Assembly (NCBI GenBank): GCA_963662945.1
Contig: OY759974.1
Coordinates: forward strand, 1,888,001 to 1,952,000
Source of the DNA: Arcobacteraceae bacterium
GTDB lineage: Bacteria; Campylobacterota; Campylobacteria; Campylobacterales; Arcobacteraceae
Reading direction: 5' to 3'
DNA: 64,000 nt
Positions 1-64,000 of the stretch are shown piece after piece. Position 1 is the first letter of the stretch. Each line of letters starts with the position of its first letter. Below the pieces are notes generated by a model. That model was not told the DNA's origin, did no database searches, and was given only the letters and a program-made list of their open reading frames with translations. Both the position numbers and the translations under genes were made by a program.

Positions 1-804
1 TATTTTCATCCTACTGGTACATACAGTCCTGATATTTATGATAATATGGATGAATTAATTAGGAATTTATTGAGTTTTTTAGGTAATGATATAACTAAAA
101 TCATATTATTAGAAGAACTTAGCAGTTATCCAAATGAAAGATTACAAACTAGAGTTAAATACCAATTAAACAATCTTTATAATTTAATACTAAAAAACAG
201 AGAATTTAATAATGACTACTATAAAGATAAACTGGATAATTTTACAAAATTTGATGAAGATAATAGATTCTTTGATTATGAAAAATTAAAAAATGATTTA
301 ATAGAGATTTGCTTACATGAAACAGAAAATAGAAAGACATTATCAACTTTTAGCGAAGATGAGATGAATGATAGATTTAGAACTGACTTATTAGTAAAAG
401 GCTATTTTATAGCCGATCAAAGTAGAGGCGGTGAGTCTGAGAGTTCTAAAAGTGTAGGTGAACGTGATATAGTCATAAGAAATAAAGAAAGTGGTATAGT
501 TGAAACTGTTTTAGAAGCTTTTAATTTGGAAAATTTAGATACTACAATAATAGAAAAGCACTATCAAAAACTTATCCTCAAATATGATACGACAGGGAAT
601 AAACAAAATTTTATATTAGTATATTCTAAAGCAAAAGATTTTAACAGTTTATGGGATAGATATAAAGATGAATATATAGAAACTGAAGAAGATACGCAAA
701 AAGATAACCTAAAAATAGGGTTTACAAAAGAGGGTAATATGACTATTGTACATTTATTTATAAATTTTTATTCAACAAAGGAGCCATGTCATGAAGATAA
801 TTAA
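1..804 (+). CDS. Partial (5'-truncated by window) hypothetical protein with a C-terminal PD-(D/E)XK-like nuclease-fold segment
   Basis: Frame is open from base 1 (YFHPTGTYSPDIYDN-MDEL...). C-terminal pattern EDEMND...DQSRGG...GERDIVI...VLEAFNL resembles restriction-endonuclease-like motifs. Overlaps the batD start by 14 nt. Confidence 0.5.
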   Translation, partial: YFHPTGTYSPDIYDNMDELIRNLLSFLGNDITKIILLEELSSYPNERLQTRVKYQLNNLYNLILKNREFNNDYYKDKLDNFTKFDEDNRFFDYEKLKNDLIEICLHETENRKTLSTFSEDEMNDRFRTDLLVKGYFIADQSRGGESESSKSVGERDIVIRNKESGIVETVLEAFNLENLDTTIIEKHYQKLILKYDTTGNKQNFILVYSKAKDFNSLWDRYKDEYIETEEDTQKDNLKIGFTKEGNMTIVHLFINFYSTKEPCHEDN

Positions 805-2284
805 AATTTTATTTATACTATTACTACCATACTTTTTATACGCAAATGTTTCCCTTATAGCACCAAACAGTTTTTATCAAGGGGATAGTGTAGAGTTCTC
901 CTTAAGTGTAAGTGGAAAAGATATTAAAATACCTGATATAAAAGATATAGAGGGTTTTATGGTTCAAAGTTTAGGAACCTCTACACAAACAAATATTATC
1001 AATGGTGTACGAAGTGATAAACTTGTTAAAAACTATGCTTTTAAACCAACGAAAGATATTACTATACCAGCATTTGAAATAACTATAGATGGAAAAGTAG
1101 AAAAAACTCAAGCTCAAAAAATAGTGATGCAAAAAGTGGAAAAAACTGTTTCAGGTGATTATGATTTGACACTGAGTGTGGATAAAAAACAAGTTTATGT
1201 AGGTGAAAGTATTCATTTAACTCTTTTGTTTAAATATAAAAAAGATCTTAATATTATAGGTTTGGAGTTTGAAAAACCAACATTTGAAAGTTTTTGGGTA
1301 AAAGAGTTAAAAGCAAATGATAATTTACCAGTAGATAGCCATTATACTTATCAAAAATTAGAATATTTACTGTTCCCACAAAAAAGTGGAAAGTTAACTA
1401 TTGAACCATTAAAAATAGAAGCTGTTACTACTCAAAGCAGTTATAGAAGTAGTTTTTTTGTTACAGCACCAACACAAAGAACGAAAGTATATTCTAACAA
1501 AATAGCATTAGATGTGAAAGCATTACCACAAAATATAAAACTTATAGGTGATTTTTCTATTGATGCTACAATTGATAAAAATAGTTTAAAAGAGGGAGAA
1601 GCAGTTTCATATAAGGTTACGATACAAGGACGAGGAAATGTTGATGATATAGATGAGGTAAAATTAACAATTCCAGATGCTACAATCTATGAAAATCCAT
1701 CTGAAAAAAAATATGATATTCAAAATAATCTTTATGGAGGAGTATATACAAAAGCATTTTCAATAGTTCCTACAAAAAGCTTCACTATTCCTGAAATAAG
1801 TTTACAATATTTTGATAAAAAAACAAAAACAGTAAAAACAATCAAAACAAAAAGTTTTCCTATCAAAGTAACAGCAGCAGAAAAAAAAGTAACAAAACTA
1901 GAAGTTGCTCAAGATAAAAGCAACAGTGTAGAATCAAAAGAAACAATAGAGGTGGTAAAAATATCACAAAATGAAAAGATACTTTATTTTCTGTTTGGGC
2001 TTATTGTAGGTGTTGTTAGTGTGATATTTGTTTTAGTTTTAAAAAAACAAAAAACAAAAAAAGAGGATACACCACTTATCAAATTAGTAAAACAATCAAA
2101 AACACAAAACGAGTTATTGAAAATTCTTGTAGCTTTTATAAAAATTGATGAAGATTTAGATAAAATGATATTCACTCTTGAAATAAAGTTAGAAATAGAA
2201 CAGTTTAAGAGGGTGAAAAAAGAGATAATAGAAATTTTAAATCGTTTAGTGAAAAAGGGTATACAATTAGATACAAAAATTTAA
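791..2284 (+). CDS. batD: BatD-family protein (secreted beta-rich repeats, C-terminal TM anchor)
   Basis: Signal peptide; motifs VYVGESIHL, YLLFPQKSGKLTI, GEAVSYKVTIQGRGN, FTIPEISLQYFD; TM helix near the C-terminus. Confidence 0.8.
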   Translation: MKIIKILFILLLPYFLYANVSLIAPNSFYQGDSVEFSLSVSGKDIKIPDIKDIEGFMVQSLGTSTQTNIINGVRSDKLVKNYAFKPTKDITIPAFEITIDGKVEKTQAQKIVMQKVEKTVSGDYDLTLSVDKKQVYVGESIHLTLLFKYKKDLNIIGLEFEKPTFESFWVKELKANDNLPVDSHYTYQKLEYLLFPQKSGKLTIEPLKIEAVTTQSSYRSSFFVTAPTQRTKVYSNKIALDVKALPQNIKLIGDFSIDATIDKNSLKEGEAVSYKVTIQGRGNVDDIDEVKLTIPDATIYENPSEKKYDIQNNLYGGVYTKAFSIVPTKSFTIPEISLQYFDKKTKTVKTIKTKSFPIKVTAAEKKVTKLEVAQDKSNSVESKETIEVVKISQNEKILYFLFGLIVGVVSVIFVLVLKKQKTKKEDTPLIKLVKQSKTQNELLKILVAFIKIDEDLDKMIFTLEIKLEIEQFKRVKKEIIEILNRLVKKGIQLDTKI

Positions 2285-2295
2285 TTATCGTAGTA

Positions 2296-2847
2296 TTGTT
2301 TATAACAAATAGTTTTGCAGTAGAGTTCCAATGGGGAACTCCTGTACAAACTAATATTACTAAAGATAAAGTAGAGATGGTTATTAAAAAATATGTAGAT
2401 GCAAAATATCCTCAAAAAGTAAAAGAATATCAACAATATTTAGACAATATTAAACAAACAAAAATAGAAAAATATGCAGATGTTACCTTTGTCGATGATA
2501 CACTTATGTGGCAAGATGATCAAGCTACGATTTCAAAAAAACTTAATATTTTAGAGTTTAAAATATATTGTAGAGATTTGATTTTGGCAAATAGAAAAGA
2601 TTGGAGAGTTCCTTCTTATACTGAACTTTTAAAGCTTGTTGATTATCAAAAACATAATCCTGCAAGTCACGAAAAAATAAAGTATATAATGCCAAATAAA
2701 TATTGGAGTGGTTCAAGTAGTTTAACAACTAAAGATAACTATTTTTTTATTGATTTTGAAAATGGAACAACAAACTTTACAACAGATATGCAAAGATATA
2801 ATATACGATGTGTAAGAGAAGTCTCAAAAAAAGATGGTGAATATTGA
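2296..2847 (+). CDS. DUF1566 (Lcl C-terminal) domain protein; true start may be ATT at 2266
   Basis: LMWQD, YCRDL, DWRVPSYTEL, YWS, IRCVR motifs typical of DUF1566. Confidence 0.8.
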   Translation: MFITNSFAVEFQWGTPVQTNITKDKVEMVIKKYVDAKYPQKVKEYQQYLDNIKQTKIEKYADVTFVDDTLMWQDDQATISKKLNILEFKIYCRDLILANRKDWRVPSYTELLKLVDYQKHNPASHEKIKYIMPNKYWSGSSSLTTKDNYFFIDFENGTTNFTTDMQRYNIRCVREVSKKDGEY

Positions 2848-3269
2848 TGAAAAGTTTTTTTCTATTTTTGATAATTAGCATTTCAATATTTGCAAATGAT
2901 TTTGAAAAAAGTATCAATATTGTTACCGATACAACAGCCAATATAATGTGGCAAGATAATCTTGAATCAACACAATATCTTGAAGATATAACAATGGCAC
3001 AAACCTATTGTGAAAATTTGATTTTAAATGGTTATATTGATTGGGAAATGGCAACGATTGAACAATTAGAAACTCTTATTGATATTACAAAAAAAGATGT
3101 CACTATTCAAAAAGAGTTTCAATATACTACTCCTACAAAATATTGGACAAAAAGTAAGTATGTAGCTGATTCAAATCAGTTTTGGTATGTAGATTTTCAA
3201 ACAGGTTCTGTAAATTTTGATACACGAAATCATAAATATACAGTACGATGTGTAAGGGATATGAAATGA
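2844..3269 (+). CDS. DUF1566 (Lcl C-terminal) domain secreted protein
   Basis: Signal peptide; VTDTTANIMWQD, YCENL, GYIDW, YWT, VRCVR motifs. Confidence 0.85.
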   Translation: MMKSFFLFLIISISIFANDFEKSINIVTDTTANIMWQDNLESTQYLEDITMAQTYCENLILNGYIDWEMATIEQLETLIDITKKDVTIQKEFQYTTPTKYWTKSKYVADSNQFWYVDFQTGSVNFDTRNHKYTVRCVRDMK

Positions 3270-4012
3270 TAACGAAATTTATTTTTCTTAGTTTATTATT
3301 TATTTCTTACGCCTTTGCTGTAATGAATCCTTATCAAACATTAGATACTAATGAAAAACTCAATGTGATGGTAAATTATTTTTTAAATGAAGAGTTAAGA
3401 AGTTTAAAACCGCCATTACCTATAAAAGATCAGCTACAAGATGATGATGCAAATTTAGACCCAATAAAATATGAACAATATTTTAATTATATTCAAAGAT
3501 TAAAAGCAATACGAGAAAGTAGAATAGAAGAGCAAAAAAAGATAGATGAAAAGTATCAAGGTCAAATAGCTTTTTATAATAGTAAATTAAAAAATCTTAA
3601 AAAATTTTATGAAAATCAAAAAAATTTAGATCCAATAATACAAAAAAGTGTAAATAAAGCTTTTAAAGTTTTATATGGAAAACCAACTTTTGAAAGTGTT
3701 GCGTATGATGAAAAAGGTGATTCTTTTATCGCAAAACTTTCTGTTGAAGATATATATCATATTGATAAATATGTACCTAAAGAAGTATATTTTAGAATTT
3801 CAAAAAGTGATTTAGATAGTTTTTTTACACATTATCAAGAATCGCAAATCAATGTTGTATTTGAATATAGTAATAATTTGTTAATCTATGATAGTATAAT
3901 ATTCAAATATAAGGATACTACTTACAGAGGTATATTTGTAAGTGAAAAAATCGATAAAATTAAACTAGATATAAAGATTAATAATGATATATTTCGTTTA
4001 GAAAAAATATAA
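3266..4012 (+). CDS. Hypothetical secreted protein with a coiled-coil segment
   Basis: ATG at 3266 follows AAGGGA and gives a signal peptide (MITKFIFLSLLFISYAFA); operon-like overlap with the upstream gene. Confidence 0.6.
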   Translation: MITKFIFLSLLFISYAFAVMNPYQTLDTNEKLNVMVNYFLNEELRSLKPPLPIKDQLQDDDANLDPIKYEQYFNYIQRLKAIRESRIEEQKKIDEKYQGQIAFYNSKLKNLKKFYENQKNLDPIIQKSVNKAFKVLYGKPTFESVAYDEKGDSFIAKLSVEDIYHIDKYVPKEVYFRISKSDLDSFFTHYQESQINVVFEYSNNLLIYDSIIFKYKDTTYRGIFVSEKIDKIKLDIKINNDIFRLEKI

Positions 4013-4026
4013 TAAAGTATAGGGTT

Positions 4027-4743
4027 GTGAAGATGAAAAAAATTATAAGTAGTTTGTTATTATTAAGTTCAATGAGTTTTGCTACAAGTTATTTTGCAAA
4101 AGTAGAACCAATTAACAGTTATAATATAAAATCAAGTGTAAGTGGTAAAGTGATATTCGCCAATGATTCATTGGAATCAAAAACAGTGACTGACGAAATG
4201 ATAATTAAGATAGATGATGCTGTAAATAAGATAGATTTAGCACAATCGCAATTGAAATTAGAAAATATGAAATTAATACAAAAGTTAGAAGAAGATACTT
4301 TAGAGAGATTTAAAAAAGTATCATCAAAATCAAAGTTTGATAGAGATAATCAAAAAATCGTAATATTAAACACAGCTTCAACAATTAATGATCTTGAAAC
4401 TAAAATAGCAACACTAAAAGATACAATTAAAAATAAAAATTTACGAGAAAAAAATAGTTATATTTATGACGTAGCAGTTGAAGTTGGAGATTATGTAAGT
4501 CCTGGAACACCTCTTTATACAGCTATGGATTTATCAAAAGGTAAAGTTGAAATTTTTATTCCTATTGATGAAGCAGCAACAATTAAAGATAAAGAGATAT
4601 ATATTGATGATAAAAAATCAGATTTAAAAATAGCAAAGTTATATAATGTAGCAGATACTAAACATATCTCTTCATATAAGTGTGAGATTGTTATTCCTAA
4701 TCCACAAGAATTTTCAAAACTTGTAAAAATAGAATTTAAATAA
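4027..4743 (+). CDS. HlyD/membrane-fusion-like periplasmic adaptor
   Basis: Signal peptide; IKSSVSGKV, a helical hairpin, and VEVGDYVSPGTPL lipoyl-like motifs. Confidence 0.7.
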   Translation: MKMKKIISSLLLLSSMSFATSYFAKVEPINSYNIKSSVSGKVIFANDSLESKTVTDEMIIKIDDAVNKIDLAQSQLKLENMKLIQKLEEDTLERFKKVSSKSKFDRDNQKIVILNTASTINDLETKIATLKDTIKNKNLREKNSYIYDVAVEVGDYVSPGTPLYTAMDLSKGKVEIFIPIDEAATIKDKEIYIDDKKSDLKIAKLYNVADTKHISSYKCEIVIPNPQEFSKLVKIEFK

Positions 4744-4752
4744 TATAACAAC

Positions 4753-5928
4753 TTGACACATTTCGAACTTTTAAAATTTAATAAACCAGTACGGCAGCTT
4801 ACTTATGTGCAGTTTATTGCATATTTTGGAGCATGGTTTTCAAATGTAGCTATTTATACTATGCTTGTACAGTTTGATGCAAGTGCATTTATTATAGCTA
4901 CTGTAACAGCTTTTCATTTTTTACCAGGGGTAATTCTTTCCCCATTTAATGGTTCTATTGTAGATAGAATTAATGTAAAAAAACTTATGATAATACTTTT
5001 GGCTACAGAGATGAGTATGACCTTAGCTTTTTTGTTTATTAATAGCATAAATGATGTATGGCTTTTGATGTTGCTTCTTTTTATACGAATGGGAAGTGCT
5101 TCTATTTTCTTTACAACAGAGATGACTCTTTTACCTAAACTATTAAGTGGTGAGGCTTTAATTAAAGCAAATGAGATACACTCAATGGTGTGGTCGATTA
5201 CTTTTACAGCAGGAATGGCACTAGGTGGGGTAGTAGTAAGTGTATTTGGTGTTAAAACATCATTTATGATTGATGCTGTATTTTTCTTTATAGCAATTTT
5301 AATTGTACTACAGATTCAATTTAATGTGGAAATAGAGAAAGTTACACATAGTATTTTTCAAACTATTAAAGAGGGATTTGAATATTTAAAAAACAACAAA
5401 TATTTGTTCCATTATATGTTTATACACTCTACAGTTGGATTTACAATTTTTGATACTATAATAACTTTATTGGCAGACAAGCATTATAAATATGTGATAG
5501 CAATACCTTTAGCAATTGGTTTTACAAATGGAATTCGTGCTTTGGCTTTAATGATTGGACCAATATTTTTAAGTAGTTGGATAACTAAAGAAAGATTATT
5601 TTATATGTTTTTAGCACAAGGTGGTGCTATAATTTTGTGGGCATTTTTACAATATGACTTTTATTTAGGACTTTTTGGAATGTTTTTAGTTGGATTAACT
5701 ACTACAACACTTTGGTCTTATACTTATACAATGCTTCAAGAAGAAGTGGAGAGAAAATACTTAGGCAGAGTACTAGCATATAATGAGATGATATTTATGC
5801 TTTCAACTGTAATAACTACATTTTTTATTGGTATTATGGCATCAATTGTAACGCTAAATATAATCTCAATGTTATTAGGTGTAGCTTTTATAGCTGTAGC
5901 ATATTATTATAAAAGGGTATTTTTATGA
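4753..5928 (+). CDS. MFS transporter
   Basis: About 12 hydrophobic segments; motif A-like GSIVDRINVK; C-terminal YLGRVLA. Confidence 0.85.
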   Translation: MTHFELLKFNKPVRQLTYVQFIAYFGAWFSNVAIYTMLVQFDASAFIIATVTAFHFLPGVILSPFNGSIVDRINVKKLMIILLATEMSMTLAFLFINSINDVWLLMLLLFIRMGSASIFFTTEMTLLPKLLSGEALIKANEIHSMVWSITFTAGMALGGVVVSVFGVKTSFMIDAVFFFIAILIVLQIQFNVEIEKVTHSIFQTIKEGFEYLKNNKYLFHYMFIHSTVGFTIFDTIITLLADKHYKYVIAIPLAIGFTNGIRALALMIGPIFLSSWITKERLFYMFLAQGGAIILWAFLQYDFYLGLFGMFLVGLTTTTLWSYTYTMLQEEVERKYLGRVLAYNEMIFMLSTVITTFFIGIMASIVTLNIISMLLGVAFIAVAYYYKRVFL

Positions 5929-6170
5929 ATTTAGATTTAACGATGGAAAATATAGAGATAAGAGTTTTACTTTTAGCCTTATATAAAAAGCAAGATAATG
6001 AAAGTTTCAATGATGTTCTTGGTGTGATGGAAGAAAGTAGAGTATTTACAAAAAAAGTTGGAAAAAAATATCTTAAATATTTAAAAAGTGAAAATTATAT
6101 TACGGAAGATAGTTTTACAATGATAGGGTTAGAAAAAGCAAAAGAGATTGAAATGGAGTTTAAAATTTAA
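5925..6170 (+). CDS. Small hypothetical protein (possible winged-helix-like)
   Basis: 81-aa ORF with AAGGG RBS, overlapping the MFS stop. Confidence 0.5.
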   Translation: MNLDLTMENIEIRVLLLALYKKQDNESFNDVLGVMEESRVFTKKVGKKYLKYLKSENYITEDSFTMIGLEKAKEIEMEFKI

Positions 6171-6214
6171 ACTATTTTATAGAAATAGTTTGCTACAATT
6201 CCAGTCCTTAAAAC

Positions 6215-6299
6215 GCGATCGTGGTGGAATTGGTAGACACGCTATCTTGAGGGGGTAGTGCCAACAGGTGTGCGGGTTCAAATCCCGCCGATCGCACCA
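6215..6299 (+). tRNA. tRNA-Leu (anticodon GAG)
   Basis: GCGATCG acceptor stem pairs with CGATCGC-A-CCA; D-loop TGGTAGAC; anticodon arm CTATC-TTGAGGG-GGTAG; long variable arm; T-loop GGTTCAAATC. Confidence 0.97.
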
Positions 6300-6300
6300 T

Positions 6301-6330
6301 TTGACAAATCTATTCTAATAAAGTTACAAT
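6301..6330 (+). promoter_or_regulatory. Sigma70-like promoter for the HAD hydrolase gene
   Basis: TTGACA-N18-TACAAT immediately after the tRNA 3' end, followed by an AAGGAG RBS. Confidence 0.5.
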
Positions 6331-6359
6331 CTCTTTACAATCTACAAAGGAGATTTCTC

Positions 6360-7004
6360 ATGAAAAAAGCAGTAATATTTGATCTTGATGGTACACTTAT
6401 AGATTCTCTTGAAGATATCGCAATCAATGCAAATAAAGTTTTACGACAACTCAATTGTCCTACTCACTCTTTGGAACAATATAAACATTTTGTAGGTGAT
6501 GGTGCAAAAGTTTTAATGCAAAATGCAATGCCTAAATACATATCAAAAAACTATCTTACAGAGGCTTTAGAATTATTTAAAAGTTTTTATGAACAAAATC
6601 TTCATGCAAATACAAAGTTATACGAAGGTGTTAAACCACTTTTAATTGAGCTTGTAGAACAAAATATCCCTTTAGCTATTTTATCAAATAAACCCGATAA
6701 GTTCACAAAACTTTATGTAGAAACTTTATTGCCAGATATCCCTTTTGTTGTTGTTTCTGGGCAACAAGAAAGTGTTGAAAAAAAACCACATCCAGCAGGG
6801 GCATTGAATATTGCAAAAAAATTCCAAATAGACCCAAAAGATATTTATTTTGTAGGTGATACTGCAACAGATATGAAAACTGCAAAAAATGCAAATATGG
6901 TTGCTGTTGGTGTTTCTTGGGGATTTAGAACAATCAAAGAGTTACAAGATAATGGAGCAGATTTTATTATTAAGAAACCAGAAGAACTATTGGTTTTGTA
7001 TTAA
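6360..7004 (+). CDS. HAD-family hydrolase (phosphoglycolate phosphatase-like)
   Basis: FDLDGTL motif I, LSNK, KPHP, VGDTATD; ATG at 6360 after AAGGAG (the ORF-track start lies inside the tRNA). Confidence 0.9.
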   Translation: MKKAVIFDLDGTLIDSLEDIAINANKVLRQLNCPTHSLEQYKHFVGDGAKVLMQNAMPKYISKNYLTEALELFKSFYEQNLHANTKLYEGVKPLLIELVEQNIPLAILSNKPDKFTKLYVETLLPDIPFVVVSGQQESVEKKPHPAGALNIAKKFQIDPKDIYFVGDTATDMKTAKNANMVAVGVSWGFRTIKELQDNGADFIIKKPEELLVLY

Positions 7005-8765
7005 ATAATCTGTCATCTCTTGTGCATTAATTGCTTGTGAGTAGAAAAATCCTTGTATATATCTACATCCTTGTGACAATAAAAAATCTTTTTGTTCTAA
7101 AGTTTCAACACCTTCTGCTATAACTTTTAAGTTTAAACTTGTACAAAGATTTATAATAGTTTTACTAATAGCAGCATCTTCTTGATCAGATGGTAAATCT
7201 TTTACAAATGATTTATCAATTTTTAATTTATGAATAGGAAGCTTTTTCAAATATGCTAGTGAAGAATATCCTGTTCCAAAATCATCAATTGCAATTGAAA
7301 TACCTAATTGATTAATTTGGCTTAATGTTTTGATTGATTGTTCTGGATTTTTCATAATTTGACTTTCTGTTACTTCAAATTCAATTTTATTTGCTACATC
7401 ATGGTATTGTATTAACAATATTTTTAAAAAGTCTATGAAGTCATCTTCTTCTATTTGTTTCATGGCAAGGTTCATTGAGAGTTTACCCGGATTTAATCCC
7501 TCTTTATGCCATTTTTGAAATTGTTTTAAAGCTTTTTGCATTACTATTCTATCAAGATATACTATCATACCTGTTAATTCTGCTAATGGGATAAATTTAT
7601 CAGGAGCAATAAGTCCTAAAGAGGGATGATTCCATCGTACAAGGGTTTCCATTCCCACAAGACGATTTTCCATTGCATCTATTTGTGGTTGAAAGTGTAC
7701 TACAAACTCATCATTTTCTAAAGCATCTCTCAATGCTGATTCTAAAAAAACTCTATTATATGCTTGCTGTGTCATTTGTTCATTATAAAAACAATATGTG
7801 TGTCTTCCATTTGATTTAGCTTTATTCATAGCAGCATCAGAGTTTCTAAGAAGAGTATCATAGTTTTGTCCATTATTAGGAAAAATAGATATACCAACAC
7901 TTACACCTAAATATAAAGTACTATTTTCAATCAAAAAAGGTTTTTTTAACATCATCATAATGTCTGTAATATAATTTGTAATCTCTTCTGTTGATTCAAT
8001 ATGATTTAAAATAATACAAAACTCATCACCACCAAGTCTTGCAAGCGTATCATCAGGTGCAATTTTTTCTTTTAATCTATTTGCAAACTCTACTAAAACT
8101 ATATCTCCAAAAATATGACCAAGAGAATCATTTATCTCTTTAAAATGATCAAGGTCTAGTGTCAGTAGAACAGCCTGTTTAATATTCTTTTGTGCAGTTT
8201 GGATAGCTTCTTTTAATTTTTCTATTAATAATATTCTATTTGGAAGATTTGTAAGAGAATCATGTGTTGCTTGAAATTGAAGTTGTTCTTTTTGTTCTTG
8301 AGTTTTTTTTAAACTTTTTTCTAAGGACAATTGCATCATCTTTAACTCTGTAATATCTCTTCCTGTCCCAACTGTTCCAACAACATTTCCCTGTTTATCA
8401 TAAAAAGGTGCTTTATATACTTCAAGGTATAAAAGTTTTCCTTTTACATTTCCATATTCTTCAAATCTCATTGGAGCTTGATTATCAATAACTTCTTGAT
8501 CACTATTGAAACAAAGTTCTCCAAAAGTATGCCATTGTGGATTATTTTTGTGGGTTTCTCTTTCTCTTAATGCAAAAAAAACATCACCTTTCCCTATTGG
8601 TTCTTGGGTGTCTTTTGCCATTAAAAGATTATCACAGATGGCTTGGTTTGCGTAGAGATAGTTTCCTTCTAAGTCTTTTACCCAGAGCATATCAGGAAGA
8701 TGTTTAGTTAATAGTTTCAGAAGTTCTGAATTATGTTTTTGAAGTTCTTCAACATTAAAACCCAT
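6987..8765 (-). CDS. Cytoplasmic PAS-GGDEF-EAL c-di-GMP enzyme
   Basis: PAS (WVKDLEGNYLYAN...GRDIT), HDSLTNLPNR, RLGGDEF, ETLVRW, IDDFGTGYSS, IAEGVE. Confidence 0.92.
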   Translation of the reverse strand: MGFNVEELQKHNSELLKLLTKHLPDMLWVKDLEGNYLYANQAICDNLLMAKDTQEPIGKGDVFFALRERETHKNNPQWHTFGELCFNSDQEVIDNQAPMRFEEYGNVKGKLLYLEVYKAPFYDKQGNVVGTVGTGRDITELKMMQLSLEKSLKKTQEQKEQLQFQATHDSLTNLPNRILLIEKLKEAIQTAQKNIKQAVLLTLDLDHFKEINDSLGHIFGDIVLVEFANRLKEKIAPDDTLARLGGDEFCIILNHIESTEEITNYITDIMMMLKKPFLIENSTLYLGVSVGISIFPNNGQNYDTLLRNSDAAMNKAKSNGRHTYCFYNEQMTQQAYNRVFLESALRDALENDEFVVHFQPQIDAMENRLVGMETLVRWNHPSLGLIAPDKFIPLAELTGMIVYLDRIVMQKALKQFQKWHKEGLNPGKLSMNLAMKQIEEDDFIDFLKILLIQYHDVANKIEFEVTESQIMKNPEQSIKTLSQINQLGISIAIDDFGTGYSSLAYLKKLPIHKLKIDKSFVKDLPSDQEDAAISKTIINLCTSLNLKVIAEGVETLEQKDFLLSQGCRYIQGFFYSQAINAQEMTDYLIQNQ

Positions 8766-8933
8766 ACAAAAGTCCTTACATTAAATATAAAAGAACTTAT
8801 ACTACAATATTAGTCTTAAAAATAAAGTTAATATTTGTTTTATATAATTTATAAAAAAAATAAGTAATAGTGATAAAAAAAGTAAAGAAATATCTATTGT
8901 AGAGTATAATAAAATTAAAAATTGGGGTGATAT

Positions 8934-9884
8934 ATGAAAATTGGAGTTTCTTCTTGTTTACTTGGAAATCAGTGTCGGTATGATGGTGCAGGAAGTAAGT
9001 TTGATTTTGTAGTAGATGATTTATCTAAATATTTTGAACTTGTACCATATTGTCCTGAAGAGATTATATTTGGAACACCTAGAGAGTCTATAAGACTAGT
9101 TGATGTGAATGGAGAGATAAGAGTTATCTCTAATCAAGTTCAAAAAGATGTGACAAATGAATTAACTGAAATATCACAAACCTTAGCTCAAAAAGCTTTT
9201 GATGATAACTTATGTGGATTTATCTTTAAAGCTAAGTCACCATCCTGTGGAATTGAGAGAGTAAAACTCTATGCTAACAATAGCAAAATGTGTGAGAAAA
9301 AAGCAACAGGTTTATTTGCAAAAGCTGTTCAAGAGAAACAACCTTTTTTACCAATAGAGGAAGATGGAAGATTAAATGATCCATGGTTAAAAGAAAATTT
9401 TTTAATGCAAGTATTTGCATATAAAGATTTGGGAGAATTTCTAAATTCTAAACCGACTTTTAAAGAGTTAGTAGAGTTTCATACAAGTTATAAATATCTT
9501 ATTTATGCAAAATCTCAAGAATCTTATAAAAAGTTAGGTGCGATTGTTGCAAATCACACTAAAAAAGATTTAAATGAGGTTTTAAATGATTATAAACTAG
9601 CTTTTTTAGAAGCGATAGGAAAAAAAGGTAATATTAACAAAACCTATAATGTATTACTTCATATCTTTGGTTATTTTAAGAAATTAATTGCAAAAGAAGA
9701 AAAAGAACATATTTTAGCTGCTTGTGATGAATATAAACAGGGTATTATACCACTTATAGCAGTTATAAAACTTATCAATTTATATGTAACACGATTTAAT
9801 GAAGAGTATTTGAAAAAACAAAAATTTTTAAACCCATATCCTAAAGAATTAGCTTTAAGATCAGATTTAAAAGCATATAAATAA
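8934..9884 (+). CDS. ybgA: YbgA-family DUF523/DUF1722 protein (2-thiouracil desulfhydrase-like Fe-S domain)
   Basis: GVSSCLLG-x-CRYDG, CPE, KSPSCG, EEDGRLND, HIFGYFK, LNPYP. Confidence 0.9.
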   Translation: MKIGVSSCLLGNQCRYDGAGSKFDFVVDDLSKYFELVPYCPEEIIFGTPRESIRLVDVNGEIRVISNQVQKDVTNELTEISQTLAQKAFDDNLCGFIFKAKSPSCGIERVKLYANNSKMCEKKATGLFAKAVQEKQPFLPIEEDGRLNDPWLKENFLMQVFAYKDLGEFLNSKPTFKELVEFHTSYKYLIYAKSQESYKKLGAIVANHTKKDLNEVLNDYKLAFLEAIGKKGNINKTYNVLLHIFGYFKKLIAKEEKEHILAACDEYKQGIIPLIAVIKLINLYVTRFNEEYLKKQKFLNPYPKELALRSDLKAYK

Positions 9885-9968
9885 CTAAATAATCAATAAA
9901 TTTATTATTTAATTAAGAAACTTATGTTATAATAAATGATAATAATAAATAAAAGGTTAAATTATATT

Positions 9969-12164
9969 ATGAAACGTAATGTTATCTTAGCTTATATTGT
10001 AGTTATTTTTTTAGGTATTTTTTCTATAAGTTTTTTTATCAATCAAGATAATTATAATCAAAAAGTTGATTTAATTTTAAATAATAAATTATCTCAGTTA
10101 GAAACACATTATAAAATATTTATATTTAACCAAAAAGTACTAACAGATAATATATTTGATGATACAATCCATATACAATCAGTAATTGAAATACTTACAC
10201 AAGCTTCAGAAGAACAAGATGTCAATAAACTTTCAATATTAAGAGAAAAACTCTATAAGTTACTTGAAAAAAAATATGATCATATTAAAAGAAATGGAAT
10301 TTTGCAGTACCATTTTGTATTACCTAATAATGTATCATTTTTAAGGATGCATAAACATTCAAAATATGGAGATGATTTAACAAATATTCGACAAGACTTT
10401 GAATATGTGAATAAATATAAAAAAACAGTACGAGGGTTTTCAAATGGAAGAACTGCTCATGGTTTTAGAAATGTTTATCCAATTTTTAATGATAAAAAAT
10501 ATATTGGAGCTATTGAAATATCATTTTCTAGTGAGAGTTTACAGCATTATTTAATCAAATTAAGTAATTTACATTCCCATTTTTTGATTGATAAGCATAT
10601 CTTTGATTCGAAAGCTTGGGAAAGAGATGATATGATTTTAAAATATTATCCAAGTGCAGAAAATGAAAATTTAATGTTTCATGTGACTTCTGATCATACT
10701 TACGAAAAGTGTATAGTACACAATAGTAAAAATCTTTTGCCACTTCAAAATGAAATTAAAAGAAATTTGGCAAAAAATGAAAAGTTCGTTTTATATATTC
10801 CAAATAATAAAGATGCAAATGTTCTCTCATTTTATCCAGTAACTCAAAATGTTACAAATAAAGTTGTAGCGTGGGTAGCTTCTTATGAATATGTAGAGTT
10901 GTTAGATGATCTAAAAAGTCAAAAAAATTATAATATATTCTGGACTATTATTATTTTATTAATAATTTTCTATTTTATGTATAAACTTTTAAGACAACAT
11001 CAACTTATAAAGGAAAGTGAACATCAACTCTTAGAAAAAACAAAAGAACAAGATATTCTATTATCTTTATTTGATAATGGAGAAACAGTTCTTTTTAAAT
11101 GGAATAATGATCTTAAATGGAGTGTAGAACATGTTTCACAAAGTGTTCATAACCTTTTAGGGTATACAAAAGAGGAGTTTTTAAGTAGGCAAATAGAATA
11201 TAGTTCTTGTATTCACAAAGATGATATAGAAAGGGTACAACAAGAGGTTAAAAATGGCTCACAAACTAAGGATGGGTTTTTTGCTCATCAACCTTATAGA
11301 GTTATTACAAAAGACAATAAAGAGAAGTGGGTATTAGATTATACAACAATTTTGAAACATGATAATGGAGATATTAAAAGTTATATAGGTTATATTTTGG
11401 ATATTACAGAACAAAAAAATAAAGAGAGATTGTTATTTGAACAATCTAAATTAGCTTCTATGGGAGAGATGATAGGAAATATTGCTCATCAATGGAGACA
11501 ACCACTTTCAATAATATCAACAAGTGCAACAGGTCTTCAGATGCAATATGAATATGATTTATTAGATATTAAAAATATTCCACAAGTATGTGAAACAATT
11601 AATGAAAATGCTCAGTATTTATCACAAACAATAGATGATTTTAGAAATTTTATTAAAGGTGGAAGAATTTTAGAACAGTTTGTTTTGTCTGATTTGATTA
11701 ATAGTTCATTGAAATTAGTAGAAGCATCGACAAAGTCAAATAATATAACAGTAGTATTGAATTTGGATGATGATATAGTTCTTTATGGATACGAAAATGA
11801 ATTAAAACAATGTTTTATAAATATTTTTAACAACTCAAAAGATGCTTTGAAAGAGATAAACCAGAAGAAAAGACTTTTTTTTATTACAACTGCAAAAGAA
11901 GGTGAAGATTTTGTTAAAATTATTTTTAAAGATAATGGGAAAGGGATTTTAGAAGAAAATTTAAGTAAAGTTTTTGAACCATATTTTACTACGAAACATA
12001 AATCACAAGGGACAGGATTGGGGCTTCATATGACATATAATATGATAACAAGTGGAATGAATGGAACAATAGCTTTAGAAAATGTAGAATATGCGTATCA
12101 AGAAGTACCATATATTGGTGCTCAAATTACAATTATCCTACCAAAAAAATATAGAGATAATTAA
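9969..12164 (+). CDS. Membrane sensor histidine kinase (dCache-PAS-HisKA-HATPase)
   Basis: Two TMs, PAS, H-box NIAHQWRQPL, DNGKGI, FEPYFTTK, GTGLGL. Start moved to 9969 because 9936 abuts TGTTATAAT. Confidence 0.9.
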   Translation: MKRNVILAYIVVIFLGIFSISFFINQDNYNQKVDLILNNKLSQLETHYKIFIFNQKVLTDNIFDDTIHIQSVIEILTQASEEQDVNKLSILREKLYKLLEKKYDHIKRNGILQYHFVLPNNVSFLRMHKHSKYGDDLTNIRQDFEYVNKYKKTVRGFSNGRTAHGFRNVYPIFNDKKYIGAIEISFSSESLQHYLIKLSNLHSHFLIDKHIFDSKAWERDDMILKYYPSAENENLMFHVTSDHTYEKCIVHNSKNLLPLQNEIKRNLAKNEKFVLYIPNNKDANVLSFYPVTQNVTNKVVAWVASYEYVELLDDLKSQKNYNIFWTIIILLIIFYFMYKLLRQHQLIKESEHQLLEKTKEQDILLSLFDNGETVLFKWNNDLKWSVEHVSQSVHNLLGYTKEEFLSRQIEYSSCIHKDDIERVQQEVKNGSQTKDGFFAHQPYRVITKDNKEKWVLDYTTILKHDNGDIKSYIGYILDITEQKNKERLLFEQSKLASMGEMIGNIAHQWRQPLSIISTSATGLQMQYEYDLLDIKNIPQVCETINENAQYLSQTIDDFRNFIKGGRILEQFVLSDLINSSLKLVEASTKSNNITVVLNLDDDIVLYGYENELKQCFINIFNNSKDALKEINQKKRLFFITTAKEGEDFVKIIFKDNGKGILEENLSKVFEPYFTTKHKSQGTGLGLHMTYNMITSGMNGTIALENVEYAYQEVPYIGAQITIILPKKYRDN

Positions 12165-14425
12165 ATTAAATCTTTAGAAGGTTTTCCTATAAGATAACCT
12201 TGTGAATAATCGATTCCTATAGAATTAATATATTCTAAAGTTTTTGTGTCTTCTACATATTCTGCAATTGTTTGTAGCCGTAAATTATCACATAAAAATT
12301 TTAAACTTCCTATGAGTATTTGTATTTTACTATCAGTGGTAATGTTTTTTACTAAAGAACCATCTATTTTAAGATAATCAATATAGTCACTTAAGTTTAA
12401 AAGATGTTCAAAATTACTGTATCCACTTCCAAAATCATCAATAGCTACTTTACAACCAATACTTTTAACACTTTTAATAAATTTATAAAAGTTTTCATAG
12501 TCTGCTACACTTTCAGACTCAACAATTTCTAATACAAGTTTATGACTTACATTATAGTATTGAATTCTTTCAAATAGAAAATCTATAAAGTTTTCATTTT
12601 CTATATCTAACATACTTATATTGATTGAAAATTCAAAATCTTTATCTTGAAAAAACTTGAATGATTTATTAATAACCATATATGTTAGTGTTTGGTATTT
12701 ATTTAATTCTTTTGCAATAGGCAAAAACTGGTCTGGAAAAATAAATTCATCTTTATATCTTAATCTTATTAGTGCTTCATATTTTTCTATTTTTTCTGTA
12801 AAGTTATTAAAAATAGGTTGATAATGGACTTCAATAGTATCATTTTCAATAGCATGTTTAATTTTTTTAGCTAATTCAATATTGTCTTTGTTTTGTTTGA
12901 GTTTTTGAATATGTTGTTCTGAATAAATTGAAATATCAATTTTATTTTCCACTCCATTATCTAGGGCAATCTCTGCTTCTTTTAATTTTGTTGTACCAGA
13001 GTTTATTATATCCACACCACTACAGCTTATAGCTACATCAACCAATATATCTAAGTCTTTGTCTGCACAAAAATGTTTTCCTTCTAGTTTTTGTAATAAT
13101 TCTTTAAAAATAGGTTCAATATTTTCTTTTTGTGATGGAGAATATTGTAAACTAAAAGTTCCATAACTTACTATATAAATTTGTAGTACATTCGTATCTG
13201 CAAATTGTTTTAAATAGTCTGAAATTTCTAAAATAAGCTGTTCAGAAGTTTTATAACCATATAGATTTTGTATTTTTGTCATATTTTTAATTTTTATTAA
13301 AATAACTAAAGAATCTGGGAATTTATCATTTTCCAAATCTTTGATAAGAGAAATTCTATTTGGTAGATTGGTATTTTTGTGAGTATTAATATTTTCTTCT
13401 ATTTCAGATTTTAAAAAATCAGGCAACTTAGCAAAATATAAAACCAAAGGAGAAAGTATAATAGATAAAAATATTATAAAATATATCAGTGTATTAGAAT
13501 TATCAATATTTTGTTTTGTCAATTCATCATATTTTAATGAGAGTATTAATTTAAGGTTTTGACCATTATTAAAATCTTTTAAAACTTCACTATAAAGTCT
13601 GTCATCAAGATAGGTATCATTATCGAGTATTTCTTGAGCTTTTTGAGTACCAAATTCGTTAAAAATTGTATATGTATTAAATGTATCACTAGCTAAACCG
13701 TATTGAGGGTTTTCATGATTTAAAAATCTTCCTTTTTCATCTATTATCCATATATGATACAAAATTGCTTGATCTAAAAGTTTAAAAAATGTTTTTAAAC
13801 ATACGTTGAGAACAATAATCCCTTTTTTTTGATTTTTTTTGTCAAAAAGTGTTATTCCAAATCGAACTACAGGTTTTTTTATATTTTCTATATTTCCATT
13901 TTCTTTATTAAGATTTATTTCTGAAATACCAATTTCATTTTTATCTAAAGCGATAAATTGTTTAAAATAATTTTCATTACTTATATTTTGAAGTTGATTT
14001 TCAGGGACAATTGTAGATATAGCATTCTCTTGAAAAAGTTTTAAAGGTGTGCCATCTATTCGTATTTTTTCATTTCCTTGCATATCTATATATCGGACTT
14101 GTATGGTACATGGTAATGATTTTTTTATGGTTAAAAAAAGAGATTCAATCTCTGTTTTATTTATTTGATTATTTAGATATTGATTTATAAGAATATCATC
14201 TTGTAAAGCTTTAAGAGTAGTTATATATTGACTAAAAAATTCATTAAAAAATCTATTTCTTTCTTGGCATTTATATTGAATATTATTAATAGAAATATTG
14301 TTTACATCGTTTTTACTGAATTGTGTAAAAGTATAATACACAGCTACAACAATAAAAAAAATAGAAACAATATAAAGAATTATAAATTTTATTTTATAGG
14401 GGATTTTACTAAACATATTAATCAA
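12161..14425 (-). CDS. Membrane Cache / degenerate GGDEF / EAL phosphodiesterase
   Basis: Two TMs; TNLPNR present but the GGDEF site is replaced by SYGTF; intact YEALIR, IDDFGSGYSN, IAEYVE. Confidence 0.85.
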   Translation of the reverse strand: MINMFSKIPYKIKFIILYIVSIFFIVVAVYYTFTQFSKNDVNNISINNIQYKCQERNRFFNEFFSQYITTLKALQDDILINQYLNNQINKTEIESLFLTIKKSLPCTIQVRYIDMQGNEKIRIDGTPLKLFQENAISTIVPENQLQNISNENYFKQFIALDKNEIGISEINLNKENGNIENIKKPVVRFGITLFDKKNQKKGIIVLNVCLKTFFKLLDQAILYHIWIIDEKGRFLNHENPQYGLASDTFNTYTIFNEFGTQKAQEILDNDTYLDDRLYSEVLKDFNNGQNLKLILSLKYDELTKQNIDNSNTLIYFIIFLSIILSPLVLYFAKLPDFLKSEIEENINTHKNTNLPNRISLIKDLENDKFPDSLVILIKIKNMTKIQNLYGYKTSEQLILEISDYLKQFADTNVLQIYIVSYGTFSLQYSPSQKENIEPIFKELLQKLEGKHFCADKDLDILVDVAISCSGVDIINSGTTKLKEAEIALDNGVENKIDISIYSEQHIQKLKQNKDNIELAKKIKHAIENDTIEVHYQPIFNNFTEKIEKYEALIRLRYKDEFIFPDQFLPIAKELNKYQTLTYMVINKSFKFFQDKDFEFSINISMLDIENENFIDFLFERIQYYNVSHKLVLEIVESESVADYENFYKFIKSVKSIGCKVAIDDFGSGYSNFEHLLNLSDYIDYLKIDGSLVKNITTDSKIQILIGSLKFLCDNLRLQTIAEYVEDTKTLEYINSIGIDYSQGYLIGKPSKDLI

Positions 14426-14553
14426 CTTTATAAATATTTTAATCTTAATGATATAGAAAAAATTATTAAAAAGAGATATAATACAAGTGAAACAAATTTG
14501 TTGTATTTACAAGTGGGTAAATAATAGTACACTTATTAAAAAAGGAGTCTCAA

Positions 14554-15171
14554 ATGTCAAATAGTAATAAACATGGTATTTCAATAGGATTGAATCGGGT
14601 AAAAAATTATTTTTTTATTAAAATGGATATTATAGGTAGTCTCACTCATGAAGATTATGAGATTATAACTCCTATGTTAGAGAATGCTTTACAAGGTGTT
14701 GAAGAGCCAAAAATATCATTATTAATAGATGCGACGCAGTTTGATGGTTGGAGTTTACAAGCAGCTTGGGATGACTTAAAATTAGGTTTGAAGCATAATA
14801 AAGATTTTGAAAAAATAGCTTTTATTGGGAATAAATCTTGGCAAGAATATAGTATTAAAATATCAAATTGGTTTAGTTTAGGAAAAATGGAATATTTTGA
14901 AAATATTGAAGATGCTCTTGTATGGTTAAGTGCAGAAGATACTCTTGAAGTAGAAGAAGATAAAACAATGACACAAAAAGAGATTTTAAGTAGAGAAGAA
15001 GCCATTGAAAATCAATTAGAACTTTTATTTAAAACTAATATGAAAATAACAGATTGGGACGTGCCTGAAGCTGATGATAAAAGTGCAGCGACAATGATAC
15101 TAGAGATATTTCAAAGAAAACTTGATAGCTTAAAAAATGATGTGAAAGATGGAAAATATGATAATTATTAA
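14554..15171 (+). CDS. SpoIIAA-like (STAS/SEC14) protein with a C-terminal extension
   Basis: GSLTHEDYE, DGWSLQAAWDDLKLGLKH, EKIAFIG, YFENIEDALVWL; AAGGAG RBS. Confidence 0.8.
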   Translation: MSNSNKHGISIGLNRVKNYFFIKMDIIGSLTHEDYEIITPMLENALQGVEEPKISLLIDATQFDGWSLQAAWDDLKLGLKHNKDFEKIAFIGNKSWQEYSIKISNWFSLGKMEYFENIEDALVWLSAEDTLEVEEDKTMTQKEILSREEAIENQLELLFKTNMKITDWDVPEADDKSAATMILEIFQRKLDSLKNDVKDGKYDNY

Positions 15172-16316
15172 TAAGAATGAGGAATTTCTATTTTTACAAT
15201 AGCATTATTTTGATCATTGGAAATATCTATTACAAAGTTATGTTGATCAATAATTTTTTTAGCGATACTAAGTCCTATACCCAGTCCTTTATGTATTTTT
15301 TTTGATTTAAATGGCTTGTAAATATCTTTTAAAATTTCTTTATCAATTCCACCACCATTATCAACAAAAGAGATGGTGGTTTTATCCGTAAATACTTTTA
15401 TAGAAATATTGAGTTGATTATTTGTAATTGTGCCATTAACTTTAAGTTGATCCAATGCATTATCAAGAATTGCAATAAAGACCTGTTCTAATTTTCTAGC
15501 ATCCCCTTCAATATAAAATTTATATTTTTCTCTATCAATTTCAAGAGTGAAAATTTCATCTAAAATATTGATTTTAGTTATATGTTTTGCTTTATTATGT
15601 GTTAATCTTAATGCAATAATTAAAGCTCTGTAAACATTCATTTTTTTTATTTCAAAGATATTTGTATCAGAAATTTCCCTCATTGATTCAGTAATATTTT
15701 TAATTTTATTGAGTTGTGTTGTTAGAATTTCCAAATCTTGTATGATATTTTTTTTGATTTTATTTTCTTCTAATTGATTGACAGAATCTCTTAAAAACTC
15801 CATTGTACCATTAATTACAGTAAGTGGTGTATTTATTTCATGGCTAATACCACCTGTAAGTTTTCCAATAGCATTATACTGTGCATCTTCAAGTTTTTCT
15901 TCTTGTAATTGTTCATTTATCATCGTAAGTTCTATTTCTTTGGTAACATCTCTTTGGATACCTAAAAAATACTTTAAATTATTATGCTCATCAAAAATTG
16001 GGGAAATGGTAAATTGATTATAGATAAGAGTTCCACTTTTAGAATAATTCCGTACAGTAACTGTTGTAGAAGTTAGACTTTCTATTGAGGTTTTAATAGC
16101 TTTTAAGTTTTTTTGATTTTTATCATGAGCTTGTAAAAATCTACAGTTTTTACCAATAAATTCTTCACGAGAATATTCAAATTTTTGACAGGTGACATCA
16201 TTCACATATATTACTGGATTATCTTCTTGGTTTGGGTCAGATACTACTATTCCATTAGTAGCTTGTTCTATTACCTTTGGTAAATATTTAAAAAGTTCAC
16301 TATTTGGATTGATCAT
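15168..16316 (-). CDS. Soluble LOV-domain (blue-light) histidine kinase
   Basis: DNPVIYVN, GKNCRFLQ with the photoactive Cys, RNYSKSG...YN, GIQRDVT; H-box SHEINTPL; DNGGGI, GLGIGL. Confidence 0.9.
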   Translation of the reverse strand: MINPNSELFKYLPKVIEQATNGIVVSDPNQEDNPVIYVNDVTCQKFEYSREEFIGKNCRFLQAHDKNQKNLKAIKTSIESLTSTTVTVRNYSKSGTLIYNQFTISPIFDEHNNLKYFLGIQRDVTKEIELTMINEQLQEEKLEDAQYNAIGKLTGGISHEINTPLTVINGTMEFLRDSVNQLEENKIKKNIIQDLEILTTQLNKIKNITESMREISDTNIFEIKKMNVYRALIIALRLTHNKAKHITKINILDEIFTLEIDREKYKFYIEGDARKLEQVFIAILDNALDQLKVNGTITNNQLNISIKVFTDKTTISFVDNGGGIDKEILKDIYKPFKSKKIHKGLGIGLSIAKKIIDQHNFVIDISNDQNNAIVKIEIPHSY

Positions 16317-16484
16317 AACACTCTTTTTCTTTTTCTTCTTCTTATTGATTATGTTAGTTTAGTACCATTTTATTTAAAAGCCTATAAATTTTAATAAATT
16401 AGAGATTAGTTTTAGTTATAATCTTTGCAAAAGCTAAGATTAGTTAGTATTGTGTATTATCTTTATTAATAGGTGGTCTAAATA

Positions 16485-19028
16485 ATGGGTATTAAGACAT
16501 TAAAGAATTATTTTCGTCTTTCGATGATAATTACAACATTTAGTTTATTTTTTATATTTTATATTTTTTCATCTTATATACATACTAATTTAACAATACA
16601 AGAAAATCAAAAAATATCAGAATCACTCTCAAAACAAGTTTTTAATTCTATGTACCAAGTTATGAGAAAAGGTTGGAGTAGAGAAGAATTACAAGCATTT
16701 ATTAGTGAAACAAAAAACTCATTTGAAAATAGTTCTTATGGTGTAGAAATCTATAGAGGTGAAAATGTTGAAAAACTTTTTGGTGTTATTAACCAATCTA
16801 CTATTACTCCAGATGTTCAAAAAGTTTTTGAGACAAAAGAGAAACATTTTATATCTACAGACAATACAACAAAAATCATCACTCCTATTATAGCAAAACA
16901 AGAGTGTATAGTATGTCATACAAATGTTCAAGAGGGCGATATTTTAGGTGCTGTAAAAGTTGAATATGATTTTAATGATATGATTATTCAAACAAGAGAA
17001 CAATACTTACTCTTTTCACTCATAATTTTACCAATAATGTTTATTATAGCGTTTGTAATTTCTCTTAATTTTTTAAAGAAAGTTAATTTTTCAATTGAAA
17101 ATTTTGGAGATAAAGTAAAAAGTATTAACACTGTTAAAGATTTTAAAAATATCGATATAGTCAATACAAAAGATAGTTTTCAAGAATTTGATAAAATTAT
17201 GAATGGTTTAAATTTATTAAGTGCAAAATTAAAAAATATAGCAGTTGATAAAGATATTTTAGAATTTGAGGTAAAACTTCTTGATAAAATGGTGATTACC
17301 TCTGACATTATTAAAGATTGGAAAGAATATATTAAAGATCTTCTCCATGAAATCAATATTGTTCTTCCTGTACACTGTTTAATTACTATATTTAAAACAG
17401 AAGATGAATTTTATGAAGTGGAGATATTTTGGCTCGGAAAACCAGAAGTGAATTTACAACATCATCTTGAAAATGTTGCAAAAGAGATGATTTATGAACA
17501 TCACAAGCAAGAGAAAGCTGAAATGGTTATTAACCACAATATTTCAAATGAGAATTTTTGTTTAAGAACTTTAGGTGAAGATGATATAGAACATGAAGCA
17601 AAATCTATTCTTTTAGATGCGCCAAAAATAGGTGGAATTGTAGGACTTGGAATTCAATCAAGAATGGAAAAAGACTCAATACATTCTATTGTAATAGATT
17701 CTATTTTAACTACACTTTTAAATCTTGTAGGTTCAATAAAAGCCATCAATAAATATACAGAAAACTTGGAATATTACGCTACAAGAGATCCTCTTACTGG
17801 ATTATTTTCTCAAAGAGTTTTTAGAGACTTATTAGAATACGAGGTAAAAAGAGCAGCTAGACATAAGTATCATTTTGGTGTTTTAGTAATAGATTGTGAC
17901 AATTTTAAGCCTATCAATGATACACATGGACACAGTTTTGGTGATGAGTTTTTAAAAGCTTTCGCAGATATTTTAGAAAATTCAAAAAGAGATGAAGATA
18001 TTTTATCACGTTATGGTGGTGATGAATTTACAATAATACTTCCAGAAAGTGATCACAATGAAACTTATACAGTAGCTAGAAGAATTTTAGAAAACGTAGA
18101 AAACTTTGAGCTAGCTGCACCTGATGGTTCTATGATAACAATGACTGTTTCAATTGGTATGGCGATTTTCCCAGAGCATTCAACGGAACCAAAAGAGTTA
18201 TTTAACATAGCAGACTCTATGATGTATAAAGCAAAATATGAAGGAAAAAATGCTGTTAAATTTCCAACAGATGATGAAATAGAAGAGATACATCAAGAGT
18301 TAGAAGATAACTCTATGATAGTTTTAGATGCTATTAAAAATGAAAAAATAGTACCACATTTTCAACCTATTATGAATGTAAAAACAGGAACAGTTGAAAT
18401 TAATGAATTACTTATGAGAATTGAATTAGATGGTGAAATGATAAGTGCTGGAAAGTTTATAGAAACAGCTGAGTCACTTGGAATTGTACACCAAATGGAT
18501 TATATTGTTATAGAAAAAGCATTTCAAAAAATTAAAGAAAGAAATTATGAAGGTATATTATTTATCAATCTTTCACCAAAAGCTTTAATGATAGGTGAGT
18601 TTATAAAAAAAGTTGTGAAATTAACAGTAACATATAATATTAATCGGGATAATATTGTTTTTGAGATCACTGAGCGGGAAACTGTAAAAAGTTTTACATT
18701 ACTAGAAAAATTTGTACAAAACTTAAAACTTGAAGGTTTTAGTTTTGCAATTGATGATTTTGGTAGTGGTTTTTCATCATTCCATTATATTAAAAGATTT
18801 CCAATTGATTATATAAAAATTGATGGAGATTTTATAGTAAATATTCATAAAGATAAAAAAGATTTAGCTTTCGTAAAATCTATAGTATCTTTAGCTCAAG
18901 AGTTAGGGGTAAAAACAGTTGCTGAATTTGTTGAAAATGAAGAAATATTAGAATTTTTACAACAAATTGATATAGATTATGCACAAGGATTTCATTTAGG
19001 AAAACCATCTATTGATTTTGTGACTTGA
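16485..19028 (+). CDS. Membrane GGDEF-EAL protein with a periplasmic c-type heme (CxxCH) sensor
   Basis: Two TMs flank ECIVCHT; RDPLTGL, RYGGDEF, ELLMRI, IDDFGSGFSS. Confidence 0.88.
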   Translation: MGIKTLKNYFRLSMIITTFSLFFIFYIFSSYIHTNLTIQENQKISESLSKQVFNSMYQVMRKGWSREELQAFISETKNSFENSSYGVEIYRGENVEKLFGVINQSTITPDVQKVFETKEKHFISTDNTTKIITPIIAKQECIVCHTNVQEGDILGAVKVEYDFNDMIIQTREQYLLFSLIILPIMFIIAFVISLNFLKKVNFSIENFGDKVKSINTVKDFKNIDIVNTKDSFQEFDKIMNGLNLLSAKLKNIAVDKDILEFEVKLLDKMVITSDIIKDWKEYIKDLLHEINIVLPVHCLITIFKTEDEFYEVEIFWLGKPEVNLQHHLENVAKEMIYEHHKQEKAEMVINHNISNENFCLRTLGEDDIEHEAKSILLDAPKIGGIVGLGIQSRMEKDSIHSIVIDSILTTLLNLVGSIKAINKYTENLEYYATRDPLTGLFSQRVFRDLLEYEVKRAARHKYHFGVLVIDCDNFKPINDTHGHSFGDEFLKAFADILENSKRDEDILSRYGGDEFTIILPESDHNETYTVARRILENVENFELAAPDGSMITMTVSIGMAIFPEHSTEPKELFNIADSMMYKAKYEGKNAVKFPTDDEIEEIHQELEDNSMIVLDAIKNEKIVPHFQPIMNVKTGTVEINELLMRIELDGEMISAGKFIETAESLGIVHQMDYIVIEKAFQKIKERNYEGILFINLSPKALMIGEFIKKVVKLTVTYNINRDNIVFEITERETVKSFTLLEKFVQNLKLEGFSFAIDDFGSGFSSFHYIKRFPIDYIKIDGDFIVNIHKDKKDLAFVKSIVSLAQELGVKTVAEFVENEEILEFLQQIDIDYAQGFHLGKPSIDFVT

Positions 19029-19041
19029 TGATTTATTCTAC

Positions 19042-19084
19042 ATAATAATACAAATAGAAAGATTAGAATTATTTGTATTATTAT
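19042..19084. terminator. 15-bp inverted repeat between convergent genes (probable bidirectional terminator)
   Basis: ATAATAATACAAATA (19042-19056) / TATTTGTATTATTAT (19070-19084). Confidence 0.55.
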
Positions 19085-19102
19085 TATTATTTGTAAAATA
19101 AT

Positions 19103-19447
19103 TTAAATTATTTCTACATCTTTTACATCAATGCCTGATAGTTTTTCCATTTTTTCTTCAACTAAATCTAAAAACTCTGCTCTGTTTTTTTCATCCATAT
19201 TATTAGCTAGCATCTCATTTATATATTTAATACCATTTGCATTGATTTTTTTTACACTGGCTAAATAATGAACAAAGGCAATAAGTTTTACATCATTTAT
19301 AGAATAAAGTTTTTTATTCTCTTGTTCTTCTTTTTTAGGTAATAAACCTTTTTCTTCATACATTTTAAGTGTTCGTATTTTTGCACTTAAAAGTTCTGCA
19401 ATAGAACTCAAAGGTAATATGTCTTTTTCATTGTCTAAAAGTGCCAA
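19103..19447 (-). CDS. MerR-family (HspR-like) transcriptional regulator
   Basis: LSSIAELLSAKIRTLKMYEEKGLL...KLYSINDV...INANGIK; TTG start with GAGGA RBS; TGaTATAAT at 19475-19483 on the minus strand. Confidence 0.85.
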   Translation of the reverse strand: MALLDNEKDILPLSSIAELLSAKIRTLKMYEEKGLLPKKEEQENKKLYSINDVKLIAFVHYLASVKKINANGIKYINEMLANNMDEKNRAEFLDLVEEKMEKLSGIDVKDVEII

Positions 19448-19522
19448 GTTGTTTTCCTCATATAGTAATGAGTAATTATATCAAAAAATTATTTATAACA
19501 AAGTTGATACAAAAATAAATAA

Positions 19523-19690
19523 TACATATAGTGTGTATATTTTAATACATACTATATGTATTAAAATATACATTATTATTACAATTTAATTACATTAAAA
19601 TAGTATTAATTAATAAGTATTTAAGTTTTATATGTTATAACTGTACATATATTTACATATTATATGTAAAAAATATACATAAAGGATGTA
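19523..19690. promoter_or_regulatory. Four TACATA-N3-TATGTA palindromic operator-like sites in the merR/ectA divergent promoter region
   Basis: 19523 TACATAtagTGTGTA, 19546 TACATActaTATGTA, 19654 TACATAttaTATGTA, 19676 TACATAaagGATGTA; extended -10 TGtTATAAC at 19633-19641. Confidence 0.75.
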
Positions 19691-19694
19691 AAAT

Positions 19695-20201
19695 ATGACA
19701 ATAAAAATGTTAAATCCAAAAAAGGAAAATGCAAAAGAAATCTTTACTTTAATAAAAGATACAAAAATTTTAGATCTCAATTCAGAATATTTGTATCTTC
19801 TTCAAACAACACATTTTAGTGATTATTGTTGTGTTGCGTTATTGGAAGATAAAGTAGTTGGGTTTGTATCAGGATATATTCATCCTCAACAAGCAGATGT
19901 TTATTTTGTATGGCAAGTTGGTGTTGATAGTGGTATGAGAGGACAAGGATTGGCATCTCAAATGATATTAAATATTTTAAATAGAGATAATTTAAAAAAT
20001 ATCAATTATGTGCATACAACAATAAGTCCAAGTAATAAAGCTTCCCAAAGAGTATTTGAAAAATTAGCAAAAAAGTTTAATGTTGATGTAGAAAAAGAGA
20101 TACTCTTTGAAATTAAAGATTTTTGTAATGGGCATGAAGAGGAAGTTCTATATACAATAGGACCAATAAAAAAGAAAAAGGAAAAACATGAGAATATTTG
20201 A
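19695..20201 (+). CDS. ectA: L-2,4-diaminobutyrate acetyltransferase
   Basis: LDLNSEYLYLL, FVWQVGVD, RGQGLA, TTISPSNKAS, HEEE; upstream of ectB. Confidence 0.95.
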   Translation: MTIKMLNPKKENAKEIFTLIKDTKILDLNSEYLYLLQTTHFSDYCCVALLEDKVVGFVSGYIHPQQADVYFVWQVGVDSGMRGQGLASQMILNILNRDNLKNINYVHTTISPSNKASQRVFEKLAKKFNVDVEKEILFEIKDFCNGHEEEVLYTIGPIKKKKEKHENI

Positions 20202-21468
20202 AAGTTTAGAATCAGAAGTAAGGGGATACATAAGAAGTTTCCCAACTATATTTACAAAAGCAAAAGGAGCGATCTTAACAGATGAACAAGATGTAGAGTA
20301 TATAGATTTTTTTGCTGGGGCTGGAACACTGAATTATGGTCATAACAACGATGCAATAAGTACAGCACTCATAGAGTATTTACAAAATGATGGGATAGTT
20401 CATGGTTTAGATATGGCTACAACTGCTAAAAAAGAGTTTTTACAAACATTTGAAAACTTGATTTTAAAACCAAGAAACTTAGAATATAAATTGCAATTTA
20501 CGGGACCTACAGGAACAAATGCTGTTGAAACTGCATTAAAGTTAGCACGACTTGTAAAAGGTAGAAGTAATGTTGTTGCATTTACTAATGGTTATCATGG
20601 ATTATCTCAAGGTTCACTTGCAGTTACAGGAAACAATGAATATAGAGATGAGAGTTATATTAGTAGATGTAATGCTACATTTATGCCATTTGATGGGTAT
20701 TTTGGAGATTTTAATACTTTAAAATATTTTAGAAAATTTTTAGATGATGGAAGCAGTGGTGTTGATATTCCAGCAGCTGTTATTGTTGAAACGATTCAAG
20801 GTGAAGGTGGTATCAATGTATCAAGTGCAAAATGGCTACAAGAGTTAGAATCTATTTGTAGAGAGTATGATATTTTACTTATTATAGATGATATTCAAGT
20901 AGGAAATGGTAGAACAGGTGAGTTTTTCTCTTTTGAGTTTGCTGGAATAAACCCTGATATGGTAACACTTTCTAAATCTATTGGTGGTGGGTTGCCAATG
21001 GCGCTATTACTTTTTAAACCAGATCTTGATCAATGGAAACCAGGAGAACATACTGGAACATTTAGAGGAAACAATCTTGCATTTGTTGCTTCAAAAGTGA
21101 GTTTGGAAAATTATTGGCAAAATGATGATCTATCAAATGCAGTATTTTACAAAGAAAAAATACTAAAAGAGATTTTAGAACAAATTGCTAAAAAACATAA
21201 AGATACTTATACAATTGAGGTGAGAGGAAGAGGTTTGGCATACGGCTTTGAGATTAAAGATGACAAAACAATAGCTGGAGAAATCTCAGAATATGCTTTT
21301 AAAGAAAACCTTATTATTGAAACTTGTGGGAGTGATAATCAAGTGGTAAAATTTTTACCACCTTTAGTGATTGATGAAGAGACTTTACGAGAAGGTTTAA
21401 AAAGATTTGAAACAGCCGTTGATAAATTATTTGCTAGTAAAAAAGAAAAATTAAGTGAGGAGTTTTAA
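20188..21468 (+). CDS. ectB: Diaminobutyrate-2-oxoglutarate transaminase
   Basis: ESEVRGYIRSFP, DFFAGAGTLNYGHN, GPTGTNAVE, DDIQVGNGRTG, PGEHTGTFRGNN. Confidence 0.97.
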   Translation: MRIFESLESEVRGYIRSFPTIFTKAKGAILTDEQDVEYIDFFAGAGTLNYGHNNDAISTALIEYLQNDGIVHGLDMATTAKKEFLQTFENLILKPRNLEYKLQFTGPTGTNAVETALKLARLVKGRSNVVAFTNGYHGLSQGSLAVTGNNEYRDESYISRCNATFMPFDGYFGDFNTLKYFRKFLDDGSSGVDIPAAVIVETIQGEGGINVSSAKWLQELESICREYDILLIIDDIQVGNGRTGEFFSFEFAGINPDMVTLSKSIGGGLPMALLLFKPDLDQWKPGEHTGTFRGNNLAFVASKVSLENYWQNDDLSNAVFYKEKILKEILEQIAKKHKDTYTIEVRGRGLAYGFEIKDDKTIAGEISEYAFKENLIIETCGSDNQVVKFLPPLVIDEETLREGLKRFETAVDKLFASKKEKLSEEF

Positions 21469-21469
21469 G

Positions 21470-21862
21470 ATGATAGTAAGAGATATAAAAGATATTATAG
21501 GAACACAAAAAGAGGTACATGCAGAGGAAGGACAATGGGTTAGTCGAAGAATGTTGTTAAAAGATGATGGAATGGGATTTTCATTTCATGAAACTATCAT
21601 AAAAGCAGGTACTAAAACACATATACATTATCAAAATCATTTGGAAGCTGTATATTGTGTAGGAGGAGATGGAAAGATAGAAGATCTAAAAACAGGCGAA
21701 GTACATAAAATTTATGATGGTGTTATGTATGCTTTAAATAATCATGATGACCATAATTTATATGGTGGAAGTGTTGATATGAGACTTATATGTGTTTTTA
21801 ATCCTCCAATAAAAGGAACAGAGAACCATGATGAAAATGGCGTATATCCATTAGAGGAGTAG
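21470..21862 (+). CDS. ectC: Ectoine synthase
   Basis: WVSRRMLLKDDGMGFSFHET, HYQNHLEAVYC, CVFNPP...HDENGVY; ATG at 21470 after GAGGAG. Confidence 0.97.
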   Translation: MIVRDIKDIIGTQKEVHAEEGQWVSRRMLLKDDGMGFSFHETIIKAGTKTHIHYQNHLEAVYCVGGDGKIEDLKTGEVHKIYDGVMYALNNHDDHNLYGGSVDMRLICVFNPPIKGTENHDENGVYPLEE

Positions 21863-21864
21863 AT

Positions 21865-22167
21865 TTGAAGTTTTTATATGTAGAAAATTATTTAATTATC
21901 CCACGAGAGAAAAAGAGAGAATTTCTTGTGCTATTAGGTTCCTTTCAAGACTTTAGAGTTACAAATCAAAAGATAGTTTTAAATGATAATTCTCTTATTT
22001 TAGAATTTGAAGAAAATTCTGATATTGAGATTGCTAAAAAGGCTATAGAAAACTTTTTTGTAGATGAAAAAAGTATTTCTATAAAACTAGTGAAGCAAAT
22101 ACTTCAAGATGTTAACAAAGTAATTTTAACTTTTGAAGATAATGTTCAAAAAAAGGTAAAACTATAA
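21865..22167 (+). CDS. Hypothetical protein inside the ectoine operon
   Basis: 100-aa ORF; TTG start preceded by GAGGAG; 2-3 nt gaps to both neighbours. Confidence 0.65.
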   Translation: MKFLYVENYLIIPREKKREFLVLLGSFQDFRVTNQKIVLNDNSLILEFEENSDIEIAKKAIENFFVDEKSISIKLVKQILQDVNKVILTFEDNVQKKVKL

Positions 22168-22170
22168 TTT

Positions 22171-22821
22171 ATGAGACTATTAGCTTACAATATTAATAAT
22201 GAAATTATTAAAAAACTTGAAAGTGATGAATATTATATAGTAGATAGAACAGAAGACTTAGATGATACTTTGTATCATTTACAAGTACGATTTTATAATA
22301 TGGTTATACTTTATGAAGATGATTTAAAAAACTGTTTAACACTCTTACAGTCAAGTGATAATATGAATACAGCGTTTATAATACTGACAAATAAAGACGA
22401 TAAAAAATTTCATCTTAAATGTTTTAAAAATGGTGCATTATGTGTTATTAATACTCCTTATGATGATGAGTTATTATGGGCAAAAATAGAATCAATTCAT
22501 AGAGAAAATTTTGTAAAAAAGATTTATCATGAAAATTATTTTGGGATCGATAAAGAGCAAAAAGAGATAGTTGATTATGAGAATAATGAGTTAGAAATTA
22601 GAGGAAAAGCATATGACATATTGGTGTATTTATATCAAAATAGATTTAGACCACCAATATCAAAAGATGAGATGATTTATGCACTTTGGGATGACCCTGA
22701 AATGGTATGTCAAAATGTTATAGAAGTAAATATCAATCAAATTAGAAGTAAATTAAAAAAAAGATTTCAAATTGATATGATTGATACTGTTAGAAATAGA
22801 GGTTATAAATTAAAACACTAA
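22171..22821 (+). CDS. Atypical OmpR-family response regulator (HsrA/HP1043-like, degenerate receiver)
   Basis: Winged-helix C-terminus GKAYDILVYL...LWDDPEMVCQNVIEVNINQIRSKL...IDTVRNRGY; receiver lacks the acidic pocket, phospho-Asp and conserved Lys. Confidence 0.8.
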   Translation: MRLLAYNINNEIIKKLESDEYYIVDRTEDLDDTLYHLQVRFYNMVILYEDDLKNCLTLLQSSDNMNTAFIILTNKDDKKFHLKCFKNGALCVINTPYDDELLWAKIESIHRENFVKKIYHENYFGIDKEQKEIVDYENNELEIRGKAYDILVYLYQNRFRPPISKDEMIYALWDDPEMVCQNVIEVNINQIRSKLKKRFQIDMIDTVRNRGYKLKH

Positions 22822-22836
22822 TCAAAGGGGAAATAT

Positions 22837-23718
22837 ATGGAAGATTTGTATCCATCAAGAGGTCTAGAAGAAAAGATTATCAAACGAATTGATAAAACAG
22901 TCTATAGTAATAAAAAATTTGGACAACAAAGTTTAGATAATATTCAAAGAGAACAATATGATGAAAATGGTTTTATAGTAATACCAAATTTATTTAGTGC
23001 TGATGAGGTGCAAGAGTTATTAGAAGATATAGAGATAATGGCTTCAAATGAAGAATTACGTCAAAATGAAGAGTTCATAACAGAACCAAATGATGATAGT
23101 TTACGAACAATTTTTAACCAACATATTTTTAGTAGTGCTTTTGAAAAAATTACCAAAGATGCCAGAATATTAGATAAAGTGCAACAACTTTTGGGTGGAG
23201 ATGTTTATATGCATCATAGTCGTATAAATATAAAACCTGCTTATGTGGGAAAATCTTTCCCTTGGCATAGTGATTTTGAAACTTGGCATAGTGAAGATGG
23301 ACTTCCTAGATGTAGATGTTTAACTGCTTGGATTATGTTAACAGATAATACACATTTTAATGGACCTCTATATTTAATACCAGGAAGTCATAAACATTAT
23401 GTTTCTTGCAAGGGAATTACTCCTAGTAATAACTATAAAAATTCATTAAAAAAACAAGAATATGGTGTACCTAGTATTGATGCAGTAAGATATTTATCAG
23501 AAGAGAAAGAGATAGAAGCAGCACTAGGAAAAGCTGGGACATTGGTACTTCATGATGGGAATGTAATGCATGGAAGTCCAGATAATATTTCGCCAATCTC
23601 TAGAACAAATGCTTTTTTTGTTTATAACAGTATTTATAATAAACCATTAAAGCCTTTTGCTACTTCTGAAAAACGTGCAGATTTTTTATGCTTGAATGAT
23701 TATACACCTATTAAGTAG
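22837..23718 (+). CDS. ectD: Ectoine hydroxylase
   Basis: EctD signature FPWHSDFETWHSEDGLP; DLYPSR; MHGS..NISP..R. Confidence 0.95.
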   Translation: MEDLYPSRGLEEKIIKRIDKTVYSNKKFGQQSLDNIQREQYDENGFIVIPNLFSADEVQELLEDIEIMASNEELRQNEEFITEPNDDSLRTIFNQHIFSSAFEKITKDARILDKVQQLLGGDVYMHHSRINIKPAYVGKSFPWHSDFETWHSEDGLPRCRCLTAWIMLTDNTHFNGPLYLIPGSHKHYVSCKGITPSNNYKNSLKKQEYGVPSIDAVRYLSEEKEIEAALGKAGTLVLHDGNVMHGSPDNISPISRTNAFFVYNSIYNKPLKPFATSEKRADFLCLNDYTPIK

Positions 23719-23740
23719 AAAACTATAAAGGATAAAATAC

Positions 23741-25117
23741 ATGAAAGTATGTAAATTTGGTGGAAGCTCTGTAAAAGATGCAGTACAAATTAAAAAAGTT
23801 ATTAGAATATTACAAAGTGATAAAATGAGAAAAGTTGTTGTAGTTTCTGCACCAGGAAGAGATGAAATCTATGATCAAAAAATTACAGACCATCTTTTAA
23901 ATTTTGCAACAGAAGGAAAACATTTCTTTGAACAAAAGTTAGAGATAGATGCGCAACAAAGTTTCGAAGCAATCATTCATAAATATGAAAAATTGTGTTT
24001 AGATTTAGAAATAGATGTGAACTCTATACTTGAAGCACTTAAAAAAGATTTGACAGACATAGTATTTGAAGGTGATAAAAAAATCGCATTTTGTTTATCA
24101 CGAGGAGAACATCATAATGCAAGAATAATCGAATCATTTATGAAAAAATCAAATATAGATGTGCAGTTGATGTTACCAGAAGAGTTTGGTTTTATTTTAA
24201 GTGATAACTTTACAGATGGAAAAGTTTTAGAAAAAACACATCAAAATATTGAAAAATATTTTGATATGAATCAAGATACACTCTATTTAGTACCAGGATT
24301 CTATGGCATAACAAAAAATAGTGAAATTGCTGTAATGAGCCGTGGAGGAAGTGATTTAACAGGTGGTGAATTAGCGTATGCACTTGATGCAGATATTTAT
24401 GAAAATTGGACAGATACAAATGGTGTATATGAAGTTGATCCAAGAGTTATAGAAGATGCCAATGTTATACCACGACTTACATTTAAAGAGTTACGGCTTT
24501 TAAGTTCAAAAGGGTTCAATGTATTTCATTTTGATGCCATGTTAAATTGTAAAAAAAGTAAAATTCCTATCAATATACGAAATACAAATAATCCATCTCA
24601 TGAAGGTACTTTGATTTTAAGTGAACGAGTTCCGATGGAAGATATTGTGGGGATTGCACGACTTGATAATATGGCTTCAATACATATTCAAAAAGATATG
24701 TTATCTGAAGAGATAGGTTTTATGGCAGAACTTCTAAAAGTATTTAGTGAGTTTGGCATAAATACTTATCATTATCCAACAGATAAAGATGATATAGCAA
24801 TATTGGTTGACCAAGAGTGTTTAAAAGGTAATATTAATAATTTGAGAAGACAAATTGAAAAAAGACTACAAACAGACAATATTACGATTACTTACAATTT
24901 ATCTATTATTACAATTGTTGGGATTGGATTAAAAGAGAATAGTTTTGTGATAGTTGATGCTATTTGGGCTTTAAAAGAAAATAATATCTCTTTTGAACTT
25001 TTTGATATGAGTCCATCAAAGATATCTTTTCATATAGGTATTTCCCAAAATATTGCCGATGCTGCATTACAAACACTTTATAATAATCTTTTACAAAATA
25101 AAGAGGAGGGGATTTAA
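23741..25117 (+). CDS. ask: Aspartate kinase associated with the ectoine cluster
   Basis: KFGGSSV, VVVVSAPG, SRGGSDLTG, YENWTD, DPR; ACT-like C-terminus. Confidence 0.9.
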   Translation: MKVCKFGGSSVKDAVQIKKVIRILQSDKMRKVVVVSAPGRDEIYDQKITDHLLNFATEGKHFFEQKLEIDAQQSFEAIIHKYEKLCLDLEIDVNSILEALKKDLTDIVFEGDKKIAFCLSRGEHHNARIIESFMKKSNIDVQLMLPEEFGFILSDNFTDGKVLEKTHQNIEKYFDMNQDTLYLVPGFYGITKNSEIAVMSRGGSDLTGGELAYALDADIYENWTDTNGVYEVDPRVIEDANVIPRLTFKELRLLSSKGFNVFHFDAMLNCKKSKIPINIRNTNNPSHEGTLILSERVPMEDIVGIARLDNMASIHIQKDMLSEEIGFMAELLKVFSEFGINTYHYPTDKDDIAILVDQECLKGNINNLRRQIEKRLQTDNITITYNLSIITIVGIGLKENSFVIVDAIWALKENNISFELFDMSPSKISFHIGISQNIADAALQTLYNNLLQNKEEGI

Positions 25118-25118
25118 A

Positions 25119-25985
25119 ATGGTTAAAATTTTTTTTATTGTTACATTAATTTTAGCAAGTTTTGGATTTGCAACGACAGATCCTCATAAAATAGAAAAGA
25201 AAATTACTAGTTTGGAAAAACCTTTATATAACCCTTTTGTGGAAAATTATATATTAAATGAATTAAAAACTCTTAGAGATGAAAACAGGGATTTAAAAAT
25301 TGACTTACATGAAACTATGGCAAAAAAAGAAGTAGATATCTCAAATAATGCTATAAACTATGCAACTTCTACAATTAATAATATGTTTTATATTTTAGCA
25401 GCAGCCACATCTTTACTTGTAATTGTTGGTTGGACTTCAATACGAGATATGAATGCAAAAATTAAAAATATAGTTGATGAAAAGATATCAAAGGTAATTA
25501 ACGATTATGAAAAAAGAATGGAAACGGTAGAGGAAGATTTAAAACAAAGAAGTAAACAAGTGATTCAAAATCAAAAAGATATTGAGAAAACAAATACAAT
25601 ACACTCTTTATGGATGAGAGCAAGTTCTGAAACAACGTTGAGTGGAAAAGTTGATGTCTACAATGAAATTTTAGAACACAGACCAGATGATGTAGAAGCT
25701 ATTATATATAAAGCTGATGCTGTATTAGATTTAGGGGAAGCAAATTGGGCTTTAAACCTTACAAATCAAGCGTTACAAATAGATAATAATTATGCAGATG
25801 CTTTTTATCAAAGAGCTAAAGTATATAGTGTATTAGGATTTATTGAAAATGCAATTGAGGATTTAGAAAAAGCAGTTTCATTAAATGAACAATATATCAG
25901 TGAAATAGAAAATGAAGAAGAATTTAAAGTATTAATACAAGAAGAAAAAGTTCAACAATTACTCTCTAGACTCACTAATGTTTAA
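25119..25985 (+). CDS. Signal peptide / TM / coiled-coil / TPR protein
   Basis: ATG at 25119 after GAGGAGG; N-terminal signal; TM (FYILAAATSLLVIVGW); C-terminal TPR motifs (ADAFYQRAKVYS...AIEDLEKA). Confidence 0.75.
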   Translation: MVKIFFIVTLILASFGFATTDPHKIEKKITSLEKPLYNPFVENYILNELKTLRDENRDLKIDLHETMAKKEVDISNNAINYATSTINNMFYILAAATSLLVIVGWTSIRDMNAKIKNIVDEKISKVINDYEKRMETVEEDLKQRSKQVIQNQKDIEKTNTIHSLWMRASSETTLSGKVDVYNEILEHRPDDVEAIIYKADAVLDLGEANWALNLTNQALQIDNNYADAFYQRAKVYSVLGFIENAIEDLEKAVSLNEQYISEIENEEEFKVLIQEEKVQQLLSRLTNV

Positions 25986-27218
25986 AGGAATGACGATATT
26001 AAAACAAGCACCTTTATGGTGTTTCCCATTAAAATTAAATTCTTTGTTTTTAACTTGTATGCTACCTTTCATTCCATTTGTGACTAGATTATAACTCATA
26101 TGAAGACCAAGACCAGTACCTTGGCTTTTATGTTTTGTTGTAAAATAAGGATCAAATACTTTCCCAATAATATCTTCAGGGATACCACCCGCGTTGTCTT
26201 TAAATTCAATTTCTACATTATTATTGTTTATAATTTGTGATATAAAAATATATCTATTATCTTCTTCATTGTTTTCAACAAGTGCATCTTTCGCATTATT
26301 AAAAATATTCATAAAACATTGAATAAGTTCATTTGGATAGCCTTGAATATTGATATTTTCTTCTAAATTTAAAATAATAGTAATATTATTTCTTTTAATT
26401 GTGGCATCAACAAGTTTAATAAAACTATCAGTATCATTTTTTAAATCAAATCGTATAGGCTTTGAGTCACCTTTTATAAAGTTTGTAAAATCATCAATTG
26501 TTTGAGATAAATATTGCGAATGTTCATTAATAATTTCACAATATTTGTAGAGTTCTTCATCTGTAAGTATTCCCATCTCTTTTTGAAGTTGCATTCCACT
26601 GGCACTTGTTGTTATTACTGATAGTGGTTGTCTCCATTGATGTGCAATATTTCCTAACATTTCACCCATGCTAGCTAGTTTTGATTGTGAAATAAGTCTA
26701 GATTCTCTGTCTTTTAGTTCACTTACATCAATAATAGAAGATATTCTTACGTTTTTATTGTCTATTATTATATTAGTACCTTTTAATAAAGCTGGTGCTT
26801 TAGTGCCATCCATTTTAAGTATGATAGCTTCATAAAGTTCTGCATTGTCTAACTGAATATTTTTTTTAACTAACTCTTTTGATTCATCAGCAATAAAATC
26901 TAAAGGAGCTTTCCCTAATGCATCTTTTTTATTTTTTATTCTAAAAAGCTCTAACGCTGCTTTATTGAAATCAATACATTTATAATTATGAGATACGATG
27001 ATTGCTTCAATAGTACTATCAATAATGGTTTCAATTTGATGATGTGACTTTTCTAGTTTTTTTTCTTTTTTAGTGAAGTAAAATATCAAGAAAATTATAA
27101 CAATAACAAATATTATAATTTGATTATTAAAAATATTTGAAGACGACTCTTCTTCGGCAAATACTATGTCTACAGAGAATAGAGACAAGAAAAAAATAAG
27201 TTTAATAAACAACTTCAT
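25959..27218 (-). CDS. PAS sensor histidine kinase with a minimal extracytoplasmic part
   Basis: Two hydrophobic segments about 12 aa apart, PAS, NIAHQWRQPL, DNAGGI, GTGLGL. Confidence 0.88.
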   Translation of the reverse strand: MKLFIKLIFFLSLFSVDIVFAEEESSSNIFNNQIIIFVIVIIFLIFYFTKKEKKLEKSHHQIETIIDSTIEAIIVSHNYKCIDFNKAALELFRIKNKKDALGKAPLDFIADESKELVKKNIQLDNAELYEAIILKMDGTKAPALLKGTNIIIDNKNVRISSIIDVSELKDRESRLISQSKLASMGEMLGNIAHQWRQPLSVITTSASGMQLQKEMGILTDEELYKYCEIINEHSQYLSQTIDDFTNFIKGDSKPIRFDLKNDTDSFIKLVDATIKRNNITIILNLEENINIQGYPNELIQCFMNIFNNAKDALVENNEEDNRYIFISQIINNNNVEIEFKDNAGGIPEDIIGKVFDPYFTTKHKSQGTGLGLHMSYNLVTNGMKGSIQVKNKEFNFNGKHHKGACFNIVIPLNISESRE

Positions 27219-27302
27219 AATATCACTTTAAATTTTTATGGTATATTTTATCATAAAATAGTTACAATCACAATTATAAAAAAAGATTAATAAGGAAAAC
27301 TT

Positions 27303-30023
27303 ATGAGAAATTGGAATATTGGTAACAAGTTAATAACTCTTATTATAGGCAGTTCTTTTATAGGACTTATATTAGCGTTAGGTTTATTTTGGTTTAAATT
27401 AGCTGGAATAGAGGAACATGTTTATGAAGATACTAGTATTCATTTGAATAATTCAATGGCAGATAAAATAGCTGGAAAAAGTGAGATATGTCTTTCAAAT
27501 GCAATATCAATTGCTAATGATAATAGCTTAATTGATGCATTGAAAAATAATGATCGACAAAAAGCTATTGATGCAATGAAAAGACTTTCTGAAGTTTTTA
27601 AAAATAATACAAATTTCAAAAATATTAAAATACATATTCATGATAAAGATGGTAAATCATTTTTACGTTCTTGGAAGACTGATAGTTTTGGTGATTTTCT
27701 TTTGGATGAACGAAAAGCAATTAGCGATGTACAAAATACTAAAAAAGCAGTAGTAGGTTCAGAAATGAGTAAAACTGACGTCAATATGATAGGAGTTGCA
27801 CCAATTATTGATTTAAATGATGAATTAGTAGGTTCTGTTGAATTTAAAGCAGGGTATAATTCTATTATTAAGTCTTTAAAGAAATTAGATAAAGCATATG
27901 CTTTGATGCTTTTAGATGAGAATATATTAAAAACAAAGTTAGATAATGACTCATTTCAAAAACTTTCAAAAGTAGGTAACTATATTCTTAATCAAAAAAC
28001 ATATGATAAAGATTTTGCATCTTATATTGCAACTGTAGATTTAAAAGAGCTTGTAACAAATAAATTTATGATGACAGATAAATATTTCATAACAATTTCT
28101 CCCGTAATAGATTATAGTGGTAAACAAATAGGGTATTATGTAATTGGTGAAGATAGTTCTGAAATTAAAGAGTTAGTTGCACAATCTCAAGGTTTGATTT
28201 ATACAGCAATTGGTTTGATTATTGTTATTTTAATTATTATAACTCTAATCATATCTATATTTTCAAGAAAAATAATTATCAAACCATTACAAGAACTTGA
28301 CGAAGCAATTATTAGTATTAGTAAAAATTCAAATACAAGTGCTAGGGTATCTGTAGAACGAAACGATGAGATAGGAAAAGTTGCAAATAACTTTAATAAA
28401 TATCTTGATAATATCGAAGAAGGGATTAAACAAGATACAAAAGTTATTGAAGAAGCAATAGAAATTGTGCATAAAGCAAAAGATGGTTTTTATACTTATG
28501 AAATCAAACAAAAAGCATCTTCACCGCAAGTAGAACAACTTCGTGTAAAAGTAAATGAAATGCTTAATGTGACTCAAAATAATTTAGCCTTGATAGTTGA
28601 AGCACTTATTCAGTTTGGTAATGCAAAATATGATTATACTATCAATGCAAAAAGTTCTGGGAATGTAGGCTCTTTAATAAAAGGTACAAATGCCTTAGGT
28701 GCTTCTATTTCAGAAGTATTGTGTATGGTAAATAATACAGCAATTCGATTATCTCAAAATGCAGAAGCTTTAGCTGCAACTAGTGAAGAACTTTCTGCCT
28801 CTTCAACACAACAAGCAGCAAGTTTGGAAGAAACAGCAGCTGCAATTGAAGAGATCACCTCTACAATTAATCAAACAGATGCAAGAACAAATCAAATGCT
28901 ACAAATTGCAAGAGAGTTACAAAAAACAAGTAACGAAGATGATGAATTGGCACATAAAACAGGTGCTTCTATGGAAGAAATTGATAAAGCAACTAATGAT
29001 ATTGTGGAAGCTATTACCGTCATTGATCAAATAGCATTTCAAACAAATATTCTTTCTTTAAATGCAGCAGTTGAAGCAGCAACAGCAGGTGAAGCTGGTA
29101 AAGGATTTGCTGTTGTTGCACAAGAGGTGAGAAATTTAGCTTCTAGATCTGCTGAAGCTGCAAATGAGATTAAAAATTTAGTTCATTATGCACAAGAAAA
29201 AACTAAAGAAGGTAAATATACAGCAGATAGAATGGTAGATAGTTTCAAATTTTTAAATGAAAAAGTATCTGAAGTTACAGCAATTGTAACAGGTGTAACA
29301 GAAGCTACCCATGAGCAAAAAATAGGAATGGAACAAATTAATTCAGCAGTAAATCAATTAGATAAAGCAACTCAAGAAAACGCTAATGGAGCAGAAATAG
29401 TTTCAAATAAAGCAATGGCTTTAAGTGAAATTTCAAGTCAACTTCTTGCTATTGTTAATAGAACACATTTTGATAAATCAAGGGCAGAATCAGTATGTGA
29501 TGTTAATTTAGTATTTGATACCACAAAATTAAAACTTGATCATATTAATTTTAAAGAAACAAATTTCAAAGAAGTTGGTGAGGGGAAACAGTGGACTGTA
29601 AAAAATCATCATGAATGTGCACTTGGAAAATGGATAGAAAACCATACAAATGAAAAGTATACACAAAATTCTGATTGGCAAGAGTTACTCAAAGCACATG
29701 AATTAGTTCATAGTGGTGTACAAGAGTATATTAACATAGATTCTAAAAATAGAAATGATCAAAAACTTCACGCAATTGCAAATAGTATTGAAGAAAATAC
29801 TTCAAAAGTATTTGATGGAATTGATAAAATCAAAATGCATAAATGTGTTGAATTAAAACTTGAAAGAGGAAGAGATGTGGTAACTCCAATTTCTCATAAT
29901 ACTGTAGAATATAACGATAATATAAAAGAGTATAAAAAAGAAGAAGTGACACATGATAGAAAGTCTATAGGCATCAAATCTGTAGAAGCTAATAACGATA
30001 ATGATGAATGGTCAAGCTTCTAA
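27303..30023 (+). CDS. Methyl-accepting chemotaxis protein (dCache-HAMP-MA-CZB)
   Basis: [34 protein letters not shown] hairpin; C-terminal HINFK...HHECALGKW...HELVH zinc-binding motif; terminal pentapeptide EWSSF. Confidence 0.93.
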
Positions 30024-30037
30024 GATTTTAAAATAAG

Positions 30038-30064
30038 AAAAGGTTACTTTTGTTGTAACCTTTT
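30038..30064. terminator. Bidirectional intrinsic terminator
   Basis: AAAAGGTTAC-ttttgtt-GTAACCTTTT between the convergent MCP and Hsp20 genes. Confidence 0.7.
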
Positions 30065-30077
30065 ACGTTGAATTTTT

Positions 30078-30560
30078 CTATTCTATATTGAGAATTTGTG
30101 TTTTATTTTTACTTTTCTTAAGATCTTTAGCAATTATTACACTTACAATACCATCTTTATATGTTACTTTGATATTTTCTCTATCTATGTCATCTGGTAA
30201 AGAGATACTTCTATTAAAAGAACCATAGAAGTGTTCTTGTCGTATCATATTTTTTTGTTCATCCTTTGAAAGTGATTTTTTTTCACCGCTTATCGTGAGA
30301 ATATTTTGATTAGTAATTGATACTTTTATATCCTTTTTTTCAATACCCGCTAATTCAAATTTGAAAATATATTGTTTATCATTTTCAAAAGCATTCATTT
30401 TAGGATATGTTTTAAATAGAGTGTCATTATTGAAAAACATAGCAATTTCATCATTAAAATTTTTATAATGATTGTCAAAGTCTGTTGTAAAAAATGATGT
30501 AGCATTAAGTGTAGTAGCTAATGTTAATGCTAAACTAGAGGCTAAAAGTTTTTTAGTCAT
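30078..30560 (-). CDS. Hsp20/alpha-crystallin small heat-shock protein with an N-terminal signal peptide
   Basis: ELAGIEKKDIKV, LTISGEK, EHFYGSFNRSISLPDDID, YKDGIV; N-terminus MTKKLLASSLALTLATTLNA; AAGGAG RBS. Confidence 0.88.
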   Translation of the reverse strand: MTKKLLASSLALTLATTLNATSFFTTDFDNHYKNFNDEIAMFFNNDTLFKTYPKMNAFENDKQYIFKFELAGIEKKDIKVSITNQNILTISGEKKSLSKDEQKNMIRQEHFYGSFNRSISLPDDIDRENIKVTYKDGIVSVIIAKDLKKSKNKTQILNIE

Positions 30561-30652
30561 TTGTTGCTCCTTTGATAGTGTATAAAATTATCTTTAGCTT
30601 TGAACTAAAGGGCACATATTATAAAAAATGAAATTTAAATAAAGTTTAAAAA

Positions 30653-30679
30653 TTAGCACTAAATAACTTTAATTGCTAA
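30653..30679. promoter_or_regulatory. CIRCE-like HrcA operator (degenerate copy)
   Basis: TTAGCACTA-N9-AATTGCTAA vs consensus TTAGCACTC-N9-GAGTGCTAA. Confidence 0.7.
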
Positions 30680-30684
30680 AAATA

Positions 30685-30727
30685 TTAGCACTCTGTATTG
30701 ACAAGTGCTAAAAAAGTTTGTTATAAT
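30685..30727 (+). promoter_or_regulatory. CIRCE (HrcA operator) overlapping the -35 of the hsp20 sigma70 promoter
   Basis: TTAGCACTC-TGTATTGAC-AAGTGCTAA (30685-30711, 1 mismatch); TTGACA at 30698-30703 and TGtTATAAT ending at 30727. Confidence 0.85.
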
Positions 30728-30785
30728 ACTTTTGAAATTGGTACATAAATGTTGCCAATTCATAGTTTTAATTAAGGAGATTAAG

Positions 30786-31214
30786 ATGTTAATTACAAGA
30801 TTTGATCCATTTAAGGAATTTACAAATATGCATAAAGTTTTTCAAAATTATCCATCAGTCGTAAGGGATGGTGAGACTGCCATTAGTACATTTACACCTG
30901 TTGTTAATACAAGAGAAGGGGAGTTCGCATATCATATAGATGTGGATTTACCTGGGGTTAAAAAGGAAGATATTTCTATTGATATTGAGGAGGGAAAACT
31001 TACAATTAGTGGAGAAAGAAATATTAAAGAGGAAGTGAAGGAAGAAGACTATTATAAAGTTGAAACATCATTTGGTAAATTTCAAAGAGTGTTTACTATT
31101 CCAAAAAATGTGGATGTAGAGAATATTACAGCATCAACAGAAAATGGTGTATTAGAAGTTGTGATTCCTAAATTAGAAAAAGATAAGAATAAGAAAAAAA
31201 TTGAAATAAAATAA
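30786..31214 (+). CDS. Cytoplasmic Hsp20/alpha-crystallin small heat-shock protein
   Basis: FDPF, VDLPGVKKEDISID, LTISGER, ETSFGKFQRVFTIP, ENGVLEVVIPK, C-terminal KIEIK; ATG at 30786 after AAGGAG. Confidence 0.93.
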   Translation: MLITRFDPFKEFTNMHKVFQNYPSVVRDGETAISTFTPVVNTREGEFAYHIDVDLPGVKKEDISIDIEEGKLTISGERNIKEEVKEEDYYKVETSFGKFQRVFTIPKNVDVENITASTENGVLEVVIPKLEKDKNKKKIEIK

Positions 31215-31223
31215 GGAGAAGAG

Positions 31224-31340
31224 ATGGATGCTATTGCTTCAAATATAATAAATAATAAAAGAGATTTCATAGCAATAGTGAGTATTCAAGCAATGACTGC
31301 TATTGGATGTTATCTTTTGATACCATATATGCTAAGTTAA
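31224..31340 (+). CDS. Putative 38-aa small membrane protein (below the ORF-track cutoff)
   Basis: AAGGAG at 31213-31218; MDAIASNIINNKRDFIAIVSIQAMTAIGCYLLIPYMLS; lies before the terminator. Confidence 0.55.
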   Translation: MDAIASNIINNKRDFIAIVSIQAMTAIGCYLLIPYMLS

Positions 31341-31366
31341 GAAGATATATTATTTACATATTATAG

Positions 31367-31398
31367 AAAAAGGGAAGGTGAAAATCTTCCCTTTTTTT
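31367..31398 (+). terminator. Intrinsic terminator after hsp20 and the small ORF
   Basis: AAAAAGGGAAGG-tgaaaa-TCTTCCC-TTTTTTT. Confidence 0.8.
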
Positions 31399-31412
31399 GT
31401 GTATAATAACTT

Positions 31413-32741
31413 ATGAAACAAATATTATGGTTTAGACGGGATTTAAGAATATCTGACAGTGCACTTTTAGCAAATGCACAACAAAGTATTTTTCCTATTT
31501 TTATTTTTGATAAAAATATTCTTGAAACATTACCAAAGAATGATATACGAGTGACTTTTATTTATCGAAGTGTTTTAAAATTAAAAGCAGAACTTCAATC
31601 AATAGGTCTTGATTTAGCAATCTTTTATGGAAATCCCAAAGAGATTTTTCAATCTTTACAATTAAATCAATATGATGAAGTATTATGTAGTTGTGATTTT
31701 GAATCATATGGGATAAAACGAGATAAAGAAATTGAAACGCTACTACCAATGAAACGTTTCTATGATAGTTTTTTATTAAATCCAGATGATGGTTTAAAAG
31801 AGGATGGAAAACCTTACAAAGTATTTACACCTTTTTATAAAAATCTGAGATTTTTATGGGAGAGTGATAGTATTATTGAATATACTACAACACAAAAATT
31901 ACAAAAGATTGAATATGATTATAGCTATATACCAACGTTAGAAGAGTTAGGTTTTATTCAACAACAATTACCATCTTTTTTAACAAAAAATGCAGAACAA
32001 TTGATAGAAGAGTTTAAAGATAAACTTGATTCTTATCAGGAGAATAGAGACTATTTTTATAGAGATGATACTTCTAAATTATCCGTGCATTTACGATTTG
32101 GATTAATATCTCCAAGACAAGTGTTTAATAAAATAAAACAATATTCACAGTCAGAATTTTTTATCAGAGAGTTATTTTGGAGAGAATTTTATAATTACAT
32201 TTTATATCATTATCCAGAATCAGAATTTGAAAATTTTAATGGAAAAAATATTCCTTGGCGTTTAAGCCAAAAAGATTTTGAAGCTTGGTGTGAAGGAAAT
32301 ACCGGAGTTCCTCTTATTGATGCTGCAATGCGACATTTGAACGAAACTGGAGAGATGCACAATAGACTTCGTATGATTGTTGCTTCATTTTTTACAAAAA
32401 ATTTATTTTTACCATGGCAATGGGGTGAAAAGTATTTTGCACAAAAACTTCTTGATTATGAGTTGAGTAGTAATGTCGGCTCTTGGCAATGGAGTGCAAG
32501 TACGGGAGCTGATAGTGTTCCTTATTTTAGAGTTTTTAATCCTTATGCTCAAAGTGAAAAGTTTGATAAAAATGGAATATTTATCAAATCAGTAATTAAA
32601 GAATTTCAAGATATGTCTAGTAGTTTATTTCACAAAGAAAATAAAGTACAATCAAATCTTTTTATTGATTACCCATATTCAATAGTTGATATTAAAAAAT
32701 CAAGAGAATATGCAATAGAAATTTTCAAAAAATATAATTAA
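31413..32741 (+). CDS. phrB: Deoxyribodipyrimidine photolyase (cryptochrome/photolyase family)
   Basis: WFRRDLRISD, PYKVFTPFY, TSKLSVHLRFGLISPR, ELFWREF, GEMHNRLRMIVASF, NVGSWQWSASTG. Confidence 0.93.
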   Translation: MKQILWFRRDLRISDSALLANAQQSIFPIFIFDKNILETLPKNDIRVTFIYRSVLKLKAELQSIGLDLAIFYGNPKEIFQSLQLNQYDEVLCSCDFESYGIKRDKEIETLLPMKRFYDSFLLNPDDGLKEDGKPYKVFTPFYKNLRFLWESDSIIEYTTTQKLQKIEYDYSYIPTLEELGFIQQQLPSFLTKNAEQLIEEFKDKLDSYQENRDYFYRDDTSKLSVHLRFGLISPRQVFNKIKQYSQSEFFIRELFWREFYNYILYHYPESEFENFNGKNIPWRLSQKDFEAWCEGNTGVPLIDAAMRHLNETGEMHNRLRMIVASFFTKNLFLPWQWGEKYFAQKLLDYELSSNVGSWQWSASTGADSVPYFRVFNPYAQSEKFDKNGIFIKSVIKEFQDMSSSLFHKENKVQSNLFIDYPYSIVDIKKSREYAIEIFKKYN

Positions 32742-32795
32742 TAGGTATATAAATAATAATACTCTATAATAAAAATAAACTAGTAAGGGTGTTGA

Positions 32796-35700
32796 TTGTT
32801 TAGAAATATATTTAAAAGTAGAGTTTTCGTTATACTTACTTTTGTATCTCTCTCCTTTTGTATATATTTACTTATTGACTATCTTAAAGATAAAGAGATA
32901 CAACAATATAAAATTGAAACATATCGTGAAAAAGTTATTGAGTCAAAAGTCTATCTTAATACCCTTATAAAAGAAAAACAAAATACTACCTCTACAATAG
33001 GACTTGGATTATCTAGAAATAGTGATATTATTGACGCATTAAAAAATACCAAAATTAATCCAAAACTATTAGAAGAATATTCAAAGCGACTTAAACACAA
33101 TACAGATTTTAAAAATGTGTGGTTTCAACTAATAACAAAAGATGGTATTTCAGTACAAAGAAGTTGGACAGATTATAAAAATGATAAAATTTCACTCTCA
33201 AGAACAGATTTACAACAAGTTTTAAAAGATAAAAAACTCTTAAATACTATAAGTGTTGGAAAATATGATATGACATTTAAAGTTATAGTTCCAGTTTTTG
33301 ATATAGATAATGTAACATTCTTAGGAGTTGTAGAAGTTATTACCCATTTTAATTCAATAGCTAAAAAACTAGAAGAGAAAAAAATTGATGCGATAGTTTT
33401 AGCAGATAAAAAATATAAAACACAATTAACAAAAGCTTTCAGTAAAACATTTATAGATGATTATTATGTGGCAAATTTAGATGCAAAAACCTATTTAGTA
33501 CATTATTTTCAAAAATATGGGATGGATAAATATTTAGAAAATCTTTCCCTTGATGATTTTTATATTGATTATGAGTTACATAGTATTGTAAGTTATTTTA
33601 AAATAATGGATGACGTGAGTGGTACAGTCATAGGGCATATCCTTCTTATTCAAAGTATAGATAAAATTGATATTAGTAAAATATCATATATACAATATAT
33701 TCACAATATTTATCTTCTATTTTCAATCATAGTTTTAATTCTTATCTTTTATTTTTTTAATACTATTGAGATTAGAAATATAGATGGAAAATCATATTCG
33801 TTAAAAATATTTTTAACTATTTTTATTGTTTATATTGTATTAGCATTTAGTATATATAAATTAGTAAAAATAAAATATATTGGAGATATTGAAAATTATA
33901 AACAAACAGTTGTAAATCAAACACTTTTAGAGTATAACTCAATAGTTCAGAAAAATAAAGATATTTCAGAATTTATTTTTCTAGAGTTATTAAATACTGA
34001 TAAAGTAAAAGAATTGCTCAAAGCAAGAAAGCGAGAAGAACTTTATAACTTATTGTTGGATAAATACAAAGCATTGACAATCAAATATAACTTAAGACAG
34101 TTACATTTTCATTTACCTGATTCTACAAGTTTTTTACGTATGCATAAACCAAACATTTATGGGGACAGTTTACTTGGGGTTCGTCAAAGTGTTGAATATG
34201 TTAATGTAAACTATAAACCATTTTTTGGTTTTGAAGAGGGGAGAGTTTATAATGGTTTTAGATATGTTTTCCCTCTTTTTGATAAGCAAAATACTTGTAT
34301 AGGAAGTGTAGAGAGTAGTTTTGATATTAAAACTTTTGTTGATAACTATATGAATCTATTTGAAACAAAAAGAGTAAATTTTTTAATTAGTCAAAAAATT
34401 GTAGAGGATAAAGTTTTTAAAAGTCAACAATCTAATTATATCAAAAGTCCAGTAAAAGGTTTTTACTTTGATAGGCTTATTATAGAAAAACTTGAAACTT
34501 CTACATCAAGAATTATGCAACACAAAGCAAATCAAGAAGTCTTTGATGAGATTGCTTATAAAATTTATCAAGGTAGTCCTTTTACAGTTCATTTTAGTAA
34601 TGTAGATGAACTTACAGTGGTAATTCCAATTATTAATAAAATTAGTGGAGAAGTTGTTGGTTCTTTAAATGTTTCAAAAAGTGATAGATTTATAAAAAAT
34701 AGACTTCAAGAGTTTACTCAACTTATAGTGATAATTTTAATAGTCCTTGGCTTTATAATGTTTTTTATATATAGAGAATATTTATCAAAAATGAAAGCAA
34801 AAATAGAGTCAAAAAACAATCAGAAAATTTTAGACTCTCAAAATTCATTTATAGTTATTACTGATGGTATATCGATAAAAAGGGTAAATAATACATTTTT
34901 GGAATTTTTTGGTTATGAAACTCTTGATGATTTTAGAGAAAAACATGATTGTATTTGTGATTTCTTTCTCAATGAAAAAGGGAAAAATTATCTACAAAAA
35001 AACATGGGAGAGTTGACTTGGTTTGAGTATATGGAACAAAATCAAGGTATGACATTTCAAGTTAAAATAGATGATAAACAACAACAATCTCATATATTTT
35101 ATATTGAATTTGATATGCAACATAAAATATATGATGATAATTTTATTTTAACATTTATAGATATTACACACTTAAAAAATGTAGAAAATCAGCTTTTATA
35201 TGCTGAAAAAATGGCATCATTGGGAAATATGATTGGGAATATTGCTCATCAGTGGAGACAGCCATTGTCTATAATCTCTACTTGTGCAAGTGGAGTGCAT
35301 ATGAAACAACAATACGGATTGTTACAAGAAGGTGATATTGAAAAGAATATGGATTATATTGTACAAAATACACAATATTTATCTGAGACTATTGATACAT
35401 TTAGAGATTTTATTAAAGATAATGACAATAAGGAATTTACACTTGTAAATATAAATGAAGCTATTAATTCAGTATTAAAAATTATGGAAGCTACATTAAA
35501 AAATAATTATATAGAAGTTATTTTTGATGCTCAAGATGATTTTGAAAAATATATGGCAAAAGGTGAATTTACTCAAGTAATTACAAATTTGATTAATAAT
35601 GCAAAAGATGTATTAAAAGAGAGAAAAATTGCCAATCCTCAGATTTATATAATGACTCAAAAAAATAATAGCGATATATTGATAACAGTTGAAGATAATG

Positions 35701-35912
35701 CTGGAGGAATTGATGAGAGTATTATAGATAATATCTTTGAACCATATTTTACAACTAAACACAAAAGTATGGGTACAGGTCTTGGACTGTATATTTGTCA
35801 TAAAATTATAGTAGAGAGTTTTGAAGGTGATTTAACTGTTCAAAATACAGTAAAAGGTGCGCAGTTTTCTATTAGATTACCAATTGATAATATAAATAAG
35901 AATTATAAGTGA
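32796..35912 (+). CDS. Sensor histidine kinase with two tandem periplasmic Cache-like domains and a PAS domain
   Basis: Four TMs, two sensor loops, PAS (HDCICDFF), NIAHQWRQPL, EDNAGGI, GTGLGL. Confidence 0.88.
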   Translation: MFRNIFKSRVFVILTFVSLSFCIYLLIDYLKDKEIQQYKIETYREKVIESKVYLNTLIKEKQNTTSTIGLGLSRNSDIIDALKNTKINPKLLEEYSKRLKHNTDFKNVWFQLITKDGISVQRSWTDYKNDKISLSRTDLQQVLKDKKLLNTISVGKYDMTFKVIVPVFDIDNVTFLGVVEVITHFNSIAKKLEEKKIDAIVLADKKYKTQLTKAFSKTFIDDYYVANLDAKTYLVHYFQKYGMDKYLENLSLDDFYIDYELHSIVSYFKIMDDVSGTVIGHILLIQSIDKIDISKISYIQYIHNIYLLFSIIVLILIFYFFNTIEIRNIDGKSYSLKIFLTIFIVYIVLAFSIYKLVKIKYIGDIENYKQTVVNQTLLEYNSIVQKNKDISEFIFLELLNTDKVKELLKARKREELYNLLLDKYKALTIKYNLRQLHFHLPDSTSFLRMHKPNIYGDSLLGVRQSVEYVNVNYKPFFGFEEGRVYNGFRYVFPLFDKQNTCIGSVESSFDIKTFVDNYMNLFETKRVNFLISQKIVEDKVFKSQQSNYIKSPVKGFYFDRLIIEKLETSTSRIMQHKANQEVFDEIAYKIYQGSPFTVHFSNVDELTVVIPIINKISGEVVGSLNVSKSDRFIKNRLQEFTQLIVIILIVLGFIMFFIYREYLSKMKAKIESKNNQKILDSQNSFIVITDGISIKRVNNTFLEFFGYETLDDFREKHDCICDFFLNEKGKNYLQKNMGELTWFEYMEQNQGMTFQVKIDDKQQQSHIFYIEFDMQHKIYDDNFILTFIDITHLKNVENQLLYAEKMASLGNMIGNIAHQWRQPLSIISTCASGVHMKQQYGLLQEGDIEKNMDYIVQNTQYLSETIDTFRDFIKDNDNKEFTLVNINEAINSVLKIMEATLKNNYIEVIFDAQDDFEKYMAKGEFTQVITNLINNAKDVLKERKIANPQIYIMTQKNNSDILITVEDNAGGIDESIIDNIFEPYFTTKHKSMGTGLGLYICHKIIVESFEGDLTVQNTVKGAQFSIRLPIDNINKNYK

Positions 35913-35955
35913 TAATTTAGATTATCTAAGATAACATTATGTTTTATAGGAGAAT

Positions 35956-36747
35956 ATGATGTTTAGATTTATGAAAGCTTATTTGATTTTGTTATTTTTA
36001 GGAACAACCTTATTTGCACAAGAATCTAAACTTGATAAGATTTTAGAAACAAAAACTTTAAAAGTATGTATTTGGCCTGAGTATTACGGTATATCATATC
36101 TTGATAAAAGAACACAAAAAACTATTGGAATTGATAGTGATTTAGCCCATGAATTGGCAAAAGACTTAGGTGTTAAATTAGAATTTATACAAAGTTCTTT
36201 TGCCAAATTGATTGATGATGTTACAACTCAAAAGTGTGATATTGCAATGTTTGCTATAGGTAATACACCAGCAAGAAGAGAAAAAATAAGATTTACAACA
36301 CCACATTTATCAAGTGATATCTATGCAATTACAACAAAAACAAATAAAAAAATTCAATCATGGGATGATATTGATAAAAAGGGAGTTGTAGTAGCTGTAG
36401 CTAAAGGAACATATCATGAACCTGTAATGAAAAAGAAACTGCATAATGCAAAATTGCTTGTTGTTGATAGTTTTCATGCTAGAGAGCAAGAGGTGCAAGC
36501 AGGGCGTGCAGATGTTTTTATGACAGATTATCCTTTTGGAAAACGAATGGTAGCTAAAACTAATTGGGCCAAACTTATTGCGCCATCAAGCACATATCAT
36601 ATGACACCTTACGCTTGGGCTATGAATTATGGCGATGATAAATTTTATAACCGTGTCGAAAAATTTATTGATGAAATTAAAAAAGATGGCCGTCTTTTAA
36701 AAGCAGCACAGAGCAATGGTCTTGAACCAATAGTAAAATTAAAATAA
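35956..36747 (+). CDS. Periplasmic substrate-binding protein, family 3 (amino-acid type)
   Basis: Signal peptide; GIDSDLAHELAKDLGVKLEF, CDIAM, GRADVFMTD. Confidence 0.88.
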   Translation: MMFRFMKAYLILLFLGTTLFAQESKLDKILETKTLKVCIWPEYYGISYLDKRTQKTIGIDSDLAHELAKDLGVKLEFIQSSFAKLIDDVTTQKCDIAMFAIGNTPARREKIRFTTPHLSSDIYAITTKTNKKIQSWDDIDKKGVVVAVAKGTYHEPVMKKKLHNAKLLVVDSFHAREQEVQAGRADVFMTDYPFGKRMVAKTNWAKLIAPSSTYHMTPYAWAMNYGDDKFYNRVEKFIDEIKKDGRLLKAAQSNGLEPIVKLK

Positions 36748-36760
36748 AAGTTAAAAAAGT

Positions 36761-39166
36761 TTGAAGAGTATCTATAAAATTGTATTAATTTCTTTCTTTA
36801 TTGTTTCAATAATCTTGGGAAGTATTCTTATTTCAATGAATATACTCAAAAGTGAAGCTATAAAAAGTCACATAAAAATTGCAAATTTATATTCAAATAT
36901 TTTTGCAGAACAGCTAACGCAAACTTTTAATAATATTGAACATATTGCAAGTGGATTAACTATATTTTTAGATGATGCAAATCCTCTTCTTTTAGAAGAA
37001 AAATTTAATGATATTTTATCTACAAATCCATATATTCGTTCTTTGAATATAGTTGATAAAAATAATCTGATTATTCAAAGCTCAAATAGTATAAATATTG
37101 GTCATTATGTGAATAGTAGTAACTATTATCCAATACCTGTCTTTGACAAATATATTTTACGATTTGGAGATTTAAAATATGGCAGAGATATTGGACAAGG
37201 TGACACTCAATTAATATATATTCCAATAAGTAAAATTGTAGGAACACCTAAAGGGGAATATACAATAATCATTACAATAAATATTGATAATTTTGTTAAT
37301 AGATATATTGATTCAATAGCTCAAAAATTAGATCATATTGATATAATACGTGTAGATGGGAAGTTGCTATTCTCTACTAGAGAAAATCATCAATTCAATA
37401 GTAACGTGATTCAAACAGAACTCTATAAACAGTCTGTAGAAAAAAGTTTTGCTGCGGGTGAAGAGTATATAGGCAAAAATCATTACTTAACATCTTATCA
37501 GTTATCTGAACTATATCCTTTAAATGTTGCTATTAAACTAGATTATGAACAAAGTTTACATGAATGGGAGAAAAAAAGAGAAATTATTTTGCTTTTGTTA
37601 GCTGTGTTGATATTTTTATGTACAGTATTAATTATAGCACTTATTCTTAAATATGATAAATCAAAAAATGAAGAGTTAGCTTTCCAAAAAGAAAAAAATC
37701 AAAGTAGAAAAAGATTTCAGATGATCTTTGAACAAAATAATTTTTTAGTAGCTATTTTAAAAGTTGATGGCACTATTTTACAGTTAAATAATAAGTCTTT
37801 AGAATTTTTAAAAGAAAATAATAATGAGATAATTGGTTCTAAATTTTACAAGTTGTCTTGTTGGAATGAAGAAAATGCAACTTGGTTTGAAGAGAATATT
37901 TTTGTAGATAAAAATATTAATGTTGTGAAAAAAGAGTTAATAGCAAAAGATAAAAATGATGAAGAACATTATCTTGATATAGTAATTAGTCCAATAGAAT
38001 ATGATGGGAATATTGAACTTGTAATTATGGGAACCGATATAACCGAAGATAAAATTAAAGAAGATAAACTAAAAAATGCTTATACTGTTTTTGACAATAC
38101 AAATGATGGTATTCTTATTACAGATAAAAATGTAAAAATAGTAGATGTAAATAAAGCATTTACCAAAAATACAGGATATACACTTGAAGATGTAGTTGGC
38201 AAAAATCCTAATATATTAAAATCACAACGACATGATAATGATTTTTATAACAAAATGTGGGATGCATTAGAAAAAGATAATTTTTGGCATGGTGAAATTG
38301 TGAATAAAAATAGCGATGGTTCATTTTATGTGGAGCTACTTACTATTAATAGAATTCTTACAGAAAAAGGTGAAGTAAAAAACTATATAGCAGTTTTTAC
38401 AAATATTACTCAACAAAAAAAACAAGAAAAGCTTTTAAAAGAAAAAGAACAAATATTGTTTCAACAATCAAAAATGGCAGCAATGGGTGAGATGTTAGAA
38501 AATATTGCTCATCAATGGAGACAACCATTATCTGTAATCTCAACAGCAGCAAGTGGTATTCAAATGCAAAAAGAGTTTAAAATACTCGATGAAAAAGCAA
38601 TGGATGATACTTTAAAACTTATAGTTACTACAACAGCTCATTTGTCTAGTACAATAGATGATTTTAGAAACTTTTTTAAACAAGATAAAGAGAAAATGGA
38701 GTTTGCATTAGCAAAAGCAGTTGAAAGGTCTCTGAACATTGTAAAATCAAAATTTAACAATCGAAGTATTGTGATAGAAACAGAACTTGAAGATATAATT
38801 GTTGTAGGATTTGAAAATGAATTAGTACAAGTTATTATGAATATTCTAAACAATGCACGTGATGTTTTAGAAAAAAAAGAGATTAATGATAGAGTAATTA
38901 TTATTAAAAGTTTTGTTAAAAATAATCAAGCATTTTTAACTATTCAAGATAGTGGTGGAGGTATACTTGAAGAGATTATTGATAAAGTTTTTGAACCATA
39001 CTTTACCACAAAGCATCAAGCACAAGGTACTGGAATAGGGCTTTATATGTCTGCTGAGATAATAACAAAACATATGGATGGAGTTTTAAGTGTAGAAAAT
39101 AAAATATTCCATTACAAAGATAAAAAATATAAAGGTGCATATTTTACTATAGCTTTACCTATTTAG
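36761..39166 (+). CDS. Membrane Cache-PAS-PAS sensor histidine kinase
   Basis: Two TMs; PAS (VNKAFTKNTGYTLEDVVGKNPNIL...WHGEIVN); NIAHQWRQPL; GTGIGL. Confidence 0.9.
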   Translation: MKSIYKIVLISFFIVSIILGSILISMNILKSEAIKSHIKIANLYSNIFAEQLTQTFNNIEHIASGLTIFLDDANPLLLEEKFNDILSTNPYIRSLNIVDKNNLIIQSSNSINIGHYVNSSNYYPIPVFDKYILRFGDLKYGRDIGQGDTQLIYIPISKIVGTPKGEYTIIITINIDNFVNRYIDSIAQKLDHIDIIRVDGKLLFSTRENHQFNSNVIQTELYKQSVEKSFAAGEEYIGKNHYLTSYQLSELYPLNVAIKLDYEQSLHEWEKKREIILLLLAVLIFLCTVLIIALILKYDKSKNEELAFQKEKNQSRKRFQMIFEQNNFLVAILKVDGTILQLNNKSLEFLKENNNEIIGSKFYKLSCWNEENATWFEENIFVDKNINVVKKELIAKDKNDEEHYLDIVISPIEYDGNIELVIMGTDITEDKIKEDKLKNAYTVFDNTNDGILITDKNVKIVDVNKAFTKNTGYTLEDVVGKNPNILKSQRHDNDFYNKMWDALEKDNFWHGEIVNKNSDGSFYVELLTINRILTEKGEVKNYIAVFTNITQQKKQEKLLKEKEQILFQQSKMAAMGEMLENIAHQWRQPLSVISTAASGIQMQKEFKILDEKAMDDTLKLIVTTTAHLSSTIDDFRNFFKQDKEKMEFALAKAVERSLNIVKSKFNNRSIVIETELEDIIVVGFENELVQVIMNILNNARDVLEKKEINDRVIIIKSFVKNNQAFLTIQDSGGGILEEIIDKVFEPYFTTKHQAQGTGIGLYMSAEIITKHMDGVLSVENKIFHYKDKKYKGAYFTIALPI

Positions 39167-39187
39167 TAAAGATACAATGTCGTAACC

Positions 39188-41434
39188 TTATGTAAGAGGT
39201 ATATTTATAATAAAGTTTGCTCCTTTGTATTTTTCATTATTATAAGTTACTGCAACATTACTTACAGTAATATTGCCTTTAAAACTTTCTTGAATAATCT
39301 TTTTACTCATATACAAACCAATACCTGTTCCATAATATTCATCTTTAGTTGTGAAATGAGCTTCAAAAACATCATGTAAAATATTTGGTTCTATTCCACC
39401 TGCATTATCTTTAATTTCTATGGTTAAGTTATTATTAGAAGTATAAGCATCTATAAATACAACTTTATTTGTATCTTGATTTTTTAATTGGTCTATGGCA
39501 TTATTAAAGATATTCATAAATACTTGAATTAGTTCATTATTGAATCCTTCTAGTTGAATTTTTGGTATATTTTTAATAATCTTTATATTTTTATTAATAA
39601 ATCTTGATGAAAGCAAAAAGATTGTTTTTTCAATAGACTCATCAATAAAAAATAAGTGTTTCTGTTTTGAGTCTTTGAAAAAATCTCTAAAATCAATTAC
39701 TGTATCATTAAGATGTTGAGTTGAAATAAGTGCTTGATTTAATGAGTTATCTAAAAACTTATCATCTAGAAGATTAAGACTTTTTTTGACTTGAATACTA
39801 CTAATAGTTGTTGAGATTACAGATAATGGTTGTCTCCATTGATGAGCAATATTTTCTAACATCTCACCCATCGCTACCATTTTTGATTGCTGTGCCAACA
39901 TTTCAGAGTTTTTCTTATTTTCAATTCTTAAATTTTCTTGTTCTGTAATATCTTGAATAGTTCCATTAATTGTGCTTAATTTATTGTCTTTGTCATATCT
40001 TCCAACTTCAAGTGTTGAAGACAGTATTAGTTCTACACCTTTTATGTGTGTGTGGAAGATAAAAGAAGTGATAGTTTTTTCTCCATTAATAATGCTAGCA
40101 ATGTTTGTCTGTACGAGTTTTTTATCTTCCTCATTAGTAATAGTTTCTAATAAGGTTTGTAAAGTATGAGGCATTGGAGTTTGTTCTAGATTTAAAATTG
40201 TTAAAAGTTTATTAGAACATGATAAGGAATTTTCTTTTACAAAATATTCGTAACTTCCTAATTTTGCGATAGTTTGTGCTTTATTGAGTTTTTTAACTTC
40301 ATCTTCCAATTGTTCTGTCAGTTGGCTATAGCTTTTTTCTAAAGCATAACCCATTTGGTAAATATCTTGTTCTAAAATATTTAATTCATTACTAAAACTA
40401 TTTGCTGATGGTTGTTTTTCATAGAGAATATTAAATTGATTATTTTTAATTTGATGTGTAATTTTTTGCATTGAAGTAATTTTATTTAAAATACCATTTA
40501 TTCTTTTTTGTAAAATAAAGTAGATAACAAATGCTATTAATAGTATGAGTAAAAAATGTTCTATTGTTTCATCTATAAATCTATTATTTAAATCAGATAA
40601 GTTATTTAAAACACATACATAAGTTAATAGTTTTCCATTAAAACCATTAATAGTAAATATATCTAAAGTATAAGTTATTTCATTTATTTTTATCAATTGT
40701 GTTTGTTTTGAAAAGTCTATTTTTTTTATTATATCTTGTGGGATTTGCATTGTTTGTTCACCAAGAACATAGTTTCCAATAATTTGTTTATCTTTTATAA
40801 AATCTTTGTAATATTTTTCCATTAAACTAGTCGTGGCTTCTTTTGAATAGAGTAAAAACACTTCATTATGGATAATATCTTTCATTGTTTGTGGGAGCCA
40901 ATCTATTTTTTTCCCCATAGAAAGTCCTCCTAGCATAGTTCCATTATTATCGACTATTGGATAAGTAGCACGAATACCAGCATAAGTTTTACACATCATT
41001 ACATGAGTACTATTTTTGAAAGAAGAGGTAACCCATTGTATATCTGTTCTTACATCAGAAGTATCTTGTCCTATACTTGCAAAATTAGAAAAATTTACAA
41101 AAGACTCAGCTGGTGGCTTAAAAAAATGTATTTCATGGACAAGTTTATCTTCTTGAACTTTTTTCCAAAAAGGATTGATATGTTGTTTGATAATTTCTGG
41201 ATTATTTTCTAGATATCCTTTTTTGATGAGTGTATCATTTGATAAAGCTAATGCTAATGTTTTAATAGTATCGCTTTGCATTTTCATTATATTATTAAAG
41301 ACCGTTTGATTTTTTGAATAAGATTCGTGTTTTGTTTCATTTACCTCTAAATAATAATGATATATTTCATAAAATGTAAAAAACAAAGTTATAAGAAGAA
41401 TAAAAAAAATTAAAAATTTATTTTTAAATGACAT
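39188..41434 (-). CDS. Membrane dCache sensor histidine kinase
   Basis: Two TMs, PAS-like segment, NIAHQWRQPL, DNAGGI, GTGIGL. Confidence 0.88.
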   Translation of the reverse strand: MSFKNKFLIFFILLITLFFTFYEIYHYYLEVNETKHESYSKNQTVFNNIMKMQSDTIKTLALALSNDTLIKKGYLENNPEIIKQHINPFWKKVQEDKLVHEIHFFKPPAESFVNFSNFASIGQDTSDVRTDIQWVTSSFKNSTHVMMCKTYAGIRATYPIVDNNGTMLGGLSMGKKIDWLPQTMKDIIHNEVFLLYSKEATTSLMEKYYKDFIKDKQIIGNYVLGEQTMQIPQDIIKKIDFSKQTQLIKINEITYTLDIFTINGFNGKLLTYVCVLNNLSDLNNRFIDETIEHFLLILLIAFVIYFILQKRINGILNKITSMQKITHQIKNNQFNILYEKQPSANSFSNELNILEQDIYQMGYALEKSYSQLTEQLEDEVKKLNKAQTIAKLGSYEYFVKENSLSCSNKLLTILNLEQTPMPHTLQTLLETITNEEDKKLVQTNIASIINGEKTITSFIFHTHIKGVELILSSTLEVGRYDKDNKLSTINGTIQDITEQENLRIENKKNSEMLAQQSKMVAMGEMLENIAHQWRQPLSVISTTISSIQVKKSLNLLDDKFLDNSLNQALISTQHLNDTVIDFRDFFKDSKQKHLFFIDESIEKTIFLLSSRFINKNIKIIKNIPKIQLEGFNNELIQVFMNIFNNAIDQLKNQDTNKVVFIDAYTSNNNLTIEIKDNAGGIEPNILHDVFEAHFTTKDEYYGTGIGLYMSKKIIQESFKGNITVSNVAVTYNNEKYKGANFIINIPLT

Positions 41435-41592
41435 GATAAATCCTTATAGAATTTTATAATAATAACTTATATAATGTTTAGATATGCTTTAATCTTTAGT
41501 CAAAGATATATAGTTCAAATTAAAAAATATTTTTTAGTTACTAAATTGTAAATTATTTGTTATAATAAATAGAAGAATACAAAGGAGATATT

Positions 41593-42453
41593 ATGGCAAA
41601 GATAGCAATAACTGGTGCAAGTGGATTTGTAGGTACAAATTTAAAAAATATATTTCACCAGAATGGTCATGATGTAATAGCTATAAAAAGAGAAGATTTA
41701 AAAGAGGTAGAAAAATTATCAAATCTTCTTGATGGTTGTGATGTAGTTGTCAACTTAGCGGGTGCAAATATTATTGGTCGTTGGAGTGAAGAGTATAAAA
41801 ATCTTTTGTATAGTAGTAGAATTGGAACAACGAGACATCTTTTTAAAGCTATAGAAAAAACAAAACATAAACCAAAACTTTTTATCTCTACGAGTGCTGT
41901 TGGTATTTATGACAATCAAGCTGTGTATGATGAAGAAAATTATCATTATGGTGAAGACTTTTTGGCAAATCTCTGTAAAGATTGGGAAAATGAAGCTTTA
42001 AAAGTTCAAAATCTTGGTGTTCGAACGGTTATCTTTAGATTTGGTATTGTATTGGGTGATGGTGGTGCATTAGCTAAAATGTTATTGCCTTTTAAATTAG
42101 GACTTGGTGGAACAATAGGAAATGGGAAACAAGCATTTTCATTTATCCATATTGAAGATTTAAAAAATGCTTTTGAATTTGCTCTTGAAAATGAGAGTTT
42201 AGAGGGTATTTATAATATGACAGCACCTACACCTACTACAAATTATGGTTTAACAAAAGCATTAGGCAATTCTCTTCATAGACCAACACTATTACCTGTA
42301 CCTACTTTTGTACTTGATTTGATTTTTAGTGAAGGTTCTAAAGTTTTAACAGATGGGCAAAGTGTTATTCCTAAAAGATTACAAGAGGCTGGATTTGAGT
42401 TTCAATTTAAAACTATAGAAGATGCTATTGAAAATTTAGTACATAATATGTAA
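41593..42453 (+). CDS. TIGR01777-family NAD-dependent epimerase/oxidoreductase (YfcH-like)
   Basis: ITGASGFVG, VVNLAGANI..RW, FLANLCKDWE, GGALAKML, GQSVIPKRL. Confidence 0.9.
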   Translation: MAKIAITGASGFVGTNLKNIFHQNGHDVIAIKREDLKEVEKLSNLLDGCDVVVNLAGANIIGRWSEEYKNLLYSSRIGTTRHLFKAIEKTKHKPKLFISTSAVGIYDNQAVYDEENYHYGEDFLANLCKDWENEALKVQNLGVRTVIFRFGIVLGDGGALAKMLLPFKLGLGGTIGNGKQAFSFIHIEDLKNAFEFALENESLEGIYNMTAPTPTTNYGLTKALGNSLHRPTLLPVPTFVLDLIFSEGSKVLTDGQSVIPKRLQEAGFEFQFKTIEDAIENLVHNM

Positions 42454-42455
42454 GT

Positions 42456-43352
42456 TTAAATCAATTTATAAAAAATGTAAGAGGTAGCAAAAGATAAAAT
42501 TGCTCCATATCCAATAATAGCAGAACTAAGTCTTGGAGCGAGTCCCGCAGCACTTGCCATTGCACCTGCTGTTATCATAGGAGCCATGGCGGCTTCTAAT
42601 ATAGAAACTTTACTTGCAAGATTATCCCAAGAAAAGATTGTACAAATTGTTATGGCAATAATAGGAGCAATTATAAGTTTCACAAGTAGAGCAATACTTA
42701 ATGGTTGAAGATCATTTTTTGGTAGTTTAAATTGTAGTTGTAAACCAACAGCAACTAATGCTACAGGGACAACAGTTGCTGACAAAGATGTTAAAAGAGA
42801 TTCAATAGCGGTATGAAATTGAGTACCAATAAAAAATAGTGCAAAACACAATGCTATAAATGGAGGGAAAGTGATCACTTTATATGATATCATCGAAATT
42901 GTAATTTTGCTTTTTGCACTATAATATGCCGCTATAAAAGTTCCATAAGTTGCCAATGCTAAAAAAATTCCCAATTGGTCATATACCATAATATAAGGTA
43001 AGGCATTAACCCCATAAAAAGCTTCAATAATAGGAATTCCAAAAAAAGAGCTATTTGTTAAAACAGCAACTAACATCAAAGCACCCGTTATCTCTTTTGA
43101 AAAGTTTAGTAATTTTGAAAGAAACAATATAATAACTGCAGAGCAGATGATTACAGACCAAGAGATAATAATAGGTATAAGAATATCAAAAGAGAGAGTA
43201 AGCTTTGGTATTTGTAATAAAATCATAGCTGGAAGAGAAATATATATTACAAATTTATTCAATAGAGCAGCTGATTCTTGTGGAAAAACATTAAACTTAT
43301 TAAAACAATAACCAATAAAAATAGTAAAAAATATGAGTATGAAATTTTCCAT
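42456..43352 (-). CDS. AEC-family (auxin efflux carrier-like) transporter
   Basis: About 10 TMs; LNKFVIYISLPA, NSSFFGIP, EAAMAPM. Confidence 0.85.
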   Translation of the reverse strand: MENFILIFFTIFIGYCFNKFNVFPQESAALLNKFVIYISLPAMILLQIPKLTLSFDILIPIIISWSVIICSAVIILFLSKLLNFSKEITGALMLVAVLTNSSFFGIPIIEAFYGVNALPYIMVYDQLGIFLALATYGTFIAAYYSAKSKITISMISYKVITFPPFIALCFALFFIGTQFHTAIESLLTSLSATVVPVALVAVGLQLQFKLPKNDLQPLSIALLVKLIIAPIIAITICTIFSWDNLASKVSILEAAMAPMITAGAMASAAGLAPRLSSAIIGYGAILSFATSYIFYKLI

Positions 43353-43418
43353 TGAAAAAAGGACCTTTTTATCTTTGATATTATATTTGAAGTTGTGAAA
43401 TGGTATTATATCATTATC

Positions 43419-45047
43419 ATGATAACAAAAGACTCAATAGAAAACTTAAAATCTCACCTTGATGTTGTTGACATTATATCTCAGTTTATTGAGCTAAAAA
43501 AAAGTGGAGCAAATTTTAAGGCGTGTTGTCCTTTCCATGGAGAAGATACACCATCTTTTGTAGTAAGTCCAACGAAACAAATTTATCATTGTTTTGGTTG
43601 TGGAGTAGGTGGAGATAGTATAAAGTTTGTGATGGAATATGAAAAGCTTTCATATCCAGAAGCTATAGAAAAGTTAGCTTCCATGACAAATGTATCATTA
43701 CAGTATGACAATGATGCAAAAAAAGTTGATTTATCTATTATTACAAAAGTAAATAATCATTATCAGAAACTTTTAGTATATCACCCAAATGCTATGGATT
43801 ATTTAAAAAGTAGGGGTGTTTCTTCCTCATCAATAGAAAAGTTTGAGATAGGCTATGCAAGTAGTTCTCAAGATACTATTAATTATCTCAAAACTAACTT
43901 CTTAAATTTAGCAGATGCAAAAGAATTTGGGATTATAGATAGTGGGCAAAATGGTTTATATGCGAGATTTATAGATAGAATAACATTCCCTATATATACA
44001 ATTAATGGAAATATTGTTGGATTTGGTGGACGAACTATCACTGGACACAATGCAAAATATGTAAACTCACCACAAACAAAATTTTTTAATAAATCAAGAT
44101 TATTATATGGATATAATATTGCAAAAGAGGCAATATATAAACAAAAAACAATTATTGTAACAGAAGGATATCTTGATGTTGTGATGCTTCATCAAGCTGG
44201 ATTTTCAAATACTGTAGCAACTCTTGGAACAGCATTGACACAAGAACATCTTCCTTTATTAAAAAGAGGTGAGCCTAAAATTATTGTCGCTTATGATGGA
44301 GATAATGCTGGATTAAATGCAGCATATAAAGCAAGTTTACTTTTAAGTCATAGTAATTTTAATGGTGGAGTTGTGATTTTTAAAGAGGGACAAGATCCTG
44401 CTGATATGGTTGTTGGAAATGCAATAGATGAACTAAATTCAATGTTTTCAAATCCACAACCTTTTATCCCTTTTGTAATAGATTACATAATAAAAAAATA
44501 TAATCTTGAAAATCCGCAAGAGAAGCAACAAGCATTACAAGAATCAAATGATTATTTAAAAACATTAAATCCTATTTTACAAGAAGAATATCAAAGTTTA
44601 GTCGCTAGAAAACTTAATGTAAATTCTCAACTTGTACAAGTACAACATTTTAATAATCAAAGAGTAACTCAAGTAAATCTAACTTCAATTAATATTTCAG
44701 AGTTAAGTATTATTAAGACAATATTAGATAATCCTTCCTTACTCAATGTAGTAAAAGCTGAATTAGAACCCGATATGTTTGAAACTCATGCAAATGAATA
44801 TAATATTTTATTACAAGATATTAATGACCCAAGTTTACATGGACTGATGCTGAATGAACATATTATTTCCTATACAAAAGAAGAGCTTGATAGTCAACTG
44901 AAAATATTACTTGTGCCATATTACAAGAAAAAATTACAACAATTAAAATTTGATGAAACAATTGATTTTAAAATTAAGGCTAGAAAAACTATAGAGTTCA
45001 AACATAAATTAATTGAATTAAATAGTAAAAAACTTATTGCAGTTTAA
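43419..45047 (+). CDS. dnaG: DNA primase
   Basis: CPFHGEDTPSF, YHCFGCG zinc finger, KYVNSP, TEGYLDV, AYDGDNAG, GQDPAD. Confidence 0.97.
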   Translation: MITKDSIENLKSHLDVVDIISQFIELKKSGANFKACCPFHGEDTPSFVVSPTKQIYHCFGCGVGGDSIKFVMEYEKLSYPEAIEKLASMTNVSLQYDNDAKKVDLSIITKVNNHYQKLLVYHPNAMDYLKSRGVSSSSIEKFEIGYASSSQDTINYLKTNFLNLADAKEFGIIDSGQNGLYARFIDRITFPIYTINGNIVGFGGRTITGHNAKYVNSPQTKFFNKSRLLYGYNIAKEAIYKQKTIIVTEGYLDVVMLHQAGFSNTVATLGTALTQEHLPLLKRGEPKIIVAYDGDNAGLNAAYKASLLLSHSNFNGGVVIFKEGQDPADMVVGNAIDELNSMFSNPQPFIPFVIDYIIKKYNLENPQEKQQALQESNDYLKTLNPILQEEYQSLVARKLNVNSQLVQVQHFNNQRVTQVNLTSINISELSIIKTILDNPSLLNVVKAELEPDMFETHANEYNILLQDINDPSLHGLMLNEHIISYTKEELDSQLKILLVPYYKKKLQQLKFDETIDFKIKARKTIEFKHKLIELNSKKLIAV

Positions 45048-45111
45048 AAGAATTATTAATAGGTTTTGTGTATAATTGCAAAAATTTATAACTATAAAGA
45101 AAAGGAAATTT

Positions 45112-45495
45112 ATGGAGTTATTACATTCAGATAATGCACCAGCAGCAATCGGACCATACTCACAAGCAGTTAGAGTTAATGGTTTATTATATACATCAGG
45201 TCAAATCGCATTAAAAGTTAATGGTGAAATGGTTGAAAATGATATTAAGAAACAAACAAGACAAATCTTTGCAAATCTTGGTGCAATCTTAGAAGATAAT
45301 CACACAAGTTTTGAAAATGTTGTAAAAATTAATATTTTTTTAACAGATATGAATGATTTTGGTGTTGTAAATGTAATTATGGCAGAAGTTTTTGGATTAC
45401 ATAAGCCTGCAAGAAGTACAATTGAAGTTGCTGGATTACCGAAAAATGCTATGATTGAGATGGATTTAATAGCAACTGTTGCTGATTATCATTAA
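45112..45495 (+). CDS. ridA: RidA-family reactive intermediate deaminase
   Basis: APAAIGPYSQAV, TSGQI, KPARST, LPKNAMIE; ATG at 45112 after AAGGA. Confidence 0.9.
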   Translation: MELLHSDNAPAAIGPYSQAVRVNGLLYTSGQIALKVNGEMVENDIKKQTRQIFANLGAILEDNHTSFENVVKINIFLTDMNDFGVVNVIMAEVFGLHKPARSTIEVAGLPKNAMIEMDLIATVADYH

Positions 45496-45568
45496 ATAAT
45501 TTCTCTTAAAGAAAGTTTAAAGTAATTTTCAGTATAATTCGCTTCATAAATTTTAAGAGGATAAGCTA

Positions 45569-45877
45569 ATGTACGCAATTATCAAAACAGGTGGAAAACA
45601 ATATAAAGTATCAGAAGGTGATATTTTAAATGTTGATTTATTAAGTAAAGCACCTAAAGAAACTGTAGAATTCACAGAAGTAATAGCTGTAAACGATGGT
45701 AAAGCATTAACAACTGGTGAAGCAGTAGCAAGTGCTAAAGTTACAGCTGAGGTTATCGTTGAAGGTAGAGACAAAAAAGTTGTTATCTACAAAAAACGAA
45801 GAAGAAAAGATAGTAAACTTAAAAGAGGTTTCAGAAGAAGCTTCACAAAAGTTAAGATTACTAAAATAGCAGCATAA
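45569..45877 (+). CDS. rplU: 50S ribosomal protein L21
   Basis: [26 protein letters not shown]. Confidence 0.98.
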
Positions 45878-45887
45878 GGAATATAAA

Positions 45888-46142
45888 ATGGCTCACAAGA
45901 AAGGTCAAGGTAGTACTAACAATAATAGAGACTCAGCTGGTAGAAGACTAGGAGTTAAAAAATTTGGTGGAGAATCAGTAGTAGCTGGTAATATCATTTT
46001 AAGACAAAGAGGTACAAAAGTACACGTAGGTGCTAATGTTGGAATTGGAAAAGATCATACAATCTATTCTTTAATAGACGGTGTTGTTAAATTCGAGCAA
46101 AAAGATAAAAAAAGAAAGAAAGTTTCTGTTTACGCTTCGTAA
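45888..46142 (+). CDS. rpmA: 50S ribosomal protein L27
   Basis: [31 protein letters not shown]. Confidence 0.98.
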
Positions 46143-46168
46143 TCAAACTTTTTTAATAACTTGAATTT

Positions 46169-46205
46169 AAAGGGTATTGAGGAATTTTCCTTGATACCCT
46201 TTTTT
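46169..46205 (+). terminator. Intrinsic terminator after rpmA
   Basis: AAAGGGTATTGAGGA / TCCTTGATACCCTTTTTT. Confidence 0.75.
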
Positions 46206-46215
46206 AATTAGATAC

Positions 46216-46280
46216 AGTGCTAAGTGCTAAGTGCTAAGTGTTAACATAATATTAACACTTAGCACTCAATACTTAACACT
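46216..46280. repeat. Heptamer tandem-repeat hairpin (AGTGCTA)n...(TAGCACT)n upstream of obg
   Basis: AGTGCTA x3 + AGTGTTAA, 7-nt loop CATAATA, then TTAACACT TAGCACT CAATACT TAACACT (29-nt arms). Confidence 0.85.
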
Positions 46281-46295
46281 ACTAGGAGAATAATT

Positions 46296-47396
46296 ATGTT
46301 TGTAGATAGTGCTAGTTTTTCAGTTAAATCTGGAAAAGGTGGAGCAGGATGTGTTTCATTTAGAAAAGAAAAATTTGTGGTTCAAGGTGGACCAGATGGT
46401 GGAGATGGTGGAAAAGGTGGAGATGTTTACTTTGAAGTAGACAACAATACTGATACACTTTCAAACTATAAAGGTTGTCATCATGTGAAGGCAGATAATG
46501 GACAACCAGGTATGGGGCGTAATTGTAGTGGAAAATCTGCAAAGCCTATAGTATTAAAAGTGCCACCTGGAACGCAAGTTATTGATGAAGAAACAGAAGA
46601 AGTTTTATTTGATTTAACAGAAGATAAACAAAAAGTATTGTTTCTTGAAGGTGGAAAAGGTGGTTTAGGAAATACACACTTTAAAAATTCAAGAAATCAA
46701 ACACCAACATATGCACAGCCAGGACTTATGGGTGAAAAAAGGCTTATAAGATTAGAGTTAAAACTTATAGCAGATGTTGGAGTTGTAGGTTATCCAAATG
46801 TTGGTAAATCAACATTAATATCAACAATCTCAAATGCAAAACCACAAGTGGCAAACTATGAGTTTACAACACTTACTCCAAAATTAGGTGTTGTTGAAGT
46901 TGGAGATTATAACTCTTTTGTTGCAGCAGATATTCCTGGTATTATTGAAGGTGCTGCCGAAGGAAGAGGACTTGGTATTGAGTTTTTAAAACATATTGAA
47001 AGAACAAAAACACTTCTTTATATGATTGATATGGCAAATTATAGAGAGATGTTGGATCAATATAAAGTTTTAAAAGAAGAAGTTGCTAAATTTTCACCTG
47101 AATTAGCAAGTAGAAAATTTGCAATTGCATTAACAAAAATAGATGCAATACCAGCTGAAGAGTTAAATGAAAAGGTTGATGGTTTTATAAAAGCAATTGG
47201 TCTAAGAACAACAAATGAGAATAGTTTTGCATTTGAAAAAGAAAAAAACTATTTTATTCAAGATTTAACATATAATAGATATGATGAAACTTTACCATAT
47301 TTTGTGTTGCCAATATCTTCTGCGACAAGACAAAATATAGAACCTCTTAAATTTGCATTATATGATTTAATAAGTAGGGATAAATGCGTAGAATAG
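46296..47396 (+). CDS. obg: GTPase Obg
   Basis: [38 protein letters not shown]. Confidence 0.97.
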
Positions 47397-48142
47397 TATT
47401 AAAAGTTGGAAGTGCTGTTTTAACACAAGATGGTAAAATTGCACATAGACGATTAGATAATTTAGTTGAATTTATTGCTTCATTACAAAAAAAATATGAA
47501 GTTATACTTGTAAGTTCTGGTGCAGTTGCAGCTGGATATACACTCCTTAATCTTGATAAAAAAATTGTATCCAATAAACAAGCACTAGCTTCAATTGGAC
47601 AACCTTTATTGATGCATACATATAGAACAGAGTTTGCTAAATATGATATTATCTGTTCTCAAGTTTTAATTGAAGCAACAATATTTACAGATGAAAAAAG
47701 ATTACAGCATTCAAAAGATGCTATTAATAAATTATTGGAAAATAAAGTAATTCCAATCATTAATGAAAATGATGTAACTGCAATTGAAGAACTTGTATTT
47801 GGTGATAATGACCAATTAGCTGCTTATGTTACACATCATTTTGATTGTGAATTGTTAACAATTCTTACAGATATTGATGGTTTTTATGATAAAAACCCTC
47901 ATGAAAATAGCGATGCAAAATTACAAAAAATAGTACATTCAATTGATAGTGAATTATTACAACAAAAACATAGTGCAAATAGTGAGTTTGCTACAGGTGG
48001 AATTGTGACAAAACTAAAAGCAGCTGATTTTTTAATACAAAATAATAAAAAGATGTTTTTAACAAGTGGATTTGATTTACATTGTGCAAAAGAGTACCTT
48101 CTTGAAAATATTCACAACAATGGAACTTTATTTAAAGCATAA
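47384..48142 (+). CDS. proB: Glutamate 5-kinase (no PUA domain)
   Basis: [38 protein letters not shown]. Confidence 0.95.
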
Positions 48143-48159
48143 GAATAAAAGGGATAGCA

Positions 48160-49083
48160 ATGAACAAGCAACAACGAATAGTATTTATGGGAACACCAGA
48201 TTATGCTACAATAATTTTTCAAGAGTTGCTAAAAAACGATTATAATATAGTAGCACTTTTTACACAACCAGATAAGCCAGTTGGTAGAAAACAAGAATTA
48301 ACACCTCCTCATATTAAAAAGTTTTGTTTAGAAAATGGCTTGAGCTTACCAATATATCAGCCTAATTCATTAAAAGAGAAAAGTACTATTGATAATATCC
48401 GTGCGTTACAACCTGATATTATTATAGTAGCTGCTTTTGGTCAAATATTACCAAAAGATGTTTTAGATATTGCTCCTTGTATTAATCTTCATGCCTCACT
48501 TCTTCCTTTATATAGAGGTGCAAGTCCAATACAACAATGTTTACTTAATGATGATAAACTTACGGGCGTAACTGCTATGTATATGGATGTAGGACTTGAT
48601 AGTGGAGATATTTTAGGATATAAATATACTAAAATATCTAAAGATACTATAGTAGCTGAGCTTTTTGAAAGATTATCAACAATTGCTGCACAACTTACTA
48701 TTGAAATCTTAGAAAGATTTGAAAGTTTAAATCCAAAAAAACAAGATTTATCGTTAGTCTCTCATTGTAAAAAAGTAAATAAAAAAGATGGATTGATTCA
48801 GTTTAATGATGTCAATGTTGTATATAATAAATATAGAGCATATAAAACATGGCCAGATATATATTTAGAAAGTGGCTTAAAGATAATAAATTGTGAATTA
48901 ATGGAAGCTCATTCACAAAATACACCAGCACAAATAATAGCAATTGAAAAAACATATATTATAGTTGGGTGTGGAAAAGGAACAATAAAAATAATTGATG
49001 TTCAACCACAATCAAAAAAACAAATGAATGTTGTTGATTATATTAGAGGAGCGAGGTTAGAAGTTGGAGATTGTATATCTTAA
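48160..49083 (+). CDS. fmt: Methionyl-tRNA formyltransferase
   Basis: FMGTPDYA, TQPDKPVGR, NLHASLLPLYRGASPI. Confidence 0.96.
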   Translation: MNKQQRIVFMGTPDYATIIFQELLKNDYNIVALFTQPDKPVGRKQELTPPHIKKFCLENGLSLPIYQPNSLKEKSTIDNIRALQPDIIIVAAFGQILPKDVLDIAPCINLHASLLPLYRGASPIQQCLLNDDKLTGVTAMYMDVGLDSGDILGYKYTKISKDTIVAELFERLSTIAAQLTIEILERFESLNPKKQDLSLVSHCKKVNKKDGLIQFNDVNVVYNKYRAYKTWPDIYLESGLKIINCELMEAHSQNTPAQIIAIEKTYIIVGCGKGTIKIIDVQPQSKKQMNVVDYIRGARLEVGDCIS

Positions 49084-49699
49084 AAGCGTAGATTCCACAC
49101 ATAAATATTTACAAAAACATATTGCCACTGCTGGATATACCCATCCACTTATAGTCGTAACACAAAATCAAACAGATGGCATAGGAAGTAGAAACAATCA
49201 ATGGATTGGTTGTGAGGGTAATCTTTTTTTCTCTTTTGTTATTGATAAGAGTTATATCCCTGATGATTTACTAGTACAATCTTATTCTATATATTTTAGT
49301 TTTCTTTTAAAAGAGATTTTGGCTCAAAATGGTTCAAACATTTGGTTAAAATGGCCAAATGATTTTTATATTGATGAATCAAAAGTTGGTGGAGTTATTA
49401 CAAATCTTAAGGGTGATTTAATATATTGTGGTATTGGTTTAAATCTTCTTAATATAGAGGATTTATATAGTGCTCTGGATATAGAGATTGATGTAGAAAC
49501 ACTTTTAAAAGAGTATAGTAAATCAATTGAAGAAAAAAAATCTTGGAAGCAAATATTTAGTAAGTTTTCGATAGAATTTGAAAAAAGCAAAGTTTACAAA
49601 ACAACAATAAATGATAAAAAAGTCTCACTTAAGACAGCAGAATTAGACAGTGATGGCTCTATAATTATAGATAATAAAAAGGTATTTAGTTTAAGATGA
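49064..49699 (+). CDS. birA: Biotin--protein ligase
   Basis: VDST, QTDGIGSR..W, LKWPNDF, KVGGV, GIGLN. Confidence 0.92.
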   Translation: MEIVYLKSVDSTHKYLQKHIATAGYTHPLIVVTQNQTDGIGSRNNQWIGCEGNLFFSFVIDKSYIPDDLLVQSYSIYFSFLLKEILAQNGSNIWLKWPNDFYIDESKVGGVITNLKGDLIYCGIGLNLLNIEDLYSALDIEIDVETLLKEYSKSIEEKKSWKQIFSKFSIEFEKSKVYKTTINDKKVSLKTAELDSDGSIIIDNKKVFSLR

Positions 49700-50475
49700 C
49701 GGAAGTTATAACAATCGCAAACCAAAAGGGTGGTGTAGGTAAAACTACTACTGCTGTTAATTTAAGTGCAGCTTTAGCCCTGGAAGGGAAGAGAGTTCTT
49801 TTACTTGATGCAGATCCACAATCAAATGCTACAACAAGTCTTGGATTTCACAGAGATTCTTATGAATACAATTTATATCATGTAATGTTAGGTACGAAAG
49901 ATTTACAAGATATTGTTTTAGATGTAAAAGATATTGAAAATCTTTTTGTTGCACCCTCAAATATTGGTTTAGTAGGGATTGAAAAAGAGTTTTATAAAAA
50001 TACTAAAGACCGAGAATTAGTATTAAAAAGAAAAATTGATCCTATAAAAAATGATTATGATTTCATCATTATTGATTCACCACCGGCACTTGGACCACTT
50101 ACAATTAATACATTAAGTGCTGCAACATCTGTACTTATACCAATTCAATGTGAATTTTTTGCACTTGAAGGATTAGCACAACTTTTAAATACAGTTAAAT
50201 TAATTCGGCAAACTATAAATAGGCAACTAGATATTAAAGGTTTTTTACCAACAATGTATAGTGCTCAGAATAATTTATCAAAACAAGTATTTTCGGATCT
50301 TGCAAAACATTTTGAATCAAAACTATTTAAATTAAATGATGAATCATACGTTGTTATTCCTAGAAATATTAAACTAGCAGAAAGTCCAAGTTTTGGAAAA
50401 CCAATTATGTTGTATGATGAAAAGTCAAGTGGAACAAAAGCTTACATTAATTTAGCAAAATCTATTTTGAGATAA
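49696..50475 (+). CDS. parA: Chromosome partitioning ATPase ParA/Soj
   Basis: NQKGGVGKTTTAVNL, DADPQSNAT, IDSPP, QCEFFALEG. Confidence 0.96.
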   Translation: MTEVITIANQKGGVGKTTTAVNLSAALALEGKRVLLLDADPQSNATTSLGFHRDSYEYNLYHVMLGTKDLQDIVLDVKDIENLFVAPSNIGLVGIEKEFYKNTKDRELVLKRKIDPIKNDYDFIIIDSPPALGPLTINTLSAATSVLIPIQCEFFALEGLAQLLNTVKLIRQTINRQLDIKGFLPTMYSAQNNLSKQVFSDLAKHFESKLFKLNDESYVVIPRNIKLAESPSFGKPIMLYDEKSSGTKAYINLAKSILR

Positions 50476-50485
50476 AGGGTTATTT

Positions 50486-51346
50486 ATGGCATTAGGTAGA
50501 GGATTAGGTGAATTATTAGGGGAAATCGAAACAGCTTATGTAAATAATAATGATCTAAATAGAAGTAATATACTCGAATTACATGTCGATGATATACAAC
50601 TAAATCCTTATCAACCAAGAAAAATCTTTAATGAAGAAAAACTAAAAGAACTTAGTGATTCAATAGTTAAAAATGGTCTAATGCAACCCATTGCTGTAAC
50701 AAGAGATGGTGATAAATATATTTTAATTGCAGGTGAGAGAAGACTTAGAGCTACCAAACTTGCTGGTATTACACTTATAAAAGCTATTATATTTGATGTA
50801 GATAATAGTAAATTAAGAGAACTTGCACTTATTGAAAATATCCAAAGAGATGATTTAAATGTAATAGAAGTTGCATATTCTTATGCTGGTTTAATCAATG
50901 ATTATAAAATCACTCACGAAGAATTAGCAAATATCGTATCGAAAAGTAGAAGTAGTATATCAAATATTTTACGATTATTAACATTAAGTAACTATACACA
51001 AAAAATGTTAGGCAGTGAAAAAATTTCACTTGGACATGCAAAACTTATTGTTGGATTAAGTGAAGATGAACAAAAATTAGTTGTTGATTCGGTAATTGGA
51101 CAAAAGTTAAGTGTACGAGAAACAGAAGTTTTAGTAAAAAAAATTAAAGATTCTACAGAAAATACACAAGAAAGTGTAAAAAAAATAAACAATAAGTTGA
51201 ATATAGATTATAAGCCTCTAGACAGCTTAAAAAAAGAGCTTAGTAGTAAAAATTTAGAAATAAAAGTTGATAAAAATTACTTTAAAATCAAAATTAACTC
51301 TCAAGAAGATATAGAAAATATCGTTAATTATTTTCAAAATCAATAA
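50486..51346 (+). CDS. parB: Chromosome partitioning protein ParB/Spo0J
   Basis: LGRGL, NPYQPRK, IAGERRLRA, LIENIQR. Confidence 0.96.
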   Translation: MALGRGLGELLGEIETAYVNNNDLNRSNILELHVDDIQLNPYQPRKIFNEEKLKELSDSIVKNGLMQPIAVTRDGDKYILIAGERRLRATKLAGITLIKAIIFDVDNSKLRELALIENIQRDDLNVIEVAYSYAGLINDYKITHEELANIVSKSRSSISNILRLLTLSNYTQKMLGSEKISLGHAKLIVGLSEDEQKLVVDSVIGQKLSVRETEVLVKKIKDSTENTQESVKKINNKLNIDYKPLDSLKKELSSKNLEIKVDKNYFKIKINSQEDIENIVNYFQNQ

Positions 51347-51444
51347 AAATCATAACCAGCTTTAATATAAATTATAGTTTCCTTTCGGTACAATACCCGC
51401 AAGTTTTAGTGTAACTAAACTGTAAAAATTGTATGGAGAAATAG

Positions 51445-51867
51445 ATGTTAGACATAAGTCCAATATTGCTACTTGGTTCAGGTTTAGTGTTTTTATTAGT
51501 ACTTGCAAGGCTAAATAGCTGTCTTTACAAGCCTTTATTTAAGCATATGGATGATAGAGATTTACAAATTAAAACAGATTTGGAAAACTCTAAAAGCAAT
51601 GCAGCAGAGGTAGAAGGTATGCTTGAGGAAGCCAATAGTATTATTGCTCAAGCTAAAAAAGAGGCTTTTTCAATTCGTGAAAAAGCTAAAGCAGAGGCTA
51701 TGGATTTAGCAGAAACAAAATTTTCAGAAGCAAAAGTTATGATGGATAGTAAGTATGAACAATTTATCAATACACTTGCAGATGAAAAAGTTGCTTTAGA
51801 AAAATCTTTAGTTTCTAACTTGCCTCTATTTAAAGAAGGCTTAAAAGCTAAGCTAAGCACAATATAA
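51445..51867 (+). CDS. ATP synthase F0 subunit b'
   Basis: N-terminal TM, LNSCLYKPL, coiled coil; first gene of the atp cluster. Confidence 0.88.
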   Translation: MLDISPILLLGSGLVFLLVLARLNSCLYKPLFKHMDDRDLQIKTDLENSKSNAAEVEGMLEEANSIIAQAKKEAFSIREKAKAEAMDLAETKFSEAKVMMDSKYEQFINTLADEKVALEKSLVSNLPLFKEGLKAKLSTI

Positions 51868-51880
51868 GGTGGTAGGAAGA

Positions 51881-52393
51881 ATGAAGAGAATTTTATTTAT
51901 GATGTTGGTTGCGTCACCATTAGCATTATTTGCTAATGATGCTAATGTGCAAACTGATATTTTAGAAAGAACAGTGAACTTCTTTATTTTCGTTGCTATT
52001 TTATATTATTTGTTAGCAGATAAATTAAAAACGTTTTTTACTGATAGAACAAAATCTATTCAAGCCGAATTAGATAAAGTTCAAGAGATGGTTAAAGAAT
52101 CAGAAAAAAAAGTTCTTAATGCTAAGCAAGAAATTGAAAATGCGAAAAAAATTGCTGATGAATTAATCTCATCTGCAAACAATGATGTAGAAGCAATAAA
52201 AAGAAAAATAGAAGTTGCTATGGAAAAAGATATAGCTAATCTATCTAAAAGTTTTGATGAAAAAACAGAACTTGAAACAAAAAAAGTAAAACGAGAAGTG
52301 GTTCAAAGTGTACTTGATCAATTATTAAGTAATGAAAATATAGATTTAACTCAAGAAGAGTTAACAAATATTGTATTGAAAAAGGTTGCTTAA
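51881..52393 (+). CDS. atpF: ATP synthase F0 subunit b
   Basis: TDILERTVNFFIFVAILYYL, coiled coil; ATG at 51881 (GTG at 51869 is an alternative). Confidence 0.9.
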   Translation: MKRILFMMLVASPLALFANDANVQTDILERTVNFFIFVAILYYLLADKLKTFFTDRTKSIQAELDKVQEMVKESEKKVLNAKQEIENAKKIADELISSANNDVEAIKRKIEVAMEKDIANLSKSFDEKTELETKKVKREVVQSVLDQLLSNENIDLTQEELTNIVLKKVA

Positions 52394-52924
52394 ATGGTTG
52401 AATTAGTTGCAAAAAGATACGTTAAAGCTTTGATGACTCAAAGAGATAATGACAGTTTGAATTCAGTTTATAATGAATTAGTAACAATAGCATCTGCATT
52501 TAATGATGAAAAATTTGTTTCAATTATAGCTTCAACAGATATTGCTGTTGAAATAAAAGTTGAATTAATAGTATCATTTTTAAATAATGGTAGTGTTACA
52601 GTTGTTAATTTAGTAAAACTTCTTGCTGAAAAGAAAAGATTAGATATTATCCCAGAGATAGTAAAAGAATTAAAAAAAGAATTAGCAGTTTTAAATAACT
52701 CTTATACAGGGATTGTTTATACAAATAAAGAGTTAAGCTCTGAAGATATGAATAAACTTAACGGACAATTTTCTAAAAAATTCAATGTTAATTTATCATT
52801 ATCACAAAATGTATGTGACTATGACGGTATAAAAGTTGATATAGATGGACTAGGGTGTGAGGTTGCTTTCTCTAAAGAGAGATTAAAATCACAAATGATT
52901 GATCATATTTTAAAAGCAGTTTAG
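52394..52924 (+). CDS. atpH: ATP synthase F1 subunit delta
   Basis: VAKRYVKAL, LLAEKKRL; position between atpF and atpA. Confidence 0.93.
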   Translation: MVELVAKRYVKALMTQRDNDSLNSVYNELVTIASAFNDEKFVSIIASTDIAVEIKVELIVSFLNNGSVTVVNLVKLLAEKKRLDIIPEIVKELKKELAVLNNSYTGIVYTNKELSSEDMNKLNGQFSKKFNVNLSLSQNVCDYDGIKVDIDGLGCEVAFSKERLKSQMIDHILKAV

Positions 52925-52944
52925 AAAAATAAAGGAGAATTTGA

Positions 52945-54462
52945 ATGAGTACAAAAATTCAAGCAGATGAAATTAGTTCTATAATCAAAGAAAGAATTGA
53001 TAATTTTGAATTAAATGTAGATGTCAACGAAACAGGAAAAATTATATCTTTTGCAGATGGTATTGCAAAGGTTTATGGATTAAAAAATGTTATGGCAGGT
53101 GAGATTGTTGAGTTTGAAAATGGTGCTAGAGGTCTTGCATCTAACTTAGAAGAGTCAGCAGTTGGTGTTGTTGTTTTAGGTAGCAGTGAAGGTTTAAGAG
53201 AAGGTACATCTTGTAAAAGAGTTGGTGAACTTCTTGAAGTACCAGTTGGTCCTAATGCTTTAGGAAGAGTTGTAAATGCACTAGGTGAACCAGTAGATGG
53301 TAAAGGTGTTATCGAATCAACAGAAAAAAGATTTGTTGAAGAAAAAGCACCAGGAATTATGGCTAGAAAATCTGTTCATGAACCATTAGAAACAGGTATT
53401 AAAGCGATTGATGCACTTGTTCCAATTGGACGTGGGCAAAGAGAGCTTATCATTGGTGATAGACAAACAGGTAAAACAACAGTTGCTATTGATGCTATTA
53501 TTAATCAAAAAGGACAAGATGTTAAATGTATCTATGTTGCTATTGGTCAAAAAGCTTCTTCTGTTGCGAACGTTGTTGGTGCTTTAGAAGCTGCTGGTGC
53601 TATGGAGTACACAACTGTTGTTACTGCAAATGCATCTGAATCTTCTGCATTACAATTCCTTGCACCATATACAGGTGTTACAATGGGTGAGTACTTTAGA
53701 GATAATGGTCAACATTGTTTAATTATCTATGATGATTTATCAAAACATGCAGTTGCATACAGAGAAATGTCATTATTATTAAGAAGACCACCAGGTCGAG
53801 AAGCATACCCAGGGGATGTTTTCTACCTACATTCAAGACTACTTGAAAGAGCTGCTAAGTTAAATGATGATAAAGGTGCTGGTTCATTAACTGCATTACC
53901 AATCATTGAAACTCAAGCTGGAGATGTTGCTGCGTATATTCCAACAAACGTAATTTCTATTACTGATGGACAAATATTCCTTGAAACAGATCTATTTAAC
54001 TCAGGTATTAGACCTGCTATTAATGTTGGTTTATCTGTATCTAGGGTTGGTGGTGCTGCACAAGTTAAAGCTACAAAACAAGTTGCTGGTACATTAAAAC
54101 TTGATCTTGCTCAATATAGAGAGTTAGAGTCTTTTGCACAATTCGCTTCTGATTTAGATGCTTCTACAAGAGCACAATTAGAAAGAGGTCAAAGAATGGT
54201 TGAGCTTCTAAAACAAGGTGTTAATAAACCACTTGTTATAGAAAAACAAGTTGCTGTTCTTTATGCTGGTGTTAACGGATTTATTGATGATATTGAACCT
54301 TCAGATGTTGTTAAATTTGAAAATGAGTTCCATGAATTTATTGAATCAAAATACTCAAGCTTATTAACAGACTTAAATGCTAAAAAGAAAATTGATGATG
54401 ATATTAAAGAAGTTCTTGAAACTGCTATAAATGAGTTTAAAACAATCTTTAAAGCAGACTAA
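52945..54462 (+). CDS. atpA: ATP synthase F1 subunit alpha
   Basis: [29 protein letters not shown]. Confidence 0.99.
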
Positions 54463-54474
54463 GAAGGATAATTA

Positions 54475-55362
54475 ATGGCTAACTTAAAAGATATATCAAG
54501 ACAAATAAAAAGTGTTAAGAATACTCAGAAGACAACAAAAGCTATGAAGCTTGTTTCTTCTGCAAAGTTAAGAAGAACACAACAATTGTCAGAACAAGCA
54601 AAAAGTTATGCTTTAAAAATTAATGATATTTTATCTGAAATTGCTACAAGAATAGCAAATGTTCAAGATGAAGCAAATATTAGTCGAGCTTTTGTTCCTA
54701 ATGAAAATCCAAAAACAGTTGATATTGTTTTTGTAACTGCGGATAAAGGTCTTTGTGGTGGTTTTAATATGACTACTATAAAAGCTGTTAGAAAACTAAT
54801 AGAAGAATATTCTTCTAAAGGTACTACAGTAAGATTAAGAGCAGCGGGAAGAAAAGGTATTGATTACTTTAATTTTCAAGGTAGAGAATTAACTGATAGT
54901 ATTGTTGGTTTAACATCTGCTCCAACTTATGAAAAAGCTTCAGATTTTATTGCTGATGCGTATTCAGAGTTTAATACTGGTGCAACAGATAAAATTATAA
55001 TGGTATATAATGGTTTTTTAAATATGCTTACACAAGAGCTTAAATTAAAAACAATATTACCAGTAGAGCTTAACTCTGTTTCAGTAGAGCAACAATCATC
55101 TTCTATGTTAGATGTAGAGCCGGATGATGATGAAGAGATTTTAAATGAACTAACATCTAAGTATGTTGATTTTAATATGTATTACTCTTTAATTGATTCA
55201 TTAGCAGCAGAACATAGTGCAAGAATGCAAGCTATGGAAAATGCTACTAATAATGCAAAAGAAAGAGTTAATGATTTAACAGTTGAATATAATAAAGCTA
55301 GACAGGCTGCAATTACAACAGAATTGATTGAGATCATTTCTGGTGTAGAGTCGATGAAATAA
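54475..55362 (+). CDS. atpG: ATP synthase F1 subunit gamma
   Basis: TKAMKLVS, DKGLCGGFN, ARQAAITTELIEI. Confidence 0.98.
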   Translation: MANLKDISRQIKSVKNTQKTTKAMKLVSSAKLRRTQQLSEQAKSYALKINDILSEIATRIANVQDEANISRAFVPNENPKTVDIVFVTADKGLCGGFNMTTIKAVRKLIEEYSSKGTTVRLRAAGRKGIDYFNFQGRELTDSIVGLTSAPTYEKASDFIADAYSEFNTGATDKIIMVYNGFLNMLTQELKLKTILPVELNSVSVEQQSSSMLDVEPDDDEEILNELTSKYVDFNMYYSLIDSLAAEHSARMQAMENATNNAKERVNDLTVEYNKARQAAITTELIEIISGVESMK

Positions 55363-55372
55363 AAGTAAATAG

Positions 55373-56782
<1,410 letters not shown>

Positions 56783-56802
56783 TTGCTTAAAAAGGTATAA
56801 AT

Positions 56803-57183
56803 ATGGATACAATTAAATTATCAATAGTTACACCAAACGGAGAGATTTTTAACAATGAAGTTAAATCTGTAACTCTCCCTGGAAAAGAGGGAGAGTTTGG
56901 AGTATTACCTGGTCATGCTTCACTTGTATCTTCTTTAACAGTTGGTGTAATTGAGATAGAAAAGAAAGATGCTTTAAAAGAAGCAGTTGCGATTAACTGG
57001 GGACATGTAAAAGTTTCTGAAGACTCAGTAGATATATTAGTTGATGGTGCAGTTGCATTATCAGAAGGAAAAGAGTCAGATATATCTGCAAAACTGGAAG
57101 AAGCTAAAATTTTAGTTAATTCAGTACAAGATTCAAATGTTTCTATGGCAGCAGTTGAGTCAAAAATTAATTCATTCGCGTAA
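56803..57183 (+). CDS. atpC: ATP synthase F1 subunit epsilon
   Basis: IVTPNG, GEFGVLPGH. Confidence 0.95.
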   Translation: MDTIKLSIVTPNGEIFNNEVKSVTLPGKEGEFGVLPGHASLVSSLTVGVIEIEKKDALKEAVAINWGHVKVSEDSVDILVDGAVALSEGKESDISAKLEEAKILVNSVQDSNVSMAAVESKINSFA

Positions 57184-57191
57184 AAGATGAG

Positions 57192-57755
57192 ATGATAGAT
57201 TCAACATTGAATTATTTAGGTGGTAGTAGTGCTATATCTATTGGGGTATTAGTATTACTATCTCTTTATTTTATACTTATATTTTGGATATTTATTTATA
57301 AATATTTTAAGTTATCATCTGATATTACTACAGAGATAAACAATCTAAATTCACTCTTAGCTAGAGAATCAACAATCAATCCACTTTCAAGACTTGGACA
57401 ATGCCTAAGTAGAACAACTGTAAGTAAAGAATACTTAAATGTTTGTGAAACAACACTCATTAGAGATGCAAGTAGTGGTATATCTTGGTTATCTATTATA
57501 TCTTCAACAGCACCTTTTATTGGATTATTTGGTACGGTTGTTGGAATATTAGAATCATTTGCACGATTTTCAACTGCTAGTAAAGTAAGTTTTGCAACTA
57601 TTGCACCTGCAATTAGTGAAGCACTTGTTGCAACTGCAGCAGGTATCTTTGTAGCAATTTTTGCATATACATTTCATCAAATACTTACAAGAAAGGTTTA
57701 CGAGTTAAATACTTATTTAAAATCTCAAATAGATATTATTCTTAGTAGGAATTAA
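57192..57755 (+). CDS. tolQ: TolQ/ExbB proton channel protein
   Basis: STAPFIGLFGTVVGI, ISEALVATAAG; upstream of tolB-pal. Confidence 0.85.
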   Translation: MIDSTLNYLGGSSAISIGVLVLLSLYFILIFWIFIYKYFKLSSDITTEINNLNSLLARESTINPLSRLGQCLSRTTVSKEYLNVCETTLIRDASSGISWLSIISSTAPFIGLFGTVVGILESFARFSTASKVSFATIAPAISEALVATAAGIFVAIFAYTFHQILTRKVYELNTYLKSQIDIILSRN

Positions 57756-57760
57756 ATAAA

Positions 57761-58153
57761 ATGTATGACTATGAAAAAAAACCTGAACTAAACATTACAC
57801 CATTGGTGGATGTAATGTTAGTTTTACTTGCAATTCTTATGGTTACAGCACCTGTTTTAGAATATGAAGAAAACATTAATTTACCAAAAGGTAGTAAATC
57901 AGTTAAACTACAGGAAAATAATAAAATAGATATTCTCATTAATAGTGATAAAGTTATAAATATTGATAAAAATAATAAATATGAATTTGATAATTTTTCT
58001 GATAATTTTGTTTTATTTTCTAAAGATAAAGATAGAAATACACCAGTGCACATAAGAGCTGATAAAAATTTGAAATATGAAGATGTTGTTTATATTTTAA
58101 AAACAGTGAAAGAAGCTGGATTTTTTAAAGTTGCATTGATTACAGATGGTTGA
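57761..58153 (+). CDS. tolR: TolR/ExbD protein
   Basis: LNITPLVDVMLVLLAILMVTAP, IRADK. Confidence 0.85.
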   Translation: MYDYEKKPELNITPLVDVMLVLLAILMVTAPVLEYEENINLPKGSKSVKLQENNKIDILINSDKVINIDKNNKYEFDNFSDNFVLFSKDKDRNTPVHIRADKNLKYEDVVYILKTVKEAGFFKVALITDG

Positions 58154-58889
58154 TAAAAAGAATTTATATATTTCAGCTGTATTGGCTTTATTTATTTATG
58201 TTTTTTTAGTATTACTAATACTCTTATATTTAAAAGAGAGTAATGTTAAGAAAATTGATGCATTATCAAAAAATACTGTATTGCAATTAGATATAGTATT
58301 TGATACTCCAACTGATGAAAAAAAAACTATTAAAATCAAAAGTGAAAATAACAATGATTTAGCTCAAAAAGTAGTAAAAAAAACTACTTCTAATAGTTTA
58401 AAACAAAAATCTGATTTAAAATCATTATTTGCAGATGTAAAAACAAGTGCAAAACAAGTTGTAAAAGATGATATTTTAAATGTTAAAAAAAGTAGTATAG
58501 CTAGTAGATTTAAATCAAAATTTGAAAAAGAAAAAAAAGTTAAAGATGTTGTATTATCAGATTTATTAGAAAAACAAAATCAAAATAGTGTTAAAAAAGT
58601 TGTCTTAAGTGAGTCGAAAAATGAAACAGATCCTTATTTTTCAAAGATTTATCAAATGCTTTCATCACGATGGAGTCCTACAGTTTTTTCTAATAATCTT
58701 AGTGCTAGAGTGTTAGTAATTATCTCAAATAATGGGATTTTTAGTTTTAAGTTTATACAATACTCTGAAAATATTGGTTTTGATCAACAATTGAAAGATT
58801 TTTTAAATGGTGAAAGTTTAAAAAAATACCCAATAAATCCAAATAATAATACAACAAATATAGAGATATTATTTCAATCAAAAGGATAA
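58146..58889 (+). CDS. TolA/TonB-like energy transducer
   Basis: N-terminal TM, Lys-rich linker, TonB-C-like terminus; lies between tolR and tolB. Confidence 0.7.
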   Translation: MVDKKNLYISAVLALFIYVFLVLLILLYLKESNVKKIDALSKNTVLQLDIVFDTPTDEKKTIKIKSENNNDLAQKVVKKTTSNSLKQKSDLKSLFADVKTSAKQVVKDDILNVKKSSIASRFKSKFEKEKKVKDVVLSDLLEKQNQNSVKKVVLSESKNETDPYFSKIYQMLSSRWSPTVFSNNLSARVLVIISNNGIFSFKFIQYSENIGFDQQLKDFLNGESLKKYPINPNNNTTNIEILFQSKG

Positions 58890-58891
58890 AT

Positions 58892-60166
58892 ATGAAATTA
58901 AAACAGATTTTAATATGGTTGATATTAACAAATTATCTATTTGCACTTGATGCAACAATGGAGATAATTAAAAATAAATCTACACTTCCAACAATAAGTT
59001 ATGCCATATCAACAGATACTAAAATAGAAGATGATTTAGATAACAAAGTACTTTCATTAATAAAAAAAGATTTATTGGTAAGCGGACATTTTAATAATAA
59101 TGACATTAATATTGATAATAATTATGAAGAGAAAGCAGATTACAAAACATTACAAACTAATGGTATTGATTTATATTTAGTTTTACAATTGAAAAAAAAT
59201 TTACAGGATAATAGTGTAGTTGTAAATACAAAACTTTATGATGTAAATGCGAATAATTTAGTATTAAGTAAGTCGTATGTGACAACAGCAGAAGTTAGAT
59301 ACCCATTTCTTTCTCATAAAATTGCCATTGATATTAATAATTATTTAAAAGCACCATCAATAGAATGGATGGATAAATTTATAATTTTTTCAAGATATTT
59401 AGATTCAAAAACAAGTGAAATAGTTGTATCTGATTATACATTAACGTATCAAAAAGTTGTTGTAAAAGGTGGATTAAATATATTCCCAAAATGGGCAAAT
59501 AAAGAACAAAGCGAATTTTATTTTACAACATATAATTATGAAAAACCTACATTAGTAAAACAAAATTTATTTACATCAAAATCTGAAAAAATTTTATCTA
59601 GTGATGGTATGATGGTATGTTCTGATGTAAGTAGTGATGGAACAAAACTTATTGTAACAATGGCACCAAATTCACAACCAGATATTTATATTTATGATAC
59701 TATCAATAAACTTAAAACGAGAATTACCGAATACAACGGTATTGATGTAGGTGGAAGTTTTGTTGAAAATGATACAAAAATAGTATTTGTATCTGATAGA
59801 CTTAAGTATCCAAATATATTTGCTAAAAAGATAGGACAAAGAGGAGTTGAACGTCTTATCTATCATGGGAGAAATAATTCTCAGTGTTCAACACATGGTG
59901 ATTATATAGTGTATGCTAGTAGAGAAACAGATAATGAGTTCGGAGATAATGTGTTTAACTTGTATCTTATGTCAACATATAGTGATTATGTGAGACGTCT
60001 AACGACAAATGGTAGAAATCAATTTCCAAAGTTTTCATCTAATGGTGAATCTATATTATTTATTAAGAATGATACTAAAAGTTATTTAGGTATTATAAGG
60101 TTGAATTACAATAAAAGCTTTTTATTTCCACTAAAAAGTGGTAAGTTACAATCGATAGATTGGTAG
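58892..60166 (+). CDS. tolB: Tol-Pal system protein TolB
   Basis: Signal peptide; PD40-like repeats (SSDGTKL, IVFVSDR, PKFSSNG). Confidence 0.9.
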   Translation: MKLKQILIWLILTNYLFALDATMEIIKNKSTLPTISYAISTDTKIEDDLDNKVLSLIKKDLLVSGHFNNNDINIDNNYEEKADYKTLQTNGIDLYLVLQLKKNLQDNSVVVNTKLYDVNANNLVLSKSYVTTAEVRYPFLSHKIAIDINNYLKAPSIEWMDKFIIFSRYLDSKTSEIVVSDYTLTYQKVVVKGGLNIFPKWANKEQSEFYFTTYNYEKPTLVKQNLFTSKSEKILSSDGMMVCSDVSSDGTKLIVTMAPNSQPDIYIYDTINKLKTRITEYNGIDVGGSFVENDTKIVFVSDRLKYPNIFAKKIGQRGVERLIYHGRNNSQCSTHGDYIVYASRETDNEFGDNVFNLYLMSTYSDYVRRLTTNGRNQFPKFSSNGESILFIKNDTKSYLGIIRLNYNKSFLFPLKSGKLQSIDW

Positions 60167-60228
60167 TTATATTCGTTTAAGTATCAATAGTGTAGAATAA
60201 CAAGAACTAAAAAAAAATGGGGAAAATT

Positions 60229-60825
60229 ATGAAAAAAATTATGAAAAATACAATACTAAGTATCTGTGCGATAGGTTTATTAGCAGGTTGTACTTCTAAA
60301 GATGTTGATTATGATAACACAGCAACAAGTAATGCTCAATCAGTTGATGGAAAAGCAGGAAGTATTGGTGGTTCTGGTGAACAAGCAGTATCTGACAATG
60401 AAAAAGTAGTTACAAATACTTTAAAAGCAGTTACAAATGAAGGTGTTAACACTGTAGAGAGTGAAATCGATGGAAATACTGTTTTATTAGAATCAGTTCA
60501 TTTTGCATTTGATAAATATAATTTAACTGACGAGATGAGAGAAGTTGCTACATCAAATTATAATAAAATTAGTGCTACACAACAGGCTTACAATGGTTTA
60601 AAAATTAAACTAGAAGGGAACTGTGACGAGTGGGGAACTGATGAATATAATTATGCATTAGGTTTAAAAAGAGCTAAAACAGCAAAAGATGCTTTAGTAG
60701 CTGATGGTGTTGATGCTGAAAAAATTATCATGGTTAGTTTTGGTGAAAGTAATCCAATATGTACACAAAAAAATACAACTTGTTGGAAAATGAATAGAAG
60801 AGTAGATTACAGATTACTTCCATAA
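60229..60825 (+). CDS. pal: Peptidoglycan-associated lipoprotein Pal
   Basis: Lipobox LLAGC; HFAFDKY, EGNCDEWGTDEYNYALGLKRA, SFGE, NRRV; start uncertain (60217/60229/60241). Confidence 0.92.
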   Translation: MKKIMKNTILSICAIGLLAGCTSKDVDYDNTATSNAQSVDGKAGSIGGSGEQAVSDNEKVVTNTLKAVTNEGVNTVESEIDGNTVLLESVHFAFDKYNLTDEMREVATSNYNKISATQQAYNGLKIKLEGNCDEWGTDEYNYALGLKRAKTAKDALVADGVDAEKIIMVSFGESNPICTQKNTTCWKMNRRVDYRLLP

Positions 60826-60839
60826 TTTAAGAGTGTTTA

Positions 60840-61766
60840 TTGATTAAAGTATATATTTACCTATTTTTATTATTCAGTCATAGTGTTTATGCTGAGCAGT
60901 CTGTATTTGGTGCGGGTGATTTAAATTCTCCAACACCATATGGGTTGACACCTGCCGAAGAGGTGATAGTAAAAAATAAAAAAACAACTACAATCAATGA
61001 AAAAAAGATAAAAAAAGTTGATTCAAAAATTACTCAAATTTATGATAAAGTTGATGGTTTAGAGTCTTTATTTGAAGGTGAAAGTAGAAAGTTAAATGAA
61101 CTTTCTATGGATTTTAAAAAACAAACTACTCAATTTGAACTCTTACAAAAAACGTCAAATACTCACAATGAACAAATTGAACTTTTACAAGAAGATATTA
61201 TTTCTTTAAAAAAACAATTAGAATTAAATACAAAAAATATAGAATTATTAAAAGAATCATTTGATAAAATTGTTACATTAGCAAATAAAATTAATAAAGA
61301 ATATGTAACAAAAGATGAGTTTAATAAACTATTATCAATGTTAGATAAAAAAACAACAAGTACTAAATCAAAAAGTACAAGTAATGAAAATGTTCCAAAC
61401 AAGCCAAGTAGAGAACTTATGGAAGAGGTAAGAGAACTCTTTAAAAAAGATTACTTTACAAAAGCTATCCCTATTTTAGAACATTTAATTAGTATTAAAC
61501 ATAGACCAGCTGAATGTAATTATTATATGGGTGAAATTAACTATTATAGAGAAAATTACAAAGATGCATTACACTATTTTAAAACGAGTATGATGTTGTA
61601 TGATAAAGCAAAGTATCTTCCAAAATTATTACTTCATAGTGCGATTTCATTTGAAAAAATAGGTGATATGGGAAATGCTAAAAATTTTTACAATACAATT
61701 GTAGATGTTTATCCAGATACAGATGAAGCAAAAGAAGCTTCTAAAAAAATAAAGTCGATTAAATAA
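60840..61766 (+). CDS. CpoB/YbgF-like coiled-coil plus TPR periplasmic protein
   Basis: Signal peptide, coiled coil, C-terminal TPRs ending YPDTDEA; directly after pal. Confidence 0.8.
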   Translation: MIKVYIYLFLLFSHSVYAEQSVFGAGDLNSPTPYGLTPAEEVIVKNKKTTTINEKKIKKVDSKITQIYDKVDGLESLFEGESRKLNELSMDFKKQTTQFELLQKTSNTHNEQIELLQEDIISLKKQLELNTKNIELLKESFDKIVTLANKINKEYVTKDEFNKLLSMLDKKTTSTKSKSTSNENVPNKPSRELMEEVRELFKKDYFTKAIPILEHLISIKHRPAECNYYMGEINYYRENYKDALHYFKTSMMLYDKAKYLPKLLLHSAISFEKIGDMGNAKNFYNTIVDVYPDTDEAKEASKKIKSIK

Positions 61767-61782
61767 AAACAAAGGAAATAAT

Positions 61783-62397
61783 ATGTCAAAAGTAATAGCA
61801 ATAGAATATACTCTTAATGATGCAAATTCAAAAGAGCAATTAGATACAAATGTTGGTGGTAATCCATTAGAATTTATTAGTGGTATGGGTCAAATCATCC
61901 CAGGATTAGAAAAAGAGATTGAAAATTTATCAGCTGGTGAAAAGGTTGACGTAATGGTTCAACCAGCAGAAGCGTATGGTGAATATAATGATGAAGCTGT
62001 ACAAACTCTACCAAAAGAACAATTCGCAGGAATTGATTTAGTTGAAGGTATGACTTTATATGGTACTGGTGAAGATCAACAAACAGTTCAAGTAACAGTA
62101 AAAACAATAGCTGATAATGAAGTAACAATTGATTATAATCACCCAATGGCTGGTAGAACATTAATGTTTAGTGTTGCTATTTTAGATGTTAGAGATGCAA
62201 CTGCTGAAGAGATTCAAACAGGTATTGTAGGTGGTTTAGCTGCAGCAGGTGGATGTTGTGGTGGAGGATCTTGTGGTTCTCATGACCATGGACATAGTCA
62301 CTCACACAAAGAAGTAGAATGTTGTGGTGGTGAAAAGCATGGTGAAGAGCACGAATGTTGTGGTGGTCACGATGGAGAAGGTTGTAAAAACCACTAA
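61783..62397 (+). CDS. slyD: FKBP-type peptidyl-prolyl isomerase SlyD with a His/Cys-rich tail
   Basis: GQIIPGLE, PAEAYGEY, DYNHPMAGRTL; tail GGCCGGGSCGSHDHGHSHSH... Confidence 0.93.
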   Translation: MSKVIAIEYTLNDANSKEQLDTNVGGNPLEFISGMGQIIPGLEKEIENLSAGEKVDVMVQPAEAYGEYNDEAVQTLPKEQFAGIDLVEGMTLYGTGEDQQTVQVTVKTIADNEVTIDYNHPMAGRTLMFSVAILDVRDATAEEIQTGIVGGLAAAGGCCGGGSCGSHDHGHSHSHKEVECCGGEKHGEEHECCGGHDGEGCKNH

Positions 62398-62418
62398 AAA
62401 CTATTTTTATAGTATTTT

Positions 62419-62454
62419 AAAATCCTCTTATTTTTTAATAAGAGGATTTTTTTT
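62419..62454. terminator. Bidirectional intrinsic terminator
   Basis: AAAATCCTCTTATT-tttt-AATAAGAGGATTTT perfect 14-bp stem followed by a T-run. Confidence 0.8.
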
Positions 62455-62464
62455 GTCTAATATT

Positions 62465-63592
62465 TTAGAGTTCAGATTCTAAACTTTTTCTAAACATAAA
62501 AAGTGCAAAGAGAAAAAATATAACACCAATTATAAATATACTTACTATACTCTTCCATACTACATTAAATCCAGCACCTTTAAATAGTATTGCTTGTGCA
62601 ATATCAACAAAGTGACTACTTGGCATAAAGTACATAATATATTGTATTGCTTCTGGCATACTTTCATAGGGGGTTATATTCCCAGAAAGCATCATTAAAG
62701 GAAGAATAGTTAATATAAATATCATTCCTAATTGAGGCATATTTTTTGCAAGAGTTCCCATAAAAATTCCTATAGAGGTAGTGGAAAATAATACTAAAAA
62801 TGTAGAAAATAAAAATAGAGGGATGGAACCTGGTAAAGGTACATGTAATATCCCTTGAACCATTATAAAAAGGGAAAAGGTAACACAGATTAATATTACA
62901 AGAGTGACTGAGAGTACTTTTGAGAACATAATTTCTGTAGCATTCAGCGGCATTACTAAAAGGTGTTCGATTGTTCCATGTTCTCTTTCTCTAATTAATG
63001 CAGCACTAGAGAGTAATATTGAAAGCATTATGATATTGTCTATAACTTCATTGATTGCCCCAAACCAACTGCTAGTGAGATTTGGATTATATTTATATCT
63101 CGTTACTATTGCAACTTTTGAAGTAGGATTTTCTTGAGTTTTTAAAAGATAGTTTTGAAGCTCTTGTGAAATGATTTGTTGAATATAACCACTACCTATA
63201 CCAGCTTGTGTCATTCTTGTTGCATCGATATTAACTTGAATATCTGGACTATTACCTGAGAGAATATCTTTCTCAAAATTAGAGGGTATAACCACAATAA
63301 AAGTATAAAATCCACTATCCATACTTGAATCAATTTGGGATAAAGATATAATTTCAGGAGTATTAAATCTTGGTTTATAAAAAGAGGAGATAATACGATT
63401 TGAGAGAGTAGTTCTATCTTCATCTACAAAAGCAATAGAGGTATTTTTAATTTCAGTTGATGTAGCTGATGAGCCTATATAAATAGCAAAACTAAATGAA
63501 TAAATGATGAAGATTAACATAACTCTATCACGCCATAAACTTCGGAGCTCTTTAATACTTAGGTTATAAATATTTAGTAAATTATTTTTCAT
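62465..63592 (-). CDS. ABC-2 permease (YhhJ-like)
   Basis: KELRSLWRD, REREHGTIEHLLVMP, LSGNITPYESMP. Confidence 0.88.
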   Translation of the reverse strand: MKNNLLNIYNLSIKELRSLWRDRVMLIFIIYSFSFAIYIGSSATSTEIKNTSIAFVDEDRTTLSNRIISSFYKPRFNTPEIISLSQIDSSMDSGFYTFIVVIPSNFEKDILSGNSPDIQVNIDATRMTQAGIGSGYIQQIISQELQNYLLKTQENPTSKVAIVTRYKYNPNLTSSWFGAINEVIDNIIMLSILLSSAALIREREHGTIEHLLVMPLNATEIMFSKVLSVTLVILICVTFSLFIMVQGILHVPLPGSIPLFLFSTFLVLFSTTSIGIFMGTLAKNMPQLGMIFILTILPLMMLSGNITPYESMPEAIQYIMYFMPSSHFVDIAQAILFKGAGFNVVWKSIVSIFIIGVIFFLFALFMFRKSLESEL

Positions 63593-64000
63593 TTAGACTT
63601 CCTGCTTTTTAAGAGCTAATATTGACAAAATAGTAATTACAAAGATAGAGATTATTAAGATTATGAACTCTTTATAAAGATCAGAAAATTCAACTGCTTT
63701 ACTAAAAATACCACGACTGATATTTATATAATAGCTTGCAGGAAAAATATTACCAATAACAGCGCCAATTCCTTCTAATGAACTTATAGGTTCTTTTAAA
63801 CCTGAAAATTGAATAGTTGGTAGAAGTGTTAATATAGCAGTTCCAGCTATTGCAGCAATTTGTGTTTTGGCAAAAGAGGACATAAGTAGTCCAACACCAG
63901 TAGTTGCAATTACATATAAAAATGTTCCAAAAGTGAGTGTGAGTATACTTCCTTTTAAAGGAACTTTAAAAACAAAAATTGCTAATAATACCAGTCCAAA
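63593..64000 (-). CDS. Partial ABC permease, C-terminus of an RbbA-like ATPase/permease fusion
   Basis: Frame is open to the window end (FGLVLLAIFVFKVPLKGS...MSSFAKTQIAAI...QFSG...SRGIFSK); upstream of the YhhJ-like gene. Confidence 0.75.
   Translation of the reverse strand, partial: FGLVLLAIFVFKVPLKGSILTLTFGTFLYVIATTGVGLLMSSFAKTQIAAIAGTAILTLLPTIQFSGLKEPISSLEGIGAVIGNIFPASYYINISRGIFSKAVEFSDLYKEFIILIISIFVITILSILALKKQEV

Follow-up and report, generated by a model that had tools for sequence, protein, structure and literature searches.

Which protein controls the ectoine genes of this member of the Arcobacteraceae, and through which DNA element? The window that we analysed, a stretch of 64,000 nucleotides, carries an ectoine biosynthetic cluster running in one direction (ectABC, an ectD-like gene and an aspartate kinase gene), of which EctA, EctB and EctC score above their family cut-offs and the EctD model below, and a gene for a 114-aa MerR-type protein lies divergently next to it (Table 1). 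The ectoine repressors known to us belong to the MarR family. According to the abstract of a preprint on Vibrio CosR, this protein represses systems for the biosynthesis and transport of compatible solutes (bioRxiv 10.1101/845297). Within the full-text literature on ectoine and compatible-solute regulation in Campylobacterota, we found no regulator described for these genes. Passages of an ectoine review (PMC5924519) and of PMC11800652 and PMC10336517 contained no description of this regulator, and the string "MerR" in the review passages belonged to the name of an author. How Campylobacterota regulate their compatible-solute genes thus appears to be undescribed so far. From sequence comparisons, the 114-aa protein seems to be a regulator not yet described, found with genes for ectoine, betaine and proline in many Campylobacterota, and the analysis yields a candidate protein, a 17-bp putative operator with a 22-bp phase and a predicted target set.

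Palindromic sites between the MerR-family gene and ectA

The merR/ectA spacer (19448-19694, 247 bp) lies between the minus-strand ORF at 19103-19447 and ectA. A pattern search for TACATANNNTATGTA with at most one mismatch returned exactly 4 matches in the 64,000-base window, all inside this spacer; dinucleotide shuffles gave a mean of 0.79 matches and reached 4 in 0 of 100 cases. These are the same four TACATA-N3-TATGTA copies, with the same positions, mismatches and spacings (23 bp and 22 bp within the pairs), that an earlier sequence-only reading of this DNA had listed. The perfect 18-nt inverted repeat that it described within 19534-19572 (arms 19534-19551 and 19555-19572), the extended -10 sequence ahead of ectA and the AAGGA inside the last palindrome (19681-19685) were also re-found. 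Start to start, the two perfect sites (19546 and 19654) are 108 bp apart, and 19523 and 19654 are 131 bp apart.

Table 1 Features of the regulator and ectoine region in window coordinates; scores of sites are those of the position weight matrix described in the text.
Feature	Position	Strand	Evidence and remarks
MerR-family regulator gene (HspR-like, not HspR), 114 aa	19103..19447	-	TTG start, GAGG before it; Pfam MerR_1, NCBIfam HspR, AlphaFold2
Predicted extended -10 of regulator gene, TGATATAAT	19475..19483	-	ATTATA(C) in the same place in orthologous spacers
Operator-like palindrome, merR-proximal	19523..19537	.	1 mismatch; 14.3 bits
Operator-like palindrome, perfect	19546..19560	.	0 mismatches; 15.9 bits; centre of a perfect 39-bp palindrome, 19534-19572
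Predicted extended -10 of ectA, TGTTATAAC	19633..19641	+	TGTTATAWW right before the first operator in many orthologous loci
Extra TACATA half-site	19644..19649	.	Read from the sequence; 2 nt past the -10, over the predicted transcription start
Candidate operator, perfect, ectA-proximal	19654..19668	.	23.7 bits, the matrix maximum; top score genome-wide
Candidate operator	19676..19690	.	1 mismatch; 18.5 bits; 22 bp past 19654; overlaps the ectA ribosome-binding site AAGGA
ectA (diaminobutyrate acetyltransferase)	19695..20201	+	TIGR02406, 175.5 bits vs 120.6
ectB	20188..21468	+	TIGR02407, 645.7 bits vs 552.2
ectC (ectoine synthase)	21455..21862	+	PF06339, 193.9 bits; EctC model 197.2 vs cut-off 128
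orf100, 100 aa	21865..22167	+	No family match
OmpR-type winged-helix protein, 216 aa, degenerate receiver domain	22171..22821	+	Trans_reg_C 55.2 bits; Response_reg 16.9 vs cut-off 30.2
ectD-like ectoine hydroxylase	22837..23718	+	TIGR02408, 297.4 vs equivalog cut-off 336.5 (below); PhyH 127.6 bits
Aspartate kinase gene, attached to ect cluster	23741..25117	+	Family scans
TPR protein gene, travels with ect clusters and regulator	25053..25985	+	Family scans, locus comparison

The spacer also holds two features that are missing from the sequence-only reading, namely the extra TACATA half-site at 19644-19649 and a duplicated look of the spacer itself. The half-site forms a TACATA direct repeat with the start of the palindrome at 19654, 10 bp away. 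The likeness between 19534-19565 and 19642-19673 is 75%, each of the two segments is followed by the same 11-mer, and the spacer halves align at 79%, identities that are inflated by AT-richness and by the shared sites; position 19568, where a 22-bp partner of 19546 would lie, is a decayed site. These likenesses suggest that the four sites are likely, if not certainly, the product of a tandem duplication of a two-site promoter/operator module of ~108 bp. Besides the window, only L003 and L006, the loci most closely related to it, have a merR-proximal site set in addition to the ectA-proximal one, so that DNA looping between the two site sets, which had been suggested from the sequence, is conceivable but finds no comparative support.

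Single sites are not what sets this spacer apart. In the 2.497-Mb genome we found 20 sites with at most one mismatch versus 25 for a reversed control pattern, and single-site counts likewise equalled the reversed-pattern control in five other regulator-positive and five regulator-negative genomes. We then scanned the genome with a position weight matrix built from orthologous sites, the scores of which lean towards the pattern of the earlier reading because the training sites were chosen with it, and the ect spacer was the only place in the genome with sites having a partner 21-23 bp away. The genome scan that the earlier reading had proposed thus gave a divided answer, with no enrichment of single sites and with clustered, phased sites unique to the ect spacer; the signal is clustering and phase, not the number of single sites. 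Four single high-scoring intergenic sites (C1:1327803, C1:2439205, C1:453971 and C1:474926) were considered as further targets and set aside, as none has a phased partner; by translation, the genes beside them are methyltransferase-like, ferritin-like, peroxiredoxin-like, a sigma-54 activator, amtB and glnA-like. Since the ect spacer alone has phased sites, ect is the one evident target in this genome. No OpuAC, BCCT or PutA homologue was found in the window's own genome, and a multi-locus regulon is therefore not demonstrable within it.

A small MerR-family protein distinct from HspR

The 114-aa protein matched Pfam PF13411 (MerR_1) over residues 14-74 with 31.8 bits (cut-off 21.6). Among named families, HspR (NCBIfam NF047375) scored best, with 38.6 bits against a cut-off of 105. 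A second MerR-like gene of the genome, located directly after a DnaJ/CbpA-like gene, reached 113.5 bits with the HspR model, and we therefore ruled out that the 114-aa protein is HspR and regard the ect-linked protein as a distinct relative. The description of the divergent protein as an HspR-like MerR protein was borne out to this extent, with MerR_1 matched and HspR as the best named family, yet at a score below the cut-off and with a separate HspR gene. In the window, the neighbours of the regulator gene are a GGDEF-EAL gene and ectA, with no chaperone gene among them.

We recognised no metal- or ligand-binding residues or domain in the 114-aa protein, for which activator-family models gave 18-26 bits against cut-offs of 117-175, and no sensor domain. 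The AlphaFold2 model (pLDDT 82.8) has a winged helix-turn-helix, helices that follow it, a C-terminal helix of 26 residues (86-111) and a disordered acidic end. All Foldseek matches of this model were MerR-family chains; the full-length fold matched PbrR, CadR, NmlR and CueR, and the DNA-binding part superposed on GlnR-DNA complexes, best on 7tea with an rmsd of 1.6 Å over 75 columns. The best sequence match among solved structures was also GlnR (4r4e, E 1.1e-4). Proteins of the MerR family form homodimers through an antiparallel C-terminal coiled coil; the two-copy complex prediction of the 114-aa protein scored 0.35, with the mark at 0.42, and speaks neither for nor against such a dimer.

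Relatives of the regulator and their gene neighbourhoods

To place the protein among its relatives, we scanned one genome per species, which returned 108 relatives, and kept the best 80 of these 108 as loci. These 80 are 71-93% identical to the 114-aa protein and come from Arcobacteraceae, Halarcobacter, Poseidonibacter, Malaciobacter, Sulfurovum, Sulfurimonadaceae, Sulfuricurvum, Sulfurospirillum and a Helicobacteraceae MAG. Matches with E of 1e-10 or below occurred in only 18 of 1.84 billion cluster representatives, and the next proteins after this clade dropped to 29-38% identity, with HspR as the best model but below its cut-off; the regulator family is therefore compact and well separated. 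Its database name is only "MerR family transcriptional regulator". Such high identity across families might suggest a core housekeeping gene of the phylum, which we ruled out, as the gene was present in 23 of 400 sampled Campylobacterota genomes (15 of 23 in the window's own family, 1 of 118 in family f2 and 0 of 158 in family f3).

In the 80 loci, ORFs were called and clustered, and representatives were scanned for families. In 58 of 80 loci, a compatible-solute family (ect, proVWX/opuA-type, BCCT, putA/putP or proBAC) was no more than two genes away from the regulator, and 66 of 80 had such a family anywhere in the locus. With a cytochrome c/TPR pair, a KamA-type gene and orf100 added, the number rose to 71 of 80 loci, and 4 of the 9 remaining loci lack upstream DNA because of a contig end; these gene groups were defined after inspection of the neighbours, and the counts therefore describe the data and are not a test. 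Recurrent neighbours include a betaine ABC importer of the ProV/ProW/ProX type (392.6 bits with the ProX model, cut-off 215), PutP (694.6 bits, cut-off 515.5) together with PutA, a BCCT transporter, ProB, ProC and ProA, a KamA-family radical-SAM aminomutase, and a small cytochrome c paired with a TPR protein. The gene orf100, for which Pfam and NCBIfam gave no match and the protein atlas no usable match, is conserved within ect clusters and also occurs beside the regulator in loci without ect. The presence of putA, a gene of proline breakdown, among the putative targets is not an obvious fit to a simple "make more osmolyte" logic.

We found ectA within the fetched DNA of 21 of the 80 regulator loci, and its arrangement relative to the regulator varies. 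The two genes are divergent in the window, co-directional with the regulator first in L071, L076, L081 and L082, and placed with the regulator last in L064; in L012, L015 and L053 a BCCT or opuA operon separates the regulator from ect. Such a varied layout is expected of a functional link rather than of frozen synteny. In genomes with the regulator only, its gene lies beside opuA (G075, G214), putP-putA (G187) or a KamA-type gene (G276). Recruitment as an ectoine-operon repressor, as the sequence-only reading had it, is accordingly too narrow a description, since regulator and motif also occur with proVWX/opuA-type, BCCT, putP-putA, proBAC, KamA-type and cytochrome c/TPR genes, whether or not the genome has ect; as judged from neighbours and sites in the relatives, the family seems to regulate compatible-solute genes of Campylobacterota in general.

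The motif follows the target genes and occurs with the regulator

Across the 80 loci there were 64 sites with at most one mismatch, and 59 of them fell in the 30.3 kb of target-flanking intergenic DNA, defined as intergenic DNA beside the regulator, ectA, opuAA/opuAC, BCCT, putA, the cytochrome c gene or orf100. The rest of the intergenic DNA (45.7 kb) had only 2 sites, and the coding DNA (727 kb) had 3; with five control palindromes matched in composition, the three classes gave 0-4, 0-4 and 0-11 sites. The genes that define the target-flanking class were picked once the neighbours had been inspected. The flanks showed a conserved T before and a conserved A after the 15-mer, extending the element to the 17-bp T-TACATA-N3-TATGTA-A. 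Distances between neighbouring sites (n=62) were mostly uniform, with 50 at 22 bp, 2 at 21 bp and 3 at 44 bp, and the sites form 34 arrays of two and 9 arrays of three.

These sites precede the target gene also where the regulator gene is distant. They lie directly before ectA in the three loci in which the regulator gene is 1.8-4.7 kb off (L012, L015 and L053), and before ectA in genomes with the regulator elsewhere (G324, G273, G375, G352, G165 and G163). In 5 of these 6 genomes the regulator gene lies beside BCCT or opuA and has sites there (BCCT in G273, G375 and G352, opuA in G165), and L136 of G163 is without sites; in G380, which also has a remote regulator, the gene lies beside opuA, again with sites. 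The sites appear to follow the target gene and not the regulator gene, which points to action in trans.

Among the 400 sampled genomes, 23 have the regulator and 21 have ectC, with 18 having both, 3 having ectC only (G177, G130 and G344) and 5 having the regulator only; co-occurrence counts of this kind overstate support because related genomes are not independent. All ect loci but that of G378 were fetched (20 of 21). Sites of at least 9 bits were found before ectA in 16 of 17 regulator-positive ect loci, and the 17th (G380) stops 79 bp before ectA; in the regulator-negative ect loci, only three genomes serving as negative controls, no site of at least 9 bits occurred in 7.5-11.4 kb (0 of 3). 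The co-occurrence of the MerR gene with the motif upstream of orthologous ectA genes, which the sequence-only reading had named as a check on its proposal, was therefore borne out. A relaxed protein search of G177, G130, G344 and G334 returned a distant HspR-like match only, or none. Such ect clusters, without regulator and without motif, offer natural negative controls.

We also searched all genomes for a paired pattern of two sites at the 22-bp phase with at most 3 mismatches in 24 specified bases. This pattern was present in 12 of 400 genomes, 11 of the 23 regulator-positive and 1 of the 377 regulator-negative ones, and all 11 regulator-positive matches map to the ect and osmolyte loci listed here; a reversed control gave 2 of 401. 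The regulator-negative match (G334) was considered as a counterexample and rejected: it is a larger palindrome, located where an unrelated gene has its 3' end and far from any osmolyte gene, and we read it as chance. As judged from these genome comparisons, the putative cis-element and its link to the regulator gene are well supported.

Promoter position and proposed mode of control

Extended -10 elements of the TGTTATAWW kind are usual in Campylobacterota. In many orthologous spacers, TGTTATAWW lies 2-3 nt ahead of the first site, and the array then fills the leader up to the ribosome-binding site; in the window, the order is the predicted -10, the TACATA half-site at 19644, and then the full sites at 19654 and 19676. 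A TG.TAWWW element precedes 29 of 95 arrays with a gap of 0-4 nt, in most cases 2-3 nt, versus 68 of 1600 random intergenic positions (4.25%); the promoters are predictions in very AT-rich DNA. Because the arrays begin just past a conserved extended -10, we infer repression by promoter occlusion, a repressor reading that draws on predicted -10 elements beside only those 29 of the 95 arrays.

Taken together with the gene neighbourhoods, this arrangement makes it fairly probable, in our judgement, that the 114-aa protein binds the phased palindromes, represses ect, is released at high osmolarity and serves as a general compatible-solute regulator in Campylobacterota. Dimers of the protein would bind the 17-bp palindrome, and adjacent dimers would bind cooperatively, which we propose because arrays of two or three sites keep a strict 22-bp centre-to-centre distance, two helical turns on the same DNA face. 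An occupied array, from just after the extended -10 to the ectA ribosome-binding site, would block RNA polymerase and so repress ectABC-orf100-RR-ectD-ask, and the repressor would let go at high osmolarity. As the simplest guess, the signal could be sensed because binding itself responds to K-glutamate or ionic strength, or through a partner protein that acts on the acidic tail conserved at the C-terminus. If this is true, an osmotic-stress branch would be added to the HspR/GlnR-like group of sensor-less MerR proteins, and the ect spacer would represent a compact salt-responsive promoter/operator module.

A bolder version, which we regard as somewhat improbable, would make the regulator itself the osmosensor and, in free-living Campylobacterota, the master switch of osmoadaptation. 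Its cooperative dimer arrays on the 22-bp-phased operators would dissociate with rising cytoplasmic ionic strength, without ligand or kinase, and the gene and its operators would accompany an acquired set of solute genes. This would explain the identity of 71-93% over 80 loci from several families alongside the patchy distribution in 23 of 400 genomes.

The same protein on the same sites could instead be an activator or a dual regulator that switches osmolyte genes on at high osmolarity. Family knowledge gives this some weight, as MerR, CueR, SoxR and BmrR are activators, and many of the divergent loci have their regulator-proximal site ~97-125 nt before the start codon of the regulator gene, upstream of its predicted core promoter, a more activation-like position. 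However, classical activation needs the dyad within a -35/-10 spacer of 19-20 bp, and the arrays here start past TGTTATAWW and fill the leader; the closest named relatives, HspR and GlnR, are moreover repressors. We hold activation to be unlikely.

In the window, site 19546 is 98 nt from the regulator start codon, and a similar distance recurs in orthologous loci. The predicted -10 of the regulator sits 40-85 bp from the merR-proximal sites, and autoregulation by occlusion is therefore not evident here. In co-directional loci with the regulator upstream of its target, sites lie downstream of the regulator gene (before ectA or BCCT) and none was found upstream of it. Autoregulation, which had also been part of the earlier proposal, is thus not conserved.

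It is also conceivable that a different protein binds the sites, be it the OmpR-type product of the gene at 22171-22821, which the sequence-only reading had named as an alternative binder, or an unlinked factor, with the MerR-family gene only a co-regulated neighbour. OmpR-type proteins can use a 10-bp direct-repeat spacing such as that of TACATA at 19644 and 19654, and a response-regulator gene (gene cluster c7) is inside the operon in 16 of 80 loci. The element itself, however, is an inverted repeat, and 14 of the 16 ect loci that have the motif lack the OmpR-type gene in the fetched DNA, as do the opuA, BCCT and putA loci. Conversely, G177 has a 34%-identical response-regulator homologue beside ectA, yet neither the motif nor the MerR-type regulator, and the paired pattern tracks the MerR-family gene (11 of 23 versus 1 of 377 genomes). 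Because the response regulator is mostly absent, the 80 loci show no further regulator gene that keeps company with the sites, and a palindrome of ~17 bp fits a dimer of MerR type, the 114-aa protein is the parsimonious candidate for the binder, and we rate another binder as quite unlikely.

Finally, the palindromes might act as 5' leader RNA hairpins rather than as protein-bound DNA, given that the predicted -10 precedes the ectA-proximal sites and that the last one contains the AAGGA of the ribosome-binding site, but this is extremely improbable, as a six-pair A/U-rich stem is a weak hairpin, the strict 22-bp phase has no obvious RNA meaning, and the elements are absent where the regulator gene is absent. 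The half-sites are also kept in sequence beyond complementarity, every training site having C at position 3 and G at position 13, a weaker point since this set was selected by pattern.

Relation to known regulators

The candidate regulator resembles known systems in part. With HspR, its best-scoring named family and the heat-shock repressor of Campylobacterota and Actinobacteria that acts on inverted repeats, it shares the MerR type, the small size and the lack of a ligand-binding domain. The context of the regulator is osmolyte genes, whereas that of HspR is chaperone genes (cbpA/dnaJ-type). The HAIR operator of HspR is CTTGAGT-N7-ACTCAAG, in the form quoted in the sequence-only reading, and T-TACATA-N3-TATGTA-A is unlike this consensus. 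Cooperative binding of several neighbouring HspR sites has been described in Helicobacter pylori.

With MerR, CueR, SoxR and NmlR, the protein shares the MerR_1 domain and a palindromic operator of ~17 bp. The classical mode of the family is that of activators bound between -35 and -10, with the dyad within an overlong spacer, in contrast to the phased arrays found here after a predicted -10.

The likeness to CosR of Vibrio and EctR1 of methylotrophs is a functional analogy only, in that the range of putative targets found here is similar to that of CosR. CosR and EctR1 have a MarR-type fold rather than a MerR-type winged helix-turn-helix, another operator and another phylum, and the MarR family was absent from the Pfam matches of the 114-aa protein at E up to 0.01.

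GlnR and TnrA, nitrogen regulators of Firmicutes, share the small size and a 17-bp palindromic site and provide the closest solved structures. They differ in half-site sequence and spacing, the NCBIfam TnrA model gave 16.6 bits against a cut-off of 140, and nitrogen-assimilation genes are not nearby. GlnR uses two adjacent operators, and in this group a C-terminal tail lets a partner protein control binding. The predicted C-terminal helix of the regulator described here (residues 86-111) is longer than that of GlnR and TnrA.

Distribution of ectoine synthesis and linked genes

PMC11800652 states that, within the Campylobacterota, genes for ectoine synthesis are known from two Sulfurovum species only. 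We found EctC in 21 of 400 sampled genomes of the phylum, and in 16 of the 23 belonging to the family of the window. Many ect clusters of this family keep both the 100-aa ORF and the OmpR-type protein, which have 14 and 16 members, respectively, among the 80 loci (the best 80 of 108 relatives of the regulator).

Features in the window and the genomic hspR
Feature	Position	Strand	Context	Note
GGDEF-EAL protein gene	window 16485-19028		convergent with regulator gene	847 aa
100-aa ORF	window 21865-22167		between ectC and ectD	without family match
OmpR-type protein	window 22171-22821		between ectC and ectD	degenerate receiver
TPR protein	window 25053-25985		after aspartate kinase, end of ect clusters	~300 aa; gene cluster c10
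True hspR	G000 (genome of the window):C1 ~560.7 kb (L002:1375-2641)	minus		113.5 bits, cut-off 105

Genes adjoining the regulator at other loci

At loci lacking ect genes (L032, L033 and L039), the MerR-type gene can likewise be flanked by a homologue of the 100-aa ORF, with operator pairs upstream, and because of this arrangement the ORF may belong to the same regulon as the targets of the MerR-type regulator or act as its partner. The TPR protein, which has hydrophobic stretches at its N-terminus and centre, also adjoins the regulator at loci without ect genes (L105-L108 and members of c10 among the 80 loci), often together with a 107-aa cytochrome c. At four further loci (L009, L043, L044 and L129, the last in genome G276), a gene for a KamA-family radical-SAM aminomutase adjoins the regulator and is preceded by a site. 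The enzyme scored 289 bits against the subfamily model and fell short of the thresholds for the 2,3-aminomutases of lysine, arginine and glutamate; it might produce a beta-amino-acid compatible solute.

The regulator gene, its promoter region and the genomic hspR

The regulator gene starts with TTG (window 19445-19447), as in most of the closer orthologues, a few of which have GTG, and the more distant orthologues start with ATG. The retention of a weak start codon across the closer orthologues suggests that synthesis of the regulator is low and tuned. Its GGDEF-EAL neighbour is retained in L003, L011 and L012 (88-92% identity) and is not kept at more distant regulator loci.

The genome also carries a true hspR, immediately 3' of a 299-aa DnaJ/CbpA-like gene. 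In Helicobacter and Campylobacter, hspR lies directly downstream of a DnaJ/CbpA-like gene, and the gene order here is the same.

At the ectD-ask junction, window 23703-23717, the operator matrix has one isolated, weak match (7.3 bits); no partner site was found for it, and it is probably due to chance. The merR/ectA spacer (window 19466-19694) resembles a promoter/operator module of ~108 bp that has been duplicated in tandem: its two halves align at 79%, and the 11-mers at 19563 and 19670 are identical.
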